Positions 1-63,782 of a stretch of 63,782 bases of DNA are shown here, piece after piece; position 1 is the stretch's first letter; each line of letters begins with the position of its first letter. This stretch comes from Deltaproteobacteria bacterium. Its GTDB lineage: Bacteria > Desulfobacterota > Syntrophia > Syntrophales > UBA2210. The stretch covers positions 1 to 63,782 of the forward strand of contig JAFGGB010000112.1 of assembly GCA_016930775.1 (NCBI GenBank). The letters run 5' to 3'. Made by a program: the position numbers and the translations under genes. Below the pieces are notes generated by a model. The model was not told where the DNA came from. It did not search any database and saw only the letters and a list, made by a program, of their open reading frames with translations.

Positions 1-526
1 GCTGCATCTCTTGGGGGATGCGGTCCGAGGGTGGGGCTTCATAATGGACCTTTTCATGGCCGATGGGCCCGGAAACGACCTGCATGGGTCTGTCGCCGCG
101 CCACTGGCCCACGGCGATCCGGTATAAACCTGAAAACCCAGTAGGAAACAGGGTGGCATGCCAACCGAAGAGACGCTCCTCCGTGAGCGGTGCGGCATGG
201 TTCGTCGAGGCATCCAGGAGGACCGAGACAAGACCGTCGACATAGCGGTCTACCGGAAGGCCCGCAGCCGGAAGACCCAGTCTGCGGGCAACCGATGACC
301 GCACCGCATCCACATTGAGACGCTCGCCTTCGATGGCAGCGGTCTTCAGAGTTTCTTCCGCGAGGATTTCCATCTGGGCATGATTCTCTAGAGGCAATCC
401 CAGGGAGGCGATCCTGCCCAGGAGTTTTCCCTGCATAAGTCTGCATTGTCCCACCTTCGGGAGGATGCTTTCGTTATCCCACTGGAAACGGGTCCACCCC
501 GGACGCTGCCACAGATACTGTGTCAT
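1..526 (-). CDS. Fic family protein (DUF4172-type N-terminus), 3' end runs off the window
   Basis: Not in the ORF track. Manual translation from ATG 526: MTQYLWQRPGWTRFQWD...EETLKTAAIEGERLNVDAVRSSVARRLGL...LFGWHATLFPTG...GQWRGDRPMQVVSGPIGHEKVHYEAPP; RBS AAAGGA upstream; frame open to the window edge. Confidence 0.85.
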   Translation of the reverse strand, partial: MTQYLWQRPGWTRFQWDNESILPKVGQCRLMQGKLLGRIASLGLPLENHAQMEILAEETLKTAAIEGERLNVDAVRSSVARRLGLPAAGLPVDRYVDGLVSVLLDASTNHAAPLTEERLFGWHATLFPTGFSGLYRIAVGQWRGDRPMQVVSGPIGHEKVHYEAPPSDRIPQEMQ

Positions 527-551
527 TTGTCGTCCTTTATTGCTTCAATAT

Positions 552-587
552 GTGAAGCGATTATACCACCTATTCGCTTCGCGTCAA
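552..587 (-). promoter_or_regulatory. sigma70 promoter of the Fic gene overlapped by an inverted repeat
   Basis: Minus strand TTGACG-N16-TATAAT with a TG extension; GTGAAGCGA (552-560) and TCGCTTCGC (574-582) flank the -10 and spacer. Confidence 0.7.
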
Positions 588-941
588 CAGGAATTGAGAG
601 CGCAAGGCGCTGTCATGTAAAGAGAGGATTCAGAGGTTATGGGGTGTATTTATGCAGTGCATTCAGCAATTTCGTTTGCAAATCCTGACATAATCTGTCG
701 GCTTTCGTAAATGAAAGGGATGAAGGGATGCCCTTGAGTTAGATCCAGGAGCCTTCAAATAATCTCCGCAAATTGTGCGGCGAATCTTTGGGTTTTCGTG
801 AGCTGGGCCTGTCACTAAAATGCAACCGTCCTAACCGAAAATTTTTCCAGAGAACCCGACCCGATCCAAGACGTTCTTTCTAACCATCTGAGATACAAGC
901 GATTAATTTATGATGAGGAATCACCTATTTAGGTTTTCAAA

Positions 942-1006
942 CTTCAAATCCAGTGTGGGGGGCTAGTAACCTCCCAGGTGGGTTCGATTCCCATGCACTT
1001 CCGCCA
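942..1006 (+). mobile_element. selC (fragment): 3' fragment of tRNA-Sec (selC); probable att site of an integrated element
   Basis: CTTCAAA anticodon loop (UCA), long variable arm, GGTTCGATTCC T-arm, ends GCACTTCCGCCA. The upstream sequence has no 5' acceptor strand (GGAAGTG...) and no D-arm. Confidence 0.85.
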
Positions 1007-1103
1007 ATTTATTCGCATATTTCGATTTTTATCAAGGAAATTTCTTTAACCTGTTTAACCTTCATGAAATTAGTGGATTGAATAGGATTGGAAGTACGAG
1101 AAG

Positions 1104-1140
1104 AGAAAAAAGGCGGAGTCTGCAATGAACCCCGCCCTTC
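1104..1140 (-). terminator. Rho-independent terminator of the PEP-CTERM gene
   Basis: Minus strand GGGCGGGGTT...GACTCCGCC stem followed by a T-tract, about 30 nt after the stop. Confidence 0.7.
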
Positions 1141-1169
1141 AATGGAAGAACAAAATAGTGGGTATATAG

Positions 1170-1775
1170 CTATATCATTCTCCGAAGCCCTGCCAAGCCT
1201 GCTAGACTAAAACCGAGAAGCAACAGGGCGGCGGGTTCTGGAACGGATTCAACCGAAAATCTGCCCCAGTTTGGTACAGGAGTCTGGTGCCAAGCCTCAC
1301 CTTCTATTCCACCGCCAATAGTTCCGTAGTTCTTGGGACTCTCGCCTATGTCATGGACCAATCTCTCCACCAAGAGATCAGTATGAAACCATAGATTGTA
1401 ATGCGGTCCGTTGATTCCTCCCTTCTCTGTAAGATCGTATCCAAACAATTGGATTAAATTGAGAGGAGTAATTAAGGGAACAAAAACCGAGGCATAATAA
1501 AAGTCGTTACTCCAATCTGGAGGCGTTAAATGTACTAGCGACCCACCTAACCCTTCATTTACTAAATTCCATCCTTCGGGAGAAAGCGCAAATAGAGCTG
1601 CCTGCATAGAGATGTCTAATTGATCGTTAATGTCCACAATATCAAATATCTGACTTATAGTAGGAAAAGTTGCCGGAGCATAACATTCAAGAGTTATTTT
1701 TACTGGAGATGCAAACGCAATCGTTGTCACAAAAAATACAGAAATGACGCATAAAACCGAAAAATATCTCTTCAT
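1170..1775 (-). CDS. PEP-CTERM sorting domain-containing secreted protein
   Basis: Signal peptide MKRYFSVLCVISVFFVTTIAFA; C-terminus VPEPAALLLLGFSLAGLAGLRRMI; GGAGG RBS before ATG 1775. Confidence 0.9.
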   Translation of the reverse strand: MKRYFSVLCVISVFFVTTIAFASPVKITLECYAPATFPTISQIFDIVDINDQLDISMQAALFALSPEGWNLVNEGLGGSLVHLTPPDWSNDFYYASVFVPLITPLNLIQLFGYDLTEKGGINGPHYNLWFHTDLLVERLVHDIGESPKNYGTIGGGIEGEAWHQTPVPNWGRFSVESVPEPAALLLLGFSLAGLAGLRRMI

Positions 1776-1842
1776 AGCGACCTCCAACTGTCAGGTTATT
1801 GAAAAAGATCTTTTTAAAATATCTATAGATTATGACATTTTA

Positions 1843-1858
1843 AGCATAATTAGTGCCA
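1843..1858 (-). promoter_or_regulatory. sigma54 (-24/-12) promoter of the PEP-CTERM gene
   Basis: Minus strand TGGCAC-TAATT-ATGCT against consensus TGGCAC-N5-TTGCW, about 70 nt upstream of the start. Confidence 0.7.
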
Positions 1859-2073
1859 TGATCGTAACTTTATGAGATCATTAAATCTGGCATTGAAACC
1901 CTTATCACTTTTCAAGCATAACTTTAAGAGATATCGACAGTTGCACATAATGTTTCAGTAAAAACAAGTAAAATACGTAAGACAGCATTGTAAATCATGA
2001 CAATATCAAGACCGTAAAAAATATTTACAACAACCTACAATGCATCAAGAAGCTTGCGTGTTTTCGAGAAAGC

Positions 2074-2460
2074 TTAATAGCTTATTTCCTCCTTTCCCTC
2101 CAACAACCTTCTCTTTGCATCGAGCTGAACCGATGCATAGCGTTGAACGCTTTCTCGCCTCCGATGATCCGTCAACATCTGCACCTCGTCGAGAGAATAA
2201 TGCTTCTCGTTGATATATTGGGAACAGCTTGAATGCTTCAGGCCGGAGTACATGTCGATCTCCTCTCCGACCTCTCTACATGCTCTATGCCATAAATCAG
2301 CCATGCAGTGATGCGTGCAGTGTTTCCCCTCGATCTTCCCTCTCCTGTTCGCGAAAAAATATGGACTGTCGATATAGACCGGCATCGACTTCGTGATCTT
2401 TCAAAACTCCGAGTGACAGGGAATCAGATGCTGTTTCTTTGTCTTCGTATGCTCAACAAG
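2074..2460 (-). pseudogene. Tyrosine recombinase/integrase C-terminal relic
   Basis: HTKTKKQHLIPCHSEF (catalytic Lys strand), in-frame TGA at 2401-2403, then YSGLKHSSCSQ (HxxRH-like), MLTDH (LGH-like) and RYA (Tyr). N-terminal half missing. Confidence 0.7.
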
Positions 2461-2654
2461 TTCTTTTAGGGAAAACAGGAGAATCCTAACTCTGAATGTG
2501 GTATAATATTCAGCGGCAGGTCAGCTATAGTCTGCCCTCCAGCGCTTTATCGGAGGAATTGCTCATATTGTTTCCTACCAGATCTGCAGAGCCTATCCGA
2601 GTACGCCACCGTAAATGGGAGGTTTATATCAAAAACTTGTTGAGGGAGGTATTT

Positions 2655-3617
2655 ATGAAACGAATGGGAGCTGTTATTGCAGTATTGTTAACCGTCGGCA
2701 TAATTTTTAATGCAGGATTGGCCAAGGCGGACAACTATCCTACGAAATCTATTAAAGTCGTGGTGCCCTATTCGGCTGGCGGCGGCACCGACACCATTGC
2801 GCGAGCAATAGGCAAATTCGTAGAATTAAATAAACCCTTTGTTGTTACAAACATAACGGGAGGAGGGGCCAAAATCGGGACTATGGAAGTCGCCGGTTCA
2901 AAACCCGACGGCTATACGCTGCTGATGCATTCCGTGACAGCCGTCGCCTCTGGCTATCATGCGGGACTGTATGATACCAAGATCTGGAAAGATCTCAAGC
3001 CCGTAGCAAGCATGACCTCTATGGTGGGCTGCATTGCCGTAAAGGCGGATTCGCCCTATAAAACCATCGGCGATTTAATTGCCTTTGCAAAAGCCAACCC
3101 TGGAAAGGTGTCGGCAGGCGTATCCGGCATCGGCGGAGGCGCCCATATCATTGTAGCTGTTTTCGCCGATGTTGCGGGGGTTAAATTGAATTATGTGCCC
3201 TTTGCCGGAGCTTCCAACACAAGGGCGGCCCTTATGGGCGGACATGTGGATATGGCGGCGGCTTTTATATCCGAGGTCTATGATTTTGTTAAATCGGGCA
3301 ATCTCAGAGTGCTGGCCACAACCGGTTCCGCAAGATCATCCGACCTGCCTGATGTTCCGACATTTCAAGAATCAGGGATAGACTTCGTATTGCATCACAG
3401 AAACGGAATTTTCGCACCCAAAGGAACCTCGGACGACGTTATTAAAGTTTTGGATGACGCCTTACAGCTTGTGGCTGACAACAAGGAATTCCAAAATGTC
3501 TTGAAAGGCATGCTGATAGATTCAGCTTATCTTTCTTCCGATGATTTTACGGTTGAACTGGAAAAACTCGATAAAATGATAGAACCGATTGCTCCTCTCA
3601 TTAGGGCCAAAAAATAA
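2655..3617 (+). CDS. tctC: Tripartite tricarboxylate transporter substrate-binding protein (TctC/Bug)
   Basis: YPTKSIKVVVPYSAGGGTD, PDGYTLL, LPDVPTFQESG motifs; signal peptide; GGAGG RBS before ATG 2655. Confidence 0.93.
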   Translation: MKRMGAVIAVLLTVGIIFNAGLAKADNYPTKSIKVVVPYSAGGGTDTIARAIGKFVELNKPFVVTNITGGGAKIGTMEVAGSKPDGYTLLMHSVTAVASGYHAGLYDTKIWKDLKPVASMTSMVGCIAVKADSPYKTIGDLIAFAKANPGKVSAGVSGIGGGAHIIVAVFADVAGVKLNYVPFAGASNTRAALMGGHVDMAAAFISEVYDFVKSGNLRVLATTGSARSSDLPDVPTFQESGIDFVLHHRNGIFAPKGTSDDVIKVLDDALQLVADNKEFQNVLKGMLIDSAYLSSDDFTVELEKLDKMIEPIAPLIRAKK

Positions 3618-3774
3618 CCATTACTTTAAAGGGCTTCTTCATCTATTCTACATGCACCGAGGGAGTCAGTTAACGGAAAAGGGGAATACAGGCGACGGAG
3701 CGCTTGTCTTCAGCGAAAAGAACGAAGAATTGCCCCTATGCTGCAATCTATAAAAATGCCAGCGTTCATAAGAA

Positions 3775-3816
3775 ACTCAAGGATTCCCTGCAGTCTGCTG
3801 CAGGGAATCCTTGAGT
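3775..3816. repeat. Perfect 19-bp inverted repeat with 4-nt loop
   Basis: ACTCAAGGATTCCCTGCAG-tctg-CTGCAGGGAATCCTTGAGT between tctC and tctB. Confidence 0.95.
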
Positions 3817-3919
3817 GTTGGGAATATGCTTGATATTGCGGTTGCTGTATCGAAAAACAGGGCGAGAATAAAATATCGCTTCGTCAATATTTTACTATAC
3901 ACAGTGCAGTGAGGCAGCA

Positions 3920-4399
3920 ATGTTAAAGTCCAATAAAGCTGTTGCGATTTGTTTTTTTGTCCTCAGCATTTTCACCTATTATGGGAGCACGTTAATACCC
4001 GAGGCGATTTACAGCGAGGGCGCTGCGGGGCCGAGGCTGTTTCCTCAGTTATGGTCGATTTTCATCGCCTTCTTGAGCATCATGCTCTATGGGCAAAGTT
4101 ATCTCAAGGAAAAGAAAAACAAAGACGACGCATCGAAAAAAGAAAAATCGACGCGGCGGGAAGAAAAAAATGTTTTTTTTATGCTGATCGCCGCCATTGG
4201 CTATATCGTCCTCATGAAACCTCTTGGATTTGTCATTTCTACCTTTCTTTTCTCTCTTGCGACCATTGGGCTTCTCGGCGGCGAGAACATCAAGAATAAA
4301 TATTCTGTGGTGCTCATATCAGCCATCGCCACAATCGTGACATATGTCTTGTTCGCTCAAGTATTGGATGTCTTTTTACCTACCGGCATATTCATGTAA
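3920..4399 (+). CDS. tctB: Tripartite tricarboxylate transporter small subunit TctB
   Basis: GPRLFP motif, LGFVIST, C-terminal LPTGIF, several TM helices; lies between tctC and tctA. Confidence 0.9.
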   Translation: MLKSNKAVAICFFVLSIFTYYGSTLIPEAIYSEGAAGPRLFPQLWSIFIAFLSIMLYGQSYLKEKKNKDDASKKEKSTRREEKNVFFMLIAAIGYIVLMKPLGFVISTFLFSLATIGLLGGENIKNKYSVVLISAIATIVTYVLFAQVLDVFLPTGIFM

Positions 4400-4424
4400 A
4401 GGGCCACGATAAGGAGGAACATCC

Positions 4425-5924
4425 GTGGAATATCTATCATACGGCTTGCATAACATTGTTCATGTCAATTCATTGTTGCTTATCGCGGCGAGTGTTCTTT
4501 TCGGCGTTATTTTCGGGGCCATACCCGGCCTAACGGCTACGCTTGGCATAGCGCTCCTGCTTCCTTTTACATATGAAATGGGGCCTTACAACGGCCTTGC
4601 CTGTTTGCTGGGCATCTACGTGGGCGCTACGTCGGGAGGATTAATTTCTGCCACTTTAATCGGCATTCCCGGAACAGGAGCCTCGATCGTCACGACATTT
4701 GACGGATACCCCATGGCGCAGCAGGGAAAGGCCAATCAAGCTCTTTCGCTGGGGTGCTTTTCCTCCTTTGTGGGAGGTGTGATCAGCATGATTATGTTGA
4801 TGCTAATTTCCCCCCTGTTGGCGCGATTGGCACTTAAGTTCGGACCGTGGGAGTATTTTTCATTGGGCATTTTTGGTTTGACTATCGTCGTTTCCATATC
4901 GAGCAAGAACTTGATCAAGGGCCTTTTAGCCGGCAGTCTCGGCGTCGCCATAACCTTGCCCGGGCAGGATCCCCTGGTAGCCATACCGCGGTACGCCTTT
5001 GGTTTTACTCAGATGGAAGGCGGCTTCGCTCTTCTTCCCACTCTTCTTGGCTTCTTTGCAATTACCCAGTTGTTTGGCGACGTCGAATCCGTGGCGGAAC
5101 AATTCAGCGTGATTCGGTTCGATCCAAAGTACAGAATCTTTCCTCCTCTTGCGATTGTACGAACGTCTATAGGAAATTTCATACGGTCGTCCTTGCTTGG
5201 AACGTGGATCGGCATACTGCCGGGCGCCGGCGGCAGCATCGCCTCTTTTTTAGCCTATGATCAGGCAAAGAAGGCTTCAAAAACGCCGGAAGCATTTGGA
5301 ACGGGACATTATGAAGGAGTCATTGCATCGGAAACGGCCAACAACGCCGTAACGGGAGGAGCGCTCATTCCTTTGATGACTCTGGGAATACCCGGAGACA
5401 TGGTTACGGCGGTGATTCTAGGAGGGCTTCTTATTCACGGTTTGCGGCCGGGTCCCATGCTCTTTCAAGATAACGCTGATGTCGTAGGTTCCATATTCGT
5501 TGCATTATTCATCGCCAATGTGATGATGTTTATACTGCAAAGCGGCCTTATGAGATTTTTTGCGAAAATTATTTTGGTTCCCAAACATATACTGCTGCCG
5601 ATAGTCGGCATCATGTGCGTCGTGGGAACCTATTCGGTTAACAATAGAATTTTTGATCTCTGGGTGCTCATAATCTTTGGATTCGTCGGCTACATTTTGA
5701 TAAAAAACAAATTCAACCTGGGTCCCATAGTGTTGGGGTACATATTGGGACCGCTGATTGAAACGAATTGGCGACTGGGCCTGATGGCGGCACGAGGCGA
5801 TTACTTGCCCTTTCTTACCCGCCCTTTGTCGGCGTTGCTGCTTGTGATGGCCCTGGGTTCGATTTTATTTCCCGTCATAATGTCGAAATTCGGAAACAAG
5901 AAGAATCATGCGCAGCGAGCTTGA
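4425..5924 (+). CDS. tctA: Tripartite tricarboxylate transporter permease TctA
   Basis: GAIPGL, IPGTGASIVTTFDGYPMA, ETANNA, LTLGIPG-like motifs; 499 aa, hydrophobic. Confidence 0.95.
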   Translation: MEYLSYGLHNIVHVNSLLLIAASVLFGVIFGAIPGLTATLGIALLLPFTYEMGPYNGLACLLGIYVGATSGGLISATLIGIPGTGASIVTTFDGYPMAQQGKANQALSLGCFSSFVGGVISMIMLMLISPLLARLALKFGPWEYFSLGIFGLTIVVSISSKNLIKGLLAGSLGVAITLPGQDPLVAIPRYAFGFTQMEGGFALLPTLLGFFAITQLFGDVESVAEQFSVIRFDPKYRIFPPLAIVRTSIGNFIRSSLLGTWIGILPGAGGSIASFLAYDQAKKASKTPEAFGTGHYEGVIASETANNAVTGGALIPLMTLGIPGDMVTAVILGGLLIHGLRPGPMLFQDNADVVGSIFVALFIANVMMFILQSGLMRFFAKIILVPKHILLPIVGIMCVVGTYSVNNRIFDLWVLIIFGFVGYILIKNKFNLGPIVLGYILGPLIETNWRLGLMAARGDYLPFLTRPLSALLLVMALGSILFPVIMSKFGNKKNHAQRA

Positions 5925-6235
5925 CAGCATCGTAGGTCGACTTTTATGAGAACACTGCACAGTCTTTATCAATGTGCAGTCGCTTGCGGTCATTGATGCG
6001 GGCTGCAGTTCTGGGTCTTGAATCGTAGATTTGGGTTCGCCGCTCGTATAAGAATGGTTCGTTTCCATCTCAGTTTGGGAAGAAAATGGAAGGCGCTTCT
6101 GGCCGTCATTCGTAATGATCTGCGTTTTTTAAATCTATAACGTTTTGAATAGCCTTCTTGCCGAAAATGCAAAGAACTGCCGTCACTCCTTTTAAGACTG
6201 TGCCGACGACTACGCCATCTCAATGAACAGTGCCC

Positions 6236-7918
6236 CTATTTGGCTGGGGGCGACCATGGAATCGGCGGTCTTGCAGAACCATCCGTTTTGACGTCGACGA
6301 CCACTGGAATATCGGCCTTCAAAGCCTCTCTCAACGTTTCAGCAAGCATATCCGGCGATTCTATGCGATACCCCATACATCCCATATCTGTCGCAACTTT
6401 CGCAAAATCAATCGTATTGAATTTATAGAGTTCGCCCCTTTTGCCGGATCTTGCCCCATAAGCGGCATCAACGCCGATGACGCTTTGCGCTAAACGGCTA
6501 TTATTGTTAATCACAGTAATCGTTTTGATTCCATATCGTTTGGCGGTCTCGAGTTCGGAAAGATGATACCAAAATGCTCCATCCCCAGTAAAACATATAA
6601 CCGGCCTATCGGGAGCGGCGCATTTAACGCCCAAAGATGCCGGGAATGCCCAGCCCAATGAACCAGCTGCCCGAACAAAGCGTTGATTTGGATGGGAAAA
6701 GAAGACGAAATTGCTTGCCCATACGGCAGAGTAACCCGTATCGGCAACAAGCACCGCGTTTGTCGGAAGCATATTCGAAATATCACTGCAAAGGCGTTCG
6801 GGTCTTATAGGAACAGCCTGAGAACGGCAAAGGCATTCTATGGACTTTGTCCAGTCTTTCACTTCGGACAAAGCATGCTTTGCCCAATCATTTTTTTTGT
6901 CAATGTCTTTAATCAACTTCAGGAGACCCTGAAGAGATGTTTTCGCATCCCCTAACAAACAGAGTTTGTTTCGAAAATTTCTTCCCAATTCCGACGGGTT
7001 GATGTCTATTTGAATGATGTTCGTTTGTGATCTAGGCAGAGTCCAGTCGTTGGTGACCTGATCCCCGGCACTGCACCCAATGAAAATGACGAGGTCCGCT
7101 TTCGAAACTAATTCATTTGAAACTCCGCAAGAATAAGAACCGACAACTCCTATGCTCAGAGAATGGTTGTCGGGGATAACGCCCTTCCCATCATTGGAGG
7201 TTGCAACAGGAATTGAAAGCGCTTCCGCTAGCTGAAGAATTTCGGATTCGGCCGAAGAAGCTATTGCGCCTCCTCCTGCTATAATGACAGGACGTTTGGC
7301 CTCTTCTAAATGCATAACAGCCTTGTTAAAATATTCGTTTTCCGGCGAAAATCGATAAGCAGGATAACGTGCGAATTGTTCTTCGATAACTGGAGCGCAA
7401 TTGATTTCAGCAGTTTCAATGACTTCGCCGGCAAATCCCAAAAGATCGAGATGAACCGGTCTTGGAGCTCCTGTTGTCGCTTCACGAAATGCTTGGGACA
7501 AGATGAATGGCAGTTGCTCAATCGCATCTACATTTACGTTATATTTGGTAACTGCGTCATACATAGGTCCGTGAATTATTTCCTGGTAAGCATTACGATA
7601 TTGGGCAATCGGTTTCTTTCTTCCGGTTATTGCAATCACCGGGGAATGCGCAAGAAATGGGTCCTGCAATCCAGCGCACAGGTTTGCCGCGCCAACCGAT
7701 TGGGCCATGCAAATACCCGGTTTTCTGCTCACCCTTGCATATCCGTCGGCCATATAAGCTGCAGCTTTTTCTGAATGCGTCAAGATTCGCTTAATATTCA
7801 ACTCTTCAAGTTCAACCAGCGTCTTTCTCAAAATCGCCATAACTAGAAAAACGTGCGTAACTCCATAACCATTGAGCGTTTCAGCAATAAATCTGGCTCC
7901 AGACATCATAGTTTCCAT
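6236..7918 (-). CDS. Thiamine diphosphate-dependent enzyme (acetolactate synthase-like family)
   Basis: THSEKAAAYMADGYARVS with catalytic Glu; ThDP motif GDGAFWY...NN; three-domain length of 560 aa. Confidence 0.9.
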   Translation of the reverse strand: METMMSGARFIAETLNGYGVTHVFLVMAILRKTLVELEELNIKRILTHSEKAAAYMADGYARVSRKPGICMAQSVGAANLCAGLQDPFLAHSPVIAITGRKKPIAQYRNAYQEIIHGPMYDAVTKYNVNVDAIEQLPFILSQAFREATTGAPRPVHLDLLGFAGEVIETAEINCAPVIEEQFARYPAYRFSPENEYFNKAVMHLEEAKRPVIIAGGGAIASSAESEILQLAEALSIPVATSNDGKGVIPDNHSLSIGVVGSYSCGVSNELVSKADLVIFIGCSAGDQVTNDWTLPRSQTNIIQIDINPSELGRNFRNKLCLLGDAKTSLQGLLKLIKDIDKKNDWAKHALSEVKDWTKSIECLCRSQAVPIRPERLCSDISNMLPTNAVLVADTGYSAVWASNFVFFSHPNQRFVRAAGSLGWAFPASLGVKCAAPDRPVICFTGDGAFWYHLSELETAKRYGIKTITVINNNSRLAQSVIGVDAAYGARSGKRGELYKFNTIDFAKVATDMGCMGYRIESPDMLAETLREALKADIPVVVDVKTDGSARPPIPWSPPAK

Positions 7919-8446
7919 TTACAGGCGCCTTTCATAGTTGTTCATATCCATTAATCTCGTTTAACTCGTACAGCTTTCACGACGTCGGCACCAATTCAGG
8001 CTCGGCAGACAGCCTCCAATCACCAAGCGCGCTTTGCGTCGTCCGTTTATGAAAAGCATACAATCTCTTCCCCTGGATAGGCGAGATTTCATGAAGGATC
8101 CTTTCGTTCCGTTCATAGGAAAAAGGCTATAGAACATATAGTAAAAATTCCTAATTTCCTCTCCACAAGGCATAAAAGGGATCGAAAAAAATAATCCAAG
8201 GCGCGCAAATAGCGGGGCCAATCGAGGCCGGTCTTGAGCCTTTCACCCTTTCTTGCATTCTCAAATCCCGAGCAGCATTTCCATTAAAAATGAAGCAAAG
8301 GCAAAGGTAAATCGACGCCTTCTTAAAAATCAGCATCGTTTTCGAGCCGCCGCCTTGGTCCGTTCTCTAAGCTTGCCAATCAATAAAGTCTGCCTTCTGA
8401 GCATCGGGAACTCAGCGTAATAGAGGCATAAGTGCGCCGCGTCTTG

Positions 8447-9331
8447 TCAATAGATTGGAGCGCCCTCTCGATTCACTATCTCCATAAAAGCCCGCTTGAT
8501 TTGGGAAGTAACCGGACCCATGGTCCCATCTCCAATGCGTCTGCCGTCAATTGACGAAACGGCTAAAATCTCGATGCGGCTCGCCGTGGCAAAGCATTCG
8601 TCGCTCGTATACAGATCATGAAGAGTAAGAGGTTCTTCCGTTATCTCCAAGTTCTGCTCCCGAGCAAGGCGAATAATTGCCCTGCGAGTAATGCCGTCGA
8701 GCAAACCAACCCAAAGTGGAGGGGTAATCACGCGGGAATTTTTCACGATGAAAAGGTTGTCGGCCGTGAGCTCGCAGACCAACCCTTGGGCGTTTAAAAA
8801 TAATGCTTCTTGAGCTCCGGCAGCGTGGGCTTGGAGCTTCGCTAGGATATTATTCAGGTAATTTGTTGATTTTATACGGGGACTTAGAATATCGTGACCG
8901 TTTCGTCTAAAGGTTGTGGTTATTACATTGATGCCTTTTGCCCCCATTGCTGTCTGGTCAAGATTCTCTGGGTGACGAACCTCTGGATCCACAATAATGA
9001 CCAGCGTAGGCTTGGGACACTTAGTCGGATCAAGGCCCAGGGGACCTTTGCCTCGACTGGCAACTGGTCGGATATAAGCGTCGCGCAATTTATTGCGGCG
9101 CACGGTTTCCAAAATTGCCTCTCTGAAATCGCTGGGAGCGAGGGGCAATTCGAGCATGATGGATTTTGCCGATTCATAAAAACGATCCACATGCTCGTCA
9201 AGGGCGAAGATTCGTCCATTGTAAGCGCGTATTCCTTCGAAAACACCGTCCCCATATAAGAATCCGTGGTCAAAAACCGAAATCCTCGCATCTTCTTCTG
9301 TAACAAAATTACCATTCAAGTAAATATACAT
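8447..9331 (-). CDS. PLP fold-type IV aminotransferase (IlvE/BCAT-like, divergent)
   Basis: FDHGFLYGDGVFEGIRAY, YIRP, catalytic IKSTNY, LDGITR. Confidence 0.88.
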   Translation of the reverse strand: MYIYLNGNFVTEEDARISVFDHGFLYGDGVFEGIRAYNGRIFALDEHVDRFYESAKSIMLELPLAPSDFREAILETVRRNKLRDAYIRPVASRGKGPLGLDPTKCPKPTLVIIVDPEVRHPENLDQTAMGAKGINVITTTFRRNGHDILSPRIKSTNYLNNILAKLQAHAAGAQEALFLNAQGLVCELTADNLFIVKNSRVITPPLWVGLLDGITRRAIIRLAREQNLEITEEPLTLHDLYTSDECFATASRIEILAVSSIDGRRIGDGTMGPVTSQIKRAFMEIVNREGAPIY

Positions 9332-9697
9332 CGGTAAATCCCTCCTTTCATCAAAGATCTCCCTGCCCGATCCAAACCTTCAGATCATAGCACGGAGAAG
9401 GCCGTCAAAACCGTTAAGAACTCGTTGAGAACCAACAATCTCGAAACAAAGCATTAACAAGCAAATCCTTCCTTCTCCCTTTCTTCCAAACACAATCCGA
9501 AATTATTATATTAATCAAGAACATCACCGCATATAGCGAAAGATTTTTCCATTCTATTTCAGGGAAGCATAGGGTGATGAGTTCTGGTTTGAAACCTGAC
9601 TGCGGACGGCCGTGATCTCGATCCTGCCAGTGCATATTCTGTTGGAAGAAAGAACCATTACGACCAAAAGCCGACAATCGCATTAACGTTCTTTCAG

Positions 9698-10759
9698 CTA
9701 AACGAACGCAAGGACCCGTTTTGGATTTTCAACCATCATAAGGCGTATCTGCTCTTTTGTGACCCCTCGGGCAAGCATTTGGGGCACAATATTCCGCAGT
9801 ATGTGTCCATAGCCTTGCCCGCCATAGCAAACGAGTTTTGATTTAAGACAAGTATCTTGAGACATAAGAATTTGCTCTATGTACCCTTCATGCATAAGAA
9901 TTTGAATTTGTTCGATTCGCTCTCGGTCGCACGGTCTGTTAAATAGTCCAAAATGGAGAGGGTAGAATGGGTTGCCTCCAAAAATATCGTACTGAAGATA
10001 ACACCCTGTTTTCGCCAATTTTCGTATCGTCTCAAGTAAAAATCCCGTGCGGTCGATGTGTCCCATAATGACGCGACTGACATCCGCCCCGGCTTCACTC
10101 AGAACGCTGATAATTTCCATGGGCGAATCCTCATGACGCCCAGGATGAATCGTTATGGCTGCTCCGGTGACATTCTGAGCGCGGGCGCAAGCCCGCAGGA
10201 TCTTTTTCTCTCCGCCTTGGAGAGGCCAAGAACATCCGATCTCGCCAATAATCCCGGCTTTGACGCCTGTGCCATCCACTCCATCCTGTATATCTTTGGC
10301 TATCTCTTCGCCAATCTCCTCTTCACTCTTCCGATCAATGTCTTGATCCTGCGCAGCACCCACGTAATATCCCGATCCCATGACCACATGGAGGTCTGTT
10401 GTCCGAGATAGACGGGCTAATGCAAGGGGATCCCTGCCTAAATTTGCAGTCGTGACATCGACAATCGTCTTTCCGCCTTCCTTTTTGAAAAGCATCAGCT
10501 CTCTGGCAGCCATATCCGCATCCAACAGTTTCAGATTGTCCAGATTGTTGTATTGGTTATACATGATCCAGCTGATGTTTTCGAGACTGACAGGCGCATA
10601 GGCCAACTTCACCAGCTCAGCTTCCTTTGGTTCCATAAACCAGACGGCCATGTCGATAAGAAGATGTTCATGGGGCAATGTTATTCCAAGATCACCGCCA
10701 TCAACTAATCCCAGAACAGTCTGAGCCTTTTTATTACATTTTTCTCTTGCTCCAGGCAT
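9698..10759 (-). CDS. Phosphotriesterase-related (PHP/PTER-like) amidohydrolase
   Basis: TLPHEHL, GRDP, GIIGEIG, TIHPG, MGHIDR, MSQD, ENPKR motifs. Confidence 0.92.
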   Translation of the reverse strand: MPGAREKCNKKAQTVLGLVDGGDLGITLPHEHLLIDMAVWFMEPKEAELVKLAYAPVSLENISWIMYNQYNNLDNLKLLDADMAARELMLFKKEGGKTIVDVTTANLGRDPLALARLSRTTDLHVVMGSGYYVGAAQDQDIDRKSEEEIGEEIAKDIQDGVDGTGVKAGIIGEIGCSWPLQGGEKKILRACARAQNVTGAAITIHPGRHEDSPMEIISVLSEAGADVSRVIMGHIDRTGFLLETIRKLAKTGCYLQYDIFGGNPFYPLHFGLFNRPCDRERIEQIQILMHEGYIEQILMSQDTCLKSKLVCYGGQGYGHILRNIVPQMLARGVTKEQIRLMMVENPKRVLAFV

Positions 10760-10845
10760 TTCTTCTCTCCAGTCATAGAGGGTAGTTCAAATCCATCGGG
10801 TGATCAAGCGAGGTTGTGATAAGAACCCGTTTTTTTGACATAAAG

Positions 10846-10874
10846 ACGGTAACGACTTTCGAATTGCGAGTCAA
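10846..10874 (-). promoter_or_regulatory. Putative sigma70 promoter of the PTE-like gene
   Basis: Minus strand TTGACT-N17-TACCGT. Confidence 0.45.
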
Positions 10875-11047
10875 GAGAAAACCGCATCGCGACTGCGACG
10901 CGGAAATGATTTGAGATGACTCAGGATGAAGGGATCAAGACGCTTTTGACCCCGAATCCGGGAGAAGGGTGATCTTAATGAGAGGGGGGACGCCCCATGC
11001 CGCCCTCCGTGCTGCAAAACGCCGCCCGGAGGCCCGTTGAAGCCCAT

Positions 11048-12253
11048 TTACATCATACTCATGAGTCTCCAGGATACGGCATCGATGAAACCTTCCGTCG
11101 TCTCATAACCTGCCGGTTTTGGATCCATGAGGGTAACAAGGTCCTTGGTGACAATGCCCGATTCGATGCATTGAATGACGGCCTGTTCGATTTTCTCGCC
11201 GAAGGAAGTCACGTCCGGAGCGTTGTCCAATTCGCCTCGCTTCCTGATGCCGCCGGTCCAGGCAAAGATGGAAGCGACAGAGTTCGTGCTGGTGGGATTT
11301 CCCTTGAGGTGCTCGTAGTAGTGACGCCGCACTGTTCCGTGGGCCGCCTCATATTCGTATTTGCCGTCCGGGGACACCAGCACTGACGTCATCATTCCCA
11401 GGCTGCCGAATCCTGCGGCGATTACATCGGAAAAAACGTCTCCGTCGTAGTTGCTGACCGCCCAGAGAATGTTGCCTTCCTGCTTCATGATCTGGGCGGC
11501 GGCGTCATCGATGAGCATATAGCGGTACTGGATGCCGGCATTTTCGAAGTCCGATTGCCGGGCAGTCACTTCCTCAGCGAATATGTTTTTGAAGCTTCCA
11601 TGATAGATTTTGCTGATGGTATCCTTCATGGAGAACCAGAGTTCATACTTCTCGCCAAGGGCGCAATTGATGCAGGACTGTGCAAACGAACGAATGGAAT
11701 TCTCCAGGTTATGGAATCCCATTGCAACGCCCGGTCCCGTGAATTCGTGGACAAGAAGCCTGTCCTCAAGACCGTCGGCCGATCGATAGACAAGCTCGAC
11801 CGTGCCCGGTTTATCCACGGCCATCTCCACGCACTGGTAAAGGTCGCCGTAGGCATGCCTGCCTATTATGATGGGTTTCTTCCAGCTGCGCACAGCCGGA
11901 GAAATGTTCTTCACCAGTATGGGCTTTCGAAAAACGGCGCCGTCGAGGATGGACCGTATCGTCCCGTTCGGCGACAGCCATGCCTTCTTGAGCCCAAATT
12001 CCCCGACCCTCTCGTCGTCAGGGGTGATCGTCGCACACTTTACGCCCACGCCGTACGCTTGTATCGCTTTCGCTGCATCGATGGTGACTGCATCGTCCGT
12101 TTCATCGCGCTTCTGCACGCCCAGGTCGTAATACTTTAGATCAACATCCAAATACGGAACAATGAGCTTCTCTTTGATCATGGCCCAAATGATTCGCGTC
12201 ATCTCGTCGCCGTCTATTTCCACAATCGGGGTTCTGACTTTCAGCTTGGCCAT
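11048..12253 (-). CDS. icd: NADP-dependent isocitrate dehydrogenase (type II)
   Basis: [40 protein letters not shown] motifs. Start uncertain by a few codons. Confidence 0.95.
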
Positions 12254-12440
12254 AGAGATCATCTCCTTCAGCAACCTTTATAATTTTCGGGGAATAGGCC
12301 CATACGGGGCTAGAAAAAAAGACTGGTTCTGCACCCGGAATCTCTGCTTATCTGATAACTTGCACAATCCTGTCAAGTGAATTATTGAAGCTTATGCCAT
12401 TGTCGCCGCAATGCGCCCGCCGGTGCATCCTCTCAAATTC

Positions 12441-13478
12441 CTATAAGCATGCACCGGATCTCTGTACGGCAAAAAATTCCTCGAAAACGCGAACAACAAT
12501 CGCAATATCCGCCATAGCCACGTCCATGTGGACAACAAGGCGAATCTTCCTGCCCTGAACGATCATAACGCCCCTGTCTTTCAGGTGGGCTGCGAGAGAT
12601 TTAATCACGGAGCTGTCTACTCTTATAAAAACCATGTTCGTTTGGGCGGACATGGATTCAACTGTCAATCCTTTGATTTCCTGAAGCCCCCGAGAGAGAA
12701 GCCGGGCCTTCTCGTGGTCTTCTGCGAGCCTTTCAACGTGATCCCGCAACGCAATTACTCCCGCAGCTGCCAGTACGCCGGCCTGGCGCATGCCCCCGCC
12801 GACCACTTTGCGCCACCGGCGGGCTTCCTGGATAAAATCAATTCCGCCGCAGAGCATCGAACCTACCGGAGCGCCGAGCCCTTTTGAAAGACACAGGGAA
12901 ACAGAATCGAAATGCCGGGATATTTCTGTGACCGGTCGCTTCAGTTTTACCGAAGCGTTGAAAATCCGCGCACCGTCGAGATGAAGCCTGAGATTTTTCT
13001 CTTTGGCAAATGCCGCCGCCTTTCGCAGGTATTCCAGGGGCAGGACCTTCCCTCCCTGCGTGTTTTCAAGGCAGATAAGGCGAGTCCGGGCGAAATGAAC
13101 ATCATCTGGTTTGATGGCGCCGGCAATCCTGCCGAGATCAAGTGTTCCGTCTTCTTCAAAATCCAGAGGCTGCGGCTGGATGCCGCCGAGGACTGCGGCG
13201 CCGCCGCCCTCAAACCTGTAGGTATGGGACTCCTGCCCGGCGATGTATTCGTCCCCCCGCCCGCAATGAGTGAGCAGGGCTAGCAGGTTGCTCTGCGTGC
13301 CGCTTGAAACAAAGAGAGCCGCGTCTTTCTCCAACATCCCGGCTGCCATCGCTTCCAGACGATTGACCGTTGGATCTTCGCCGTAAACATCATCGCCGAC
13401 TTCGGCGGCGGCCATGGCCGCCCTCATTGCGGCTGTCGGTTTTGTTACAGTGTCGCTTCTAAGATCAATTATTTTCAC
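12441..13478 (-). CDS. ltaE: Low-specificity L-threonine aldolase
   Basis: IDLRSDTVT, GDDVYGEDPT, HLDGAR, CLSKGLGAPVGS, GGGMRQ. Confidence 0.95.
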   Translation of the reverse strand: MKIIDLRSDTVTKPTAAMRAAMAAAEVGDDVYGEDPTVNRLEAMAAGMLEKDAALFVSSGTQSNLLALLTHCGRGDEYIAGQESHTYRFEGGGAAVLGGIQPQPLDFEEDGTLDLGRIAGAIKPDDVHFARTRLICLENTQGGKVLPLEYLRKAAAFAKEKNLRLHLDGARIFNASVKLKRPVTEISRHFDSVSLCLSKGLGAPVGSMLCGGIDFIQEARRWRKVVGGGMRQAGVLAAAGVIALRDHVERLAEDHEKARLLSRGLQEIKGLTVESMSAQTNMVFIRVDSSVIKSLAAHLKDRGVMIVQGRKIRLVVHMDVAMADIAIVVRVFEEFFAVQRSGACL

Positions 13479-13658
13479 TCGCGCCTCCCAGACAAGAACT
13501 GCCGATATTGCAATTGATCATAGGGGCAAAACACGGCTTCGATCAAGGCATTTCATGCCCTCCCCGACAACGTGCGCTCATCATCGAAGCCTGGCAGAGC
13601 AATCTCGCTTATTTTTGATGAATTTGCCGGGCCTTGAGCTGCCGAAGCAAACCGATTT

Positions 13659-14030
13659 TCAGTTGGAAGATGTGTACGACCCGTCGACGAGCATAGTGAC
13701 TGACTGGCCTCCCGAGACATGCGTGCATTGTATGGTAAAATTGGCGAGGCTGCCATCGATAATCGCAGCAACGACGTTCGGGGACGAGGCAAAGCCGAAG
13801 CTCCTCAGATCATTGAGCGTCGGAGAAGAGGCCGTATCGCTATTGGCGGTATACCAGTTCATTCCGGCCGTAATGGCGTTCTTGCAGTCATTGATGCAGG
13901 CCGCCCGGTAACCCCTGTTTCGGTATTTCGTCAGTTGTGGAACCATTATCGCCATAATCACGGCGATGATTCCCATGACGACCACAAGCTCTGTCAGGGT
14001 GAAACCCTTTGATGACCGTTTGTTCCGCAC
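13659..14030 (-). CDS. Type IVa pilin (prepilin with N-terminal methylation motif)
   Basis: KG/FTLTELVVVMGIIAVIMAIMVP with E5 and P22; 114-aa mature protein; GTG 14030 is the likely start, giving a short basic leader. Confidence 0.88.
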   Translation of the reverse strand: MRNKRSSKGFTLTELVVVMGIIAVIMAIMVPQLTKYRNRGYRAACINDCKNAITAGMNWYTANSDTASSPTLNDLRSFGFASSPNVVAAIIDGSLANFTIQCTHVSGGQSVTMLVDGSYTSSN

Positions 14031-14097
14031 GCCCTTGTCCCGCGATATCCCCTTGATGACCTTTTTCCGACAATCCGACGACAGCATTTGTTGAACA

Positions 14098-14113
14098 TAC
14101 AATAAGTATGCCA
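14098..14113 (-). promoter_or_regulatory. Putative sigma54 promoter of the pilin gene
   Basis: Minus strand TGGCAT-ACTTA-TTGTA; correct spacing but GT instead of GC at -12. Confidence 0.5.
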
Positions 14114-14349
14114 CTGATAGCAACCGCTCCCTTACGGCCGAACAGTTCTTCTGCATAGAGCCGCCGAGAGAATTGTGCGCAGGGCGCCGCCGCCAACCGG
14201 TGATTTTCACCTTCTTTGCATATTTTAAACAGGATTGCCGTGAAGTGTTTTCCACCGCCCTTCTTTTCCGATTGACATGTCTCTTCTTACTCCCTATAGT
14301 GCCGGCCTGCGAACCCATGGTGCAATTATCGCAGTGGACAGACGTTCCT

Positions 14350-15735
14350 ATGATAGGCGATCGCGCCCGTCAACAATTCATTCTACGCCTCGAAAAAGAA
14401 TACGCCGATATCTATGGCGAACTCCCCTGGATAACCCCGGAACAGGCTGATCGGGCTGAAAAAAAACGGGCTGCTCTGCTCTCCCGTCTGGCGCCGCTCG
14501 CCGAATGGGGTTTTCACGGCACAAAGCTCGATTGTCGTGATCTTTCTCCGGGATGCAGGCTCTGCGGCGAAGGGCTTTGGTCTTGTCTCTTCATAAACAA
14601 CCTCTGCACCGGAGGCTGCTTCTTCTGTCCTTCCGAGCAGAATTCTGTCGATAATCCCACGACAACCACCCTTGTCTTCAATCGACCTGCCGATTACGTG
14701 GCATACCTTGAAACCTTCGGATTCAGGGGCGCCAGTCTCAGCGGAGGAGAACCTTTCCTTACCCTGGACCGGAGCATTCGGTTTGCCGATGCGGTGAAGC
14801 GCCGTTTCGGAAGCGACATCCATCTCTGGCTCTATACGAACGGACTGGCCGTAACAGAAGATTCGCTCAAACGATTTGCCTATGCCGGAGTCGACGAGAT
14901 ACGTTTCAACATCGCCGCCACACAGTACGACCTTGGAAAAGTCCGTCTTGCAATAGAGACGATCCCTCGAGTTACCGTTGAGATCCCTGCCATTCCTGAG
15001 AACAGAAATGTTGTAATGACTAAAATCCACGAGATGGCCGAAATCGGCGTCGATCACCTGAACCTTCACCAAATACGGGGAACGGCCTATAACTGCTCAA
15101 AGCTCGCATCGAGAGGCTACTCCTTTCTTCACGGCCCGCGAATCGGGACATTGGAGACGGAGCTGACAGCCCTCAGCCTAGCGACAGAAACACTGGAATC
15201 GGGCATCGACCTGCCCATCAATTACTGTTCTCTTATCTTCAGAAACCGTTTTCAGGGTCGCGGAAACCGACTCCGTTTCGCATCAATCATGAAAAAGGAG
15301 TGGGAGGATGTTACGCAGGCGGGATACATCAGAACCATCACGATGGAGGACGGCACGACGGGCCGCATCTTCAGGAACGAAAGAAATGCCGATCATGCAA
15401 ACCTCTCCTCATCCACCATCTCCCTTTCTTACTTTGCCGCAACCGTTCACCCTCGAGTGACATACAGAAATCCCTATAAAGAAGTCGATCTCGCCGAAGG
15501 CGCCCGGGTGGTTGTAGAACGGCAGCGCGTCGCCGGGGATATCAAGCTTCCGCCTGAAGAGGCAGCTCTCTTTCAAAAACTGTTCATTCTCGAAGAAACG
15601 AATCGATTAACCAGAGAAGACATCCTCGACCGGTTACAAACACTGCCCAATTCCGGCGACAGCGTCCTCATGGACCGTTGGGACCGCATCGTAGAATGCG
15701 AGACCATTCCCTGGGGCCTCCTTGAGTATTTCTGA
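14350..15735 (+). CDS. Radical SAM protein, uncharacterised
   Basis: LSPGCRLC then CTGGCFFC (CxxxCxxC), SGGEP, YTNG, DEIRFNI, INYCS. Start uncertain (14317 or 14350). Confidence 0.88.
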   Translation: MIGDRARQQFILRLEKEYADIYGELPWITPEQADRAEKKRAALLSRLAPLAEWGFHGTKLDCRDLSPGCRLCGEGLWSCLFINNLCTGGCFFCPSEQNSVDNPTTTTLVFNRPADYVAYLETFGFRGASLSGGEPFLTLDRSIRFADAVKRRFGSDIHLWLYTNGLAVTEDSLKRFAYAGVDEIRFNIAATQYDLGKVRLAIETIPRVTVEIPAIPENRNVVMTKIHEMAEIGVDHLNLHQIRGTAYNCSKLASRGYSFLHGPRIGTLETELTALSLATETLESGIDLPINYCSLIFRNRFQGRGNRLRFASIMKKEWEDVTQAGYIRTITMEDGTTGRIFRNERNADHANLSSSTISLSYFAATVHPRVTYRNPYKEVDLAEGARVVVERQRVAGDIKLPPEEAALFQKLFILEETNRLTREDILDRLQTLPNSGDSVLMDRWDRIVECETIPWGLLEYF

Positions 15736-16007
15736 ACAAAGCGCCTCCAAAGGAAATGATGCGATTTCCTTTGCCATTAGCAACGTCCTTGGCTACATTG
15801 AGGTGGCTGGTCGGTTATATGCCGCCCGAGACATTCTCGCTATGGAGGAGTTGCGCCACGAACCCCAATAAACATATGCTGGATGCCCTCGTCCCGGAAG
15901 GCGCGGCACAGCCCGTTTGCATCATTGAAACGCTTTTTCTGTGATGTTGCCCGAAGAAATAGAAATTTCCTGCCGGCAGAGCGCAATAACGCAGTGAGGA
16001 GGCGATT

Positions 16008-16766
16008 GTGGATCAGGAACTGAAGAAGAATTTTTTACAACTGTGGAAAAAGTATTTTGACGGCGCGGAACTCCCCCTTGCCATGTATTACAGCGATGAT
16101 GAAACCAGGGCCCCCCTGGCGCCTTCACCTTCCGGGCACAGCTGCTTCATTGGTCAACTGCAATCGGTAAGAAAGGGCGGGCGTCTCTCCTTCAAGGCCG
16201 AATCCCTGGGATGCGGCGGGGCGCAGCGCTACATTGGCTTCACGGCCGATCTTCGACCGAATTTCGAGTACTTCCTCTCCTGTGGAATACCGGGGACGAT
16301 GGAGGGAGAGCGGTACAAGAAGTCTCCCGATTTGGTGAAATCTCTCATGAAGAAACTGCCTGCCTTCGAGGCGCCCGGAAAGTTTCTCGTCGCTTCCCGC
16401 TGGGACTTCCTGGAAGAAGCCGACAATCCCGATGTGGCAATCTTCTTTGCGACTCCCGACACTCTTTCTGGGCTTTTCACTCTCTCCGGTTTTGACGAAG
16501 CCGATGCCAATGCCGTCATTGCTCCATTTTCCGCAGGATGCGGTTCTATCGTCCAGTATCCTTTTTTGGAAGCACGTAAGGGACAGCGGCGGGCCGTTCT
16601 GGGTCTTTTTGACGTCTCCGCCCGGCCCTATGTGGCGCCGGAATTGCTCACTTTCGCCGTGCCGATGGTAAAATTTATCACTATGATCAACGATATGAAG
16701 GAAAGTTTCCTGACAACTCCGTCCTGGCGGGCCGTAAGGAAGCGGATCGTCAGCCGGAACAGTTAA
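16008..16766 (+). CDS. DUF169-like protein
   Basis: GAGGAGG RBS; CFI...GCGGA...EGERYKKSP...PFSAGCGS...GLFDVSARPY pattern. Confidence 0.75.
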   Translation: MDQELKKNFLQLWKKYFDGAELPLAMYYSDDETRAPLAPSPSGHSCFIGQLQSVRKGGRLSFKAESLGCGGAQRYIGFTADLRPNFEYFLSCGIPGTMEGERYKKSPDLVKSLMKKLPAFEAPGKFLVASRWDFLEEADNPDVAIFFATPDTLSGLFTLSGFDEADANAVIAPFSAGCGSIVQYPFLEARKGQRRAVLGLFDVSARPYVAPELLTFAVPMVKFITMINDMKESFLTTPSWRAVRKRIVSRNS

Positions 16767-16836
16767 CGGAACGGAAGATCAGCATGACTGAACGAGTGAG
16801 ACATTTTTGAGATTTCTCGCCTCTTAGCCGCCCTCC

Positions 16837-18870
16837 CTATCGCGGATCATCCGCCAGGATATCGCGCACTTTCCTGGAGAGGTTCTGGTACGTGTAAGGT
16901 TTCTGGATAAAACCGCCGCAACCTCTGTGGAAGAGCTCCCGCGCCTCTCCATCGATGCTGTAGCCGCTCGAGAGAAGCACCTTAATCAACGGATTCACTT
17001 TCCTCAAGCGATCGAAGAGTTCGGCGCCGCTCATACCCGGCATTATCATGTCGAGAATCACAAGATCCACAGCCTTCACGTTTTCTTCGAAAAACGCCAG
17101 GGCTTCCTTTCCTCCGCAAAAGGCGTGGACTCGATAACCGAGAGCGGAGAGCATACGGGCGGCAACATCCAGAATGAGCTCTTCGTCATCGACGATGAGC
17201 ACCGTTTCAGTCCCCCGGAGAAGTTCGGACTTTTCTTTGACGCCGGCCGATGCCTCCCTGCAAGAAGCCGGAAGATAGATAGTGAAGGCCGAACCCTTCC
17301 CCTCCTCGCTGTAGACGGTAATGACTCCGCCGTGTTTTTTGACGATGCCGTATACCGATGCAAGACCCAATCCCTGTCCCTTCGATTTCGTCGTGAAAAA
17401 CGGCTCGAAAATTCTATTCTGCGTCGCTTTATCCATGCCGATGCCCGTATCTCTAACGCCGATTTTCACATATTTCCCCGACGGCAATTCAAAATGCCGG
17501 TTCGAATCATCGTCGCCGAATTCCTCATTCTCCGTTGATATAAAAAGCTCTCCGCCCCGGGGCATGGCTTCCCAGGCATTGATATAAAGATTCAAGAGCA
17601 CCTGCTCCATTTGATATCGATCCGCCTCAACGGTCCAGAGAGGCTTCTCCAAGTCCTTGTGAATTATTACTTCCTTTTTGGTTCGTCCAAACATATCGGA
17701 CGATCGTTCCACAAGCTCGTTCAGATTCGTAGAATTGACTTCGAACATGCCGCCCTTGGCGAAGCCGATGAGCTGTCGCGTCAATCGGGCGCCGCTCATT
17801 ACCTGGCTCTCGATGCCGTCCAGTTTTTCCCGGTGTGGATGGTCAGGATCAAGATCGAGGCGCATCAGGGAAGCTAAGCCCTGTATGCCCATAAGAAGAT
17901 TATTGAAATCGTGGGCGATGCCGCCTGCCAGCCCCCCCAGGGCCTCCATTTTTTGACTCTGGTAGATCTGTTCCTCCATGCGCTTAAGTTTCGTTGTGTC
18001 CCGAGCGACGCCGCATATTCCAAAAACCTTTCCGTCGCCGCCGACAAGAGGCGTTTTTATCACGTGAAAAGTTCTCTTATCGTTTATATCCAACCGAACA
18101 TCATCCGATTCGAAAATCGCGCCTGTTAGAACCTTCTGATCGGCTTCACGGATCTGGTCTCCATCCTTCTCTCCAAAGAGTCCTACATAGGACCTCCCTA
18201 TAACCTGATTCATGGGTTTCCCGAACAATTTTTCCATGGCAGGATTTATGAGGACATATCGAAAATCGACGTCTTTAATGAAAATACCGTCCTGTACTGA
18301 CTCAAAGAGCGCCCTGAACCTTGCCTCGCTTCTGCGCACTGATTCCTCCACCTGCCTGCGCTCTGAAATATCGCGGACAAGAGCTATAACCTGATGTTCG
18401 AGAACTGGCGCGAAACGCGCCTCATAATAATGAGCGCCTTTCCAATCATCAATGGAGTATTCCACCGTCAGGACAGATTCCGACATGTCCGCCTCTGCAA
18501 TGGCATCTGTGTATATTCGAGCTATATGGGGAGGAAACACTTCGACAACGGAGCGTCCTTGAATAGGCTGAGGAGGTATATATGAATGGTAGCTCAGCGA
18601 CTTGAAATCAAGGATTATCCCTTCATAATCGAAACGAAAGAACGCGTCGGGAAGAGCCTGGAGAACGGCCCTCATATCTGAATTGGCCTGCATCAGTTCC
18701 TGCGAGCTGAGATCCAGGGCCCTCTCCAGCATGAGCCTGTCTTCGTCGCCCTGCCGGTACGCGTCGTTTACATCGTTAATTAAACTTCGGCATTTCTCCG
18801 GAAGAGCTTCGAGATCGAGGTCGTGCCGTTTCAGCTGTCGCTTCAACAGGCGGTGCAGTTCTTCCTTCAT
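16837..18870 (-). CDS. Cytoplasmic PAS-PAS hybrid histidine kinase/response regulator
   Basis: H-box GGIAHDFNNLL, N-box NLYINA, DTGIGM, FEPFFTTK, GLGLA; receiver domain VDDE...DMIMP...QKP. Confidence 0.95.
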   Translation of the reverse strand: MKEELHRLLKRQLKRHDLDLEALPEKCRSLINDVNDAYRQGDEDRLMLERALDLSSQELMQANSDMRAVLQALPDAFFRFDYEGIILDFKSLSYHSYIPPQPIQGRSVVEVFPPHIARIYTDAIAEADMSESVLTVEYSIDDWKGAHYYEARFAPVLEHQVIALVRDISERRQVEESVRRSEARFRALFESVQDGIFIKDVDFRYVLINPAMEKLFGKPMNQVIGRSYVGLFGEKDGDQIREADQKVLTGAIFESDDVRLDINDKRTFHVIKTPLVGGDGKVFGICGVARDTTKLKRMEEQIYQSQKMEALGGLAGGIAHDFNNLLMGIQGLASLMRLDLDPDHPHREKLDGIESQVMSGARLTRQLIGFAKGGMFEVNSTNLNELVERSSDMFGRTKKEVIIHKDLEKPLWTVEADRYQMEQVLLNLYINAWEAMPRGGELFISTENEEFGDDDSNRHFELPSGKYVKIGVRDTGIGMDKATQNRIFEPFFTTKSKGQGLGLASVYGIVKKHGGVITVYSEEGKGSAFTIYLPASCREASAGVKEKSELLRGTETVLIVDDEELILDVAARMLSALGYRVHAFCGGKEALAFFEENVKAVDLVILDMIMPGMSGAELFDRLRKVNPLIKVLLSSGYSIDGEARELFHRGCGGFIQKPYTYQNLSRKVRDILADDPR

Positions 18871-20009
18871 TCCGACTCCGTAAAAGCCGTTACAGTCATC
18901 GTTTGATTATGGAGTTCACATGTACCGTCTTTCACGAACGGCGAAATTTCCCCGTAGGAGTAAAAGCCTGTCAGTGCTGCCTGTTGGCCAAGAACCTCCT
19001 GGACACTTTCAATTTCTTCCTCGACCCGCTGTTTGAGAATGAGCTTTCTCCCGACGCAACTTATTAGAACGGCGAGCTCGGGGCGATAGGGTCCCAGGGT
19101 TTTGCCCGTTATTTTGGCCGCTTCCATGGCTCCGTCAATCAACCGATCGAAATTGGCCTTCATGAGCCGCGCATAGGAACCCTCGGGCATATCACCAGCA
19201 AAAACCATGCCTTGGTCGTTTTCATTGATGGACAAGAGCGTACGCACCACAGGCGCCGCGCCAGTCGAGGTTCGAACGCTCAACGGAAAAAGAAGTCCCG
19301 AGGCGGGCAGATGAATTGCCTGTGCGCCGAGATAGGTTGTGTAAAGCTTCAGAGCCGATTTTCCGTCCAGTTCATAGAGAATGTTCTCTTTCGAGTGAGT
19401 CACGAGCCGCTCCGGACCAAAGGGATCCCAACCGCCGAAGGACCCGTACCCTACCTTGAGCCTAGTCCCGTAAAAGCCGAGGGCGGCGACAATATGGCGC
19501 TCCGCATATTCCCCGCACAGAACATAGGTTTCTTTGAAGCGATCGCTGTCGCCCGACAGTCCTCCCGTCACGGTCACCCCGGCCGGCAGGCCGCCCGAGA
19601 GACCTCTCACCAATTGGCTCCCGTTGATCTGCAGGCCCTCCGAAAGAACGATCACGTGGCGAAGGTCTTCCGCGGGGAAAAGACCCGCAAGTTCTTTGCC
19701 AACCTCATAACTATTCCCAGCGTCAGCTACAGTGATCTTTGCAGCCTTAACGGTCGTATCCTCAAAAGCAACGGCTGTTGCTGTACAGGCATTGTCATAG
19801 ACGGAAGGGCCGCAGATCTCGCCGGCAGTGGAACAGCCGAAAAGAAGCGCCTTGGGATATAATCGGGCAATCCGTCTGATCGCATCGCCGTTTTGCAGCG
19901 CATCACCGTTGCCAAAGATCATGACAAGCTGGGCGCTGTCGCCGAGTTTTGCTTCCTCTTGAGAATTCCAATCATCCCGCCCGGTCAAGAGATATTGTTC
20001 CGTCTTCAT
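18867..20009 (-). CDS. FIST N/C domain sensor protein (NosP-like)
   Basis: GCSTAGEI, GGLSGD, LISCVGR, GFYSYGEI, LHNQT; ATGA overlap with the kinase gene. Confidence 0.93.
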   Translation of the reverse strand: MKTEQYLLTGRDDWNSQEEAKLGDSAQLVMIFGNGDALQNGDAIRRIARLYPKALLFGCSTAGEICGPSVYDNACTATAVAFEDTTVKAAKITVADAGNSYEVGKELAGLFPAEDLRHVIVLSEGLQINGSQLVRGLSGGLPAGVTVTGGLSGDSDRFKETYVLCGEYAERHIVAALGFYGTRLKVGYGSFGGWDPFGPERLVTHSKENILYELDGKSALKLYTTYLGAQAIHLPASGLLFPLSVRTSTGAAPVVRTLLSINENDQGMVFAGDMPEGSYARLMKANFDRLIDGAMEAAKITGKTLGPYRPELAVLISCVGRKLILKQRVEEEIESVQEVLGQQAALTGFYSYGEISPFVKDGTCELHNQTMTVTAFTESE

Positions 20010-20180
20010 TGTTCCTCTTTTTACGCTATATTCGGCACTATCTGTTCATGACTTAAAGAAACTGCAACCGAAAAAGTCCACTGCCCTCCGCGAACGCTTC
20101 TTCACCGCCGACCAGTGTCGTTGCGCGGGCGCGATTAATCAACAGAGTTCATATTATCCGGAGAACAAAAACAACAGCCT

Positions 20181-21104
20181 CTACGTGCCAAGAGGTTCAA
20201 CATGGATCGTCGCCTCTATATTCAGTCGAGTCTTGAGGGCTTCTTCAACGGAATCTATCTTCTCATGGACACTTTCTATTTTTTCTTCGGGCGGGCAGAA
20301 AAGATGAAAGGTCACTTCCTTATGGTTACGGTAATTATGGATATGGAAGTGGTGGGGCCTGCATTCGTCACCGACAATATCATGAACGATCATCCTTATC
20401 CGGACCTCCAGCGCTCTGTCCATCCTTTCACCCAGAAGCATATCGGAGGTTTCTCTGAAAATGTCGATGGCGGCCTTTATTATGAGGATCGAAACGACAA
20501 GGCCGAGGACGCCGTCTGTCCACCAGAAGTAGGGGCTGAGGAAGGCGCCTGCCACGATAAGGGCCGAGGCTATGGCGTCACTGCGGTGATGCCATCCGTC
20601 TGCCGTCAGCGACGGCGCATCGATCTTTTTTCCCGCCCAGAAGGCAAACTGAGCCAATGCCTCTTTCAGAACAACGGAGGCAAGAAACACGGCTATGGCT
20701 GTCCGGCCGAAGACCGCCGCGTTGTGAACCCTTAACTGTTCAATGGATCTAACGATGAAATGAAGCCCCACCATGCCCAGCATTGTGCTTATCACAATGG
20801 CGCTGATGAACTCGGCCCTGCCGTGGCCGAAGGGATGCTTGCCATCGGCCGGCTTTCTCGCCATCCAAAAACCTATTATCACAACCATAGAGGTAAGAGT
20901 ATCCGAGAGGGTATGCCAGGCATCGGCCACCATGGCCACGGAAGAACTGGCTATTCCCACCCAAAGTTTCAGTGCGAACAGCGCCGTGTTGATTACAATG
21001 GAAATCCATCCCTCGGCAAAGCCGAGACTGCGGTCAGGTATCCCGACCGTCTTCGATGAAGGCGGGTCTTGTAACTCCGGAAGATCAGAAAGGCTCTGTT
21101 TCAT
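20181..21104 (-). CDS. Cation diffusion facilitator family transporter
   Basis: ADAWHTLSD, HPFGHGRAE, ADGWHHRSD, C-terminal IHVEP. Confidence 0.93.
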   Translation of the reverse strand: MKQSLSDLPELQDPPSSKTVGIPDRSLGFAEGWISIVINTALFALKLWVGIASSSVAMVADAWHTLSDTLTSMVVIIGFWMARKPADGKHPFGHGRAEFISAIVISTMLGMVGLHFIVRSIEQLRVHNAAVFGRTAIAVFLASVVLKEALAQFAFWAGKKIDAPSLTADGWHHRSDAIASALIVAGAFLSPYFWWTDGVLGLVVSILIIKAAIDIFRETSDMLLGERMDRALEVRIRMIVHDIVGDECRPHHFHIHNYRNHKEVTFHLFCPPEEKIESVHEKIDSVEEALKTRLNIEATIHVEPLGT

Positions 21105-21197
21105 CGTTCATAATCCCCCGGCAATGGCTTGGCTGTTTCGTCAACGATCGACGCCAGGGCTCCAAAAATAATGATACGTCCCTCCACAATCCTGTTC

Positions 21198-21860
21198 TTA
21201 GAGACGAACCACCTGCAGGCTTACGGCAAAAAAATGAAGCGTGCTTCCCAGCAGCACGAAACCATGCCAGATTGCGTGGCTGAAGGGAATGCGACGCCAG
21301 ACATAAAAAAATGTTCCCACCGTGTAAGCCATGCCTCCGCCAATCAGCAAACTCAATGCCGTTCCTGAAAGGTTGGCAATCAGCGGTCTGATAGCCGCAA
21401 CGACGGCCCAACCCATCGCAAGATAGAGGACCAGAGAGAGATTTCTTACACGGCTCAACCGGGTAAATTGGATAAGAATTCCCAGCAGGGCGAGTCCCCA
21501 GGTCGCCCCGAAGAGGCTCCATCCCCAGGGACCTCTCAATGTTATAAGTGTAAAGGGGGTATAAGTGCCGGCGATAAGGAGATAAATGGCCACATGGTCA
21601 ATGGTCCTGAGAATCTTCTTTGCCCGGGGAAAGGAAATGCTGTGATAGAGCGTTGAGGCTCCGTACAGGATGACAAGGGACGCAGCGAAAACAGCCGACG
21701 CCGCTATACGCCAGACATCGCCATAACGACTGGCCAGCATTATCAACACGACAAGGCCGGCGATGGCCCCCAGAACGCCAATGCCGTGGGTTATGCTGTT
21801 CGCAATCTCTTCACCGACGGTGTACCGTGGCGGGGTTGTCTCTTCTGTCATCGCAACCAT
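21198..21860 (-). CDS. Hemolysin III / PAQR family membrane protein
   Basis: EEIANSITHG, STLYH, DHVAIYLLIAGTYTP, HAIWHGFVL. Confidence 0.93.
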   Translation of the reverse strand: MVAMTEETTPPRYTVGEEIANSITHGIGVLGAIAGLVVLIMLASRYGDVWRIAASAVFAASLVILYGASTLYHSISFPRAKKILRTIDHVAIYLLIAGTYTPFTLITLRGPWGWSLFGATWGLALLGILIQFTRLSRVRNLSLVLYLAMGWAVVAAIRPLIANLSGTALSLLIGGGMAYTVGTFFYVWRRIPFSHAIWHGFVLLGSTLHFFAVSLQVVRL

Positions 21861-22141
21861 CCGAAACCTCTTTCTGGACCCGACAGATTTTCATTCGGCG
21901 GGCATGTCAAGGCGAATCTCTCGATACCGCGCCTTCGGAAATTTGTCAACCCTGATTACAGAAAACAAGAGGGCAGGATCATCAATCCCGCGGCAGGGAA
22001 ATCGTCGACTCAGACCTGCGGATTGTTCATGGTTGGCGGCATAGGAATGTCAATGGAAATCGGCCCATCATGCCCCCTGTTTGACTGAGATTAAAAAATA
22101 GCCAAACTGGAGGATAAGTTTAAAAATATTTCTTTCGAGGG

Positions 22142-23623
22142 CTATGCGACGGACCACAGAGTTTCCGTGGGCGAATCCTTCAGGATAACGCCACGCTCTG
22201 CGAGACTCTTCCTGATCTCATCGGCTCGACCCCAGTTTTTCTGAGTTCGCGCTTCCGATCGTTCAGCAATGAGGCTCTCTATCGCTGCAACATCAAGGCC
22301 ACGTTTCAGCACCTCCCGGTTTCTGTCGGCAATGAAATAATCGTCCGGATCGTCCGCCAAGAGACCGAGAACCTTGCCAAGCTCCTTGAGAGTTGAACGG
22401 CCGGCGGCGAGTACGAAGAGCGATTCGGGACTGCAGGCGCTCTTCAGTTCGGCGAAATAGCCATTAATAAGCCGGACAACGTCGAAGAGACATCCCAGGG
22501 CGCGGGCTGTATTGAAATCGTCGTCCATGGAATCTACGAAGCGTTCAGGAAGGGTTTCTATTTTCTCGTAGATTTCATGATCGAGACCCGAGAGGTTCCG
22601 AGGCATGATCTGAGAGCAATCAACATCAACGGACAGGGCGTCCTTGATCCCCTTCATGACGGCGTAGAATCGCTCAAGACCGGCACGTGCTTCCTGCAAG
22701 GATGTCTCGGTAAAGTCGATATAGCTCCGGTAATGACTCTGAAGGATGAAGAGCCGGAGGACCTCGGGATGGTATTTTTCCAGGATTTCCTCGATGGAAC
22801 ATACGTTGCCCAGAGATTTGGACATCTTCTCATTGTCAACCTTTATGAAGCCGTTATGAATCCAGTAACGGGCAAAGGGCTTCCCCGTTGCGGCTTCGGA
22901 CTGAGCAATCTCGTTTTCATGATGCGGAAATATCAGATCCTCGCCGCCGCCATGAATATCGAAGGTATCGCCCAGATAGCGCTGACTCATGACGGAACAT
23001 TCTATATGCCACCCCGGACGGCCCCTTCCCCAGGGGCTGTCCCACCAGGGCTCCCCTTCCTTGCTCGATTTCCAGAGGGCAAAATCGTAAGGATTCCTTT
23101 TTCTCTCATCGATCTCGACGCGGGCGCCCGCTTCCATGTCCTCAAGACGGCGACCGGAGAGTCTGCCGTAGTTCGGAAAAGACTCAACAGAAAAGTAGAC
23201 GTCGCCCTCTACGCTATATGCAAAGCCCTTTTCCAGCAGGGTAGATATGAGTCTGATCATACCCTTGATGTTTTCCGTGGCCTTTGGCGTAACCGTAGGT
23301 CTGCTCACACCGAGACGATCCATGTCATCGTTGTGCTTCTTGATGAATCTGTCGGAGACTTGGAAAATGTCCAATCCTTGCGATGCAGCCCTTGCGATTA
23401 TCTTATCATCCACGTCGGTGAAGTTTTTCACGAAGTTCACATTATAACCGCGATACTTCAGATACCGGTAAATTACATCGAAAACAACCGCCGACCGGGC
23501 ATGACCAACATGACAGACATCGTATGCAGTTATTCCACAGACATACATGCCCACGGCCCCAGGGTCACGTGGCATGAAATCTTCCTTTTGCCGAGTCAAT
23601 GTGTTGTAAAAACGCAAGGACAT
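22142..23623 (-). CDS. cysS: Cysteine--tRNA ligase
   Basis: MYVCGIT, HVGH, GRPGWHIEC, FPHHENE, KMSKS. Confidence 0.98.
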   Translation of the reverse strand: MSLRFYNTLTRQKEDFMPRDPGAVGMYVCGITAYDVCHVGHARSAVVFDVIYRYLKYRGYNVNFVKNFTDVDDKIIARAASQGLDIFQVSDRFIKKHNDDMDRLGVSRPTVTPKATENIKGMIRLISTLLEKGFAYSVEGDVYFSVESFPNYGRLSGRRLEDMEAGARVEIDERKRNPYDFALWKSSKEGEPWWDSPWGRGRPGWHIECSVMSQRYLGDTFDIHGGGEDLIFPHHENEIAQSEAATGKPFARYWIHNGFIKVDNEKMSKSLGNVCSIEEILEKYHPEVLRLFILQSHYRSYIDFTETSLQEARAGLERFYAVMKGIKDALSVDVDCSQIMPRNLSGLDHEIYEKIETLPERFVDSMDDDFNTARALGCLFDVVRLINGYFAELKSACSPESLFVLAAGRSTLKELGKVLGLLADDPDDYFIADRNREVLKRGLDVAAIESLIAERSEARTQKNWGRADEIRKSLAERGVILKDSPTETLWSVA

Positions 23624-23737
23624 ACACAATTTCTCCTGATCAATACTGCCTGCTCAGTGGTATCTGCCTCCGAACAGCTTCATGCGGCGGCACGCAACGC
23701 GGGGGACCGGGTGCTTTGATGGCGCCCCTTATCCGTC

Positions 23738-24775
23738 CTAGGGGTTAAGCGATATGCCGCCGAGACCCGCTCGTTCGTCGAACCCACAGAGAATATTCAT
23801 ATTTTGAACCGCTTGGCCGGCAGCTCCCTTAACCAGATTATCGATGGCAGATAGTATTACCACTCTCCCCGTCCGTTCGTCAACGGTGCAACCGATGTGG
23901 CAGTTGTTCGACCCCCTGACGGAGGAGATGTTTGGGAAGCATCCCGCGGGACAGAGGCGAACAAAGGGCTCGTTTCTGTAGAAATCATCGAAGAAAGACC
24001 GGATTTCCTCTGTCGACCGGGGAGATGAAAGCGTTGCGTATATAGTTGTCAATATACCCCTGTTGACGGGAAGGAGATGGGGAGTGAAGATCACCCGTAT
24101 CTCGCTGCCTGCAAGCATGCTCAACTCCTGCTCGATTTCCGGCCTGTGACGATGAGTTCCTATTTTATAAGCCTTAAATCCCTCGTTCACCTCGCAGAAG
24201 AGGGAATCGAGTTTGATGTCTCTTCCGGCGCCGCTTGTTCCCGACTTTGAATCAATGATGATCGATGCCTTGTCTATTGCGTCCTGTCGCAGAAGAGGCG
24301 CCAGTCCAAGGATGGCGCTTGTGGGGTAGCATCCTGGATTCGCCACGAGGCGCGCCTGCGCTATCGCCTTCCTGTGAAGCTCGGGGAGACCGTAGACAGC
24401 CTCGGCAAGCAGATCGGGGCTGCTGTGCGGGCAGTACCATTCCTCGAAAAGAGCCCGATCCCGGATACGGTAGTCGGCACTGAGATCGATAACCTTCTTA
24501 CCCGCAGAGAGAAACTGCGGCACAGCCTCCATGGCTTTGCCGTGTGGAACGGCAAGGAAAATCAAGTCGCAGGTTTCGGCAAGCGCCGCAGGCTCGGCAT
24601 CGATGAAAGCAAGATCCGTTTCTCCAAGAAAAACAGGATAAATTTTTGAGAGGTGCATGCCTTTGTATTGCCGTGACGTTACCGCCACTGGTTCCACCCC
24701 GGGATGACGGATAAGCAACCTGAGCAGTTCTTGACCCGTGTAGCCGCTCCCACCGAAGATGCCGATTCTGACCAT
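23738..24775 (-). CDS. argC: N-acetyl-gamma-glutamyl-phosphate reductase
   Basis: GGSGYTG, DLSADYR, ANPGCY, DNLVKGAAGQA; GGAGG RBS before ATG 24775. Confidence 0.97.
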   Translation of the reverse strand: MVRIGIFGGSGYTGQELLRLLIRHPGVEPVAVTSRQYKGMHLSKIYPVFLGETDLAFIDAEPAALAETCDLIFLAVPHGKAMEAVPQFLSAGKKVIDLSADYRIRDRALFEEWYCPHSSPDLLAEAVYGLPELHRKAIAQARLVANPGCYPTSAILGLAPLLRQDAIDKASIIIDSKSGTSGAGRDIKLDSLFCEVNEGFKAYKIGTHRHRPEIEQELSMLAGSEIRVIFTPHLLPVNRGILTTIYATLSSPRSTEEIRSFFDDFYRNEPFVRLCPAGCFPNISSVRGSNNCHIGCTVDERTGRVVILSAIDNLVKGAAGQAVQNMNILCGFDERAGLGGISLNP

Positions 24776-24789
24776 CGCTCTCCTCCCGC

Positions 24790-24818
24790 AAAAAAAAAGA
24801 GGAGGCCGTAGCCTCCTC
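24790..24818 (-). terminator. Rho-independent terminator after rplM-rpsI
   Basis: Minus strand GAGGAGGC-tacg-GCCTCCTC followed by a long T-tract. Confidence 0.9.
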
Positions 24819-24831
24819 ACTGTATCGCGCT

Positions 24832-25224
24832 TTACCGCTTTGAATACTGGAAGCGCTTACGCGCCCCTGGCTGGCCGTATTTCTTCCGTTCCTTAATCCG
24901 TGAATCCCGGGTCAGGAGACCGGCCTTCTTCAATGAAGGCTTAAATTCAACGTCCAATTCCACAAGCGCCTTGGAGATTCCATGTTTAACCGCGTCCGCC
25001 TGGCCTGACATGCCTCCGCCGCGCACACTCACCAGCACATCGATGCTGTTCTTTTTACCCGCAAGTTCCAGGGGCTGCCTGATGAGACGGCGGAGCACGT
25101 CGCGCGTGAAGTAATCGTCAAAATTCCGCTCGTTTACCATGATCACGCCGGTCCCTTCCTTGATGCGGACCCGTGCAATGGCCGTTTTTCTCTTTCCAGT
25201 GGCGTAAAAGACTTTCTCTGCCAT
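24832..25224 (-). CDS. rpsI: 30S ribosomal protein S9
   Basis: TGKRKTA, GGGMSGQA, ERKKYG, QYSKR. Confidence 0.98.
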   Translation of the reverse strand: MAEKVFYATGKRKTAIARVRIKEGTGVIMVNERNFDDYFTRDVLRRLIRQPLELAGKKNSIDVLVSVRGGGMSGQADAVKHGISKALVELDVEFKPSLKKAGLLTRDSRIKERKKYGQPGARKRFQYSKR

Positions 25225-25233
25225 CCCAATCTC

Positions 25234-25662
25234 CTAGATTTCCAAAGACTGAGGCATCTGGGCCTCGTGCCGGTGCTTATTCCCCCGGTAGACTTTCAGT
25301 TTCTTCAACATTCGACGGCCGAGAGAGTTTTTCGGGAGCATTCCCTTAACAGCTTTCATGATGAGTTTCTCGGGACTCTCGTCCAAGAGTTTCCCGGCAG
25401 AAATTTGCTTCAATCCTCCGGGGTATCCGCTGTGTCGATAATAGATCTTATCGGTCTCTTTCTTGCCGGTGAGAATCGTTTTCTCGGCATTAATCACAAC
25501 GATGAAATCGCCTGTATCTGCATGGGGCGTATAGATCGCCTTATGTTTTCCCTTGAGACGCCGCGCCACTTCAACTGCGAGGTGGCCCAGAACTTTGCTG
25601 TCAGCGTCAATGAGGTACCACTCCCGTGTCACATCTTGTTCTTTCGCAAAAAACGTCTTCAT
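25234..25662 (-). CDS. rplM: 50S ribosomal protein L13
   Basis: [23 protein letters not shown]. Confidence 0.98.
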
Positions 25663-25701
25663 AATTCACCAGAGCTGATTCATTGAAAATCCGAAAGGCG
25701 T

Positions 25702-25730
25702 CTAATAGTCAATTTATCAATCTTTGTCAA
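25702..25730 (-). promoter_or_regulatory. Putative sigma70 promoter of rplM
   Basis: Minus strand TTGACA-N17-TATTAG. Confidence 0.55.
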
Positions 25731-25755
25731 GATAAATATCGGCTATGGCACGAAG

Positions 25756-27939
25756 CTAAAAGGATGGCGCCCGCGCCGAGGCTTCGCCTATTGTGCCGAG
25801 ACCCAAGAGGTTCAGCATAAGCATGTAGCGGCGGTCGCCGGGTTGATCGGAGTAGATCAATGAGAGCGACCAGCATTGTCGACGGATTTCAAGCCCATAG
25901 CTCTGATCGAGGGTTCTGTCCTCCAAGAGACTTCGTCTGTAAATGTAACTCGCATCGAGAGCATCGACTATTCTTACTCTGGCCGAAAGGTTGACTTCCT
26001 CTATGGAAGAACGGGAATATCGGTACTCGGCGGAAAGAACGTCGCCTCTCGCGTCGCTGACCGCCAGGTAACAGTTCGTAGCATTCCAGTCGCCGCTGTA
26101 GGCATCGATCTGAAAATCGGCGTTGACCACAGCATAACGGCAAGGATCGATGGTGAGATCGACGAAGATGTCGCCGAGGGGTCTGCGTTCATCGCCGGCG
26201 CTCCTGAGAGACCTGGTGGATTCAAGGCAGTTATAAGTCTGGCTTATTTTGAGTCTCAGCAATTCCCTGTACGATGTAACGCCCGCCGAAAGATTTCGTC
26301 CGATAAGCGTTGTGAGCAGGGAATATATGATATCGCTTGACGAACCGATCTCATCGACGAAGTCCGGCCGGTCGTCCTGGCCCACAAGGGGCGTGTACCG
26401 GTATTCCACTTCCGGTTTCACGGAGTGCTTTAACCGTTCATAGCCGCCAAATCCTGCATCGAAAATACGGAAAATTTCCGTCGATGCGCGAACCCCTGCG
26501 GTAAAAAGCCCCCTGCTGCCGCCCATGTCTTCGGAGATCCCATCGGAATGACTGCTGTCCCAGGCTGTCCCGATGATCGTAACGTACGGCATCAGCTGCA
26601 CGGGAACATCCGGGCCAAGGGTGGCTGAAAAAGTGGGTCGAACATCGACTGTCTGTCCGCGGTATCCCTCCGTTCGGTAGAAATTATTATAGAGGGAATC
26701 GACTGCAAAGAGAACAGATGGACCGAAGAGAGATCTTGTCGGTACGGTCACGGCTATTTCGGGATAGCGCTGGAGCGTCCCGTCGTTGGAGTCGCTTTGA
26801 AGATTGTCCGCATACTGGGCGAAAACCGTGAGGTTAGCCGCCGGCCAATCCTTGACGAGCCGTGCCGACGAATCCAGAAAAGGCAGAGACTCGTCGGCCA
26901 AAAAGGAAACCCTGCCAAAGCGTTTCTCCTCGCCTTGAAGGTAGTGATCAAGATAGTAATTATAGGATTCGAAATCTCTGAAATACCAGGGATCGGAAAC
27001 CTTGCGGAGATCCGTCCTGAAGAACCATCCCGACGGCAAAGACGTCTCGTGGTTGACATACCATGACCAGCGGTCCTCGCCGTCTGTCCATGACCGTTCA
27101 AGGCCTGTGGGATTAACTTCGATCACTTTTTTATTATCGCGAAGCCAGTCGCCATAGACTGTGCCGAACGAGCGATCTCCGACGACATACCGAACCTCCA
27201 CTCCCTCCTGAAAACCCCGTTTGTCCATATATCTCTGGTAGAATGTGGCATCGGCGCTATCCGAAAACGCCCAGTAGAAGGGAAGAACGATGTCCCAGCC
27301 ATGTTTGTCCTGAGAATAGGTGATCCGAGGGAAGAGCAGTCCCGACTGCCGCGTCGTTTTCGCCGGAAAGATGAGGTAGGGAAGGTAGAGTACGGGAACG
27401 TTCTTCACCTGGAAGGTCATGTCTTTGACGAACCCGTAACCGTCGACGGTAACGTCAACCTCCTTGCCGCTGAAACGCCAGTCGGGGCGCGCTCCGTCAC
27501 AGGAGCTCACCGTTGCGTCAGTGGCGTAGTACGACTGATCAGCCGTCCTGGCAATCGTTGATCCTGTGATGTAAAGATGATTCTCATGGAAAAAAAGCTG
27601 ACCGTTCGTCAGCAGGGCTCTTTCTGTAAGGACGTTATATGTGGCGCGGCCGGCGCTGAGCACATCGCCGTCTTTTGTAAGTTCGACGGACCCCTCGGCA
27701 TCGATTGACCCGGACGATTCCTCGTAAATGATTTTATCGGCCGTAAGACGTCCGCCATCATAGGATACTTCCACGTTGCCTTCGGCTCTATACCGTTTAT
27801 TGTCGCTTTCATAGCTTAAAGAGTCGGCTTGGATCGTTACCGGGGTCTGAAGGGCCGCCGGGTCTGCACCGTAAACCCCCTCGGAAATACCGACGGCGAT
27901 GAAAGCAAAAATAAGAAGGATGGCTGCAGGTCCTCTCAC
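25756..27939 (-). CDS. lptD: LPS assembly protein LptD
   Basis: Signal peptide, OstA-like N-terminus, SSC..PDW, P.LYLPY..P...RQSGLLFP, RQCW near the C-terminus; downstream of folC. Confidence 0.85.
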   Translation of the reverse strand: MRGPAAILLIFAFIAVGISEGVYGADPAALQTPVTIQADSLSYESDNKRYRAEGNVEVSYDGGRLTADKIIYEESSGSIDAEGSVELTKDGDVLSAGRATYNVLTERALLTNGQLFFHENHLYITGSTIARTADQSYYATDATVSSCDGARPDWRFSGKEVDVTVDGYGFVKDMTFQVKNVPVLYLPYLIFPAKTTRQSGLLFPRITYSQDKHGWDIVLPFYWAFSDSADATFYQRYMDKRGFQEGVEVRYVVGDRSFGTVYGDWLRDNKKVIEVNPTGLERSWTDGEDRWSWYVNHETSLPSGWFFRTDLRKVSDPWYFRDFESYNYYLDHYLQGEEKRFGRVSFLADESLPFLDSSARLVKDWPAANLTVFAQYADNLQSDSNDGTLQRYPEIAVTVPTRSLFGPSVLFAVDSLYNNFYRTEGYRGQTVDVRPTFSATLGPDVPVQLMPYVTIIGTAWDSSHSDGISEDMGGSRGLFTAGVRASTEIFRIFDAGFGGYERLKHSVKPEVEYRYTPLVGQDDRPDFVDEIGSSSDIIYSLLTTLIGRNLSAGVTSYRELLRLKISQTYNCLESTRSLRSAGDERRPLGDIFVDLTIDPCRYAVVNADFQIDAYSGDWNATNCYLAVSDARGDVLSAEYRYSRSSIEEVNLSARVRIVDALDASYIYRRSLLEDRTLDQSYGLEIRRQCWSLSLIYSDQPGDRRYMLMLNLLGLGTIGEASARAPSF

Positions 27940-28012
27940 GGGGAATCTCCTTCAGATTCAATCAAGATTTCAACAACAAGGAGGTTGCGGTTGTGTACAT
28001 ATCATAATCCGA

Positions 28013-29281
28013 TCAGTTGCAAAAGAATAAAGGAAATGAAGCCCGCAGCGCGCCCACGAGGTAGAGCGATCCTGTAATGCAGATGAGATCGCCGTCGGCG
28101 GCTTCTTTACAGGCGAGTCGGAGTGCGTCCTGGCAGTCGTATTCAACGTCGATCCATCGATGACGCTCTGCGGCAACGGATGCAAGCACAGCAGGATCGA
28201 GACCGCGAGGTTCCGGGGGCCTTGTAAAAATAAGCCTCGCAGCCGTTCGGCAGAGACGCCTGACCATTGTCCGATAACCCTTGTCCCGGAGAACGCCGGC
28301 GATGAAGATAATGCGTTTGCCCGGATAATACTCGATGAGCGAGCGACACAGCGCTTCAATGCCGGCCGGATTGTGAGCTCCATCGGCAATTATAAGAGGT
28401 CTATCGGACAGCACTTCGAACCGGCCGGGCCAACAGACCTTCGACAACCCTTCTCTGAGGGATTTTTCAGAGACAGGAAAACCTGTGCGCTTCAGCGCTT
28501 CAATTGCCGTTATGGCAAGTCCTGCGTTGTCGACCTGGTGGAGGCCGCGCAAACCTGAAACAATTCTGCCATAGCAGGAAGTCGACCCTCTATACGTGAA
28601 ACTGCCATCCTCGTGACGGCCGACACGAAAATCACGACCTCTCTGGTACAGCCGGGCATGTCGTTCAAGGGCCGTATTTTCGATGATGCCGCGGGCGGGA
28701 TTCCGCCGCACTCCTGAAATAACGACGGCGCCTCCTTTTATTATGCCTGCCTTTTCGGCGGCAATTGCGGCAAGGGTCCTGCCTAGATAATCCTGATGAT
28801 CAAGACCTATTGTCGTTATGACGGAAAGCTTTGCAGGGGCTACATTCGTTGCGTCATACCGACCGCCCATCCCCACCTCAAGAACGGCGACATCGACGGG
28901 CCTTCTGGAGAAATAGATAAAGGCGAGCGCCGTGGCGAATTCAAAATAGGTAATGTCTTCTCCAACAAAGGAACGGAAAGCGCTCACAAGCGCAGAGAGG
29001 TCGTCGGCGGAAATCGGCTCGCCGTTAATACATATTCGTTCGCGGAAATCAGAGAGATGTGGAGAAGTATAGAGACCAACGGCATATCCTGCACTATGGA
29101 GGACCGAGGCGATCATTGCCGATACCGATCCTTTGCCATTGGTGCCGCCGATCAACACCGATGGAACTTTCAGTTGCGGATCTCCGATTGAGGCAAGAAA
29201 ACGCGAAACAGCCTCGAGGCCAGGACGTATGCCACGGACAGAGAGTGTGTGAAGAAAATCCACGGCATCGTTTTTGATCAT
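28013..29281 (-). CDS. folC: Folylpolyglutamate synthase / dihydrofolate synthase
   Basis: GTNGKGS, YTSPHL, EVGMGGRYDATN, WPGRFE, DGAHNP, GSLYLVG. Confidence 0.97.
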   Translation of the reverse strand: MIKNDAVDFLHTLSVRGIRPGLEAVSRFLASIGDPQLKVPSVLIGGTNGKGSVSAMIASVLHSAGYAVGLYTSPHLSDFRERICINGEPISADDLSALVSAFRSFVGEDITYFEFATALAFIYFSRRPVDVAVLEVGMGGRYDATNVAPAKLSVITTIGLDHQDYLGRTLAAIAAEKAGIIKGGAVVISGVRRNPARGIIENTALERHARLYQRGRDFRVGRHEDGSFTYRGSTSCYGRIVSGLRGLHQVDNAGLAITAIEALKRTGFPVSEKSLREGLSKVCWPGRFEVLSDRPLIIADGAHNPAGIEALCRSLIEYYPGKRIIFIAGVLRDKGYRTMVRRLCRTAARLIFTRPPEPRGLDPAVLASVAAERHRWIDVEYDCQDALRLACKEAADGDLICITGSLYLVGALRASFPLFFCN

Positions 29282-29354
29282 CGGGATGTCCGATTAAAAA
29301 CCATGGAAGTTCCCGGGAACTTCCATGGCCGAGACTCGAAGGGTTAAATATCAA

Positions 29355-29615
29355 TTATCCAGGGGTTGCCTTGAACATCTCGTCTCCTGGACGAACCCTG
29401 TCGCTGACCTTGATGCCGATAAAATCACCGGGAACCGCCCTGGCGACCTGCTGATTGTTAACCTCCATGGAATCGACGGTCTGCTCAAAATCAGTCGTGT
29501 GCCCCATGAATTTTATTGTATCGCCGACAGCAAGCTCTCCTGCGGTTATCTTAACGGCGGCGACGCTCGGTTTAGTAAAAAATTTGACTACCTCTCCGAC
29601 TTTTTCCTCTGCCAT
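29355..29615 (-). CDS. Small stand-alone translation-factor-like beta-barrel protein
   Basis: GGAGG RBS; VGEVVKFF...GELAVGDTI.F.GHTTDFEQTVDSME...GIKV..RVRPGD pattern (EF-Tu domain II / U32 C-terminal-like). Confidence 0.8.
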   Translation of the reverse strand: MAEEKVGEVVKFFTKPSVAAVKITAGELAVGDTIKFMGHTTDFEQTVDSMEVNNQQVARAVPGDFIGIKVSDRVRPGDEMFKATPG

Positions 29616-29731
29616 GATTCACCCTCCTTGCGAAGCTGATCAGTGCGCGACGTTGGCAACAGTCGTTGCGGCTTTCTGAAACTATTCTTTACAGTATCGG
29701 TGTATATCGGAGGTGAGGAAAAATCAAGATG

Positions 29732-29763
29732 AAAAAGGGGTAAGGATCGGATCCCTTACCCCT
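29732..29763 (-). terminator. Rho-independent terminator of the alpha operon
   Basis: GGGGTAAGG / CCTTACCCC stem with a T-tract on the minus strand, just after rplQ. Confidence 0.88.
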
Positions 29764-29790
29764 CATTGCGGCGAGTTGCTGCTGAACAAA

Positions 29791-30294
29791 TTATTTTGCT
29801 TCTGGAGCTGCCTGCTGGCTTTCCTCTTTCGTCTTTGTTTCTGGAGCCTTCGTTTTCTTCTTGCCCTGGGATCGTCTTACGGGTTTTTGAGTGGCTTTCT
29901 TCTCTTTTTTAACTCCCGCTTTCTCGGCAGTCTTTCCTTCTGCGGGAATCAGTTCAATAACGGAGAGCAGAGCATTGTCGCCAGGCCGCTCGGCTTTTTT
30001 CATGATCCTGGTATAACCGCCTGCACGCTCACGATAGCGGTCCGAAAGTTCGTCAAACACTTTTGCTGCCACGGCCGTATCGCGAATGAATGCCAAGGCT
30101 TTTCGCCTGGCATGCAGACTGCCCTTCTTGCCGAGTGTTATCATTTTCTCGGCGACGCTCCGCAGAACTTTTGCTTTGGCGTCGGTAGTCGTTATCTTCT
30201 CATGCCTGAAGAGAGACGTCACCATATTTCTGAGCATAGCTCTCCGGTGACTTGATGTCCGTCCCAGTTTTTTAGTTGCATTCCTGTGACGCAT
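29791..30294 (-). CDS. rplQ: 50S ribosomal protein L17 with Lys-rich C-terminal tail
   Basis: [24 protein letters not shown]. Confidence 0.98.
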
Positions 30295-30321
30295 GATCCC
30301 CTATTCCTTTCAACAATATCA

Positions 30322-31317
30322 CTATTCTTCGTCGTTCTGAATCGATTCGGGAGAAAAATCTATTTTCATTCCCAGGGATAGTCCCATTTCGCCAAGCATG
30401 TCTTTTATTTCGTTCAGGGACTTTCTTCCAAAGTTCTTCGTCTTCAACATCTCCAACTCAGTCTTCTGAACCAATTCTCCTATGAACTGAATGCCTGCAT
30501 TTTTCAAGCAGTTAGCAGAGCGAACCGAAAGTTCCAGCTCGTCAACGCTCTTGAAAAGGTTCTCATTCAGTTCATCCAGATTGTCTATTCTCTCCGAGTC
30601 TCCGAATTCATCGGATTCATCAAAGTTGATGAATGCGTCGAGCTGATCCTTCAGTATTTTTGCTGCATAGGCTACCGCATCCTCGGGATAAACACTGCCG
30701 TCCGTCCATACTTCCATTGAAAGACGGTCGTAGTCAGTCATCTGACCCACTCGCGCATTTGTTACGGTATGGGTTACCTTCCTGATCGGTGAAAAGGATG
30801 CGTCGATATTGATTGTTCCCTCAGGTTGATCAACCTCGGGATCCCGGTTCGCCGGCACATATCCCTTACCCAATTTTACAACCATTTCTGCCTTCAAATG
30901 GCCCTTTTCTGAAAGGGTTGCAATATAGTGATCTGGATTGAGAACCTCGACATTTCCGTCTGTCTTGATGTCTCGAGCCCTTATCTCGCCCGGTTTCGTG
31001 ACATCGAAATAAATCTTCCGCTTCTCCTCGCCATGAAGTTTAAGGCGCACTTCCTTCAAGTTCATGATTATGTTGATCACGTCTTCTTTGACGCCCGGAA
31101 TAGTTGAAAACTCATGGTGCACGCCGTCAAACCGCACCGACACGATTGCTGCTCCGTGAATCGACGAGAGGAGAACTCGCCTTATTGAATTTCCAAGGGT
31201 TGTACCGAACCCCTTTTCCAGCGGTTGACAGTCGAATTCACCGTAAAAGGGCGTGTGCGTCTTCTCGTCGACTTCGATACGCTTCGGTTTTATAAGGCTC
31301 CGCCAATTTCTCTGCAT
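30322..31317 (-). CDS. rpoA: RNA polymerase subunit alpha
   Basis: [34 protein letters not shown]. Confidence 0.99.
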
Positions 31318-31351
31318 CGTCTACATTCCTCGTTTGCTTTCGGTGCTCTTT

Positions 31352-31395
31352 CTTGGAGTAAAATTCCACCACTACTTGGAGTAAAATTCCACCAC
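31352..31395. repeat. 21-bp perfect direct repeat duplicating the rpsD 3' end
   Basis: CTTGGAGTAAAATTCCACCAC at 31352-31372 and 31375-31395. Confidence 0.92.
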
Positions 31396-31998
31396 CAATT
31401 GTTCCTGGATCGGCATAGTCAATTCTTCACGGGTCGGCAGTACCTTAACTTTTCCCAGGAAGTTGGTTTTGTCGAGTTCGAGCCACTGGGGCACGCCCCG
31501 ACGGGCTACCGTTTCCATAGCTTCAATAATCCGGGTCATAGAACGGCTTTTCTCCTTCACCTGAATGGCATCTCCCACCCTGACCAGATAGGAGGGGATA
31601 TTCACCTTCCTGCCATTGACAGTGAAGTGGTTGTGCAGGACGAGTTGCCTCGCTTCGTTCCTCGAATTCGCAAAACCCAGGCGATATACCATATTGTCAA
31701 GCCGCTGCTCCAGAAGGAGAAGGAGGTGGGTGCCCGTCACGCCTTTTCGGCGTTCGGCTTCCTCGAAGTATCTCCGGAAGGTGTTTTCCACCAGACCAAA
31801 GATCCTTTTCAATCTCTGCTTCTCCCGGAGCTGGATTCCATAGTCAGATTTTTTTCTCCGAAGTTGGCCATGCTCACCCGGTGCATAGTTCCTGCGCTCA
31901 AAGGCGCATTTCTCTGTATAGCAACGATCCCCCTTCAAAAAGAGCTTGGAACCCTCGCCTCTACAGAGCCGGCATAATGATTCATTATAACGTGCCAA
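31372..31998 (-). CDS. rpsD: 30S ribosomal protein S4
   Basis: MARY...[28 protein letters not shown]. Confidence 0.99.
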
Positions 31999-32043
31999 AG
32001 CAGTCCTCCCTGTTAACCAGAGTCATTGAATGTAAGATTCTCC

Positions 32044-32436
32044 TCAGACGCGGCGGCGTTTCGGCGGCCGACAGCCATTATGAGGGATTGGGGTCACATC
32101 CTTTATCATTGTAACTGTCACTCCGGCGGCTTGAATGGCTCTCAAGGCCGCTTCTCTTCCGGCGCCGGGACCTGTAAGGTATACCTTTACTGTCCTGAGA
32201 CCAAAAACCCTTGCTTTCTTCACTGCATCGGCAGCCGTCATTTGGGCGGCGAAAGGAGTGCTCTTTCGTGACCCTTTGAAATTATTCACACCCGCCGATG
32301 ACCACGAAATAACATTCCCGGAAAGGTCGGTAATCGTCACGACCGTATTGTTAAAGGTCGATTGTATATGAGCGATACCCTCGGTAATATTTTTCTTTTC
32401 TTTTCTCTTAGCCGTTCTCTGAGTGGGCCGGGCCAT
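32044..32436 (-). CDS. rpsK: 30S ribosomal protein S11
   Basis: [28 protein letters not shown]. Confidence 0.99.
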
Positions 32437-32445
32437 GTTTCCTCC

Positions 32446-32814
32446 TTACTTCTTGCGTCCGCCTATGGCGCGTCGTGGTCCTTTTCTCGTACGGGCGTTC
32501 GTCTTTGTTCGCTGACCCCGTGCCGGAAGACCCCTGCGATGCCTGAGTCCTCGATATGCGCCGATGTCCATGAGTCTTTTTATCGACATCGCAATTTCTC
32601 TGCGGAGGTCGCCTTCGACCTTATGACTCTTATCTATTTCCCGCCGGACCGCGGAGACTTCATCGTCCAGGAGATCTTCCGTCTTCTTCCCCGGATTGAC
32701 CCCTGCGTTCCTCAATATCTCCAGGGCCGTAGTGCGCCCTATCCCATAGATATAGGTTAGGGCTATTTCTAAACGCTTGTTCTTTGGCAAATCAACGCCA
32801 GCTATTCGAGCCAC
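32446..32814 (-). CDS. rpsM: 30S ribosomal protein S13
   Basis: [30 protein letters not shown]. Confidence 0.99.
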
Positions 32815-32833
32815 GTGGTAAACCTCCTGTTGA

Positions 32834-32947
32834 TCAACCTTGCCGCTGCTTGTGCTTCGGGTTCTCGCAGATCACCCTGACTACACCGCACCGCCTGATG
32901 ATTTTACACTTCTCGCACATCTTTTTTACTGATGAACGCACTTTCAC
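32834..32947 (-). CDS. rpmJ: 50S ribosomal protein L36
   Basis: Below the ORF-track cutoff; manual translation from GTG: [37 protein letters not shown]. Confidence 0.97.
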
Positions 32948-32972
32948 TGTTTTGACTCCGTTTCGTCACCTG

Positions 32973-33191
32973 TTATTTGGCGCGATAGACGATTCTGCCA
33001 CGCGTCAGATCATAGGGGGAAAGTTCCACCGTCACCCGGTCTCCGGGCAGGATCTTAATATAGTGCATCCTCATCTTTCCCGATATATGCGCAAGGACGC
33101 GGTGCCCATTATCTAACTCAACGCGAAACATGGCGTTAGGGAGGGGTTCAAGTACTTTTCCTTCAACAACAATTGAGTCCTCTTTAGCCAT
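32973..33191 (-). CDS. infA: Translation initiation factor IF-1
   Basis: [28 protein letters not shown]. Confidence 0.99.
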
Positions 33192-33228
33192 ATACTGTTA
33201 CTGTTCCTCTCGCTCTCTTGCGGGCATT

Positions 33229-33984
33229 TCAGTTGCCATCCACGGCGCTCAAAACTATTGCACCCCTGCTCGTTACGGCAACGGTGTGCTCAAAATGAGC
33301 GGAGAGCTTGCCATCCCGTGTCACCACTGTCCATTCATCCTCTTTTACCTTCACCTCGTAAGATCCCTCATTTACCATCGGCTCGATCGCAAGAACCATC
33401 CCTTCCTTCAGTTCGATGCCCCGTCCTTTCCGCCCGTAATTTGGAACTGGCGGTTCCTCGTGGAGCTCTCTGCCTATGCCGTGACCGACGAAGTCTCTCA
33501 CGACAGAATATCCGGCCGTTTCTACGCATCGCTGAACGGCTGATGACACATCGCCGATTCTGTTGCCCGGCCGCACGTTCTTAATAGCCGCGGCAAGAGA
33601 CTCCCTCGTCACTGCAATGAGCCTTGCGGCATTAGCCGATATCTGTCCCACGGCTGCCGTAAGGGCCGCATCGCCGTAGAAACCTTTATAAAAGATCCCG
33701 AAGTCAAGACTTATAATATCCCCCTCTTTAAGTTCCCGATCCGAGGGCATTCCGTGCACAACTTCCTCGTTCATCGAGGTGCATAAAGAAAAGGGGTAGC
33801 CTCTGTAGCCCTTGAAGGCCGGGACTGCGCCTTTTCGACGGGCGCCTTCCTCCGCATACGCGTCAAGATCAATGGTTCTGACGCCCGGCTTGACCAACTC
33901 CGCAAGTCCGGCAAGAATTTCCGCAACAATCATGTTGCTCTGCCGAATCTGCTCAATCTCCTCCTCGGACTTCAGTATTACCAT
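33229..33984 (-). CDS. map: Type I methionine aminopeptidase
   Basis: VVHGMP, GFYGDAA, GHGIG..LHEEP, AIEPM, SAHFEHT. Confidence 0.98.
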   Translation of the reverse strand: MVILKSEEEIEQIRQSNMIVAEILAGLAELVKPGVRTIDLDAYAEEGARRKGAVPAFKGYRGYPFSLCTSMNEEVVHGMPSDRELKEGDIISLDFGIFYKGFYGDAALTAAVGQISANAARLIAVTRESLAAAIKNVRPGNRIGDVSSAVQRCVETAGYSVVRDFVGHGIGRELHEEPPVPNYGRKGRGIELKEGMVLAIEPMVNEGSYEVKVKEDEWTVVTRDGKLSAHFEHTVAVTSRGAIVLSAVDGN

Positions 33985-34014
33985 TGACGGCCTTCCGGCG
34001 GCAGCATCTTCACC

Positions 34015-35322
34015 TTACCGTCTTTTCCCTACACGGCCCTTTTTCATAAACCCCTCGTACTGCCGCGTCAGAAGGTGCGTCTCGATCTGTCCCGCTGTAT
34101 CGAGCGCCACGCCAACGACAATCAAGAGAGCCGTGCCTCCGAAATAGAATGGCACGTTGAACCTGCTTATGAGAATGCTCGGCAGGACGCAAACGGCAGA
34201 CACATAGAGGGCGCCGCTGAAGGTCAGGCGCGACAAGATCCTGTCAATATATTCCGCCGTTCTCTTTCCCGGCCGGATTCCCGGCACATAGCCGCCGTAT
34301 TTTTTCATGTTATCAGCTACGTCGACGGGATTAAAGACTACAGCCGTGTAGAAATAACAGAAAAAAATGATAAAAACCACAAACAGCAGTTCATAGGCCG
34401 CCTGACCCGGCTGTAGAAAACCGGAAACGGCCTTCATCCAAGGATGAGGAACAAAGTTTGCGATGGTCGCCGGGAACATAATAATCGACGATGCAAAAAT
34501 CGGAGGAATGACTCCCGAAGTATTCAGTTTAAGTGGCAAATGCGTCGTCTGCCCTCCATACATTTTACGGCCTACGACACGTTTTGCATATTGAACTGGA
34601 ATGCGCCGCTGGCCGCTTTCCACATATACAATAAAACCCACGACGGCTACCATGAAAACAATCAGGAATACGGCAAAGAATATGCTCATTTCCCCGGTGG
34701 AAACAAGCCTCATGGTATTGACGATTCCCTCGGGACCTCGAGCAACGATTCCGGCAAAAATTATAAGAGATATGCCGTTTCCGATGCCTCGCTCAGTTAT
34801 CTGTTCTCCCAGCCACATGATGAAGGCTGTTCCCGCTGTCAGCGTAATAACCGTCATGAGACGGAACGCCCATCCGGGACTGATTACAACTGAAAGGCCC
34901 GATGGTCCTGCCATGTTCTCCAGACCGACGGCAATGCCGAACCCCTGAATGATGCTCAGCACGACGGTGCCATAGCGCGTGTACTGGGTTATCTTCCGCC
35001 GCCCCGCATCTCCTTCCTTCGACAATCGTTCGAGGTGAGGAATGACGATTGTGAGGAGCTGCAGGATAATCGACGCGCTTATGTAGGGCATGATGCCGAG
35101 AGCGAAGACTGACAAATTTCTTAAGGCGCCCCCGGCGAACATATCGAAAAGACCGAGAAGCGATCCCCGAGCCTGTTCGAAAAAGGCTGCCAGCGCCTGT
35201 GTATCGATGCCCGGCGTCGGTACGTGCGCGCCCACCCGGTAAACTGCCAGCAACAGGAACGTTAAAAGAATTCGCTTCTGCAGCTCCGGTATTTTTCCGA
35301 TATTACGAAGACCGCTTATCAC
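34015..35322 (-). CDS. secY: Preprotein translocase SecY
   Basis: [39 protein letters not shown]. Confidence 0.99.
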
Positions 35323-35324
35323 CT

Positions 35325-35765
35325 TCAGATCACCTCAATTGTTCCGCCTGAAGCCTCTATTTTCTCACGCGCACTTTTGCTAAGGGCATGAACCTTCAGG
35401 GTTAGGGGGTAATCGATAGTGCCGTTTCCGAGTATTTTGAGAATATCGCCCCGCTTTTTGATAAGGCCGTTGCTCATCAGGGCGGCCATGTCAACCACGG
35501 AACCTTGAGGGAACCGATTAAGATCGCCGACGTTTACGGTTACGACATCCTTGCTGAAGTTGTTGTGGAACCCTCGCTTGGGAAGCCGCCTCGTCAGGGG
35601 CATTTGACCGCCTTCGAAAGAGGGAGACACACCGCCCCCCGAACGGGCATTTTGACCCTTAGCTCCCTTGCCGGACGTCCCGCCATGGCCGGAGCCGTCG
35701 CCTCGCCCAACTCTTTTTCTTTTATGCACCGCGCCCTTGGGCGGCTTCAGTTCGCTCAACTTCAT
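35325..35765 (-). CDS. rplO: 50S ribosomal protein L15
   Basis: [24 protein letters not shown]. Confidence 0.98.
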
Positions 35766-35777
35766 TGTGTCACACCC

Positions 35778-35960
35778 TTAAAGTTCTTCAACGGAAACCA
35801 AATGAGCCACCTTTGTAGCCATACCGCGGATCTCTCGAGCATCCTTGAGAATGACGCTTCCATTCATTTTTCTAAGTCCCAGGCCGCGAAGGACTTCACG
35901 CTGATTCTGCGGCATGCCGATAGGGCTCTTGACCAGAGTAATCTTGAGCTGTTTCTCCAC
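35778..35960 (-). CDS. rpmD: 50S ribosomal protein L30
   Basis: KITLVKSPIG, LGLRK; position between rpsE and rplO. Confidence 0.96.
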   Translation of the reverse strand: MEKQLKITLVKSPIGMPQNQREVLRGLGLRKMNGSVILKDAREIRGMATKVAHLVSVEEL

Positions 35961-35980
35961 GATTCTATCCTCGCCTCTAT

Positions 35981-36460
35981 CTAAAGTTCCTGTAGGGTTT
36001 TGCCCCTGACGATCGCTATCGTGTCTGGATTTTTCAGACGCTGCAACCCTTCCATGGTCGCCTTCACCAGGTTGTGGGGATTATGGGAACCAAGACACTT
36101 GGTAAGAATATTGCTCACCCCAACCACCTCGAGTATCGCCCGAACAGCGCCGCCTGCGATAAGTCCCGTTCCCGGGACTGCCGGCTTTAGAAGAACCTTC
36201 CCGGCGCCGAAATGGCCGATTACTTCGTGAGGCACCGTACCGCTCTGGAGCTCAATTTTCACCATGTTCTTCTTGGCCTGCTCCGTGCCCTTACGGATTG
36301 CCTCGGGAACCTCCTGGGCCTTGCCCAGACCGATGCCGACGGAACCCTGTCCGTCTCCGACAGTTACGAGGGCGCTGAATCTGAATCGCCGGCCGCCTTT
36401 GACGACTTTCGCCGTTCTCTTGATTTTGATTACCTTGTCGAGCAATTCCTTATCTTCCAT
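35981..36460 (-). CDS. rpsE: 30S ribosomal protein S5
   Basis: [28 protein letters not shown]. Confidence 0.98.
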
Positions 36461-36491
36461 AACTCCTGTTCCATCGCGTGCCTGTTATGAT

Positions 36492-36860
36492 CTACATTTT
36501 GATTCCGGCTTCCCGCACCGCTTCCGCAAGGGCTTTCACCCTGCCATGATACAAAAACCGTCCCCTGTCGAACACGGCTGCGGTTATATTACGCTCGATC
36601 AACCGCTTTCCCATGAGTGCGCCCACCTTCTTAGCTGCATCGACCTTGTTCAATCCTCCCAGGGCGCCCTTAAACTCGCTGCTCAATGAGGATGCCTCGG
36701 CCAAGGTTTGTCCTTTGCTATCATCGATGGCCTGCACGTAAATGTATCGGGACGTCCTGAAAACCGAGAGCCGGGGCCGTTCCACGGTACCCTGTATGCG
36801 GCTGCGAACTCGATTCACTCGCCGCATTCTCACCTTCTTCAATTTCTTAACCGATGCCAC
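36492..36860 (-). CDS. rplR: 50S ribosomal protein L18
   Basis: [19 protein letters not shown]. Confidence 0.98.
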
Positions 36861-36883
36861 AGCGTTATAACTCCTCTATAATA

Positions 36884-37423
36884 TTAGGCTCCCGCTGACT
36901 TTCCAACTTTCCGACGCACCAGCTCACCGGCATACCTGATGCCTTTGCCCTTGTACGGTTCCGGTCTTTTGAGGGACCTGATCTCCGCTGCCGTCTTTCC
37001 CACCAGTTCCTTGTCGATGCCGGAAACTACGATATTGACCTGTTTCTCCACCTTCAGGGCGATTCCTTCAGGAACCTTGTATTCCACGGGACGCGAATAA
37101 CCCAGGTAAAGCCTGAGCATGGATCCATCAACTTCACCGCGATAGCCTACTCCTACCACTTCCAGTCCCTTTTGAAAACCGGCGCTTACGCCAGTTATCG
37201 CGTTCGCTAGCAGCGTGCGGGTAAGGCCGTGCAGCGATCTGGCATCTTGATCGTCGGCTAAGGACTTCACCGTGACGTTCTTGGCATCCACTTCGATGCC
37301 CAGCACGGTCGGAACATTCACCGACAGGATGCCCCTTGGTCCCTTAGCATCTACTTTGCCGTCAACCACGGTAACGGTGACCCCGTCAGGAATCATTATC
37401 GTTTTCTTGCCAATCCTCGACAT
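36884..37423 (-). CDS. rplF: 50S ribosomal protein L6
   Basis: MSRIGKK, GVGYR, PEPYKGKGIRY. Confidence 0.99.
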   Translation of the reverse strand: MSRIGKKTIMIPDGVTVTVVDGKVDAKGPRGILSVNVPTVLGIEVDAKNVTVKSLADDQDARSLHGLTRTLLANAITGVSAGFQKGLEVVGVGYRGEVDGSMLRLYLGYSRPVEYKVPEGIALKVEKQVNIVVSGIDKELVGKTAAEIRSLKRPEPYKGKGIRYAGELVRRKVGKSAGA

Positions 37424-37454
37424 TCCTCACACTCCCGGTCGTAACAACTTAATA

Positions 37455-37859
37455 TTACCAAACGTTGCAGAGGATTTCGCCGCCCACTTTTAGAGCCATA
37501 GCCTGTTTATCCGTCATTATTCCCTTGGACGTTGACAGAATAGCTACACCGAAACCGTTAAGCACCTTGGGAATACTGGAGCTGCCCCCATATATTCGCC
37601 TGCCCAGCTTGCTTACCCTCTGCACATCGCACACAACTCGCTCTCTTGTCTCAGTGTACTTCAAGTAGATTCGAAGTATATGATGCTTTTTCTGGCTGTC
37701 CCGCTTGACTTCATAACCCTTGATATACCCTGATTCCTTCAGAACCCGGCAGATCTCCTTGTTGATCTTGGACAACAGAACATCAACCTCTTTGTCCTTG
37801 TTCCGATTTGCGTTCCTGATGCGCGTCAGCATATCGGCAATAGGATCATTCACTCCCAT
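37455..37859 (-). CDS. rpsH: 30S ribosomal protein S8
   Basis: DPIADMLTRIRNA, STSKGIMTD, GGE. Confidence 0.99.
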   Translation of the reverse strand: MGVNDPIADMLTRIRNANRNKDKEVDVLLSKINKEICRVLKESGYIKGYEVKRDSQKKHHILRIYLKYTETRERVVCDVQRVSKLGRRIYGGSSSIPKVLNGFGVAILSTSKGIMTDKQAMALKVGGEILCNVW

Positions 37860-37873
37860 GCTGTCTCTCCTTC

Positions 37874-38059
37874 TTACCAGCTCGACTTGATCATGCCCGG
37901 GATTTCACCGTTCAACGCCCTTGCCCGGAGACATATCCGGCACATATCGTATATCCTGTAATAGGCGCGCGGTCTCCCGCAGATCGGGCATCTATTGTAC
38001 TGCCGAACCGAGAATTTCGCTGTTCGTTTCGCCTTTATGATCAATGATTTTTTTGCCAC
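37874..38059 (-). CDS. rpsZ: 30S ribosomal protein S14, zinc-binding type Z
   Basis: 61 aa; RCPICGR...CRIC...KSSW. Confidence 0.97.
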
Positions 38060-38070
38060 ACCGATCCTCC

Positions 38071-38610
38071 CTAATTTCTGAACGGAACACCCATCAGCCG
38101 TAGAAGCTCCCGCGCCTCGTCATCCGTCTTCGCCGTAGTGACGATGGCGATGTTCATGCCGAGAACGTGCTCGACTTTATCGTAGTCGATTTCGGGGAAA
38201 ATATATTGTTCCTTAATGCCCATGGAAAAGTTGCCCATGCCGTCAAAGGATTTTTGCGAAATCCCCCTAAAGTCCCTGATCCGCGGAATAGCCACATTGA
38301 CAAGACGATCGAAGAACTCGTACATTCTCTGTTTTCTGAGTGTAACGGCACAGCCTATGGACATGCCTTCACGCAGCTTGAACGTGGCGATGGACTTCCT
38401 GGCCTTCTTAATGACAGGCCGCTGTCCGACGATCTTTGACAAATCTTCCACGGCGCTGTCAAGAATCTTAATGTTTTGGATAGCCTTGCCAAGTCCCATG
38501 TTGACGACAATCTTCTCCAGTTTTGGCACTTCCATCACGTTCCTGTAATTGAACTGCTTAGTCAAAGCAGGAATGACTTCCTTTAGATATAAATCTCGTA
38601 AACGCTCCAT
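38071..38610 (-). CDS. rplE: 50S ribosomal protein L5
   Basis: [26 protein letters not shown]. Confidence 0.99.
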
Positions 38611-38625
38611 TGACGTAACTCCGGC

Positions 38626-38937
38626 TTATTGGTCAATCGTCTCTTTGCACTTGCTGCATATCCGTGATTGCTTACCGTCCTCCAGTCGCTTGTAGCCGAC
38701 CCTGATGCCGGTGTCGCACTTGGAGCAGAGGGGCACTACATTTGAAAGATGAATAGAACCTTCTTTCTCCATGATTCCGCCCTTCCCGGTTTTATCGGGT
38801 CGCTTGTGCTTCTTCACCAGGTTCACCTTCTCAACGACGACCCTGTTCGTCTTCGTCAGGATAGAAAGGACCTTTCCGGTCTTTCCCTTTTCCTTGCCGG
38901 CGATAACCTTGACTTGATCACCCTTTTTGATGCGCAT
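38626..38937 (-). CDS. rplX: 50S ribosomal protein L24
   Basis: KKGD.V.VIAGK.KGK KOW motif, IHLSNV. Confidence 0.98.
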   Translation of the reverse strand: MRIKKGDQVKVIAGKEKGKTGKVLSILTKTNRVVVEKVNLVKKHKRPDKTGKGGIMEKEGSIHLSNVVPLCSKCDTGIRVGYKRLEDGKQSRICSKCKETIDQ

Positions 38938-38969
38938 TGGTCTATATTCCCGTTCAATTTTGTCGTTAA

Positions 38970-39338
38970 TTAAATTACCTCGGGCGCAAGGGAAACAATT
39001 TTCATAAACTGCTTTGCGCGCAACTCCCGTGCAACCGGTCCAAATATTCTGGTTCCGATGGGATCAAGGGCGTTATTGATGAGCACTGCCGAATTCTCGT
39101 CAAAACGGAGATACGAACCGTCTTCGCGTCCTATTTCTTTTACAGTCCTTACGACAACCGCCTTGTGCACGTCGCCTTTTTTGACCTTGGAGTTCGGAAT
39201 AGCTTCCTTTACGGAAACGACTATTATGTCCCCCACGCTGGCGTACCGTCTCTTCGATCCGCCAAGAACCTTTATACAGAACACTTTTTTGGCGCCAGAA
39301 TTATCGGCCACGTTCAATATTGTCTGCATCTGAATCAT
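38970..39338 (-). CDS. rplN: 50S ribosomal protein L14
   Basis: [26 protein letters not shown]. Confidence 0.99.
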
Positions 39339-39378
39339 AGGAATAACTCCATGAGAGCAAAACTACCAGGGCAGTCCG

Positions 39379-39636
39379 CTACTTTGCCTTTTCGACGATC
39401 GTTCTTACCCGCCATCGCTTCATGCGACTCAGCGGCCGCGACTCCGCGATGAGCACCCTGTCGCCCACGCCGCAGGTGTTGTTTTCGTCGTGGGCATGAT
39501 ACTTCTTGCGACGCCGAATGAATTTCTGGAACTTCGGATGCTTAACAAGTCGTTCCGTCATTACAACGACTGTCTTATTCATACTGTTGCTGACAACGAC
39601 GCCCTGCATTGTTCTTCGAATACCGTGGCTATCCAT
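39379..39636 (-). CDS. rpsQ: 30S ribosomal protein S17
   Basis: GVVVS..MNKT, AHDE, ESRPLS. Confidence 0.98.
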   Translation of the reverse strand: MDSHGIRRTMQGVVVSNSMNKTVVVMTERLVKHPKFQKFIRRRKKYHAHDENNTCGVGDRVLIAESRPLSRMKRWRVRTIVEKAK

Positions 39637-39639
39637 TTC

Positions 39640-39834
39640 CTACTTCAGCCCTCCTTTATGCCTCAACACCGTCTTCATGCGGGCCACATCCCGTCTCAGG
39701 TTCCGCAAGGATGCCGGCGAATCGAGCTGACCTGTGGCATGTCGGAACTGGAGCTTGAAATACTCCTCGACCAGCTTCTTTTCCTTTTCTACGAGCTCGT
39801 CGAGATTGAGATCTCTAACTTCTCGAATCTTCAT
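39640..39834 (-). CDS. rpmC: 50S ribosomal protein L29
   Basis: [19 protein letters not shown]; position. Confidence 0.96.
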
Positions 39835-40246
39835 TAAATATCTCCCTAGCTAGAAATTCTGTCGCTACGGGTAATTTGTATGCGGCTAGACGCATGGCTT
39901 CACGGGCCACATCTTCGGCAACGCCCTCGATTTCGTAGAGAACCGTGCCTCTTTTCACAATGGCGACCCACTCCTCCGGCGTTCCTTTACCCTTGCCCAT
40001 TCTTGTCTCAGCCGGTTTCTTTGTGATGGAGCTGTGGGGGAAGATCCTGATCCAAACCTTGGCGCCACGCTTGACATGCCGGGTGATGGCAATACGGGCC
40101 GATTCGATTTGACGGGCAGAGATACGACCCGCCTCTGCGGCCTGAAGACCATACTCGCCGAAATCTATTGTACAGGCCTTTGTTGCATTTCCATGGGCCT
40201 GAACCTTCTGCAGCTTCCTGTACTTAACTTTCTTTGGCGCTAACAC
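39815..40246 (-). CDS. rplP: 50S ribosomal protein L16
   Basis: [26 protein letters not shown]. Confidence 0.99.
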
Positions 40247-40301
40247 GATTCACATTCCTCATGATTCTCTTCGGTCTATTGACGCTCTTCGGAAGAACAG
40301 G

Positions 40302-40958
40302 TCATGCCGTCTGAAGCTCTTCCTTTTTCCCCGGCAACACCTCGCCATGGAAAACCCAAACCTTTATGCCTATGGCGCCGTATGCAGTCCTTGCAATGGC
40401 ATATCCGTAGTCTATATCGGCTCTCAGAGTATGCAACGGGACGCGGCCTTCACGGTACCATTCGCGGCGCGACATTTCCGCGCCGCCGAGACGGCCCGCA
40501 CAGGCGATGCGCACACCTTTTGCGCCGAATTTCAGCGCCGAGGTTACGCTTCTCTTCATGGCGCGTCGAAATCCGACTCGTCGCTCCAGTTGCAATGCCA
40601 CATTCTCTGCAACGAGCTGCGCATCTACTTCGGGTTTTCGTATCTCGACAATATTGATGATCACTTCGCCCGTTACCATTTTTTCGAGATCCTGCTTTGC
40701 CTTCTCTATCTCGGCGCCCTTTCTGCCGATGACGATGCCGGGGCGGGCAGTATGAATATTGATCTTCAGCTTGTCGACGGCTCGCTCTATTTCTATTTTC
40801 GCTATGCCGGCGTGGTAGAACTTCTTCTTCACGTAGCCCCGAATCTTGATATCTTCGTGAAGATACTTCCGGAAGTTCTTCTTATCGGCAAACCAGAGCG
40901 AACTCCAGGTCTTATTGATCCCTAACCGAAAACCGATTGGATTAACCTTCTGCCCCAA
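40302..40958 (-). CDS. rpsC: 30S ribosomal protein S3
   Basis: [34 protein letters not shown]. Confidence 0.99.
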
Positions 40959-40975
40959 ACTTCACCTCCCTGCAA

Positions 40976-41308
40976 TCACTTCTCGTCGAGAACGATTGAT
41001 ATGTGGCTGGTTCTCTTTTTAATGCCCGCAGCTCGCCCCTGGGCTCTCGCCCTCCAGCGCTTCAGCGTGGGACCCTGATCCGCGTATGCCTTTTTGACGA
41101 AGAGAACCTTCTCGTCTATGTTCGGATTCTGGGTTGCATTAGCCAGAGCCGACATCAGCACTTTTTTTATCAGACCCGACGCCTTCTTGGGAGTCTGGTC
41201 CAAAATGCGCTTCGCCTCTGCCGTGGCCTTGCCGCGTATCATGTCTATTACTAGCCGGACTTTCTGAGGCGATATCCGGACATATTTGCCTGTTGCTCGT
41301 GCTTCCAT
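40976..41308 (-). CDS. rplV: 50S ribosomal protein L22
   Basis: RISPQKVRLV, GPTLKR, RAQGRA, TSHI; start at MEARA. Confidence 0.98.
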   Translation of the reverse strand: MEARATGKYVRISPQKVRLVIDMIRGKATAEAKRILDQTPKKASGLIKKVLMSALANATQNPNIDEKVLFVKKAYADQGPTLKRWRARAQGRAAGIKKRTSHISIVLDEK

Positions 41309-41358
41309 GATGTGTTGCTTCCTCAATTCATTTGTTTCATCACCGGCTCGGCGACTTC

Positions 41359-41643
41359 TTAACGTTGCTTCAGCTTCGACTTCCTGTCGCCTGCATGGCT
41401 GTAAAACGTCCGGGTCGGCGCAAATTCACCAAATTTGTGTCCTATCATGTTCTCCGTGACGAAAACGGGAATGAACTTCTTTCCGTTATGCACCGCAAAG
41501 GTATATCCGATCAACTCGGGAATGATCGTGGACCGGCGGGACCAAGTCTTAATGACGGTCCTGCTGCCGGCCTCTTCGGCCTTGCGTACCTTATTAATGA
41601 GCTTTTCGTCGATGTATGGACCCTTTTTGATTGATCGTCCCAC
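41359..41643 (-). CDS. rpsS: 30S ribosomal protein S19
   Basis: RSIKKGP, KTWSRRS, GHKFGEF. Confidence 0.99.
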
Positions 41644-41646
41644 GCC

Positions 41647-42468
41647 CTAACCTCTTCTCTTCACGATATATTTGTCAGAATATCGGTTGCGCCTTGTCTT
41701 GAAGCCCTTCGTAGGAACCCCCCAGGGAGTGCAGGGATGTCGGCCGCCCGAGGACTTGCCCTCACCGCCTCCCATGGGATGATCAACGGGATTCATGGCC
41801 ACTCCCCGGACTTTGGGTCGACGTCCGAGCCACCGAGTTCGGCCTGCCTTCCCTAAGGTAATATTTTCGTGTTCGATATTGCCAACTTGTCCTATTGTAG
41901 CCTTGCATTCGATGCGAATCTTGCGCACCTCGCCGGAGGGAAGCCTGACTTGAGCGTACTCGCCTTCCTTGGCCATGAGCTGGCCCGCCGTTCCGGCGCT
42001 CCTGATCATCTGGCCTCCCTTGCCTATCCGGAGCTCAATATTGTGAATCTGCGTTCCCAAGGGTATGTTTTTCAAGGGAAGCGTATTGCCCGGCTTAATA
42101 TCGGCGCTGTCGCTTGCGATAACCGTGTCGCCTACGGAAAGGCCCGTTGGCGCCAGTATATATCGTCTCTCGCCGTCAACATAGTTCACAAGAGCTATTC
42201 TGGCCGATCGGTTGGGATCGTACTCAATAGTGGCCACTGTAGCCGGTATCTCCGTCTTGTCGCGACGGAAATCGACAATGCGATATTTTCTCTTGTGACC
42301 GCCGCCAATATGACGGCTGGTTATCCGGCCATAGTTGTTCCGGCCGCCGGTCTTCTTCATGGACTTCACAAGGCCCTTAACGGGCGCCTCTGATGTGATC
42401 TCCTCAAATGAAGATCCGGTGATGAACCGTCGACTTGGTGATGTCGGCTTATAGGTCTTTACAGCCAT
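41647..42468 (-). CDS. rplB: 50S ribosomal protein L2
   Basis: [25 protein letters not shown]. Confidence 0.99.
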
Positions 42469-42473
42469 GGACC

Positions 42474-42761
42474 TTATACTCCTTGGAATATCTCGATGGA
42501 GCCGCCGGGCGCCACGGTGACGACAGCCTTTTTCCAGTCGTTTCGTCTGCCCATCGTCCGTCCCAGGCGCTTCTTTTTCCCCATCATGTTCATGGTACGC
42601 ACGTCCAGGACCTTGACCTTGAAGATCTTCTCGACAGCGCTTCTGATTTCGATCTTCGTTGCCCGCCTGTCCACTTCAAAGGCGTACGTGTTTGCGTCTT
42701 CCCGATCGCGGGTGCTCTTCTCCGTTACCAGAGGCTTCTTGATGATACTGTATAGTTCCAT
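42474..42761 (-). CDS. rplW: 50S ribosomal protein L23
   Basis: PLVTEKS, ATK.EI..AVE, WKKAVVT. Confidence 0.98.
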
Positions 42762-43384
42762 TATGACGACAACGCCCCCTCTATCATTTTCACCGAGGGT
42801 TCCAAAAGAAGGAGGTGATCGTATTTCATGAGATCATAAACATTGAGGCCCTCGGCACGCATCATCTTCACATCGGGCAGGTTTTTCGACGAACGCTCAA
42901 GGATCTCGTTCTTGCCATCTATAACGACAAGCGTCTTCTTCAAACCGAACCGGTCAAGAACCTGCTTAAAGATCTTCGTCTTTATTTCTTCCATGGGAAA
43001 TTCACGCAGAACGAGCAACTTCTGTTCCACGATTTTCATGGAGAGAGCCGATCGAAGAGCCGCCTTTCGAACCTTTTTCGGAACCTGATATGAATAATCC
43101 CGAGGCTTAGGCCCGAAGACTATTCCCCCTCCTCGCCACACAGGCGATCGCGTCGTGCCGGAACGGGCGCGACCCGTCCCCTTCTGCCTCCAGGGCTTCC
43201 GGCCTCCGCCGGATATTTCGCCCCTCGTCTTCGTCGAGGATGTGCCCTGGCGCCTGTTCGCCATCTGCATTTTCACTACTTCATACATTATATCCCTGTT
43301 GACGGCAGCGGCAAAGACAGCATCGCTCAGTTCAAGATCTCCGACCTTATTCTTCTCAATGTCGTATACATCTACATGCGGCAT
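42761..43384 (-). CDS. rplD: 50S ribosomal protein L4
   Basis: [25 protein letters not shown]; start at MPHVD. Confidence 0.98.
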
Positions 43385-43394
43385 GATACACACA

Positions 43395-44033
43395 TTATCC
43401 TTGCAGTTTTTTTGCATCCTGAACGAGAACCATTCCATTGACGCTTCCGGGAACCGGTCCGCTTACAAAAAGGAGGTTCCGTTCCGGGCGCATACCCACG
43501 ACCATGAGATTCTGCACAGTCTGCCGGACAGCTCCCATATGGCCGGGAAGCTTCTTCCCCTTGAATACGCGGGACGGAAAGGCGCTCGCACCTATAGATC
43601 CCGGCGCCCTGTGAAACATCGAACCATGGCTCGCGCGTCCGCCCCGAAATCCGTGGCGCTTTACGGCGCCCGTAAATCCGCGACCCTTGGTCGTTCCGAT
43701 GACATCAACATAATCACCTATCGTGAAAATATCGGTCCCCATCTGCTGCCCCACCTCGTAATCATCGGGCGATTCGATGCGGATCTCCTTGAAAAATCGG
43801 AAACACCCCTTGCCTGACTTCGCGCAGTGCCCTGCGATCGGTTTAGTGACCCTTTTTTCATCGACCCGTCCGAATCCGATCTGGATCGCATTGTATCCGT
43901 CGGTTTCCTCGGTCTTCTTCTGTACAACGACGCAGGGACCCATCTCGATCACTGTTACCGGCATGACAGATCCATCATCCCAAAACAACTGCGTCATCCC
44001 CAGTTTTTTTCCTATCAGTCCTCGTTTCATCAC
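43395..44033 (-). CDS. rplC: 50S ribosomal protein L3
   Basis: KKLGMTQ, DGYNAIQ, RAPGSIG, KLPGHMG. Confidence 0.99.
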   Translation of the reverse strand: MMKRGLIGKKLGMTQLFWDDGSVMPVTVIEMGPCVVVQKKTEETDGYNAIQIGFGRVDEKRVTKPIAGHCAKSGKGCFRFFKEIRIESPDDYEVGQQMGTDIFTIGDYVDVIGTTKGRGFTGAVKRHGFRGGRASHGSMFHRAPGSIGASAFPSRVFKGKKLPGHMGAVRQTVQNLMVVGMRPERNLLFVSGPVPGSVNGMVLVQDAKKLQG

Positions 44034-44117
44034 ACACTACTTCCCATATAGTCGGCATCGACGAAAAGGAGGGGATGGCCAGAAAAAGGATTGATCCATC
44101 TCCTCTTGTATCGGTTG

Positions 44118-44426
44118 TTACAGTTTTATCTCGACATCCACGCCCGCTGACAGATCCAGCTTCATCAGCGTATCAACGGTTGCCTGGGTCGGCTCGATGA
44201 TGTCGATGAGCCTCTTATGCGTTCTGATCTCAAACTGCTCTCTGGACTTCTTATCCACATGAGGCGACCTGTTAACGCACACTTTGCTGATTTTCGTAGG
44301 CAACGGGATGGGACCCCCAACCCGCGCTCCGGTCCGCCGAGCCGTTTCCACAATATCCGCCGCAGAACGGTCCAGCAGTTTGTAATCGTACGCCTTGAGA
44401 CGAATCCTTATTTTCTGACTATCCAT
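44118..44426 (-). CDS. rpsJ: 30S ribosomal protein S10
   Basis: [27 protein letters not shown]. Confidence 0.99.
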
Positions 44427-44454
44427 GGTTCCTCAAATCCGCATAGTGCCTTCG

Positions 44455-45648
44455 TTATTCAATAATGGAGCTGATGACGCCGGCGCCGACGGTCCTGCCG
44501 CCCTCGCGAATCGCAAACCGGAGCTGCTCTTCCATAGCGATAGGAGTAATAAGCTCGGCCGTCATTTCCACGTTGTCGCCGGGCATTATCATTTCGACTC
44601 CCTCGGGCAATTGAATCGAACCCGTCACATCGGTGGTCCTGAAGTAGAACTGGGGACGGTAACCGTTAAAAAATGGCGTGTGGCGGCCCCCTTCTTCCTT
44701 CGTCAGAACATAGACTTGGGCTTTGAATTTGGTGTGGGGCGTAATGGAGCCCGGTTTAGCAACAACCTGGCCACGTTCCACTTCCTCGCGCTTTGTGCCC
44801 CTGAGGAGCACGCCCACGTCGTCGCCGGCGCGGCCTTCGTCGAGGGTTTTCCGAAACATTTCAACCCCGGTGCAAACCGTTTTAAAGGTAGGACGGATTC
44901 CAATGATTTCAACCTCATCTCCCGTTCTGACAATGCCGCGGTCCACCCTGCCCGTAACAACGGTGCCACGACCCGAGATCGTGAATACATCACCGATGGG
45001 CATCAAAAAGGGCTTGTCAAGATCGCGTACCGGCTCGGGAATAAAAGCGTCAACAGCATCCATGAGCTCGAAGACACACTTGGCATCCGGAGAGTTAACG
45101 TCGTCGGTTTCGAGGGCCTTCAGTGCGGAGCCCCTGATGATCGGAGTGTCGTCGCCCGGAAAGTTGTAGCTTGAGAGAAGTTCCCTGAGTTCCAGTTCAA
45201 CGAGATCGAGAAGCTCTGGATCATCAACCAGATCGACCTTGTTCATGAAAACGACAACGGAAGGAACCTGCACCTGACGGGCGAGCAGGATGTGCTCCCG
45301 CGTCTGAGGCATAGGACCGTCTGATGCGGCAACGACAAGCACTGCCCCATCCATATGGGCGGCGCCGGAGATCATATTCTTGATGTAGTCGGCGTGACCC
45401 GGACAATCAACGTGAGCGTAATGACGCTTCACCGTTTGATACTCTACGTGAGCTATATTAATAGTAACACCCCGTTCCTTCTCCTCGGGGGCATTGTCGA
45501 TCTGATCGAATGCCTTGTATTCGGCAAGACCCTTCTTTGCAAGGTGCTTGGTAATCGCCGCCGTAAGCGTTGTCTTTCCGTGATCAACGTGACCGATGGT
45601 GCCTATATTAACATGCGGTTTAGTTCTCTCAAATTTTTTCTTGGCCAT
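44455..45648 (-). CDS. tuf: Elongation factor Tu
   Basis: [37 protein letters not shown]. Confidence 0.99.
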
Positions 45649-45659
45649 ATCAATTACCT

Positions 45660-46320
45660 CCTTCGGTTAAAATGGATAATCGCTCTCGCTATAATTTCTT
45701 GCACGCTGCTCGTCCGAAGCGTCTCCTCTCAACAATCTTTCGGGCCAAGTTTTAAAGAGGGCGCTGTCACGTAAAAAAGCATTTCCTTTTCTTCCTCGAC
45801 TTCGGTCCAACAGCGATGGCGTCGACGGCTTCCTGAAATCCAGGGGCTCACATCGAATCTGACGCCTGCCGTCACAGCGCCTGCGACTAGCAGAGCTTCC
45901 ACACTATCCTGTCGAGACTGCTGCGACCGTCGCCGGCAGAAAATCTGCGATACCGTTAATGAAAGTTTCCCCCTTTGACGACATCTGCGAGACACCCGTC
46001 GTCCGCGGACCTGCTTTTCAATTTCCGTTACGAACCCTGAGCGCTCAGGCCGTCTCTATGGAAACTTCACTATGACCGGTCGCATCAATCAGATTGACGA
46101 GACGGTCCGCCCAGGAACAAACAATGGCGGCCGTCGCACTCGTTCTGCCGCTTTTCTGTTCCTGCTCCATCCAGTCCTCGACGGTGGAACCGTCTCGGAC
46201 TTCAACCCTCTTGCTGGAAACCTTCGTACAGTAGAGTATCCGCCCCGTCGTCGTTCCGGCATCTAAATGGTCCATAATGCCGATATTGCGGACCCTATGT
46301 AAAGGAACAGATCGTGCCGC
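45660..46320 (-). pseudogene. fusA (pseudo): Eroded, internally deleted elongation factor G relic
   Basis: Canonical rpsG-fusA-tuf slot. Translates ARSVPLHRVRNIGIMDHLDAG--TTTGRIL...DWMEQEQ...VNLIDATGH...ETA*ALRV; GCG at the start position; VQEIIARA-like C-terminal trace before tuf; about one third of normal length. Confidence 0.9.
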
Positions 46321-46364
46321 GACGCACCATCGATCACCACAAGCTGACCAATAGATTGCGCCTA

Positions 46365-46850
<486 letters not shown>

Positions 46851-47222
46851 TTACTTCGGCCTCTTTGCGCCGTATTTCGATCTTGACTGCTTCCGGTCCT
46901 GAACACCATGAGCGTCGAGCGTTCCTCGAACGATGTGGTAGCGGACGCCCGGAAGGTCCTTAACGCGCCCCCCCCTTACAAGTACAACGGAGTGCTCCTG
47001 AAGATTGTGCCCTACTCCTGGTATATAGGACGTGACCTCATAGCCGCTCGTAAGACGAACGCGGGCCACTTTACGTAAGGCCGAGTTTGGCTTCTTCGGT
47101 GTCGTTGTATAGACGCGGATGCAGACGCCGCGGCGTTGGGGACATCCGGCAAGGGCCGGCGCCTTTTCCTTTTTCCGAACCTTCTGTCTACCCTTGCGAA
47201 CCAGTTGGTTAATAGTCGGCAT
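46851..47222 (-). CDS. rpsL: 30S ribosomal protein S12
   Basis: [26 protein letters not shown]. Confidence 0.99.
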
Positions 47223-47288
47223 TCGTCCTCCAAACCTAACAATCTATACCTTGCCTTCGACAGCGCAATCCGCTACAAAAAGAAAGGC

Positions 47289-47317
47289 TTTGTATCAATT
47301 CGCGGCTTCACTGTCAA
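47289..47317 (-). promoter_or_regulatory. Putative sigma70 promoter of the str operon overlapping the rpoC stop
   Basis: Minus strand TTGACA-N17-TACAAA. Confidence 0.55.
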
Positions 47318-50300
47318 GTACTTTCTCACCATTTTCAGCGGATTCGATGAGAATCTCCGGACCATCGTCGATAATCGACTCCGGCGCCGTCCTTACATTG
47401 ATTCCCAGCGTTCTGTATAGCGGAAGTCCCGTTCCTGCAGGGATAAGCCGCCCCATGATAACATTCTCCTTGAGCCCTTGGAGCCGGTCGATTTTACCGG
47501 CCAATGCTGCCTCAGTGAGAACGCGTGTCGTCTCTTGAAAGGATGCGGCAGCTATGAAGCTTTCCGTCGTAAGAGATGCTTTCGTAATGCCTAACAGGAC
47601 CGGCTCGCCGATAGCAGGCTTGCCGTCTCTGGCAAGAACCTTTTCATTCTCCTCATCGAAGAGGACTCGATCAACCTGTTCGTCCGACAGGAAATCCGTA
47701 TCGCCTGGATCGGCGATTCGGATTTTCCTGAGCATTTGCCGAACGATGATCTCGATGTGCTTATCGTTGATCTTTACACCCTGCAACCGGTAGACCTCCT
47801 GAACCTCGTCAACGAGATACCGGGCCAGTTCTTTAACTCCTTTGATTGTAAGAATGTCATGTGGATTGCTCGCGCCACCCATAAGCGGCTCGCCGGCGAT
47901 GATACGGTCTCCCTCCTGGACATTCACGTGCTTTCCCTTGGGAACAAGATATTCCTTGGGCTCTCCAACCTCAGGCGTCACAATGATTTGTCTTTTTCCT
48001 TTAATGTCATCGGAGAAGGAAACCACGCCGTCTATCTCGGCGATCATCGCGTACTCCTTCGGCTTTCGGGCTTCGAAAAGTTCCGCGACTCGAGGAAGTC
48101 CTCCCGTTATGTCCTTTGTCTTCGTCGTCTCCCGGGGAATCTTGGCAATAACGTCGCCTGCCTTGATCTCTCTTCCTTCCGCAACGAGGATGTTTGCACC
48201 TACGGGCAGAAGATGGCGCGCCATCGCCTGAGTCCCTGGGATCCTTGCAGTTTTTCCTTCCGGGTTCTTAATTGAAACCCGGGGACGAAGATCCAGGTTT
48301 CTGTATTCCACTATGACCTTGCGAGAGAGGCCCGTTACTTCATCGAGCTGCTCTTGCATTGTTTTACCCTCGATGATGTCGCCGTATTTAATGATGCCCC
48401 CAACTTCGCTAAGAATAGGGATGGAGAAGGGATCCCACTCGGCCAGGAGTGTTCCCCGGGTTACAGTTTCTCCTTCGTTTGCTCGAAGGTACGCGCCGTA
48501 CGGAACGGGATATTTGCCGCGGCTCCGCCCCGCGTTATCGATGATATGAAGCTCTCCATTCCGGCTCATGACAATCGACTCATTGTTTCGGTTCACAGCC
48601 GTGTGCAGATTGACAAACCGCATGATTCCTTCATGGCGGGATTCAAGAGTGGAACGTTCCTCGAATTTAGCCGTACCGCCGATATGGAACGTTCTCATTG
48701 TCAGCTGAGTGCCGGGCTCGCCGATCGACTGGGCTGCAACTATTCCGACAGCTTCGCCAATGTTGACAAGATGACCGTGAGCAAGATCTCTTCCATAGCA
48801 TTTTGCGCAGACTCCAGGGGCAGCCTTGCAAGTTAGAACCGACCGAATAAGAACCCGTTCGAGACCGGCGCGATCGATTTTATCGGCCAAAGCCTCATCG
48901 ATTTCCTGGCCTGACCGGACGATAACCTCGTTTGTGAAAGGATCGCTTATATCCTCGAGAGCCACTCGACCAAGGACGCGGTCGCCGGCCGTCTCTATGA
49001 TTTCACCGCCCTCCGTAAGGGCCGAAACGAAGATGCCGTCAAGGGTTCCGCAATCATATTCTAGAATAATGCAATCCTGCGCAACATCCACGAGCCGTCT
49101 CGTCAGATATCCAGAATTGGCCGTCTTAAGGGCCGTATCGGCGAGGCCTTTCCGGGCGCCGTGAGTAGAAATGAAGTATTGAAGAACCGTCAGTCCCTCA
49201 CGAAAGTTGGCTGTAATCGGCGTCTCAATGATCTCGCCCGAGGGTTTAGCCATGAGACCGCGCATGCCGGCCAGCTGACGAATCTGCGCGGCGCTGCCGC
49301 GAGCTCCCGAGTCAGCCATCATGTAAATAGGATTGAAGCTCGGTGTTTTTTTCGTTTCACCAGAGGCGCCTACAACATCTTCAGTGCTGATATCTCTGAG
49401 CATATCGTCGGCCACTTTCTCCGTAGCGTGAGCCCAGATGTCAATGACCTTGTTGTAGCGTTCGCCGTCCGTGATGAGACCGTCCATATACTGCCGCTGG
49501 ATTTCCAGAACATCGTTCTTTGCCTCATCGACTATGCCTTCTTTCGACTTGGGAATCGCCATGTTATCAAGAGCGAAAGAAAGGCCGGACTGTGTAGCGA
49601 ACTTGAATCCCAGGTCCTTCAAACGATCCGCGAGTATCACGGTCGTTTTCGCCCCGCAGGTTCTGTATGTATAGTCGATCAGTGTTGCCAGTTCCTTTTT
49701 GTTCATTACTTTATTTACAGCGGCGAAGGGGATCTCATTGGGCACAATTTCATACAGCACAATGCGCCCGACGGTAGTATCCACAAAATCTCCATTCATT
49801 CGAACTTTGATCTTGCTGTGGAGTTCAACGGCGCCTCCGTCATAGGCCCGCCGCACTTCCTCGGGGCTTGCAAAGGCCATCCCCTCGCCCTGTCCGAACT
49901 CCTTCGCTCTCGTCACGTAATAGATGCCGAGAACTATGTCCTGGTTCGGTATGATGATGGGCTTCCCATGAGCTGGAGACAGGATGTTATTTGTCGACAT
50001 CATGAGGCACCTGGCCTCCACCTGAGCCTCGACGGAGAGGGGCACATGAACTGCCATTTGATCGCCGTCAAAGTCGGCGTTAAAGGCCATGCAGACCAGC
50101 GGATGAAGCTGAATCGCTTTGCCCTCAATGAGTATCGGTTCGAAGGCCTGAATGCCCAGCCTGTGAAGAGTGGGCGCACGGTTCAGTAGAATGGGATATT
50201 CCCGGACAACCTCGTCCAAGGCATCCCACACTTCTGGCTCTTCCCGTTCCACCATTTTCTTCGCACTCTTGACGGTGGTTACAAAACCCTTCTGTGCAAG

Positions 50301-51455
50301 ACGGTTGTAAATGAACGGCTTAAAGAGCTCGAGGGCCATCTTCTTGGGAAGACCGCACTGATGCAGCCGGAGATCGGGCCCGACAGTGATGACCGAGCGA
50401 CCCGAGTAGTCCACACGCTTGCCCAGGAGGTTCTGACGGAACCGGCCCTGCTTGCCCTTCAGCATGTCCGAGAGAGACCGAAGGGGACGTTTGTTTGTGC
50501 CTGTTACAGCTCGCCCCCGGCGACCGTTGTCAAAAAGCACGTCAACAGCCTCCTGGAGCATTCTCTTCTCGTTACGAATGATGATTTCCGGAGCGTTCAG
50601 TTCCAGGAGCCGTTTCAGCCTGTTGTTCCGGTTGATCACTCGGCGGTACAGATCATTGAGGTCGGAGGTGGCGAACCGTCCGCCGTCAAGGGGAACGAGC
50701 GGACGGAGATCCGGCGGTATCACCGGGAGAACCTTGAGAATCATCCATTCGGGACGGTTGCCCGACTTTTTGATCGTCTCGATGACCTTAAGACGTTTTA
50801 TGATTTTTTTACGCTTCGTCTCCGAGGCAGTGGCGCTGAGTTCCGCACGGAGTTCCACATCAAGTTTGTCCGAATCCGTCTGTTCCAGCAGCTTCCTGAT
50901 CGCCTCTGCTCCGATGCCTGCCTCAAAACCGTCGGGACCGTATTCCTCTCGAAGCTCTATGAACTTTTCTTCCGTGAGAAGCTCCATCCGGCGAAGGGTC
51001 GTATTTTTAGGATCCAGGACGATCCAGGACTCGAAATACAGAACCCTTTCCAGTTCCTTCAACGTAAGATCGAGTACGTTGCCGATCCTGCTGGGCAGGC
51101 TTTTAAGGAACCAGATATGGGCAACGGGCGAAGCGAGCACGATGTGTCCCATACGATCGCGGCGCACCTTGGACTGGATCACCTCGACGCCGCATTTCTC
51201 GCAGACCATGCCCCGATGCTTCATCCGCTTGTAGCGGCCGCAAAGGCATTCATAATCCTTCACGGGACCAAATATTTTCGCGCAAAAGAGGCCATCCCTC
51301 TCCGGCTTAAAGGTTCGATAATTGATCGTCTCAGGCTTCTTAACTTCACCATGCGACCAGGACAGTATTTTTTCCGGCGAAGCCAGGGATATTTTAATGG
51401 CGTTGAACCTGACTGGATCTTTCGGTTTTTCGAAGAACCCAAATATATCTTCCAC
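47295..51455 (-). CDS. rpoC: RNA polymerase subunit beta'
   Basis: [28 protein letters not shown]. Confidence 0.99.
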
Positions 51456-51504
51456 TTATGTTGACTCCCTTACGGTTGAATATTCATCACGGGATACCCC
51501 AGGA

Positions 51505-55593
<4,089 letters not shown>

Positions 55594-55652
55594 ACTCTCC
55601 CTTGAGTCGGTACTGGTTTTTTACGCCGTCAGACGTATGCACCGACGGTTCA

Positions 55653-56045
55653 TTACTTAATCTCGACCGTACCGCCAACCTTTTCCAGCTTAGCTTTAAT
55701 GTCAGCGGCTTCATCCTTCGAGACGCCTTCCTTCACGGACTTCGGAACACCTTCGACCAGATCTTTCGCTTCCTTCAGGCCCAGACCGGTAATGGCCCGG
55801 ACTTCTTTAATAACCTGGATCTTCTGGTCCCCGAAACTGGTAAGGACAACGTTGAACTCCGTCTGTTCTTCCACTGCTTCGGCAGCACTGCCGGGAGCGG
55901 CAATAGATCCAAAAGCCGCCATAGGCGCGGCGGCAGTTACGCCGAACTTTTCCTCAAGCTCCTTTACGAGCTGCGACAGTTCGATAACCGTCATCTGTTC
56001 AATAAATGCAATCACATCTTCTTTCGTAATCTTTGTCTCTGCCAT
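55653..56045 (-). CDS. rplL: 50S ribosomal protein L7/L12
   Basis: [31 protein letters not shown]. Confidence 0.99.
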
Positions 56046-56080
56046 GTTCTTCGTTCCTTCCTGTTATTGGTTTGGTCAGA

Positions 56081-56605
56081 TTAGTTTGCCTGTTCTTTCT
56101 TCACCCGGTACGCCTCGATCACTTGGACGAACTGCCTCGGCACGCCAGCGAGAACGTTGACGAAGCGCGATTGCACGCCCACCATCACCGAGAGCAGGTT
56201 CGCCATGAGAACATCTCTCCCGGGGAGGTCCGCCAGGACCTTGATCTGCGCCGTGTCCAGCAATGTGCCGTCGAGTACGCCAACCTTGATCTCGAATTTT
56301 TCGTTCTTCTTGGCGAATTCAGTGATGGCTTTCGTCGCTGTCACGACGTCTCCGCTACTCACGATAAGGGCCATTGGGCCTCTCAAGTGATCGTTCAACG
56401 GCGAGAAATCAGTGTTTTCAGAAGCAATCCCCAGGAGATTGTTCTTAACCACTCTCATCTCGCCGTGGCTCTTGCGAAGCTGGTTCCTCAGATCCGTGAT
56501 TTGCGCCACGGTCATGCCGCTATAATCGGCCAGGATCGCTAGATTAACGGTCTTGAGTTTCTCATGAAGTTCGGAGACAACCTGTTCTTTCGTTACCCGA
56601 TCCAA
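56081..56605 (-). CDS. rplJ: 50S ribosomal protein L10
   Basis: DYSGMTV, VVKNNL; probable TTG start at 56605 after a GGGGG RBS. Confidence 0.97.
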   Translation of the reverse strand: MDRVTKEQVVSELHEKLKTVNLAILADYSGMTVAQITDLRNQLRKSHGEMRVVKNNLLGIASENTDFSPLNDHLRGPMALIVSSGDVVTATKAITEFAKKNEKFEIKVGVLDGTLLDTAQIKVLADLPGRDVLMANLLSVMVGVQSRFVNVLAGVPRQFVQVIEAYRVKKEQAN

Positions 56606-56639
56606 ATCATTTGCCCCCTTTCGCATCAAATAGGAGCAT

Positions 56640-56780
56640 CTCCATCATGATTGCACCCGCATGATAGAGACTGCTCATTGAATCGGACTGCCAATAACAG
56701 GAAGAACTGTGTAACCCCTCGCTGTCTCGGCAGGCCGATTTGCATCGATTAAACCTAACGTACCTGCTGTCTTCGACACT
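56640..56780 (-). promoter_or_regulatory. L10 leader (autoregulatory RNA element)
   Basis: Minus strand CGAAGACAGCAGGT...TTAA...CCTGCCGAGAC in the rplA-rplJ gap, matching the L10-leader pattern. 3' boundary approximate. Confidence 0.8.
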
Positions 56781-56799
56781 ATGTCGGAAAACCGCTGTG

Positions 56800-57510
56800 C
56801 TAACCTGTTCGTAAAATGCTCCTGATATCGACTGGATCGACTTTCACACCAGGACCTATCGTGCTGGAAAGGGAAAGAGCCTTCAGGTATGTTCCTTTAC
56901 TGGAAGCAGGTTTCAGCTTTATTATCGTTTCAAGCAATGCGTTGATGTTGCCAATAAGCTTCTCTTCTCCGAAGGACACTTTTCCCACGGGACTGTGAAC
57001 AATGCCCGCCTTTTCGACCCGGAATTCAACCTTGCCCGCTTTCGATTCCTCAACAGCCTGTTGAATGTCGAAAGTTACGGTGCCGACCTTGGGATTCGGC
57101 ATCAGTCCGCGGGGACCGAGAATCTTCCCGAGTTTGCCGACGGCGCCCATCATGTCGGGCGTGGCGATAACTCGATCAAACTCCAGCCAGCCTTCCTTGA
57201 TTTTTTCAATGAAATCGTCGGACCCCACATAGTCTGCTCCTGCCTGACGAGCTTCCTTCTCCTTCTCGCCCTTGGCGAAGACCAGCACCCTAATGGTCTT
57301 GCCGAGGCCGTGGGGAAGGACGACGCTTCCTCGGACCATCTGATCGGCGTGCTTGGGATTAACACCAAGCCTGATCGCCGTATCGACTGTTTCGTCGAAT
57401 TTCGCCCGGGCAGTGGAAATTACCAGAGCAACAGCCTCCTGAAGAGAGTACCGCTTGCCTGGATCTACTTTTGCTCTCGCAGCTGTGTATAACTTACCCC
57501 GATTGGCCAT
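56800..57510 (-). CDS. rplA: 50S ribosomal protein L1
   Basis: [28 protein letters not shown]. Confidence 0.99.
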
Positions 57511-57539
57511 GAATCAACAACTCCGTGCTACTTTTAATA

Positions 57540-57962
57540 TTAAACAACATCGATGCCCATGGAGCGCGCCGTCCCTTCAAGGATACGCATGGCGCTGTCA
57601 ACATCATAGGCGTTCAGATCCTTAATTTTCAGCTCGGCAATCTCCTTGAGCTGTTTCACCGTGACCGTTCCCACCTTTTGGCGTTTCGGGTCTCCTGACC
57701 CCTTGGCTATTTTCGCCGCCTGCTTTAGAAGGACCGACGCCGGAGGCGTCTTCGTGACAAAGGTAAAGGACTTGTCAGCATAAACAGTGATGAGAACGGG
57801 AATTACTATTCCTTCCTGATTAGACGTCTGGGCATTGTAGGCCTTGCAGAATTCCATAATATTGACGCCGTGCTGGCCCAAAGCAGGTCCAATCGGCGGC
57901 GACGGCGTGGCCTTGCCCGCCTGTATCTGAAGCTTGATTATCGCGATTACCTTCTTTGCCAT
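57540..57962 (-). CDS. rplK: 50S ribosomal protein L11
   Basis: [26 protein letters not shown]. Confidence 0.99.
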
Positions 57963-58019
57963 TGCTTACCCCTTGCCATGCTGCCACGTAATAGGTCTGG
58001 AGGCACACTCCAGAGCAAA

Positions 58020-58550
58020 CTAAGTATTCACCACCTGGATGTAATCCAGTTCCACAGGCGTTGATCTGCCAAAAATACTGACTATGACTCTCAGCTTACC
58101 CTTGTCGGGCTTTACTTCATCCACCACACCATCGAAGTTTGTGAAGGGACCGTCAATAATCCGTACGTGATCGCCTTCCTCAAACTTGAATTTGGGCTTT
58201 GGCTTCAGCGTCCCTTCGTCAATACGGGCCTTCAAATGTTCCACGTCGGCGTCTGCAATAGGCGAAGGCTTGTCTCTGCTGCCGACGAAACCCGTCACCT
58301 TGGGAGTGTTTCGAACAATATGCCAGGTGTCGTCGTTCAGTTCCATCCTCACGAGGATATAACCGGGAAAGAATTTACGCTTGGACGTCTTCTTCTCACC
58401 CTTCCTGAGTTCGACAACGTCTTCCTCGGGCACCAGGACATTCTCGAAATAACTCTCCATCCCGGCATTTGCAATCGCCTCAGTGAGGGATTGCTTCACC
58501 CGATTCTCGAAGCCCGAATAGGTATGCACAACATACCATCTGAATGCCAT
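58020..58550 (-). CDS. nusG: Transcription termination/antitermination factor NusG
   Basis: [33 protein letters not shown]. Confidence 0.99.
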
Positions 58551-58554
58551 GATT

Positions 58555-58758
58555 CTACCCCAGGAGAGCTCGAACGATCCTGGTCAGACCCATGTCCACC
58601 AAGCCGAGGAAGAGCGAGACGATGACAACGACGACGAGGACTACGGATGTGGAACCGAGGGCTTGCTTCGGCGTTGGCCACGCTACCTTTTTCAGTTCGA
58701 CCCTCGCTTCCCTGAGAAACTGGACGACCGCGTTTAAGATGGTTCTTAATTTCTCCAT
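58555..58758 (-). CDS. secE: Preprotein translocase SecE
   Basis: ELKKVAWP plus a single TM helix; upstream of nusG. Confidence 0.96.
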   Translation of the reverse strand: MEKLRTILNAVVQFLREARVELKKVAWPTPKQALGSTSVVLVVVVIVSLFLGLVDMGLTRIVRALLG

Positions 58759-58784
58759 TTTTTACCATACCCATGTAATAATAA

Positions 58785-58862
58785 TGGCAGGCCAGGAGGG
58801 ATTCGAACCCCCAGCATCCGGATTTGGAGTCCGGCGCTCTATCCAATTAGAGCTACTGGCCC
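58785..58862 (-). tRNA. tRNA-Trp(CCA)
   Basis: GGGCCAGTAGCTC...CTCCAAA...GTTCGAATC...CTGGCCTGCCA cloverleaf. Confidence 0.97.
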
Positions 58863-58870
58863 GTGCCGTG

Positions 58871-59020
58871 TTACTTCGTCTCCCTGTGAACCGTGTGAAT
58901 CCGGCAGAAGCGGCAATATTTCTTGAATTCGAGACGATCTTTCGTCGTCCGCTTGTTCTTCGTCGTCGAGTAATTTCTACGTTTACATTCGCTGCACGCG
59001 AGGGTTATCTTGTCTCTCAT
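58871..59020 (-). CDS. rpmG: 50S ribosomal protein L33
   Basis: [15 protein letters not shown]...KKYCRFC..HT.HRETK. Confidence 0.98.
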
Positions 59021-59043
59021 GATTATACCTGCTCTGTAATAAC

Positions 59044-59119
59044 TGGAGCCCACGACCAGGATTGAACTGGTGACCTCATCCTTACCAAGGATGTGCTCTA
59101 CCGACTGAGCTACGTGGGC
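59044..59119 (-). tRNA. tRNA-Thr(GGT)
   Basis: GCCCACGTAGCTCAG...TTGGTAA...GTGGGCTCCA, 76 nt. Confidence 0.97.
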
Positions 59120-59175
59120 ATGTCGCCTCTGTTCGGCACCGCCTCACCCAACGTCCTTCTCCGCAGTCAAATTTA

Positions 59176-59251
59176 TGGAGCGGGAAACGGGATTCGAACC
59201 CGCGACCCTCAGCTTGGAAGGCTGATGCTCTAGCCACTGAGCTACTCCCGC
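59176..59251 (-). tRNA. tRNA-Gly(TCC)
   Basis: GCGGGAGTAGCTCAG...CTTCCAA...TCCCGCTCCA, 76 nt. Confidence 0.97.
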
Positions 59252-59274
59252 TTACTGACGGAGAAACCAAAAAA

Positions 59275-59359
<85 letters not shown>

Positions 59360-59377
59360 TCAACATTCGCTTCCAAA

Positions 59378-59453
59378 TGGAGCTGGCGATGGGACTCGAA
59401 CCCGCAACCTGCTGATTACAAATCAGCTGCTCTACCGCTTGAGCTACGCCAGC
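59378..59453 (-). tRNA. tRNA-Thr(TGT)
   Basis: GCTGGCGTAGCTCAA...TTTGTAA...GCCAGCTCCA, 76 nt. Confidence 0.97.
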
Positions 59454-59528
59454 TTGACAGCGATTAAAAAAACAAGCGATTTCGTACGCTGCTCAATATG
59501 CAATATCGTGCGAAAACGCGAATTAGGG

Positions 59529-59557
59529 ACATTAAATACATTGCCCCTTTTTGTCAA
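59529..59557 (-). promoter_or_regulatory. Putative sigma70 promoter of the tRNA-rpmG-secE cluster
   Basis: Minus strand TTGACA-N17-TAATGT. Confidence 0.6.
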
Positions 59558-59582
59558 GTAGTTTTTCGCGCTCACCGTCAAA

Positions 59583-61076
59583 TTATATCTCGTCTCCGAA
59601 TACCTGCGCTGAAAATCGATAGAGCGTCGCCTCCGGCGATTTCCACGCATCGGAGGATAATCCGGCCTTGCGGCAGGTCTCTTCCACAAAAGTGAGGCCG
59701 TCCCATTCATATTCTGCAGCTACTTGAGGCAACAAAAGCCCCGATCGATAACCTTTTACGATATAGAGGCCGTCGCGGCCGATTTCGATTTCCTTTGGGC
59801 CTCGAATTTTTTCAAAAGGAGTAAGGACAGATATCTCTATTGCAAGATCCTTCAGCTCCGATTCTTTGAGCGGGGAAAATCTCGGATCCTCGAAGGCGGC
59901 TGCGCGAGCCATTTCGAAAACCGTCCTGTCAAGAGGTTTTTTGGCCTCTATGAAGCCTATGCAGCCCCGCAGATGCCCTCTCTTTTTCAGTGTTACGAAG
60001 GCGCCTCGCTTCTCCCGGAGCGCACCGCTCTCATTGTCAAAAGAAGGCTCTTCCTTCCCCGCGAGCGACGAAACGATGCTTGCTCTTGCTATCGCCAGGA
60101 GACGCTTCTGTTCGGCAACCGTAAGACCCATATCAACACCAACCTTTCCCTGGGTCTCGACATCCCTGATTTCTCCCTCCTTATAGAATACGGCAGCGGC
60201 ATATCCGACTACACTGCCTCTATCGCCTGTTACATCGCCGGAATTCGCATACCGCAGCATCTTTGAACCATGAGCTCCAATCTTCTGCGCCGCAAGAATA
60301 GCAACCGCCATGGGACCTCCTCCGCACGCCTCGCAATCACCGCTGTCGAGATCGGACAGAAGACTGCGGTAATCCATTTTTTCAAGGTGCCTGAGAACGC
60401 GAGCGTCAAGCCGCACGGCTTCCTCATAGCCGTGAAAGTGAGACAGATCGGAACTTCCCACAACGAGAATATTGCTGCCGCTTGTTGCATTTGATATTGC
60501 CTCGGCCAGTATCCGGCAGGTCTCATCGTCCTGACTTCCCATGACAATGGGAACAAAGGAGAACGAACCAAGCGCAATCTGCAGGAATGGAAGCTGTATC
60601 TCCACCGAGTGCTCCTGACTGTGAGCAGGGGGGAATTCTCTGATAAGCGGATTTGCAGCCATGATTTTTCGAGCAAGCGCTTCATCGACGGGTACAACCC
60701 CGAGAGGCGTTTCGAAGCCGCCTGCGGCGTAGACGGAAGCTCCCTGAAAAGGAAGCCGATGGCTGGGACCGACGACGACAACCGAATCGAAAACCCTTCC
60801 CTTGAGAAGCTTGTAGGCATGGGCGGCAATGGCGCCTGAATACATGTATCCTGCATGGGGTACGACGATGCTTGTTATCGCACCTTGCACCGGCTCAATC
60901 GTCGCCTTGTCAAGATAGCGCTCAATATCCGCCCTTAGAACGTCTGGCCGGCCGGGATACCAGCTTCCGGCAATCGCAGATTTTCGAATTTCGTTCATAT
61001 TTGCAGCCTCCGGGGCGCCGCACGGACAGAGCAAGCAAGCCGACATTAGAACATATATTATTCCGATGCGTCTCAT
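59583..61076 (-). CDS. amrB: AmmeMemoRadiSam system protein B (Memo-like) fused to protein A (AMMECR1-like)
   Basis: AGSWYP, PHAGY.YSG, GPSH, EHS.E.QLPF, SSDLSH, CGGGP, VVGY, then GAFVTL, LRGCIG, DPRF, LLLPQV. Alternative start at ATG 60998. Confidence 0.93.
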   Translation of the reverse strand: MRRIGIIYVLMSACLLCPCGAPEAANMNEIRKSAIAGSWYPGRPDVLRADIERYLDKATIEPVQGAITSIVVPHAGYMYSGAIAAHAYKLLKGRVFDSVVVVGPSHRLPFQGASVYAAGGFETPLGVVPVDEALARKIMAANPLIREFPPAHSQEHSVEIQLPFLQIALGSFSFVPIVMGSQDDETCRILAEAISNATSGSNILVVGSSDLSHFHGYEEAVRLDARVLRHLEKMDYRSLLSDLDSGDCEACGGGPMAVAILAAQKIGAHGSKMLRYANSGDVTGDRGSVVGYAAAVFYKEGEIRDVETQGKVGVDMGLTVAEQKRLLAIARASIVSSLAGKEEPSFDNESGALREKRGAFVTLKKRGHLRGCIGFIEAKKPLDRTVFEMARAAAFEDPRFSPLKESELKDLAIEISVLTPFEKIRGPKEIEIGRDGLYIVKGYRSGLLLPQVAAEYEWDGLTFVEETCRKAGLSSDAWKSPEATLYRFSAQVFGDEI

Positions 61077-61329
61077 TGCAATCAGGCAATCACTCAGATG
61101 CCAGCAGTGTTTACAATGTGTGAATGTAGAAAAATATCAAAATGTTGTCAAGTCCTATCTCCAAAATTGTCTCTATCAATATCAGTTAACTCTCATGTCA
61201 AAAAAATTGTTGACTAATAAGAGGCCGATGGATACTATCGTGAATCCTAAACAGCGTGTATCCTTTGGAATATTCTGGACATGACAAAACGTTAGCATCC
61301 TTATATATATTATATTACGGAGGTTTGTG

Positions 61330-62337
61330 ATGGGGATTCGCGTCGCAATTAATGGATTCGGGAGAATTGGTCGGTACCTTGTCAGGACATGCGAGGGACG
61401 TAAGGACATTGAAATAATTGCAGTAAACACCAGAGCGAAAGCTGAAACGCTATGCCATCTATTGAAATACGATTCAGTCCATGGAAGGTTCAGAGCGGAC
61501 ATCGGCAGCGATGAAAAGCATCTGATAGTAAACGGCAAGAAAATCATTGTGACAAACGATACGGATAATCTGACCGCCCTTCCCTGGAAGGAGCTGGGAG
61601 TCGATATCGTCTTGGAATCAACCGGAAAATTCAGGAAACGCGATCAGTGCACCGGCCATCTGACGGCAGGCGCCAAAAAGGTCATTATCGCCGCCCCCGG
61701 CAAGAATGTCGACGGCACCTTTGTTATGGGCGTCAACGAAAAGTCCTATGATCCCAAGGTTCAACATATCGTCTCGAATGCCTCTTGCACGACCAACTGC
61801 CTTGCACCGGTCGCCAAAGTGATCCACGAAAGCTTTCGAATACGTCGCGGCCTCATGACGACAATTCATTCCTATACAATGGATCAGCGACTGCTCGACG
61901 GCTCACACAAAGACCTTCGACGGGGACGAGCCGCTGCCATGTCAATAGTTCCCACAACCACCGGCGCCGCCGCCGCTGTGGGAGAGGTGATCCCCGATCT
62001 GAAGGGCAAACTCGACGGCATTGCCCTCAGGGTTCCTACGCCGAACGTATCTCTGGTCGACTTGGCCGCCGAACTGGAACAGAAAACAACCGCATACGAC
62101 ATAAACACCGTCCTGAAAAATGCCGCCACGGGTCCCTTGAAAGGAATCATGGCCGTCTGCGATGAGGAACTCGTCTCTGTCGACTTCACCAGCGATGAGC
62201 ACTCCTCCATTGTCGATGCACCCCTTACGATGGTTATCGAAGGAAACATGGTCAAGATTTTCGCATGGTACGACAACGAGAGCGGATATGCCTGCAGGAT
62301 GAGGGATCTTGCCGTCTACATGGGATCTTTCTTCTAA
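61330..62337 (+). CDS. gap: Type I glyceraldehyde-3-phosphate dehydrogenase
   Basis: INGFGRIGR, SNASCTTNCLAP, RVPTPNVS, WYDNE. Confidence 0.98.
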   Translation: MGIRVAINGFGRIGRYLVRTCEGRKDIEIIAVNTRAKAETLCHLLKYDSVHGRFRADIGSDEKHLIVNGKKIIVTNDTDNLTALPWKELGVDIVLESTGKFRKRDQCTGHLTAGAKKVIIAAPGKNVDGTFVMGVNEKSYDPKVQHIVSNASCTTNCLAPVAKVIHESFRIRRGLMTTIHSYTMDQRLLDGSHKDLRRGRAAAMSIVPTTTGAAAAVGEVIPDLKGKLDGIALRVPTPNVSLVDLAAELEQKTTAYDINTVLKNAATGPLKGIMAVCDEELVSVDFTSDEHSSIVDAPLTMVIEGNMVKIFAWYDNESGYACRMRDLAVYMGSFF

Positions 62338-62347
62338 GGAGCACGCA

Positions 62348-63094
62348 GTGATAAAGCCTCTCATAGCGGCAAACTGGAAAATGAACAAGACCGTCAGAGA
62401 ATCGGTCGAATTTTCCCGGAAACTGAAAGAAGACTTCGCAGAATATCGAGAACGCGACATCGTCGTGGCGCCTGCCTTCACCGCTCTGTATCCTGTTTCG
62501 GAGATCCTGAAAACAACGCCGATCAATGTGGCTGCCCAAAACATTCACCAGGCGGAAAAGGGGGCGTTTACCGGCGAAATATCGGCTGCCATGATCGCCG
62601 ATGTGGGTTGCAGCAACGTGATCGTGGGTCATTCGGAACGGAGAACCCTCTTTTCAGAAACGAATAATACAATTAACCGGAAGCTAATAGCTGCCATCGA
62701 AGCAGGTCTTGCGCCCATCTTCTGCATAGGAGAGACTCTGAACGAAAGGAACGACGGGCGTACCTTTGAGGTAATAAAAAATCAGATCGAAGAGGGATTG
62801 AATATTATTGAAACAGATGATATAGGGGGCATCGTTGTCGCCTATGAACCCGTGTGGGCCATTGGAACGGGCAGAACCGCATCGGCGGAGCAGGCCGAGG
62901 AAGCTCATCTGTATATACGGTCGATTCTCAGAGAGATTGTTGGCGCGGCGGCGGAAAAAATGAGAATCATCTATGGCGGCAGCGTCAATGAAAAAAACAT
63001 TGCCGGGCTCATGAGGCAGCCGAACATAAACGGAGCTCTCGTAGGCGGTGCGAGCCTTGATTATATTTCATTCAAGAAAATAGTACGGCACTAG
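62348..63094 (+). CDS. tpiA: Triosephosphate isomerase
   Basis: ANWKMN, GHSERR, AYEPVWAIGTG, YGGSV, LVGGAS; GTG start after AAGGAG. Confidence 0.98.
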   Translation: MIKPLIAANWKMNKTVRESVEFSRKLKEDFAEYRERDIVVAPAFTALYPVSEILKTTPINVAAQNIHQAEKGAFTGEISAAMIADVGCSNVIVGHSERRTLFSETNNTINRKLIAAIEAGLAPIFCIGETLNERNDGRTFEVIKNQIEEGLNIIETDDIGGIVVAYEPVWAIGTGRTASAEQAEEAHLYIRSILREIVGAAAEKMRIIYGGSVNEKNIAGLMRQPNINGALVGGASLDYISFKKIVRH

Positions 63095-63114
63095 GAAAAG
63101 GAGAAGAAAAAACC

Positions 63115-63480
63115 GTGTACATACTTATTGTTGCTTTGCACGTCATCATATGCATCATCTTGATCATGGTCGTGCTTTTGCAGACCGGCAAGGGAGCTGA
63201 AATGGGCGCCGCCTTCGGAGGTTCGAGCCAGACAGTCTTCGGCAGCTCCGGACCAGGCACCTTCCTCAGCAAAATGACAACCATTGTGGCAATCGTTTTC
63301 ATGCTCACGTCATTGTGGCTCGCTTACTTCGCATATCATAAAAAATCGAGCCTTATGGAGGATGCGGTAAAGGCGCCTGTCGAACAGACCGTTCCCGCAA
63401 CAACCGAGAAGGCTGCGGTTCCTGCAGTTCCGGCGACTCCGGCGCAGCCTGTCGCACCCGGAGCCACTCAAAAGCAATGA
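63115..63480 (+). CDS. secG: Preprotein translocase SecG
   Basis: VLLQ.GKGA.MGAAFGG, two TM helices; after tpiA. Confidence 0.96.
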   Translation: MYILIVALHVIICIILIMVVLLQTGKGAEMGAAFGGSSQTVFGSSGPGTFLSKMTTIVAIVFMLTSLWLAYFAYHKKSSLMEDAVKAPVEQTVPATTEKAAVPAVPATPAQPVAPGATQKQ

Positions 63481-63563
63481 TTTCGTTGTTTATTATTCCA
63501 TCGAAACGAAAGTATTTTTCGATTGACAAAGGAAAGGAAACAACGTAGGTCATAACCGTCTTC

Positions 63564-63650
63564 GCCGAAGTGGTGGAATTTGGTAGACACGCTATCTTGA
63601 GGGGGTAGTGGGCAAAACCCGTCCGGGTTCAAATCCCGGCTTCGGCACCA
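63564..63650 (+). tRNA. tRNA-Leu(GAG)
   Basis: GCCGAAGTGGTGGAA...TTGAGGG...GGTTCAAATCC...TTCGGCACCA; usual position after secG. Confidence 0.97.
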
Positions 63651-63660
63651 TGAGACTGAT

Positions 63661-63695
63661 AAAGGGCGTAATCTTTGCGGGTTGCGCCTTTTTCA
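63661..63695 (+). terminator. Rho-independent terminator after tRNA-Leu
   Basis: AAAGGGCGTAATC...GGTTGCGCCTTTTT stem with a T-tract. Confidence 0.75.
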
Positions 63696-63757
63696 TTTGA
63701 GAAGGGAAATTCCATTAAAAAAAGCACTCAGGAAAAATCCCAAGTGCTTGATTTTTC

Positions 63758-63782
63758 TGGTGGAGCTGAGGGGAGTCGAACC
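63758..63782 (-). tRNA. 3' end of tRNA-Ala (or tmRNA), cut by the window edge
   Basis: Minus strand GGTTCGACTCCCCTCAGCTCCACCA, an Ala-type acceptor end; hairpin with T-tract downstream at about 63717-63749. Confidence 0.7.

Follow-up and report, generated by a model that had tools for sequence, protein, structure and literature searches.

A relic of the canonical EF-G gene in the str operon of a deltaproteobacterium that carries a mitochondrial-type EF-G pair elsewhere in its genome

The window, that is, the whole stretch of DNA analyzed here (63,782 nucleotides, from an uncultured bacterium of sediments that resembles sulfate reducers), carries on its minus strand the genes rpoC, rpsL and rpsG, a gap of 716 nt (45649-46364), and then tuf, rpsJ and the S10 operon, in this order. 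According to the list of open reading frames, rpsL occupies 46851-47222 and rpsG, the intact gene for ribosomal protein S7 (156 aa), occupies 46365-46835. On the other side of the gap, the intact tuf gene for EF-Tu (397 aa) lies at 44455-45648. The rpsG genes in 38 related genomes had 70-79% identity to that of the window, and tuf was 87-90% identical to tuf of the relatives. In the str operon, the usual upstream neighbor of fusA, the gene for EF-G, is rpsG. In seven relatives with an intact fusA and with tuf in the fetched locus, the interval between rpsG and tuf was 2164-2219 nt, and about 1.45 kb of the original fusA is missing overall at the locus of the window. An earlier note on this DNA had described an EF-G gene decayed to a relic within an otherwise intact array, with about 0.72 kb between rpsG and tuf in place of the roughly 2.1 kb of fusA. 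Our measurements agree with both statements: the genes from rpsL to rpsJ are intact, and the remnant between them matches EF-G.

The gap consists of four parts, all on the minus strand. The spacer from rpsG to the former start of fusA (46321-46364) was delimited by the aligned start codon and by the point, at nt 43-47 of the gap, where the DNA begins to resemble the 5' regions of fusA genes in relatives. The relic itself, codons 1-101 of the canonical fusA (subfamily EFG I), lies at 46018-46320 and was placed by the TIGR00484 profile, a profile of orthologues, an alignment and a tree. The middle of the gap (about 335 nt, 45683-46017) presumably consists of fusA DNA beyond recognition; neither protein nor DNA searches matched it significantly to EF-G genes or to the corresponding gaps in relatives. 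The last part (45649-45682) is a conserved spacer with a Shine-Dalgarno sequence (AAGGAGG) directly before tuf. In blastn, this spacer was 87.5% identical over 32 nt to the sequence between fusA and tuf in genomes G001 and G010, and 91.7% identical over 24 nt to the gap of G013. The upstream sequences of 32 loci showed that the same element stands after intact fusA in relatives. The DNA-level partners of the gap are confined to nt 43-240, which correspond to the 5' end of fusA (68-73% identity), and to nt 683-716, which are the spacer and the ribosome-binding site before tuf. A search of the gap against Rfam gave no match, and a repeat search showed that its sequence is unique in the genome.

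When the gap is read in one frame, it gives AARSVPLHRVRNIGIMDHLDAG--TTTGRILYCTKVSS...DWMEQEQKSGRTS...NLIDATGHSEVSIETA, followed by a stop, ALRVRNGN and a second stop, and a fuller rendering between TTTGRILYCTKVSS and NLIDATGHSEVSIETA includes EDWMEQEQKSGRTS. The search of the whole genome with TIGR00484 matched the relic at 45988-46317 (positions 2-113 of 691, E 9.0e-27, 94 bits), with two TGA codons inside the match. The 91 open codons reached 88.4 bits (E 3.1e-25), whereas the cut-off of the family is 659.4 bits. The relic thus falls far short of a full-length, 691-position match above this cut-off. In tblastn, three intact str-operon EF-Gs of relatives were 51.5-54.5% identical to the relic over 99 residues (E 3e-29 to 2e-31), and a profile of seven intact orthologues matched it at positions 1-101 of the profile only (score 104.4, iE 2.1e-34). 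It was clear that the G-domain is still readable for about 100 codons, as had been noticed before.

The lesions in this N-terminal part became visible in the alignment to eight intact orthologues. The start position of the relic is GCG (46318-46320), where all eight orthologues have TTG or GTG; the intact str-operon fusA genes of these relatives (L121-L128) start with TTG in five cases and GTG in three, and never with ATG. Two codons, those for Gly and Lys, are deleted from the P-loop, which reads DAG--TT. Switch I reads SGRTS for RGITI, and DATGH stands for DTPGH. A TGA at 46045-46047 aligns with the Arg of ERSLR, and a second in-frame TGA lies at 46018-46020. Neither the GTPase motifs nor the start codon of the relic is intact, and the alignment confirmed every N-terminal lesion listed in the earlier note (the GCG start, the loss of the P-loop Lys, SGRTS, DATG and the TGA at the Arg of ERSLR). 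The same note had also read weak traces of later domains in the gap, and these could not be substantiated. The best match of the profile of seven intact orthologues outside the N-terminal piece scored -4.8 bits (iE 0.23), a score that background matches also reach, on either strand and in gaps from other genomes. The proposed traces SRR...EMLFYVTA and VQEIIARA found no match in the profile search or in a relaxed tblastn of the gap, and the pairing of GETFINGIADFL with GELHLEIIVDRL had an E value of about 1 in tblastn, which is not significant.

In order to clarify which EF-G gene the relic had been, we compared it with the intact EFG I genes of relatives and with two full-length paralogues of its own genome, here called A and B and described below. 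The relic was 52-55% identical to EFG I, 44% to its own B copy and 40% to its own A copy. It has IGIM, TTT(T)ER/GR and MEQEQ in common with the intact orthologues, and the other paralogues are without these residues. In an 82-row FastTree the relic fell inside a nine-row EFG I clade with a support of 97-99 and a branch length of 2.25, and in a 13-row IQ-TREE the branch that separates EFG I and the relic from the B clade had a support of 100/100. The AU test, on about 102 columns, did not reject a tree in which the relic joins the B clade (delta lnL 3.7, p 0.28), and for this reason the assignment to EFG I rests on several lines together. Intact EFG I stands directly after rpsG in eight relatives, and an A- or B-type gene stands there in none, so that synteny settles the assignment in practice. 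Taken together, the best tree, the higher identity, the signature residues and the synteny indicate that the relic descends from the str-operon fusA of subfamily EFG I.

The substitutions of the relic give an impression of its age. Among the codon positions at which all eight intact orthologues agree, the relic deviates at 19 of the 72 first and at 25 of the 91 second positions, which corresponds to a Jukes-Cantor distance of about 0.33 per formerly invariant site. In leave-one-out controls with the intact orthologues, the number of differences was 0-6. The third codon positions invariant in the eight intact genes numbered only 10, and synonymous sites in these orthologues looked too diverged for an estimate of dN/dS. 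At the level of residues, the relic keeps 42 of the 72 that are invariant in these orthologues. By these counts the relic is to be regarded as an old pseudogene. The loss is old, and the earlier idea that the lineage was caught losing its operon copy therefore does not apply. Within about 100 codons we found one in-frame deletion of 6 nt and no frameshift, which may suggest a period of relaxed selection in which the gene may still have been translated, before it was truncated.

The search with TIGR00484 found three full-length EF-G family genes over the cut-off in the genome, together with one fragment at a contig end. The first of them, L001 (A; contig C116), codes for 695 aa, and its best score among solved structures was with the mitochondrial EF-G1 chains (787 bits), as compared to 697 bits with Thermus EF-G. 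Its segment VKGKDGVGATMD aligns to EVHDG---AVMD, that is, L001 has a three-residue KDG insertion in switch I, and this insertion is also kept in the consensus formed from the 32 A rows. The domain-IV tip loops, which serve translocation, are also kept in L001 (QTGG.GQ and H.VDSS). In trees made without mitochondrial sequences, the A clade was separate and had a stem branch of 0.9-1.4. With both the KDG insertion and the affinity to mitochondrial EF-G1, L001 is by its sequence an spdEFG1/mtEFG1-like gene.

The second gene, L002 (B; contig C106), codes for 682 aa. Its best relatives of solved structure are canonical EF-Gs (Thermus EF-G, 771 bits), and its score with mtEFG2 was 496 bits. In the tree, the B clade was sister to EFG I (96), with a long, fully supported branch between them. 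In the 39-row consensus of clade B, QSGGRGQ is lost (now lGdkkH), H..VDSS is lost (now regest), and the C-terminal tail is absent. Since L002 lacks the domain-IV tip motifs and co-occurs with an spdEFG1-like gene, it appears to be spdEFG2-like. By composition, C116 and C106 lie near the center of the bin, and their linkage to the contig of the window is by binning and composition only. The gene for RRF (frr) was found in the genome as well. The third full-length gene, L003 (on contig C73), is EFG II-like. The fragment L004 (contig C160, cut at the contig end) is also EFG II-like and has a similar downstream ORF. The contigs of L003 and L004 are compositionally peripheral, with a GC content of 0.477 and 0.497 and tetranucleotide distances at the 83rd and 91st percentile, and one of the two genes may come from a co-binned relative.

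These findings place the lineage among the bacteria with split EF-G ('spd'), as the earlier note had suspected, because an spdEFG1-like gene (L001) and an spdEFG2-like gene (L002) are both present. The same note had concluded that one paralogue must perform both translocation and recycling. This conclusion is not needed: since there are two full-length candidates, L001 with an intact domain IV and L002 with a degenerate tip, and frr is present, a single paralogue with both jobs need not be assumed. The simplest and most likely reading would be the usual split, in which A translocates and B recycles with RRF; we draw it from the motifs and from the studies of Borrelia and of mitochondria to which PMC3150367 refers.

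The locus was then compared among 41 genomes of the same family and order, the genome of the window (G000) included, as the earlier note had proposed; rpsG was located in 39 of them. An intact fusA followed rpsG in eight of the 39 (G001, G005, G007, G010, G025, G027, G030 and G032, the last cut by a contig end), and a recognizable relic was found in two (G000 with 716 nt and G002 with 926 nt). The other 29 had only a gap of 62-374 nt without EF-G remains. Intact, relic and empty states were thus all seen. An A-type gene was present in 33 of the 41 genomes, full-length in 32 and cut at a contig end in one; it was not found in G001, G005, G007, G010, G025, G030 and G034, and the incomplete genome G022 is counted neither way. 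The A type was thus not found in six of the eight genomes with intact fusA, and in the other two, G027 and G032, it occurs together with EFG I. The completeness of G027 is 100% and its contamination 2%; for G032 the values are 85% and 5%, so that the coexistence is less certain in G032. The B type was full-length in 39 of the 41 genomes, and it stands beside an intact str-operon EFG I in at least seven of eight. In G034 neither a str-operon fusA nor an A-type gene was found. This genome has a divergent full-length EF-G (L159, G034:C6:1-2320; branch 0.64) outside the I, A and B clades, which may represent another route of replacement.

The second relic lies in another genus of the same family (L023, G002:C155, nt 1969-2897 of the locus), where 926 nt separate rpsG and tuf. 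Of the profile, positions 200-280, 297-414 (with a frameshifted duplicate reading) and 626-689 are still present in this relic, and its N-terminus is lost. In the same comparison, the G002 relic kept 84 of 118 invariant residues and the relic of the window 40 of 67. In an RpoB+RpoC tree of 31 genomes (10 were excluded because their contigs fell short of rpoB/rpoC or were not retrieved), G002 grouped with G005 and G007, which keep EFG I, with a support of 93. In the same tree G000 grouped weakly (80 SH-aLRT) with two genera that have empty gaps, and the trees of B proteins disagree on the position of G000. The relic of G002 arose independently of that of G000. Gaps of intermediate size were seen in L012 (G013, 374 nt), L014 (G006, 317 nt) and L028 (G011, 342 nt), without recognizable EF-G remains. 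These three gaps share with the window only the last 24 nt or so, and they may be relics decayed past detection. A profile search found no relic in 23 other gaps of relatives, nor in six more.

On the RpoB+RpoC tree the loss of EFG I required six changes, of which at least four were forced by well-supported branches. For the A type, the trees used required four changes. Within the family, the A genes fit one vertically inherited clade (AU p 0.83), and the EFG I genes all lie on the same side of a branch with a support of 69/80. From these trees we infer an ancestral coexistence followed by reciprocal loss, with transfer as the alternative. Beyond the order, 17 of 80 loci from named genomes of many phyla had rpsG followed by tuf after 24-160 nt, and five loci were too short to tell. 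Fifteen of these 17 are labelled as Desulfobacterales, Desulfobacteraceae, Deltaproteobacteria or Thermodesulfobacteriota, and the other two as Gammaproteobacteria and Proteobacteria; no relic was found in the 17 short-gap loci. The nearest named rpsG (74%) came from a 'Deltaproteobacteria bacterium' MAG. A metagenome scan with the relic peptide of 91 codons returned 44 loci, the best at 56%, and all of them were ordinary EF-G, with no close kin of the relic. In one Thermoanaerobaculia MAG (L047), the fusA after rpsG was matched in four pieces over a full-length interval, which may reflect either frameshifts of the assembly or true decay.

We think it very probable that the gap is a non-functional, old pseudogene remnant of the str-operon fusA (EFG I), displaced by the A/B pair elsewhere in the genome. 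Several other explanations have to be weighed against this reading. An intact fusA might have been collapsed or mis-joined in the metagenome assembly, a danger that the earlier note had itself pointed out. The genome of the window is indeed a fragmented metagenome bin of 231 contigs (96.9% complete, 4.2% estimated contamination). We therefore compared 45200-46900 with the Logan contigs of four runs, a comparison of contigs in which depth and rare variants are invisible. In the likely source run (X1), a single contig of 1580 nt covers 45380-46900 with zero differences, and it is the sole contig that crosses the whole gap unbroken. However, a contig of X2 covers 45951-46900 with six differences, contigs of X3 cover 46001-46426 with two differences and 45568-45730 with none, and contigs of X6 cover 45628-45990 with two differences and 46043-46208 with one. 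These three runs come from studies other than that of the likely source, and jointly they tile tuf, the relic and rpsG at about 99% identity, including parts of the gap and both of its junctions. The structure is thus upheld by contigs (not reads) from three other studies with 0-6 differences, and no contig of the four runs joins the locus to an intact fusA. Moreover, a collapse cannot create dozens of substitutions at sites invariant among orthologues, a lost start and two stops, and the TIGR00484 search of the whole bin found no EFG I-class match elsewhere. Misassembly as the cause of the relic is largely refuted by these data, and we consider an artefact hardly conceivable.

A second view would be that the canonical fusA simply moved, a view that the earlier note had tied to finding a canonical fusA elsewhere. 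In this case L002 on C106 would be the same gene and would perform both jobs. L002 is indeed nearest to canonical EF-G among the solved structures and sister to the EFG I clade, and according to the text of PMC3150367 some deltaproteobacterial EF-Gs are ambiguous between EFG I and spdEFG2. Against this, the branch between the B clade and EFG I is long and fully supported, B coexists with an intact str-operon EFG I in at least seven genomes, the B consensus has lost both domain-IV tip motifs and the C-terminal tail, and the identity of L002 to EFG I in relatives is no more than 56-58%. Relocation thus appears quite unlikely to us. We regard as slightly less likely still that the remnant was kept for work in cis, be it that tuf and the S10 operon use it as their promoter or leader or that it is a structured spacer, or that it gives rise to a small protein. 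In E. coli, promoters of tufA lie inside fusA, and in the window a promoter-like TTTACA-18-CATTAT, known from consensus matches only, lies at 46303-46274 on the minus strand. The RNA of the gap (45649-46364, minus strand) had a folding energy of -267.4 kcal/mol as compared to -244.6 +/- 8.5 for only 20 shuffles (z -2.68), an ORF of 76 codons is left at 46045-46275, and the stump has persisted undeleted to about 0.33 substitutions per site. Yet 29 of the 31 relatives without fusA get by with 62-374 nt in which nothing of EF-G is left, and the conservation is limited to the last 35 nt or so before tuf. The ORF has no Shine-Dalgarno sequence and its P-loop is destroyed, Rfam gave no match, and the relic of G002 keeps entirely different parts of the gene. 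The relic of the window, as judged from its sequence, appears to show no sign of remaining function.

If the gap is a displaced pseudogene remnant, its history can be considered as follows. The ancestor of the family, which would have been Thermodesulfobacteriota-like, probably had EFG I in the str operon and both A (spdEFG1/mtEFG1-like) and B (spdEFG2-like) elsewhere. With two proteins of the translocase type, one of them would have been redundant, and lineages may have differed in which one they kept. In the lineage of the window, the str-operon EFG I would have been dispensable because the mitochondrial-type pair of paralogues was present elsewhere in the genome. EFG I would then have lost its start codon and P-loop and gained stops, and deletions would have removed about 1.45 kb. 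What was left would be the first 100 or so codons, about 335 nt that can no longer be recognized, and the original tuf spacer with its ribosome-binding site. The stump is probably an untranslated spacer in the rpsL-rpsG-tuf message, and tuf would be translated from its own retained Shine-Dalgarno sequence. Translocation would most likely be performed by the A protein (C116), and RRF-dependent recycling most likely by the B protein (C106).

We speculate further, and hold this only tentatively as a reading that may or may not prove right, that EFG I and the spdEFG1-like protein are interchangeable translocases which coexisted ancestrally and were sorted reciprocally and repeatedly (six changes of EFG I and four of A), while B was kept in essentially every genome. 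If this is true, B has its own non-redundant role and is not simply one half of a subfunctionalized pair, and the two relics together with the two genomes that carry both genes mark a still ongoing turnover of an essential translation factor. In any case, the order supplies natural genotypes (canonical only, both, relic, none) with which comparative and biochemical work can test whether EFG I and spdEFG1 are interchangeable and whether the spdEFG2-like factor has a role of its own. EF-G is usually seen as single, essential and immovable, and the stump is physical proof that the operon copy existed and was then discarded. It reveals no new mechanism. The operon copy would have been discarded after the mitochondrial-type paralogue took over, and the stump would represent a rarely preserved stage of a known replacement.

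In spirochaetes, planctomycetes and deltaproteobacteria, the spdEFG1/spdEFG2 pair has taken the place of EFG I, as Atkinson and Baldauf reportedly described in 2011, and the displacement of EFG I in 'spd' bacteria itself has been known since that year. The text of Margus, Remm and Tenson 2011 (PMC3150367) describes four EF-G subfamilies, of which spdEFG1 is defined by the KDG insertion in switch I, and states as a rule that spdEFG1 and spdEFG2 occur together in the absence of EFG I. The mirrored distribution is repeated in the text of Atkinson 2015 (PMC4342817). The former text also mentions that pseudogenes are marked in its Figure 2, and a frameshift in Mycobacterium bovis is named in it. 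In the text of the literature searched, to which figures and supplements may add more, we found no description of a fusA relic in a str operon. As far as the text of PMC3150367 goes, our lineage is alike in its subfamilies, in an A gene with the KDG insertion and affinity to mitochondrial EF-G1, and in the A and B genes carried by genomes without EFG I. In contrast to that text, the str operon here still contains a physical remnant of the gene that was displaced, one order shows EFG I only, both, relic and none, and the B type, unlike what the rule of co-occurrence states, stands beside EFG I in at least seven of eight genomes. The remnant in the operon, all stages within one order and the persistence of B beside an intact EFG I are what the present analysis adds.

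A division of labor between two EF-Gs was reportedly found by Suematsu (2010) and Tsuboi (2009) for EF-G1 and EF-G2 of Borrelia burgdorferi and for human mtEFG1 and mtEFG2. Our pair resembles these pairs in that one paralogue has a conserved domain-IV tip and the other has not, with a single RRF. It differs from them in that the present lineage is known from sequence alone and in that B scored far better with canonical EF-G (771 bits) than it did with mtEFG2 (496 bits). Finally, the loss of the start, the stops, the large deletions and the absence of conservation in relatives are all features of ordinary pseudogene decay after redundancy. What sets the present case apart from such decay is that the gene codes for a normally essential and universal translation factor in the most conserved operon, and that its stump survives at an unusually high divergence.
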